This document shows, piece by piece, positions 1 to 13,043 of a stretch of DNA of 13,043 nucleotides (positions within the stretch are counted from its first letter, which is position 1; every line of letters starts with the position of its first letter). Below the pieces are notes generated by a model that was not told the DNA's origin, did not search any database, and saw nothing but the letters and a program-made list of their open reading frames with translations. Both the position numbers and the translations under genes were made by a program. The stretch spans positions 1 to 13,043 of the forward strand of contig JANOQV010000122.1 in NCBI GenBank assembly GCA_031414955.1, read 5' to 3'. The DNA comes from Pedosphaera sp. (GTDB taxonomy: Bacteria; Verrucomicrobiota; Verrucomicrobiia; Limisphaerales; SIBH01).

Positions 1-2
1 GT

Positions 3-2798
3 TTCACCATGGACCCGGAGTATTCGCGCTGCGTGTCGCGCGTCTTCGTGGACCTCTACAAGAAGGGCCACATCTATCGCGGCAAGCGCATGGTGAACTG
101 GTGCCCGGCCTCGCTCACCGCGCTCTCCGACGAGGAAGTGATCATGAAGGAGCAGAAGGGCTTCATGTATCACTTCAAGGTGGAAGTGGCGGAATCTCCA
201 ACTCGTAGCAGCCGAGGTAACGAGGCTCCAACTTCTTTGGATAAACCTGCTCATGGAGGTGATCAGAGCCTCCTCACGTCGGCTGCTACGAAGAATGAGA
301 AGACTGTCTTCGGCCCGGTCACGGACGCGGAAGGCCGCATCTGGCTCACCATTGCCACGACGCGCCCTGAGACAATTCCCGGCGACACGGCGGTGGCGGT
401 GAATCCGAAAGACCCGCGCTACGCCCATCTCATCGGCAAACACATCGTGCGGCCGCTGCCGGCGGAATTGCCGCGCGAGCAGAAGCTCATCCCCATCGTG
501 GGCGACGAGCATGTGGATTTCGAATTCGGCACTGGCGTGCTGAAGGTCACGCCCGCGCACGACAAGGCGGACTTTGAAATCGGCCAGCGCCATAAACTGC
601 CCGTGGTGGAAGTGATTGAAGCCGACGGCAAGATGAACGCGCTCGCCGGGCAGGACTTGAACGGACTGGACCGCTTTGCCGCGCGCAAGATCGCGGTGGA
701 GAAGCTCAAGGAGCTTGGCTCACTGGAGAAGGAGGAGCCTTACACGAACAACGTCGGCTACAGCGAGCGCGCGGACGTGCCCATCGAGCCGCGGTTGAGT
801 GAGCAGTGGTTCCTGAAGTATCCGAGCGTGGAGAAGTCGCAGCAGTGTGTGACTCAGGAGGAAAAAGAAAGTGCGCCCGGCGGTAAGTCTCTGGAAGCGC
901 CTCTCCGTGGGAAGAAGTTGGCTCACCAGCCTGCACCGAGCGCACTCACTGCGGACGACGTCTCAGCGCGGGTGGCTCACCGTCATGTCGCGGCGGATAT
1001 GCTTATCCCGACAGCGCCGTCGGGACATCCTTTAGCATCAGCGACTGCGAGCGGCAACGATGAGTTGCAGAAGATGAATTTTTATCCGCCGCGCTGGGCG
1101 AAGGTGTACGACCACTGGATGACCGGCATTCAAGACTGGTGCATCAGCCGCCAGCTTTGGTGGGGGCATCGGATTCCGGTGTGGACGCGGCGCGTCAAGG
1201 TGACAAATGAAAACTTCGCTGCCGAGTCACTGAACTTACTCCTTCCAGTAGCGAAGATTCCAACCCAGGAGAACTCACGGCCTGTCGTGCGCATGTTCCG
1301 CGCGGTTGACGGACTCGAAGTCCCTATTGTCTGTGAGGAGAGAACTCTGCTGTTTCCCGAATCAGGAGGTGAGTTCGACGTTTTCATCGCCACAGATGAT
1401 GAGGAACGCGGAAAAGTTTTGGAGAAATTTGGCTTCACCCAAGACCCCGACGTTCTCGACACCTGGTTCAGTTCGTGGCTTTGGCCGTTCGCCACGATGG
1501 GCTGGCCGGAGAACACGGAGGCGTTGAAGAAGTTTTATCCCACCACCGACCTCGTCACCGGGCCGGACATCATCTTCTTCTGGGTCGCGCGCATGATCAT
1601 GGCGGGCTACGAGTGGATGGGCGAGATGCCGTTTCGCAACGTCTATTTCACCGGCATCATCCGCGACAAGCAGGGCCGCAAGATGTCGAAGTCGCTCGGC
1701 AATTCGCCCGACCCGCTCGACCTCATCAACACCTACGGTGCCGATGCGCTCCGCTTCGGCATCATGCGCAGCGCGCCCGCCGGACAGGATCTGCTGTTCG
1801 ACGAACAGTCCGTGGAGTTGGGCCGCAACTTCTGCAACAAACTCTGGAACGCCTGCCGCTTCCGGCAGATGCAGGGCGGCGCGGCGGAAGAGGAAATTCA
1901 AACGTCGTATCTCACCAGCGACGACAAATGGATTCTGCTCAAGCTCGACGCGGCCATCCGCGAAGTGACCATTGCGTTGAACACCTACAAGTTCAACGAG
2001 GCGGCCAACGCGCTCTACCGTTTCTTCTGGAGCGAATGTTGCGACTGGTACGTGGAAGCAACCAAGGCCGTGCTGCAGGCGCCGGACGATCCAGCCAACC
2101 CACGCATCGCCGCGCGCAAGCAGAACACGCTGGCCGTCATGGATTTCGTGCTCTCGCACACGCTTCGTCTGTTTCATCCGTTCCTGCCGTTCATCACCGA
2201 GGAGTTGTGGCAGGGCATGGGCTTCAACGGTGATCTCCCGGCTGGGCAGGGCGGCGACACGATCATGTTCGCCCGCTGGCCGATGCCCTTCGATCAGGAG
2301 ATGAAGGACTTCTATGCGCTCGACGACTGCTACCTCGAACGCGTGGACAACAAATACGAACTCGTGCGCCAGGGCCGCAATCTGCGCAGCGAAGGACGCA
2401 TCGCCCCGAACATCAAACTGCGTTTCGTGCTGAAGCCGGTGAACGATCTCCCGCCACACGACCTCGCGGTGATCAAGATTCTGCTGAACGCCGAGCAGTT
2501 CGAAACCAACGTTGAGTTCACGCCGCCGAAGGGCGCGCTGCGCGCTGCGACGGCATTGGGTGAATTGTTCCTGCCACTAGAAGGCCTGATCGATTTCGCC
2601 GCCGAACGCCTGCGACTAGAAAAGGAACTGGCGAAGATCGCCGCCGAGATCGACACGGTGACGCAGAAGCTCGCCAACCCGAACTTCACCCAGAAGGTTC
2701 CGCCCAAGGTGCTCGCCGATCACCAGCAGCGCCTCGTGGACTGGCAGGCCAAGGCCGCGCAGGTGCGGACGGCGCTGGATGGTTTGGGGGCGGCTTAA
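3..2798 (+). CDS. valS: Valyl-tRNA synthetase (5'-truncated by the window edge), with three lineage-specific insertions
   Basis: The frame is open from the window start (F-T-M-D...). ValRS motifs present: VNWCP, ATTRPET, FGTGVLKVTPAHD, DWCISRQLWWGHRIP, DVLDTWFSS, GRKMSKSLGN, and a C-terminal coiled coil (ERLRLEKEL...KLANPNF). The HIGH motif lies upstream of the window. Confidence 0.98.
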   Translation, partial: FTMDPEYSRCVSRVFVDLYKKGHIYRGKRMVNWCPASLTALSDEEVIMKEQKGFMYHFKVEVAESPTRSSRGNEAPTSLDKPAHGGDQSLLTSAATKNEKTVFGPVTDAEGRIWLTIATTRPETIPGDTAVAVNPKDPRYAHLIGKHIVRPLPAELPREQKLIPIVGDEHVDFEFGTGVLKVTPAHDKADFEIGQRHKLPVVEVIEADGKMNALAGQDLNGLDRFAARKIAVEKLKELGSLEKEEPYTNNVGYSERADVPIEPRLSEQWFLKYPSVEKSQQCVTQEEKESAPGGKSLEAPLRGKKLAHQPAPSALTADDVSARVAHRHVAADMLIPTAPSGHPLASATASGNDELQKMNFYPPRWAKVYDHWMTGIQDWCISRQLWWGHRIPVWTRRVKVTNENFAAESLNLLLPVAKIPTQENSRPVVRMFRAVDGLEVPIVCEERTLLFPESGGEFDVFIATDDEERGKVLEKFGFTQDPDVLDTWFSSWLWPFATMGWPENTEALKKFYPTTDLVTGPDIIFFWVARMIMAGYEWMGEMPFRNVYFTGIIRDKQGRKMSKSLGNSPDPLDLINTYGADALRFGIMRSAPAGQDLLFDEQSVELGRNFCNKLWNACRFRQMQGGAAEEEIQTSYLTSDDKWILLKLDAAIREVTIALNTYKFNEAANALYRFFWSECCDWYVEATKAVLQAPDDPANPRIAARKQNTLAVMDFVLSHTLRLFHPFLPFITEELWQGMGFNGDLPAGQGGDTIMFARWPMPFDQEMKDFYALDDCYLERVDNKYELVRQGRNLRSEGRIAPNIKLRFVLKPVNDLPPHDLAVIKILLNAEQFETNVEFTPPKGALRAATALGELFLPLEGLIDFAAERLRLEKELAKIAAEIDTVTQKLANPNFTQKVPPKVLADHQQRLVDWQAKAAQVRTALDGLGAA
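203..291. repeat. REP-like inverted doublet (REPIN, family A), in-frame inside valS
   Basis: Arm 203-228 (tcgtagcagccgaggtaacgaggctc) vs reverse complement of 266-291 (tcgtagcagccgacgtgaggaggctc): 23/26 identical. Each arm is GTAG followed by a hairpin. Translated as RSSRGNEA...QSLLTSAAT. Confidence 0.9.
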
Positions 2799-2826
2799 GT
2801 CCAGTGCGCCTGACTGTCGCTGGCCT

Positions 2827-2929
2827 GGTAGGGCGTCGCTGTCCTCAGCGCGTCGGGGTGATGTGCGCGCAAGTTTTCAGACTCTATTCCGACTTGGAAG
2901 ACGGCGCGGTGGGGACACCGCGCCCTACC
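2827..2929. repeat. Intergenic REP-like inverted doublet (family B)
   Basis: Arm 2827-2855 (ggtagggcgtcgctgtcctcagcgcgtcg) vs reverse complement of 2902-2929 (ggtagggcgcggtgtccccaccgcgccg). Both carry a GTAG foot. The right arm has a perfect 9-bp stem, ggcgcggtg-tccc-caccgcgcc. Confidence 0.85.
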
Positions 2930-3002
2930 GCGCCACTGCCCGCCGCCATCAACTTGCTATGCTGCGAATAGCGCCCGGCTAAGCAACGTCAACCTCCGCC
3001 TG

Positions 3003-6000
3003 ATGAACAACCCATCGTTCAGAAAACTTTGTCCGCTGCTGACCCTGGCTGCCGCCGCGTGCCTCGCCGCGGAGGCACCGAAAGGCGTCAAGGCACCCTC
3101 TGGCTGGAGCGTGACGCTGTTCGCCGCGCCGACCAATGTGAGCTATCCGACCTGCCTCAGCACTTCACCGAATGGCGATGTGTTTGTCGGCATCGACGAG
3201 AATGGTTCCATCGACGCCAAGCCGAATCGCGGTCGCGTCGTGCGCTGCACGGACACCGATGGCGACGGACAGGCGGACAAGTTCATCACCTTCGCCACCA
3301 TGGATTCGCCGCGCGGCATCTGGTTCGACCACAACGTGCTCTATGTCCAGCACCCGCCTTTCGTTTCGGCGTTCATTGACGAGAATGGCGACGGCGTTTC
3401 GGATCGCAGCGAAGTGCTCGTGCAAGGGCTGGGCTTCGATCTCAAGTTTCGCGGCGCGGACCACACCATCAACGGCATGAGGATGGGCATCGACGGTTTC
3501 CTCTACATCGCGTGCGGCGATTACGGCGGGACCAACGCGGTGGGCAAGGACGGCACGCGCATCCAGCTTCACGGCGGCGGCGTGGTGCGCGTGCGCCCGG
3601 ACGGCAGCGGGTTGGAACTCGTCTCCCAGGGTCAGCGCAACATTTACGACGTGGCGGTGTCGCCCGAACTGGATCTCTTCACCCGCGACAACACGAACGA
3701 CGGCGACGGCTGGGATGTGCGCCTCTCCCACGTCGTCATGGGCGGCAACTACGGCTACCCGCGGCTCTTCAAAAAGTTCGGCGACGAAATCATCCAGCCG
3801 CTCGCCGATTATGGCGGCGGTTCTCCGTGCGGGGCGTTGTTCCTCGATGAGCCAGGCTTTCCCGCCGGCTTCGGGCGCGGACTCTACACCGTGGAATGGG
3901 GGCGCGGCGGCATCATGCGCCATCCGCTCACGGCCAGCGGCGCGGGCTTCAAGGCGGGCCAGGAGAAATTCATCGAGCTGAACCGCCCGACCGATTTCGA
4001 CGTGGATGGCAGCGGGCGGCTCTACATCTCGAGTTGGCAGGGCGCGACCTTCACCTACAACGGACCGAACGCAGGCTACCTCGTGCAAGTCACGCCGCCG
4101 GATTGGAAGCTGAAGGCGTTTCCTGATTTGAAGAAGGCTTCCAACACCGAACTGGTGAAACACATCGCCTCGCCGAGCGCCTTCGCCCGGCTTTACGCGC
4201 AGCGGGAAATCCTGCGCCGGGGTGAGAACGCCGAACTGGCAAGCGGGCTGGAGAAAATCGCGCTGGCGGAGGCGCCAGTTCCGCAGCGTGTCGCGGCGAT
4301 CTTCACCTTGAAACAATTGCTGGGTGAGAAGTCGCATCCCGCGCTGGTGCGCCTGGCGCGGGTGGACGCGGTGCGCGAGTTCGCCTTGCGGGCGCTGGCG
4401 GATGATGTGCGCCTGGCCAAGGCCGTTTCGGCGGAGACCTTCGTGGCCGCGCTGTCAGACACGAATGCCCGCGTGCGCTTGCAGGCGGCCACCGCGCTCG
4501 CGCGGTTGGGCAAGTCCGAAGCCGGCCCCGCGCTGCTCCCGCTCGTGGCGGACAGCGATGTGGTGGTCGCGCATGTGGCGGTTCATGCGCTGGCGCAGAT
4601 GCGCGCGGTCAACGCTTGCCTCGACGCGTTCGAGTCTCCCGGCTCGGCAAAGTATGTGGCCGGTGCCGGGCGCGCCTTGCAGTGGATGCACGAGTCTCGT
4701 GTCGTGGATGGGCTGCTGGCGCGACTCAGCAAAACCACCGACGCCCATGCGCGCCAGATCATCATCAAGACCCTGGCCCGCCTGGCCAATCGCGAGGACG
4801 ACTGGAACGGCAAGTGGTGGGGCACGCGGCCTGACACCACTGGACCGTATTTCAAACCGGTGAAATGGAGTGAGAGTGGGCGAATCGAGAACGCGCTGCG
4901 AACGGAACTAAGCAAGGCCGATGTCGTCACGCTGCCGGCCCTGGCTACGACGCTGCAAATCAATCGCGTGGATCTGCCTGAATTGATTCCTGCCGTGATC
5001 AAGCTGGCGGACAGTGATTCCCAGTTCCGACCGGTGGCCGTGGAGATGTTCAGCACCGGGACCGCGCTGCCGGACCAGGCGGTTCCGCTGCTGCGTCGCA
5101 TTGCTATCACGCCCGTCGAAGACACGGCCTTGCGCGTGAAGTCCATTCGCGCCCTGGCGAAGTCCGGCCAATCCGCCGCGCTCGATGCTGCCGTGGCCGC
5201 GCTCTCGTTGCCGGGCAAGCCGCCAGCCCCGATCAGCAGCGCCTGGGAAGAGTTCGCGCGGGATCCGAAGGTCGGACGCAATGTCGATTACTTCGCCCGG
5301 TTGGTGGTTGGTGATTCCAGCGAGCAGCGCGTGCTGGCTTACGCGGTGTTGGCGAACCGGGCCTCGGGCAAGGTTTCTGAACGCAACGGCCGGGCCGCCG
5401 CCGTGCAGGCGGTGGAGAAGGGCTGGACGACTGCCGACAGCACGGTGGCTCTGTTGCAGGCCATCAACCGGCTCAAGCTCGACGGCTACAACAACCAAGT
5501 GCGCGGATTGATGAACAACTCGCGGCCTGAAGTGGCCGCCGCCGCGCGGCTCGCGGCCAAGACGTTGCGCATCGATCAGCAGCCCGCCGCCGGTGCGCTG
5601 ATGATCGAGAAGCTGAAGTACGAGGAGGTTCTGGCCGTGACCGCCAAGGCGAAGGGCGATGTGAGGGCAGGCGAGGAATTGTTCACGCGCCTGGGCTGCG
5701 TGGCCTGCCACACCACGAGTTCAACCGAGGCTCCGAAGGGGCCGTTTCTTGGCGGCATCGGCACGCGCTACAGCCGGGCCGAATTGTGCGAATCCATTCT
5801 GAAGCCGAACGCCAAGATCGCGCAGGGCTTCGAGACGCAGTGGTTCAAGACCAAGGACGATGAAGAGATCGAAGGCTTCGTGACGCGCGAGGGCGGCGAT
5901 GATCTCGATGTGCGCAACGTGGCCGGCATCACCGCCACTCTGGCGAAGAAAGACATCGTCGAGCGGGCCATGCGCGAGAAGTCGGTCATGCCCGAAAACC

Positions 6001-6071
6001 TCGCGGACAAGGTCACGCCCGGCGAACTCGCCTCGCTGCTGGCGTTTCTCGAAGGTTTGAAAGCGAAGTGA
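3003..6071 (+). CDS. PVC-type exported dehydrogenase-like beta-propeller / HEAT-repeat / c-type heme-binding protein
   Basis: N-terminal signal-like segment (LLTLAAAACLAAEA). Sorbosone/glucose-dehydrogenase-like propeller with DTDGDGQAD and DENGDGVSD loops and a GQRNIYD motif. Central Ala/Leu-rich HEAT-like repeats (DTNARVRLQAATALARL). C-terminal cytochrome c domain with CVACH, GPFLGGIG, ESILKPNAKI and SVMP. Confidence 0.88.
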   Translation: MNNPSFRKLCPLLTLAAAACLAAEAPKGVKAPSGWSVTLFAAPTNVSYPTCLSTSPNGDVFVGIDENGSIDAKPNRGRVVRCTDTDGDGQADKFITFATMDSPRGIWFDHNVLYVQHPPFVSAFIDENGDGVSDRSEVLVQGLGFDLKFRGADHTINGMRMGIDGFLYIACGDYGGTNAVGKDGTRIQLHGGGVVRVRPDGSGLELVSQGQRNIYDVAVSPELDLFTRDNTNDGDGWDVRLSHVVMGGNYGYPRLFKKFGDEIIQPLADYGGGSPCGALFLDEPGFPAGFGRGLYTVEWGRGGIMRHPLTASGAGFKAGQEKFIELNRPTDFDVDGSGRLYISSWQGATFTYNGPNAGYLVQVTPPDWKLKAFPDLKKASNTELVKHIASPSAFARLYAQREILRRGENAELASGLEKIALAEAPVPQRVAAIFTLKQLLGEKSHPALVRLARVDAVREFALRALADDVRLAKAVSAETFVAALSDTNARVRLQAATALARLGKSEAGPALLPLVADSDVVVAHVAVHALAQMRAVNACLDAFESPGSAKYVAGAGRALQWMHESRVVDGLLARLSKTTDAHARQIIIKTLARLANREDDWNGKWWGTRPDTTGPYFKPVKWSESGRIENALRTELSKADVVTLPALATTLQINRVDLPELIPAVIKLADSDSQFRPVAVEMFSTGTALPDQAVPLLRRIAITPVEDTALRVKSIRALAKSGQSAALDAAVAALSLPGKPPAPISSAWEEFARDPKVGRNVDYFARLVVGDSSEQRVLAYAVLANRASGKVSERNGRAAAVQAVEKGWTTADSTVALLQAINRLKLDGYNNQVRGLMNNSRPEVAAAARLAAKTLRIDQQPAAGALMIEKLKYEEVLAVTAKAKGDVRAGEELFTRLGCVACHTTSSTEAPKGPFLGGIGTRYSRAELCESILKPNAKIAQGFETQWFKTKDDEEIEGFVTREGGDDLDVRNVAGITATLAKKDIVERAMREKSVMPENLADKVTPGELASLLAFLEGLKAK

Positions 6072-6086
6072 TTCGCAAACGGAAAG

Positions 6087-6183
6087 AGCGGCGCTAAAGC
6101 GACCGCACTCCAAACGCTTTGCGACGGAGAGGGTGCCGGATGCTGCGCGCCAGCGTTTGGAGTGCGGTCGCTTTAGCGCCGCT
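6087..6183. repeat. Intergenic perfect 32-bp inverted repeat (REP-like doublet, family C)
   Basis: 6087-6118 (agcggcgctaaagcgaccgcactccaaacgct) is the exact reverse complement of 6152-6183. Each arm has GGAG-T followed by the hairpin gcgg-t-cgc-ttta-gcg-ccgc. Confidence 0.9.
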
Positions 6184-6199
6184 TTCGCCACCTGGCCAC

Positions 6200-6225
6200 G
6201 TAACCATTTCTCTCTTCCCAACGTA
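6200..6225 (+). promoter_or_regulatory. Putative ECF sigma-type (autoregulatory) promoter
   Basis: GTAAC (6200-6204), a 17-nt pyrimidine-rich spacer, then CGTA (6222-6225), directly upstream of an ECF sigma gene. Matches the general AAC / CGT pattern of ECF promoters. Confidence 0.55.
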
Positions 6226-6304
6226 TAACTACTCCGTGACCGCAGGAGTGGCGTCATGGACAGGGTTTGCGGATGGGGGCGAAGTCGTTAAGCAGGGCGT
6301 GGTC

Positions 6305-6895
6305 ATGGACCAAAAAGCCTGCGACGAAATCGCCCTGATCCGACGCATTCGCGACGGCGCGCCGGATGAATTCTCGGAAATCATCCGGCGGCACCAGGCG
6401 CGCGTGTTTGCGATCCTTTCGCGCTACGAGCGCGACCGGCAACTGGTCGAGGACCTGGCACAGGACACTTTCGTGAAAGCCTGGAAGGCGCTCGGGCAGT
6501 TCGATGGTCGCGCGCCCTTCGAGCACTGGCTCTCGCGCATCGCGGTGCATGTGGCCATCGATCACCTGCGGGCGCGGCGGGATCGCGAGGTGCGGTTCAG
6601 CGATCTGGGCGACGAAGTGTTGGAGTGGTTGCACGAGGTCGAACCGGAGCACGGCCCCGGGCCGGAGGCGGCGCGCGAGATTCTGCACCTGGCCATGCGC
6701 AAGCTGAGTCCCGAGGACCGGCTCGTGCTGACCATGCTGGAGATCGAGGAGTACAGCGTGAAGGAAATCTGCGCGCGCACCGGTTGGAGCAGTATCACGA
6801 CCCGGGTGCGGGCTTTTCGCGCGCGGGCCAAACTCAAGACGGCGCTGGAGGAACTGGAACAGTCGGCGGAAAAAGTCCGCCCAGAAGCAAGATGA
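6305..6895 (+). CDS. ECF-family RNA polymerase sigma-70 factor
   Basis: Region 2 (EDLAQDTFVKAWKALGQFDGRAPFEHWLSRIA) and region 4 (LSPEDRLVLTMLEIEEYSVKEIC...RAFRARAKLK). ATG at 6305; an in-frame GTG at 6236 is an alternative start. Confidence 0.95.
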   Translation: MDQKACDEIALIRRIRDGAPDEFSEIIRRHQARVFAILSRYERDRQLVEDLAQDTFVKAWKALGQFDGRAPFEHWLSRIAVHVAIDHLRARRDREVRFSDLGDEVLEWLHEVEPEHGPGPEAAREILHLAMRKLSPEDRLVLTMLEIEEYSVKEICARTGWSSITTRVRAFRARAKLKTALEELEQSAEKVRPEAR

Positions 6896-7188
6896 GGGAA
6901 GCGAAACACAAACGGTTGATGGCCGCGGCGCGGAGGGTTCCTCCCATCGAGGTGCCCGTCGGTTTTCGTGCTGATGTGTTGCGCATCATTCGCAGCCGTG
7001 AATCCGGGGCAGGCGCATCCGTCTCGCCGGTCATCGACCAGCTCTCCGCGCTCTTTCCACGCCTGGCGACGGCGGCGCTGGTGGTCATTGTGGCTTCAGT
7101 TGGGTTCGAGTATTTCGCCGGCGGCGACGTGGCGGCGCAACTCACCGAGGTGTCCGAACAATGGCTGCTGCCCCTGGACTGGCTATGA
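6892..7188 (+). CDS. Small single-TM protein, putative anti-sigma factor
   Basis: ATGA overlap with the sigma stop codon. 98 aa, with N-terminal LMAAARR...VPVGFRADVL and one hydrophobic helix (LATAALVVIVASVGF). Position is typical of an anti-sigma gene. Confidence 0.7.
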   Translation: MREAKHKRLMAAARRVPPIEVPVGFRADVLRIIRSRESGAGASVSPVIDQLSALFPRLATAALVVIVASVGFEYFAGGDVAAQLTEVSEQWLLPLDWL

Positions 7189-7574
7189 AGGCGCTCAAGG
7201 TTCTCGCTTTGCTCGGTCTGGTTTTCGCGGCCGGCGTGGTCGCGGGCGTCACCGGGACACGTTTTGCGGTGAAGAAAGTTATTGAGCAGGCCACGCAGAA
7301 GCCGGAAGTGGTGCGCGTTAAACTGGAGGTGGAATTGACGCGCACGCTCAAACTTACCCCGGAGCAGCGCCCCAAGGTCCTGGAAATCATCGGGCGCGGC
7401 TTCGAGGACATTCAACAACTGCGCGGCGATTTCCGACCCAGGCTCGGTGCGATTCTCAAACGCAGCGAGCGGGAGATTCGCGAAGTGCTGGATGAGCGGC
7501 AAAAAGTGAAACTTGACCTGATGCTCAAGAAGAAATCTCCGTCCGTGCCGGCGCTCGCCCGGCCCGAATTGTAG
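7185..7574 (+). CDS. Small membrane-anchored or exported helical protein (CpxP/Spy-like or metal-sensor-like accessory)
   Basis: ATGA overlap with the previous gene. N-terminal hydrophobic segment (VLALLGLVFAAGVVAGV). Two LTxxQ-like motifs (LKLTPEQR, VLDERQK). Confidence 0.7.
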   Translation: MKALKVLALLGLVFAAGVVAGVTGTRFAVKKVIEQATQKPEVVRVKLEVELTRTLKLTPEQRPKVLEIIGRGFEDIQQLRGDFRPRLGAILKRSEREIREVLDERQKVKLDLMLKKKSPSVPALARPEL

Positions 7575-7580
7575 ACCGAA

Positions 7581-7691
7581 CGGCGCGCGGACATTCCTCT
7601 CCGCAGCAAGCCACTACCACCGCAGGCTTCAGGCGAGTTCGAGACCGTTCGTCGCCACCATATTGCTGTGGACAGGAATGTCCGCGTGCCG
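7581..7691. repeat. Degenerate REP-like inverted doublet (family D) between convergent genes
   Basis: 7581-7609 (cggcgcgcggacattcctctccgcagcaa) vs reverse complement of 7663-7691 (cggcacgcggacattcctgtccacagcaa): 26/29 identical. Consensus hairpin is gcggaca-ttcc-tgtccgc. The foot reads GGCG/GGCA instead of GGAG. Confidence 0.8.
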
Positions 7692-7695
7692 GCTC

Positions 7696-8799
7696 CTATT
7701 CCGGCAAGGCTCGTCCCAGGAAGTGGAGGAAGTTTCCGTGCGAGATGCCTGCAATGTCCTGCTCGCTGTAGCCGCGGGCGCGAAGGAGTTCCGGGACGCG
7801 CGCCAGGTCGGCGACGGTTCGAAGATCCATCGGGGTCTGTTCCGTGCCGAACCCGCCGTCGAGATCCGAGCCGATGCCAGAATGCTTTGCGCTCCCGGCG
7901 ATCTGGCAGACGTGGTCGATGTGCTCGACGAGCTTTTCCAGGGTGAGCCCGACGGCTTGCGGCGTGGTTTGCTGGCGCACCCAGTTCGGCACCATCATCC
8001 ACGCGTCCAAGGCGGCACCAATGACCGCGCCGCGTTGCGTCAAGGCTTTGATCTGTTCATCGCTCAATTGTCGCTGGTGCGGCGCGAGGGCGCGGCAGTC
8101 GGAATGGCTCGCCCAGATCGGACCCTGGTAGAGGTCGAGCGCTTCCCAGAATTCCTCGTCTGTCAGATGCGTGACGTCGAGAATCAGGCCGAGGCGATCC
8201 ATTTCCCGGAGCAGTTCGCGACCCCGTGCGGGAAATTTACCGGTGGCATCGGTGCCTTGGGCATAAAGTCCCGGCCCATAGTGCGCCGGCCCCAGCGCGC
8301 GCAATCCTTGCTCATAGGATTGTTCGAGATGTTTGAAGGAGAGGATGGAATCCGCGCCTTCGAGTGAGAGAATGTAGCCGATGGGTTTCACCACCTCTGG
8401 ACTCGTAGCAGCCGAGGTAACGAGGCTCTGACTTTCTCCAGTCCAAAGGTCCACCTGCCGCTCCAACTCGCCGCGCGTCCTTATCTGCTCCATCTCGCCG
8501 CGGTGTTCCATGGCGCGATACCATGCGAGCTGGCCTTGCGTCTGCGCCCAGGCCTGCTCCGGCGAATGCCAGCCGGGCCGGGGATTGCCACGCTTCACGT
8601 AGCGGGCGATTTGCGTGGCTACGCACACGCCGATGCCGCCGCGTCGCATCTCGGGAAAGCAGACCGTGCCGCGTTCACGATCCGGTTTGTCCGTGAGGTG
8701 CTGTTCCCGTTCATGAATTTCCGCGAGCGGCCGGGTGAAGTCGCGGTTCCACTCCAGCGCGTTCATGGCGAGGTCGAGGTGAGCGTCGAGAATGAGCAT
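7696..8799 (-). CDS. Membrane dipeptidase family (peptidase M19, amidohydrolase fold)
   Basis: MLILDAHLD, SLEGAD, LDVTHL, ASHSDCR and GIGSDLDGG motifs. Start placed at ATG 8799, because the HxD motif is normally at the N-terminus. Confidence 0.93.
   Translation of the reverse strand: MLILDAHLDLAMNALEWNRDFTRPLAEIHEREQHLTDKPDRERGTVCFPEMRRGGIGVCVATQIARYVKRGNPRPGWHSPEQAWAQTQGQLAWYRAMEHRGEMEQIRTRGELERQVDLWTGESQSLVTSAATSPEVVKPIGYILSLEGADSILSFKHLEQSYEQGLRALGPAHYGPGLYAQGTDATGKFPARGRELLREMDRLGLILDVTHLTDEEFWEALDLYQGPIWASHSDCRALAPHQRQLSDEQIKALTQRGAVIGAALDAWMMVPNWVRQQTTPQAVGLTLEKLVEHIDHVCQIAGSAKHSGIGSDLDGGFGTEQTPMDLRTVADLARVPELLRARGYSEQDIAGISHGNFLHFLGRALPE
8401..8431. repeat. Solo family-A REP arm, in-frame inside the dipeptidase gene
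   Basis: 8401-8428 (actcgtagcagccgaggtaacgaggctc) is identical over 28/28 nt to 201-228. On the coding strand it reads QSLVTSAATS. Confidence 0.92.
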
Positions 8800-9028
8800 G
8801 GGGCAATTGACGAACGTGGCCTGGTGAAAGGCGAGGGAAAATTCCTCTGCGCCGGAGAAGCTACGCCGGCTTTCGGACCGAATTGCCGCTCGGGCTGGGA
8901 CCTTCTTCCAGCCCAATTCCCATGGTCCCAGATCGGCTGCGGACATGGCTGGCCAAGAAATGAATCGAAGATTTCTCCGGACGGGTGTTTCAATCCGATC
9001 CGGTCGCGCCCGTCGCACCGCAATATTC

Positions 9029-9757
9029 ATGCACAATCAAGACCTGAATCATTTGCCTCAGCCGGTCGGCTCCTTGGTGTCGAGTTGGAAACCGCCCGCA
9101 CCTCCGGGCTGCGAGCCGATGCCAGGCTTGTTCTGCCGTCTCGAACCGCTCGATCCGGAGCGTCATGCCCGCGCGCTTTTCGAGGCCAATGCGGAAGAGG
9201 CCGATGGCCGGAGTTGGACCTATCTGCCCTACGGGCCGTTTGAGAGTTTTGAAAACTACCGGGCGTGGATGGGGCAGACCTGTGGCGGAAGTGATCCGCT
9301 CTTCTTCACCATTCAGGATGGCGCGCGGGCCGTTCCGGTTGGTCTGGCGAGCTACCTGCGCATTGATCCCCAAGCTGGTTCCATCGAAGTGGGGCATCTC
9401 AAGTTCTCGCCCCAGATGCAGCGCACGCCCATCGCGACGGAGGCGATGTTCCTGATGATGCAGCGCGCCTTTGCGCTGGGCTACAGGCGCTACGAGTGGA
9501 AGTGCCATTCGCTCAACGCCCCTTCGCGCACCGCTGCGCAGCGTCTGGGCTTTTCCTTCGAGGGAATCTTTCGCCAGGCTGCGGTGGTCAAGGGACGGAG
9601 CCGAGACACGGCTTGGTATTCGGTGATCGATCAGGAATGGCCACGACTGAGGGCCGTCTTCGAGCAATGGCTTTCGCCGGACAATTTTGACGCGCAAGGA
9701 AAGCAGCGTCGGGCGCTTTCGGATCTGACACGTCCGCTGCTGCACCGGCAGGGTTGA
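9029..9757 (+). CDS. GNAT family N-acetyltransferase (RimJ/RimL-like)
   Basis: WTYLPYGPF, GSIEVGH, LGYRRYEWKC, NAPSRTAAQRLGFSFEGIFRQ and KGRSRDTAWYS motifs. ATG at 9029. Confidence 0.93.
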   Translation: MHNQDLNHLPQPVGSLVSSWKPPAPPGCEPMPGLFCRLEPLDPERHARALFEANAEEADGRSWTYLPYGPFESFENYRAWMGQTCGGSDPLFFTIQDGARAVPVGLASYLRIDPQAGSIEVGHLKFSPQMQRTPIATEAMFLMMQRAFALGYRRYEWKCHSLNAPSRTAAQRLGFSFEGIFRQAAVVKGRSRDTAWYSVIDQEWPRLRAVFEQWLSPDNFDAQGKQRRALSDLTRPLLHRQG

Positions 9758-9760
9758 GCG

Positions 9761-9883
9761 TTACCTCAGCAACTCAACCAGCCGTTCGCGTGCCTGGCGA
9801 GAAAGCCATCCGGCCGGTGTGCCGCGCCGCAGCGCCATGTGGAAGCGGTGATCCTCGTCGGGAAAAAGCTCGGAGAAGTTTAT
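9761..9883 (-). pseudogene. Possible gene remnant (40 codons, begins ATA)
   Basis: The minus strand reads INFSELFPDEDHRFHMALRRGTPAGWLSRQARERLVELLR*, which is protein-like but has no ATG/GTG/TTG at its start. Any family assignment is from memory only and unverified. Confidence 0.35.
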
Positions 9884-9901
9884 CGTAAATTCAGCAACAA
9901 T

Positions 9902-11122
9902 TCACGACCCCAGCTTGCGCAACACCGCGCCCAGTCCGCCTTCCTCCGGTTCGATGTCGATCGGTGCGTCGGGTTGCCCTGCGCTGCCGGTGCTGGCGGG
10001 CCTGGCTGATGGTTCAGTCATTGGTCGCGCGGTTTTGCCCGGGGCTTTTTCCGCGCAGGGCAGGGGAGGAGGTTCGGCGACTTCGCTGTCCGGCGCCTCG
10101 TCGTTGGCATTGGGCTTATGCCACGTCGCGCGTTTCGCCATCCAGGTCTGGTAGCGCGCGAAAGTCCACATGCCTGAGTCCGCTCCCATCTCCATCACCT
10201 GCATGATTTTGAAGAACTCGCGGTTGCGGATGAAGTTCTTCACCGGAATGGTCGGCATCAGAATCTCACACTCGGGGACGCGAATTTCCAAATCAGGCCG
10301 GTAGCGCAGTCGTTGTGTCACCACCGCCACCAGACAATCCGCCAACTGCGCCGCGATCGCGTTCTGGATCTCCGCCGGGAACGCCCCCACCACTCGTTGC
10401 AGCGCCTCGATGCACGAGGAGGAATGCACCGTGGCCAGCACCAGATGGCCGGTCTCCGCGGCGCTCAAGGTCAGCCGCAAGGTGGACGGATCGCGCATCT
10501 CGCCGACCATCAACACGTCGGGATCCTCGCGCAAGGAGTCGAGCAACGCCTGCTCGAAGCTCGGCGTGTCGCGCCCGACTTCGCGCTGGCGCAGAAAGGC
10601 GCGACGCGGCTTGAACACGTATTCGATGGGGCTCTCCAGGGTGATGATGTGCCGCGCCTCGCTCAGGTTCAGCTCCTGAATCAGCGCGGCCATGGTCGAA
10701 GATTTGCCGCAACCCGTCGGTCCGCTCAGGAGAATCAGCCCATGCGGCGAAGTCACGAGCCGCTTCAGGTCGGGATGCAGGTTCAGGTTCTCGATCGTCG
10801 CCTGAAAGGTGCTCAACAACCGGATGGCGAAGCCCACGCCCCGCGAAGTCTGCAGCACATTGATGCGACAGCGCACCCCGGCAATCGTCCGCGACAGGTC
10901 ATGCGAGCGCCGTTCCAGAAATTCATTCCAATGCGCCGTGCCGATCACCTCCCGCGCGAACTCCAGCAGCGTCTTGGCCGGCATCGTTTCGCCCAAGGTG
11001 CGCAGCGCGCCCCGCACCCGCAGCGTCGCGGGCAGGCCCGCTTCGAGATGCAGGTCGCTCGCGCCCTGTTCGCGCGCCACGGCGATGAGAGATTCCAAGG
11101 TCATGCCTCTGGTCACAGCCAT
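9902..11122 (-). CDS. PilT/PilU family type IV pilus-type ATPase with a low-complexity C-terminal tail
   Basis: GASDLHL, Walker A GPTGCGKS, RQREVGRDT, Walker B region LREDPDVLMVGEMRD, His box ETGHLVLATVH. Alternative start ATG at 11104. Confidence 0.92.
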   Translation of the reverse strand: MAVTRGMTLESLIAVAREQGASDLHLEAGLPATLRVRGALRTLGETMPAKTLLEFAREVIGTAHWNEFLERRSHDLSRTIAGVRCRINVLQTSRGVGFAIRLLSTFQATIENLNLHPDLKRLVTSPHGLILLSGPTGCGKSSTMAALIQELNLSEARHIITLESPIEYVFKPRRAFLRQREVGRDTPSFEQALLDSLREDPDVLMVGEMRDPSTLRLTLSAAETGHLVLATVHSSSCIEALQRVVGAFPAEIQNAIAAQLADCLVAVVTQRLRYRPDLEIRVPECEILMPTIPVKNFIRNREFFKIMQVMEMGADSGMWTFARYQTWMAKRATWHKPNANDEAPDSEVAEPPPLPCAEKAPGKTARPMTEPSARPASTGSAGQPDAPIDIEPEEGGLGAVLRKLGS

Positions 11123-11203
11123 CTCCGTTCAACAATCCAACGGCCCGATGGTTGCAAACCGATTGGAGCGCGCCACCCCGCCGTCGTGCAAGAGTGGAGT
11201 GCG

Positions 11204-11389
11204 CCAGGCGAAGTTGATGTTCTTGTTCAACCCCGACTCTCCGGCCCGCGCCAGCCAGGCGAGCAGATGCTGACACTCCGCCGTCCGGGTGCGGCGACGG
11301 TTTAATATGATGAGGCCGGTCTCGGGAGCAGTGCCGGCGAGGGCGAGGAAATCCTGCCGGTTACAGGTGATGAAGATGGCCTGGGTTTC
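11204..11389 (-). pseudogene. C-terminal remnant of a PIN-like (DUF5615/VapC45-like) toxin gene
   Basis: AIFITCNRQDFLAL...GLIILNRRR resembles the 'liT.d.DF...Giivl' core of DUF5615 PIN-like proteins. There is no N-terminal acidic motif or start codon in the ~110 nt before the dnaE stop. Confidence 0.6.
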
Positions 11390-11498
11390 CAGCCACTGGT
11401 GGCGGCCACGTGGGACGGGCGGAAGGGCGCATCGCCGAAGTTGGTTCCACCCGAGGACCGGCTGGCCATCGGCTGCCCGAAGCACAGCCCGTGGCGCC

Positions 11499-13043
11499 CT
11501 ACTCGCCGGCCATGGCCGGCTCCGACTTCCGCTCCCAAGCGCGCTTGGGCTTCTCTGGCAGGGTCGTGTCCACGCGGGCGTAATAGGTTTCTTCGCCGAA
11601 CTGGTGGTCGGCGGCCTGCTGGAGTTCCAGCGAGGGCGCGACGAAGTATTTGTCGTGGGTCTCAATGAAAACGATCTCGCCGCCGGGTTGGCGGATGCAG
11701 AGGAAGAGCGGGCATTTGCCGGGGAACCGGCCGACCAGCTCGAGGATGCCGTGCAGCTTCTCTTCGTTGAGGTGGACGGCGTTGAGGCGCAGGTGGACTT
11801 GTTTGGTGAATTTCTTCGGCGCCTCTTCCAGCGGCATCAACTCAGTCGGGAACAATTTCGGCGGACCATCATCGTTGTTTACTTCGCCCACGACGAGGAG
11901 CGCGCGGTTTACTTCGAGGAGCGCGCGGTACTTGTCGTAGTTCTCGTTCATGCAGAGCATGGCGAACGCGCCTTCCAGATCTTCGAGCGTGACCATCGCG
12001 TAGGGCTTGCCGCTCTTCTTCGACATGCCGGCGGTCACGCCGGTGATGATGCCGCCCAGGCGCGTCATGCTGCGGCTGGGGAGCGCGGCGGCGGTCTTGG
12101 AATTCGCCAGGGTGTAACGCTCCAGAATCGGCGCGAAGGGCGTGAGCGGATGGCCGGTGATGTAGAAGCCAAGCAACTCCTTCTCGTTGGAAAGCAGTTC
12201 GCTCTGCGACCATTCCGGCACGCGGAGCAGTCCGTCGTCCTTGGTCTCGGCGCGTTCCTCCAACATGCCGAACATGGACACCTGGCCCCGCGCCCGATCC
12301 GTGGCGGCACTGGACGCGCGGCCCACCACGCGGTCGATGGACGCGAAGAGCGTGGCGCGCGTCTCGCCAAAGCAATCGCAGCCGCCGGATTTAATCAGCG
12401 ACTCAATCGCCTTCTTGTTCACCGCACGCAGATCGACGCGCTCCAGCATGTCGGGAAATGATTTGAAGGGGCCGCCTTCCGTGCGCGCGGCGAGGATGCT
12501 TTCGACGGCCGTTTCACCCACGCCTTTGATCGCGGCGAGACCGAAGCGGATGACGGAGCGCCGAGCATCGCTCGGCTCGGTGGCTTTCCCGTCGCCCGGC
12601 CGAGCAATGCCCGGCGCTCCGCGGCGCGGTGCGGGGGCGAAGAACATCTCGCCTTCGTTCACGTCGGGTTGGAGCACATCGACGCCCATCGAACGCGCCT
12701 CGTTAAGCAGGATGACCAGCTTGTCCGTGCTGCTCAGGTCGTTCGTCATCATGGCGCACAGGAACTCCACCGGGTAGTTCGCCTTCAGATACGCCGTCTG
12801 ATACGCCACGATGGCGTAAGCCGCCGCGTGTGATTTGTTGAAACCGTAGCCGGCAAATTTTTCCAGCAAGTCGAACACTTCGTTCGCCTTCGACTCGGGA
12901 ATGTTGTTCTTCGCCTTGCAGCCTTTGACGAAGTTCACGCGCTGGCTCTGCATCTCCTCGATCTTCTTCTTGCCCATCGCGCGCCGCAGCAAATCCGCCG
13001 CGCCCAGCGTGTAGCCGGCGAGCAACTGCGTGGCCTGCATGAC
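11499..13043 (-). CDS. dnaE: DNA polymerase III alpha subunit (3' half; 5' end outside the window)
   Basis: ADLLRRAMGKK, FAGYGFNKSHAAAY, AYLKANYP, IRFGLAAIKGVG (HhH region), EKELLGFYITGHPL, and an OB-fold (AMVTLEDLEG). Confidence 0.98.
   Translation of the reverse strand, partial: VMQATQLLAGYTLGAADLLRRAMGKKKIEEMQSQRVNFVKGCKAKNNIPESKANEVFDLLEKFAGYGFNKSHAAAYAIVAYQTAYLKANYPVEFLCAMMTNDLSSTDKLVILLNEARSMGVDVLQPDVNEGEMFFAPAPRRGAPGIARPGDGKATEPSDARRSVIRFGLAAIKGVGETAVESILAARTEGGPFKSFPDMLERVDLRAVNKKAIESLIKSGGCDCFGETRATLFASIDRVVGRASSAATDRARGQVSMFGMLEERAETKDDGLLRVPEWSQSELLSNEKELLGFYITGHPLTPFAPILERYTLANSKTAAALPSRSMTRLGGIITGVTAGMSKKSGKPYAMVTLEDLEGAFAMLCMNENYDKYRALLEVNRALLVVGEVNNDDGPPKLFPTELMPLEEAPKKFTKQVHLRLNAVHLNEEKLHGILELVGRFPGKCPLFLCIRQPGGEIVFIETHDKYFVAPSLELQQAADHQFGEETYYARVDTTLPEKPKRAWERKSEPAMAGE
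12554..12621. repeat. REP-like inverted doublet (family E), in-frame inside dnaE
   Basis: 12554-12576 (cggagcgccgagcatcgctcggc) vs reverse complement of 12599-12621 (cggagcgccgggcattgctcggc): 21/23 identical. Each arm is GGAG-C plus a 7-bp stem (gccgagc-atc-gctcggc in the left arm). Translated as RGAPGIARPGDGKATEPSDARRS. Confidence 0.85.

Follow-up and report, generated by a model that had tools for sequence, protein, structure and literature searches.

In-frame REP-like repeats in valS, an M19 dipeptidase gene and dnaE of a Limisphaerales-type genome, with empty and swapped alleles among relatives

Genes and repeats in the window

The window, that is, the whole 13,043-nt stretch of DNA analysed here, contains three genes that enclose short footed inverted repeats. 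The valyl-tRNA synthetase gene valS (Pfam tRNA-synt_1, Anticodon_1 and Val_tRNA-synt_C) occupies positions 3..2798 of the plus strand, lacks its 5' end because the contig begins inside it, and is the single valS match in the genome. A gene for an M19 membrane dipeptidase (Peptidase_M19, 1.2e-49) lies on the minus strand at 7696..8802, and the C-terminal 514 codons of dnaE (DNA_pol3_finger, HHH_6 and an OB fold), cut by the contig end, occupy 11499..13043, also on the minus strand. The tagged repeats lie wholly within these open reading frames (ORFs) of at least 120 residues of known proteins (ValS, M19 dipeptidase, DnaE), each host frame is open across them, and the two flanks of every insert read as one gene without a change of frame.

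The repeat in valS is an inverted doublet of family A on the plus strand, with 26-nt arms that are 88% complementary. The left arm (203..228) begins with a GTAG foot and is read as RSSRGNEA, a 37-nt spacer follows (229..265), and the inverted right arm (266..291) is read as QSLLTSAAT. The dipeptidase gene holds a solo arm of the same family at 8401..8428 (plus strand), which in the minus-strand reading gives SQSLVTSAAT. Its 28 bases are identical to valS 201-228, and in the repeat comparison within the window the match extends to 94% between 201-234 and 8401-8434. In dnaE a family E doublet has 23-nt arms that are 91% complementary: the arm at 12554..12576 carries a GGAGC foot and a 7-bp hairpin (GCCGAGC/GCTCGGC), a 22-nt spacer occupies 12577..12598, and the second arm, inverted, occupies 12599..12621 (coordinates on the plus strand); the minus-strand reading is GAPGIARPGDGKATEPSDARRS. 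Conservation of the frame predicts that the three repeats are translated, in which case peptides spanning the junctions would include VEVAESPTR...SSR and SLLTSAATK of ValS and the GAPGIARPGDGK segment of DnaE. RNA-labelled public runs contain 0.12-0.23 of the words sampled from the stretch.

Three intergenic gaps hold further doublets, to which no strand is assigned. The first (2827..2929) is GTAG-footed and combines two arm types, B at 2827-2861 and C at 2902-2929; the second (6087..6183) has 32-nt family D arms of 100% complementarity at 6087-6118 and 6152-6183; and the third (7581..7691) has 29-nt family F arms of 90% at 7581-7609 and 7663-7691 and is similar to repeats flanking the gene of a REP-associated tyrosine transposase (RAYT) on contig C94. 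The initial annotation had listed the two coding doublets, the identical solo arm, the intact host frames and intergenic elements of the same architecture in three gaps, all of which we confirm. Its description of every element as a GTAG or GGAG foot plus a hairpin, paired as inverted doublets, holds for the feet, the pairing and the family E hairpin, but the family A arm has little hairpin of its own. As single-stranded DNA the valS doublet folds at -27.7 kcal/mol (z -6.45, equalled by none of 200 shuffles) and the dnaE doublet at -32.3 kcal/mol (z -3.10, equalled by 2 of 200), and z values for the intergenic doublets are -3.55 (2827..2929), -11.61 (6087..6183) and -6.82 (7581..7691); folding of the family A solo arm is not above chance (z 0.39, 129 of 200 shuffles). 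Family A thus has a GTAG foot and little arm hairpin, the doublet itself being the palindrome, and the foot of family E is GGAGC, not the canonical GTAG. An Rfam search of the window returned no family at the gathering threshold, and hence gave no hint of any known RNA element, intron-like or otherwise.

Copies and reading frames across the genome

The genome is a 6.55 Mb bin (a metagenome-assembled genome, MAG) of 313 contigs that break at repeats, and its 5.84% contamination and two dnaE versions make the genome-wide counts given here counts per bin. With 3-4 mismatches tolerated and the reversed pattern as control, family A has 47 arms and family E 101, against 0 for each control; the intergenic arm types B, C, D and F have 39, 25, 33 and 19 copies, again with controls of 0. 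The arms are thus multi-copy DNA, dispersed over intergenic and intragenic positions alike. Inverted doublets make up 40 of the 59 family E elements (span mostly 67-72 nt, range 62-75) and 12 of the 35 family A elements (span 67-96 nt, with spacers that vary from copy to copy).

Fifteen of the 35 family A elements and 13 of the 59 family E elements are in frame within long ORFs (11/30 and 11/51 under a stricter rule), as are 10 of the 12 family A doublets. These two families therefore do not show the predominantly extragenic location that defines REPs and REPINs, whereas other abundant repeat families of the same genome are wholly extragenic (0/91, 0/38 and 0/25 in frame). Cases in which the coding flanks lie on the same strand with the frame broken number 0 for family A and 3 for family E. 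Spans of 1 mod 3 are absent from the in-frame family E doublets but occur in 12 of the 30 other doublets (p = 0.019). Pfam domains are found in 26 of the 31 ORFs that span A or E repeats, among them NuoL, a P-type ATPase, an MFS transporter, MurC-MurB, LeuRS, UvrA and HsdM. A separate scan of 14-mers with at least 8 copies gave 1917 "in-frame" elements and was discarded because these were mostly conserved coding motifs of paralogous genes; two k-mer "families" with 42/42 and 7/10 copies in frame had zero inverted doublets and were set aside as protein motifs.

The stereotyped peptides proposed initially do recur in unrelated genes, as RSSR[GR]xEA...DQSLLTSAAT for family A and as GAPSIARP...EPSDARRS. 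One reading frame (RSSR..EA / SL.TSAAT) accounts for 11 of the 15 in-frame family A copies, a bias to which the TAG that closes one frame of the A arm contributes by itself; family E copies use all three frames.

The three loops among relatives

Same-genus genomes carry empty alleles at all three sites, which is what the orthologue alignment suggested with the initial annotation was meant to find. At valS site 1 the allele is empty in 10 of 19 aligned genomes, five of them of the same genus (G001, G002, G005, G006 and G011). The lineage-specific segment here runs from 195 to 347 on the plus strand, where empty alleles have 18 nt (QPGTFL) instead, so that the insert is not cleanly repeat-sized: 153 nt stand in place of 18, and the additional 3' part (292-347) is unique DNA. 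Genome G003 has a family A doublet at this site as well, with a left arm that has lost its complementarity without compensation, and G018 has a family E doublet; in three lineages an A or E doublet stands beside a conserved right-hand piece. Variable sites are few, about five in ValS, one in the 514 DnaE residues and one in the dipeptidase. Two further valS sites, site 2 (~nt 855-1073) and site 3 (~nt 1186-1412), contain no DNA repeated in this genome and for that reason are not callable as REPs here. Inverted doublets are present at valS site 2 in relatives.

Public sequencing runs, searched as Logan contigs at ≥98% identity, include exact contigs over valS 165-227 and 264-406, which cover both junctions and may derive from the very sample that yielded the bin; no contig at that identity covers 231-259 of the spacer. 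The empty allele also occurs in public runs, as a contig that joins 194 to 348.

Of 28 dnaE sequences, 9 have just 6 codons at the site and the rest have inserts. Inserts with 18-27-nt arms were found in six sequences (G000, G003, G004, G005, G007 and G009), with family E in G000 and G007, family A in G004, and three further types in G009, G005 and G003, so that at least five arm types occupy one loop within one genus. Each of the three further types has multiplied in its own carrier genome: the G009 arm has 45 copies in G009, 114 in G005 and 1 in G000; the G005 arm 42 in G005 and 9 in G000; and the G003 arm 67 in G003 and 0 in G005, all with controls of 0. The G005 insert has an intact doublet of one family and, after it, a remnant GCGCTCCGTC with the same sequence as the junction of the family E doublets of G000 and G007. 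At the dipeptidase site orthologues are empty or have other inserts, and that of G016 has an LTSAAT arm too. Copy number, empty alleles and swapped families together bear out the proposal that several REP families reside in frame in coding sequence, essential genes included.

Among solved structures, Thermus thermophilus ValRS has no counterpart for ValS residues 63-108, and the 31 residues of DnaE correspond to 8 in Taq Pol III alpha; in both comparisons the gaps coincide exactly with the inserts. In the predicted dipeptidase structure (mean pLDDT 84.3) the repeat-peptide residues 124-135 score below 50 and lie between a helix and a strand. Residues 66-99 of the ValS model have low confidence as well, which is not specific because the whole model is poor (mean pLDDT 63.5, pTM 0.41).

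Transposases, alternative readings and precedents

The genome contains 12 Y1_Tnp matches, four of them above the NCBIfam cut-off for REP-associated tyrosine transposases (RAYTs). These four adjoin GGAG-footed, mostly GGAGCGC-type, repeats, two being flanked on both sides, and another Y1 gene adjoins a family B doublet. In relatives, a G024 RAYT (100.9 bits, above the NCBIfam cut-off) is bracketed by E-like doublets and itself contains an in-frame REP pair, and a RAYT-like gene of G005 is bracketed by the repeat family found in G005 dnaE. Neither family A nor family E adjoins any RAYT found in this genome, an absence that an assembly of 313 contigs breaking at repeats does not establish. At 30 RAYT loci of relatives no family A arm was found beside the gene, apart from one A doublet ~1 kb from the G024 RAYT. 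The expectation that each family would flank a RAYT is thus only partly borne out: E-like repeats do so in a relative, related GGAGCGC-footed families do so here, and for family A no such RAYT was found.

The elements in valS, the M19 gene and dnaE are most probably dispersed REP/REPIN copies, likely placed by RAYTs, in predicted disordered surface loops. Under this reading, RAYTs (HUH Y1 transposases) would insert repeats by way of single-stranded DNA, only frame-preserving copies in tolerant loops would persist, and the repeat peptides would be produced and be roughly neutral. Persistence limited in this manner would leave a few recurrent hot spots per protein.

Alternatively or additionally, the hot spots may arise through targeting besides selection, a resident foot serving as landing pad for later REPINs that insert into or replace it, with families succeeding one another at one codon. 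This is possible, though less likely than not. The G005 dnaE allele, with its complete doublet followed by a remnant of the family E junction, is what such succession would leave, and the five or more arm types at the single dnaE site, the A and E doublets beside a shared right-hand piece at valS site 1, and the REP pair inside the G024 RAYT gene point the same way. However, the nested remnant is a single case, no target motif is conserved beyond the arms, and the few variable sites lie in loops that also have ordinary indels, for which selection alone would suffice. In its broader form, again less likely than not, a few permissive loops in ValS, DnaE and other essential proteins of Limisphaerales-type Verrucomicrobia would be landing pads at which successive REPINs insert or replace one another. 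Old families would then survive in the long term chiefly within genes, where nothing but frame-preserving change is tolerated. If so, loop content would be a rapidly changing record of past transposon activity in enzymes that are conserved elsewhere.

Family A, and perhaps others, might instead be independent of RAYTs, either as a MITE that belongs to a different kind of transposon or as a repeat that propagates through gene conversion or recombination among its copies. The lack of an adjoining RAYT here and in the relatives' 30 loci, arms that behave as 25-nt terminal inverted repeats and do not form hairpins singly, and highly variable spacers (spans 67-96 nt) would fit such an origin. It is nevertheless unlikely: a GTAG foot is a hallmark of RAYT-associated REPs according to the available part of PMC3733652, the junctions show no apparent target-site duplication, and the same genome also harbours Y1 transposase genes and further GTAG families. 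Less probable again is co-option, in which the hairpin (as DNA or mRNA) or the peptide would be functional and selected, for example in translation pausing, RNA processing or as a binding motif. The dominant frame of family A and its largely intragenic doublets could be taken in its favour, but the TAG-closed frame itself biases frame use, family E uses every frame, host proteins are unrelated, in close relatives the inserts are missing or belong to another family, and the G003 valS left arm decayed uncompensated. That the repeats are assembly or binning artefacts, mis-joined at repeated sequence, is barely credible despite the fragmented, partly contaminated bin and the uncovered valS spacer, since the flanks of every insert continue the same gene in frame, exact contigs cover both valS junctions, and independent genomes have the same family at the same site (G003 in valS, G007 in dnaE).

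Many Rickettsia palindromic elements (RPEs), reportedly the subject of Ogata et al. in 2000 and 2002, are longer than the elements here. According to the available part of PMC3733652, RPEs are Rickettsia-specific, non-autonomous, have CGTC ends and no dedicated transposase assigned, and lie in frame in likely functional genes, dnaE included. The elements here share with them the placement of palindromic repeats in frame within genes, a resemblance of behaviour only: they are GTAG- or GGAG-footed (GTAG in A, GGAGC in E) with no CGTC terminus, measure 25-90 nt and occur alongside RAYT genes. RPEs had been put forward initially as the main precedent for in-frame insertion; a precedent they are, but that list was incomplete. 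Di Nocera, De Gregorio and Rocco (2013; BMC Genomics 14:522, PMC3733652) catalogued intragenic GTAG- and CGTC-tagged REPs, and the available part of that study describes short tagged palindromes, often dimers, contributing ~7-30 residues inside ORFs of known proteins, with hosts that include tRNA synthetases, uvrA and dnaE of R. conorii. The highest intragenic GTAG count there belongs to a verrucomicrobium, Opitutus terrae (70 name occurrences in its Additional file 3), and two Xanthomonas species have different REPs at about the same recB site. The idea of REPs in coding sequence is therefore not new, and the present elements, likewise tagged palindromes or doublets within ORFs of known proteins, are no new category. 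They differ from the 2013 set in belonging to Limisphaerales-type MAGs, in that one of the two families is GGAGC-footed, in the mostly intragenic family A doublets (10/12), and in a single dnaE loop that, within one genus, is either empty or filled by one of at least five arm types.

REPIN-RAYT systems, as described in the available parts of Bertels and Rainey (2011; PMC3116915) and, via PMC3733652, Nunvar et al. (2010), comprise inverted REP pairs forming hairpin doublets in tens to hundreds of copies. Classical REPINs are extragenic, and RAYTs are described as typically single-copy. The multi-copy inverted doublets and the E-like repeats bracketing the G024 RAYT are shared features, whereas the 12 Y1_Tnp matches, the many coexisting families and the intragenic share of the A and E elements (22-43%) are not. 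The literature search found no paper on multi-family REP turnover at one orthologous loop, save the recB remark in PMC3733652, and intragenic REPs are not a subject of the available part of the RepRanger paper (PMC12306157). New here are the turnover of several families at orthologous loops and a mostly intragenic family A.

The coexistence of empty and filled alleles among congeners means that, in an uncultured bacterial order, small non-autonomous repeats keep reshaping the same few surface loops of essential enzymes. The inserts mark naturally insertion-tolerant sites in ValS, DnaE and M19 peptidases, explain stereotyped low-complexity peptides in Verrucomicrobia protein predictions, and provide a data set on whether such hot spots originate in selection or in REP-targeted insertion.

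Repeats in coding sequence of the window and the genome

By Pfam, the window encodes valS (3–2798, + strand), a DUF7133/HEAT/cytochrome c protein (3003–6071, +), an ECF sigma factor (6257–6895, +), an M19 dipeptidase (7696–8802, −), a GNAT acetyltransferase (9056–9757, +), a PilT-like ATPase (9902–11122, −), and the C-terminal 514 codons of dnaE (11499–13043, −). The palindromic repeats that the initial annotation described within valS, dnaE, and the dipeptidase gene were found again by repeat search: GTAG-footed family A arms in valS at 203–228 and 266–291 (26 nt, 88% complementary), a direct match between valS 201–234 and dipeptidase 8401–8434 (94%, with 28 bases identical), and GGAGC-footed family E arms in dnaE at 12554–12576 and 12599–12621 (23 nt, 91% complementary). 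Doublets of the same design occupy three gaps between genes (2827–2929, 6087–6183, and 7581–7691), likewise as first described. Folded as single-stranded DNA and compared with shuffles, the valS and dnaE doublets give z values of −6.45 and −3.10, and the three intergenic doublets −3.55, −11.61, and −6.82, respectively; the solo arm of the dipeptidase gene folds no better than shuffles (z 0.39).

Neither coding family is single-copy: with 3–4 mismatches allowed, the genome contains 47 family A and 101 family E arms, and the reversed-pattern controls give 0. The four intergenic arm types have 39, 25, 33, and 19 genome copies, each reversed control again being 0. The family A arm recurs at no fewer than 128 loci, and 68 of the 80 listed are in MAGs with Verrucomicrobiota, Limisphaerales or Pedosphaera labels.

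An element was counted as in frame if an open frame of at least 60 codons extended to each side and both flanks had a positive coding score, using a codon-usage score trained on 1856 long ORFs. By this definition 15/35 family A and 13/59 family E elements are in frame (11/30 and 11/51 under a stricter rule), together with 6/19, 2/32, 1/25, and 0/15 elements of families C, B, D, and F, the intergenic arm types of the window. Frames broken despite both flanks coding on one strand number 0 for family A and 3 for family E. The proposal that several REP families occupy coding sequence and generate stereotyped peptides is supported, the predicted peptide RSSR[GR]xEA...DQSLLTSAAT recurring in 11 of the 15 in-frame family A cases and family E specifying GAPSIARP...EPSDARRS plus two other frames. 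Outside the window, 26 of 31 spanning ORFs have Pfam domains (E ≤1e-5) and five have none; the Pfam-bearing hosts include NuoL, a P-type ATPase, an MFS transporter, a MurC-MurB fusion, LeuRS, UvrA, HsdM, Ser/Thr kinases, and PSCyt/PSD proteins. Ten of 12 family A doublets are intragenic, eight of these ten having a span that is a multiple of three, and no in-frame family E doublet has a span of 1 mod 3, vs 12/30 of the other doublets (Fisher p = 0.019), a pattern that fits a frame filter. Because other abundant repeat families are never in frame genome-wide (0/91, 0/38, and 0/25), the colonisation of coding sequence is family-specific.

Some in-frame elements of families E and C lie in paralogues of the DUF7133/HEAT/cytochrome c protein, encoded on contigs C180, C209, and C267. 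A 1214-aa LeuRS open frame (C259:16972–20613, locus L117) with an in-frame family C arm contains a PBECR3 nuclease-like domain (PF18812, E 6.8e-18, residues 743–853). Heptanucleotide tandem repeats, with units such as AAATCCC, CAAGATC, and AAGCTCC, are plentiful across the genome, and three in-frame family A doublets (C183, C219, and C61) have three copies of a heptamer (GTTTCGG or GTTCCGC) in the spacer, where slippage of a single unit would cause a frameshift.

Empty and filled sites in orthologues

The three genes were sought in 30 relatives (11 of the same genus, 2 of the same family, and 17 of the same order), and for each gene empty sites were found, as the initial annotation had anticipated; by orthologue alignment, the segments are insertions. 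At valS site 1, after FKVEV, 10 of 19 aligned genomes have a 6–7-codon turn (AEQPGTF and similar), the site being empty in five genomes of the same genus (G001, G002, G005, G006, and G011), and the remaining 9 have inserts of 102–195 nt. These comprise the same family A doublet as in the window (G003), a family E doublet (G018), and, in most other filled alleles, further kinds of inverted repeat, with feet of GTAG or GGAGCGC type in some cases. The dnaE site, between FAPA and VIRFG, is 6 codons long in 9 of the 28 sequences, among them G010 and G011 of the same genus. Six sequences have inverted arms of 18–27 nt there: the present genome (G000) and G007 carry family E, G004 carries family A, and G009, G005, and G003 each carry a further type of their own. 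The dipeptidase site, between LW.. and PIGYILSLEGAD, is empty or otherwise filled in orthologues, and G016 too has an LTSAAT arm at this position. Large variable blocks number 1 in 514 DnaE residues, 1 in the dipeptidase, and ∼5 in ValS. Against solved structures the gap falls exactly at the insert: Taq Pol III alpha has 8 residues in place of 31, and T. thermophilus ValRS, at its residue 204, lacks any equivalent of 46 residues.

Each tested dnaE arm type of the relatives is amplified in the genome carrying it. The G009 arm has 45 copies in G009, 114 in G005, 26 in G003, 5 in G001, and 1 in G000; the G005 arm has 42 in G005, 9 in G000, and at most 2 elsewhere; and the G003 arm has 67 in G003, 4 in G000, 2 in G009, 1 in G001, and 0 in G005, all reversed-pattern controls being 0. 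This amplification points to the separate entry of distinct lineage-specific families into the same dnaE loop. Several of the relatives' dnaE arms are perfect across 26–27 nt. In G005 dnaE, the doublet is followed by a leftover GCGCTCCGTC that exactly matches the family E junction seen in G000 and G007, a hint that a newer element landed inside an older one.

Two more lineage-specific inserts lie at valS ∼855–1073 and ∼1186–1412 (84 residues vs 15 and 83 vs 30 in T. thermophilus ValRS), both being single-copy sequence within this genome, where G+C is lower (0.558 at 1001–1500); at the ∼855–1073 site, relatives have inverted doublets.

Translation and assembly support

That the repeats are translated as a disordered loop is strongly suggested, though not observed, by the open frames, the genome-wide scarcity of broken-frame cases, and the dipeptidase model. 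This model is good (mean pLDDT 84.3, pTM 0.88), and residues 124–135, SQSLVTSAATSP, have pLDDT <50 between helix 110–121 and strand 141–148. The overall quality of the ValS model is poor (pLDDT 63.5), and low confidence at its residues 66–99 is of little weight.

In the bin valS is single-copy, with a frame continuous across the doublet. Both doublet junctions are covered by exact contigs, at 165–227 and 264–406, from two public metagenome runs that may themselves have yielded the bin; the spacer 231–259 has no contig coverage at ≥98% identity. Depth on the right arm exceeds 1000, as expected for a community-wide repeat, and the same runs contain an empty valS allele joining 194 to 348 via CAGCCCGGCACGTTCCTG. 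For dnaE, the 96% complete G007 has a single match, bearing the family E doublet.

Contig C122, the entire window, comes from a bin of 6.55 Mb in 313 contigs (completeness 95.9%, contamination 5.84%) that holds two dnaE versions, at window 11763–13043 and at C54 26960–28255, where the copy extends to the contig end. Over a 1300 nt overlap they share 88.8% identity, with differing palindromic inserts at the same loop; the second version could be that of a co-binned related strain, given this contamination, or a paralogue.

Transposases and known systems

The genome has 12 Y1_Tnp matches, among them four RAYTs above the NCBIfam cut-off and five of IS200 type (one ORF with an internal stop excluded). 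All four RAYTs adjoin GGAG-footed, mostly GGAGCGC-type, repeats, two being flanked on both sides, and one further Y1 gene lies near a family B doublet. The expectation that each family would flank a RAYT holds in part: no family A or E repeats were found beside Y1/RAYT genes of this genome, and of the 30 RAYT loci retrieved from related genomes two are informative. The G024 RAYT, the best match (100.9 bits), has E-like doublets immediately adjoining both its start and its stop, and the gene at the G005 locus is bracketed by the family present in G005 dnaE. A relative thus provides a direct RAYT link for E-like repeats, and by analogy family E may be mobilised with a RAYT here. The G024 RAYT (L248, 1171–1896) also has an in-frame REP pair in its own coding sequence, with the inner repeat at ∼1408–1453. 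In many relatives RAYT-like Y1 domains (58–78 bits, below the family cut-off) lie within open frames of >1000 codons (e.g., G015:C178:6815–7240, G006:C885:1154–1579, G007:C147:2431–2850, and G001:C349:2192–2614) and may be fused or domesticated forms.

In-frame Rickettsia elements were known still earlier than intragenic GTAG/CGTC REPs.

GTAG- and CGTC-tagged REPs wholly within ORFs are described by Di Nocera et al. (2013; PMC3733652), usually as dimers encoding 20–30 residues, with hosts including uvrA, DNA ligase, helicases, tRNA synthetases, and, in R. conorii, dnaE; the recB genes of two Xanthomonas species have different REPs at about the same site. Opitutus terrae has the most intragenic GTAG REPs there and is named 70 times in Additional file 3, sample matches being rows of the intragenic-REP table (PMC3733652). 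The likeness to the present case includes tagged REPs within ORFs and tRNA synthetase and dnaE hosts. A literature search covering few subscription journals found no report of five or more arm types and empty alleles alternating at one dnaE loop in one genus, of an old family that is mostly intragenic, or of GGAGC-footed families. In-frame REP insertion as such is already known, and the present case is a well-documented one.

Follow-up and report, generated by a model that had tools for sequence, protein, structure and literature searches.

In-frame GTAG-tagged REP dimer in a loop of a verrucomicrobial valyl-tRNA synthetase and likely exchange of loop alleles between lineages

The valyl-tRNA synthetase gene (valS) of a bacterium belonging to the Verrucomicrobiota almost certainly carries a GTAG-tagged REP dimer that is read in frame within a working gene. 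The DNA analyzed here, which we call the window, is a stretch of 13,043 nucleotides that forms one contig (C122) of a 6.5-Mb assembly with a G+C content of 62%. The named relatives closest to it are Verrucomicrobiota, of which many bear the label Limisphaerales or Pedosphaera. The insert, which is predicted to be translated, is best read as a passenger of near-neutral effect that a tolerant loop accommodates. To the full chain of events that we propose, in which a transposase placed the repeat, the disordered loop tolerates it, its spacer turns over, and the loop alleles move between lineages by way of their conserved flanks, we assign a probability of about 0.65. REP dimers inside genes are already known and are ordinary for this phylum. 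The new part is a hot spot in one turn of valS, which is occupied by several repeat families and whose alleles are likely to be exchanged.

Results and Discussion

The valS gene

The valS frame (positions 3 to 2798, plus strand) is open, matches the ValRS family, and encodes 931 amino acids inside the window. Its 5' part is cut by the contig end; the missing first ~140 residues, including the HIGH-type motif, are located at the end of contig C47, where the valS piece ends and leaves a gap of about seven codons to the window. The genome contains one copy of valS. The editing-domain motifs ATTRPET (354 to 374) and GTG...KVTPAHDKADF (528 to 575) and the catalytic motif KMSKS (1680 to 1694), all on the plus strand, are intact. 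In comparisons with five congeners (G001, G005, G007, G008 and G009), dN/dS is 0.09 to 0.14 for the core of valS and 0.007 to 0.07 for the editing domain (CP1); as judged from these ratios, the gene is under purifying selection. Residues R121, T124, K181, T183, D187 and D190 are invariant among 127 aligned sequences. They align with R216, T219, K270, T272, D276 and D279 of the T. thermophilus enzyme, which we take to form its editing pocket. Intact HIGH-type, editing and KMSKS motifs, a single copy and purifying selection are the marks of a functional ValRS, and the gene appears functional as far as its sequence tells. A non-functional duplicate, which an earlier interpretation made from the letters of the window (the sequence-only reading) had named as the case against itself, was rejected in view of the single copy, the purifying selection and the recovery of the 5' end on C47.

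The gene is a mosaic along its length, and therefore a valS tree is used here as a rough frame only. Directly upstream of the loop discussed below, codons 1 to 62 (window 3 to 188) are 98 to 100% identical in DNA among this genome (G000), G001, G005 and G008, and the rest of valS is mostly 81 to 97% identical. This near-identity may reflect a recent sweep or exchange. A search for known RNA families gave none, only a sub-threshold match to chrB-b at 650 to 696.

A REP dimer at the entry to the editing domain

The dimer occupies positions 203 to 291 (89 bp), has its tags at the outer ends, and is read in frame. Its left arm (203 to 228, plus strand) encodes RSSRGNEA, carries the GTAG tag at 205 to 208, and is of the GTAA-loop subtype. 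Its right arm (266 to 291, minus strand) encodes SLLTSAAT, carries the tag on the minus strand at 289 to 286, and is of the GTGA-loop subtype, such that both REP units have the GTAG tetranucleotide at one end. The spacer between them (229 to 265) is unique in the genome and differs from that of the otherwise near-identical allele of protein P0001. The arms, each of 26 nucleotides and 37 nucleotides apart, are complementary at 23 of 26 positions (88%). Because the three mismatches distinguish two repeat subtypes, with inner hairpins G-GTAA-C and C-GTGA-G, that are both present elsewhere in the genome, they do not represent decay. The 26-bp inverted repeat with its 37-nt spacer was thus correctly located and measured by the sequence-only reading, and its attribution of some 30 residues (RSSRGNEAP...QSLLTSAAT) to the repeat agrees with 89 bp, or about 30 codons. 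As that reading also proposed, the TAG at 206 to 208 falls in a frame that the gene avoids; the third forward frame is likewise open through the dimer.

A strong stem-loop in the mRNA had been suggested, and one is predicted: the RNA from 195 to 300 folds at -50.6 kcal/mol (z -6.6), and 0 of 200 shuffled sequences folded equally well. The inner G-C/C-G swap between the subtypes and the G-A mismatches are visible in the arm sequence. Each arm alone is predicted to form only a 4-bp stem (-2.1 kcal/mol, z about 0), in a calculation that leaves the swap and the G-A mismatches unscored.

The element lies wholly inside the valS frame and is missing from shorter orthologues. The whole variable loop allele, A63 to W114 (189 to 344, plus strand), stands in place of a 7-residue turn of the AEQPGTF type in empty congeners. 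From V62 (of YHFKVEV) to T116 (of TIATTRPET) there are 53 residues, which matches the earlier estimate of about 50 where ValRS usually has a short turn; four empty congeners (G001, G002, G005 and G006) have 8, so that 45 are extra. The T. thermophilus enzyme has a short turn at this position as well. An equal-length loop in all close orthologues, which had been named as counterevidence, was not found: between the anchors of that comparison, empty congeners have 26 residues, and those with other inserts have 46 to 69. Since the site falls within the isolated editing-domain construct 1WKA, about 14 to 17 residues in, its description as the entry to the editing domain is fair. The alignment with 1GAX and the natural length variation suggest a surface loop, and 32 of the 36 residues in the repeat-encoded part are of disorder-promoting types.

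The earlier account of the loop was sound for the repeat-encoded part and left about 16 residues unexplained. These correspond to a non-repeat tail, KNEKTVFGPVTDAEGRIW (291 to 344, plus strand), of about 16 to 18 residues, which is unique in the genome. Its motif, GPxxDxEGRxW, occurs in 70 of 131 sampled ValRS rows and accompanies five repeat classes. Eight of the nine readable congeners lack it, and the closest congeners without it are either empty or have three other repeat classes. The tail and the spacer were considered as parts of the mobile unit, but this was ruled out, as both are unique in the genome.

The repeat family and its distribution among genes

The REP arm has 34 copies in the genome at no more than one mismatch, and a reversed-pattern control has 0. 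A looser search with five mismatches gave 79 hits, versus 31 in a shuffled genome; given this nearness to chance, single units with more than three mismatches were dropped before a census, which comprises 38 elements (22 dimers and 16 singles). With the placement of 20 of the 38 decided by Pfam positions or inspection of open reading frames, and with elements on C11, C46, C124, C125, C133, C184, C249 and C286 left out of the count as terminal or unclear, mid-gene, in-frame positions are held by 11 of the 22 dimers and 4 of the 16 singles. The valS copy is therefore one of about 15 and not a one-off. The hosts are NuoL, two protein kinases, DUF7133, DUF1553 and DUF1592 proteins, an MFS transporter, a P-type ATPase, CHAT-type and Cas1-like proteins (both named by eye from the open reading frame), a debranching enzyme, a dipeptidase of the window, and ValRS. 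In the window's membrane dipeptidase gene, which is on the minus strand, the copy is a single unit (8403 to 8428, plus strand) read in frame. The phase that contains TAG is blocked in 43 of 44 strand readings. The Cas1-like gene (L290:380-1426) has an in-frame dimer of the family that uses the other open phase.

Beyond this genome, the family is present in 24 of 41 genomes searched, with up to 167 copies. The genome with 167 copies, G003, has the same family in its valS loop.

This genome holds 12 Y1_Tnp matches, and several are bordered by other repeats. We sought a cognate RAYT for the valS REP family in two ways, both applied to fragmented assemblies: 0 of 60 Y1_Tnp loci in this family of genomes were flanked by the valS REP, and 0 of 15 regions with clustered copies of the repeat contained a RAYT. 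One copy of the repeat near a Y1_Tnp locus lay past the end of a host gene.

RAYT domains also occur inside genes. In congeners, complete domains with repeat-encoded ends are present in frame in priA (L326, L334 and L335), carB (L315) and alaS (L317), with further in-frame domains inside housekeeping genes at L327, L336 and L337; in relatives, one with repeat ends also lies within a sugar-kinase fusion. The counterparts of these housekeeping genes in this genome have no RAYT. Many public PriA, DinG, RecG and MetH proteins likewise carry a RAYT. Protein P0160 is a ValRS fragment with a RAYT ahead of QDPDTLDTWFSS, in a different loop from that of the REP dimer, and three LeuRS-type proteins (P0167, P0211 and P0261) have one in the editing region. 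No RAYT was found inside the REP-dimer loop of valS among 150 RAYT representatives (by a motif scan of the 60 with at least 450 amino acids), nor among 120 longer RAYT-bearing proteins, for which no PF00133 was listed.

A hot spot for repeats of different classes

An insert is present at the valS loop site in 12 of the 31 relatives, among 40, whose site is readable, including 4 of 9 readable congeners; the loop is empty in the other 19. The site is longer than the empty state in 21 of the best 80 genome loci, 49 of 80 metagenome loci and 102 of 120 proteins, although these sets overstate the share of inserts because they are ranked by likeness to the query. An order-wide search found an insert in 17 of 17 genomes chosen for a split match. 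Three genomes whose single matches were slightly long (G118, G139 and G233) were considered as further carriers and proved to be empty.

The inserts fall into about 11 repeat classes, which were sorted by peptide motif and in some cases relabelled by eye. Together with three tails and an empty state, these classes make up the states of the site. An inverted repeat is present in 70 of 93 distinct inserts, versus 3 of 92 control stretches. The turn of any one relative holds one of the classes or nothing, and the arms are kept as the spacers change. For example, P0001, which derives from another contig and shares 99% identity across the flanking core, has both junctions and the same arms and tail motif as the window allele, and a different, shorter spacer. 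Four other ValRS loops vary likewise, and the valS REP family also occurs in one of them.

Arms that remain near-perfect while spacers change could also mean that the hairpin or the peptide is selected, as a translational pause that aids folding, as a signal for mRNA decay or stability, or as a binding surface. Such a role might explain why 76 of the 93 inserts fold better than shuffled sequences and why the site has been filled repeatedly. However, most relatives do without an insert (19 of 31, and 59 of 80 among the best-ranked genome loci), the peptides of different classes have nothing in common, and the same behaviour is seen in the four other ValRS loops and in unrelated genes. We consider a selected role quite unlikely.

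Other variable regions of the window may be described separately. A second ValRS insert (846 to 1073) brings the distance between anchors to 85 residues, versus 15; its first part matches the sequence that directly follows an LPD3 domain (16 of 27 residues identical to P0021), and the insert has the appearance of a mobile-domain remnant. Whole LPD3-bearing inserts of ~180 amino acids are found in the same or the next loop in G009, G016, G036, G037, G053 and G138 (by eye), and LPD3-bearing ValRS inserts occur also in five proteins by Pfam. A third variable loop (1197 to 1433) has about 65 extra residues and a low GC3 (0.54), is unrelated between congeners, and resembles a loop of P0040. In dnaE, a different repeat dimer (12554 to 12621) is in frame; repeats of its family number about 84 in the genome. 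Three intergenic pairs of inverted repeats (2821 to 2930, 6087 to 6183 and 7581 to 7691) belong to other dispersed families, with 71, 86 and 13 blastn hits, respectively.

Probable exchange of loop alleles between lineages

The distribution of loop alleles was compared with a core tree built from 670 columns of valS without the loops. On this tree, presence of the valS REP family in the loop requires 17 changes for 18 rows, and 17.2 with shuffled labels. Across all repeat classes, 62 changes are needed versus 87 with shuffling, and for the tails 27 versus 50, so that some inheritance of loop family and tail remains. AU tests, run on a 35-row subset picked after a first tree, reject a single clade for the window allele (p 1e-42 for 12 rows and 7e-6 for the 4 nearest). 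Compared with six congeners, 94% of codons are identical over codons 3 to 62, 50% over codons 114 to 123, and 79% over codons 124 to 143, and the corresponding values for 28 long-tail alleles are 62%, 55% and 56%. The DNA on both sides of the loop matches congeners that do not have the window allele. Also, the empty allele (GAA CAG CCC GGC ACG TTC type) cannot be derived from the long allele by deletion. Based on the scatter of alleles, the switch at the flank and an empty allele that is not a deletion product, we infer that a tract of about 180 bp was exchanged by recombination, and loop alleles are likely to have been exchanged between lineages in such short tracts.

The same sequencing runs also contain empty valS alleles. 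The genome contains comEC, and a gene for a PilT-like ATPase is located at 9905 to 11122; the two make uptake of DNA plausible. The importers may have been the congeners, taking up empty or other alleles, and not the lineage of the window. A donor with near-identical tail DNA was not found, and the closest allele in DNA, that of G003, is diverged.

In the scheme that we propose, a RAYT-type HUH transposase would first place such repeats, and a copy would persist only if it preserves the frame and lands in a tolerant loop; the valS repeat would survive because it does both. Homologous recombination between very conserved flanks would have brought the repeat and its tail of 16 to 18 residues, about 180 bp in all, into this lineage, and lineages that occur together would pass alleles to one another in short tracts, with HFKVEV and TIATTRPET as anchors. 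Translating ribosomes would be expected to melt the mRNA hairpin, the peptide would be disordered, and aminoacylation and editing would be little affected.

The same alleles might instead have arisen without lateral exchange, if a resident transposase placed each insert on the spot and an ancestral long tail has been lost on repeated occasions. The family is indeed resident, with its 34 copies here and its abundance in G003, whose loop holds it too, and the differing spacers of near-identical alleles such as P0001 are what fresh insertion, or conversion by a different copy, would give. This explanation is nonetheless unlikely, because deletion within the long allele would not yield the empty one, and because left flank, arms, frame and tail are shared by distant rows. 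Nor does abundance of the family predict the state of the loop: G001, with 44 copies, is empty, and G037 and G050, with 155 and 138 copies, carry class C.

An artificial origin also was considered, in which assembly joined the loop of another organism to this valS at conserved or repeated sequence. A contamination of 5.84% is listed for this genome, consistent with the presence of two pieces each of priA (on C223 and C56) and alaS (on C20 and C94), and a contig break lies within valS. However, contigs from two runs that are possibly the source sample (X1 and X2) cover 264/266 to 406 without differences, at a depth like that of unique parts of valS, in pieces whose list does not extend to the left junction. 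Moreover, P0001 is a separate protein that has both junctions, and the family is found at the loop in 18 of 131 rows, which come from other assemblies as well as this one. A chimera is thus very improbable. As regards expression, run X11, whose RNA type is a guess, gave relatives only, without coverage at 851 to 1050 or 1201 to 1400; runs with small shares were set aside.

Relation to known repeat systems

Di Nocera, De Gregorio and Rocco (2013; PMC3733652) described intragenic GTAG-tagged REP dimers that add 20 to 30 residues in frame to housekeeping genes. In the parts of that report available here, the verrucomicrobium O. terrae has the highest count of intragenic dimers (70 rows), tRNA synthetases are hit in three proteobacteria, and insertion sites differ between species except for recB. 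The valS element shares the tag, the inverted dimer and an in-frame housekeeping host with these elements; their sites differ by species, whereas the single valS turn holds about 11 classes. A term search of four supplements of the report found no "valyl" row, and the 70 O. terrae rows in this material contain no peptides of the valS REP family.

REPINs consist of two conserved inverted REPs and a variable spacer, span about 100 bp, and are dispersed; in the portions of the two preprints available here, they are almost exclusively extragenic, vertically inherited, and accompanied by a cognate RAYT (Bertels and Rainey, bioRxiv 10.1101/2021.07.10.451892 and 10.1101/2024.10.14.618302). The valS family shares the layout of arms and spacer, the dispersed copies and the presence of RAYT genes in the genome with the systems described there. 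In contrast, half of its dimers (11 of 22) are mid-gene and in frame, the allele is scattered with a flank switch over a valS gene tree that is itself a mosaic, and no cognate RAYT was found at 60 Y1_Tnp loci or in 15 clustered regions. The term "full REPIN" applied by the sequence-only reading is apt for the inverted REPs, conserved arms, variable spacer and length of ~100 bp; in the strict sense it would require the cognate RAYT. The valS element is to be filed as an intragenic GTAG REP dimer that probably works like a REPIN and appears to fall outside the strict REPIN-RAYT systems.

Rickettsia palindromic elements are in-frame palindromic repeats in unrelated genes that are predicted to be compatible with the protein fold (reviewed in PMC10969869, of which a portion was available). 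As described there, they are about 150 bp long and encode a conserved peptide, unlike the 89-bp valS element with its variable spacer and GTAG tag.

The loop site invites a further comparison. In homing introns and inteins, some alleles of an essential gene are occupied at a conserved site and others are empty, and a short flank travels along with the insert. By analogy, the valS loop has occupied and empty alleles and a co-travelling flank, but the element has no splicing motifs and no internal nuclease. A possible, though doubtful, extension is that REP dimers in this order of Verrucomicrobia have moved out of the space between genes, with the conserved flanks of essential genes now serving as their vehicle and with RAYT-driven loop alleles homing between families like inteins without splicing. 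A RAYT-type nuclease would nick at or near the hairpin, and repair from neighbours' DNA that the cell has taken up would convert a short tract. The in-frame RAYT cassettes in priA, carB, alaS, leuS and another valS loop would then be the autonomous form of the cycle. RAYTs in frame in genes support both an intragenic life of the system and such homing, without proving either.

No account of this valS hot spot, or of lateral exchange of loops or REPINs, was found in the literature searched, which included few subscription papers and no bioRxiv supplements. The available portions of PMC3184786 and bioRxiv 10.1101/119735 contain nothing on the valS loop site.

Conclusions

The data from the valS loop run against the view of REPINs as extragenic and vertically inherited elements. 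They also show that valS, as a marker in this group, is a mosaic to be used with caution, and they map a loop of ValRS that accepts 20 to 80 extra residues. Since the flanks can be aligned across the order and enclose any of about 11 repeat classes, any of three tails, or an empty turn, the site allows the gain of REPINs, the turnover of their spacers, their replacement and their lateral movement to be measured at one orthologous position.
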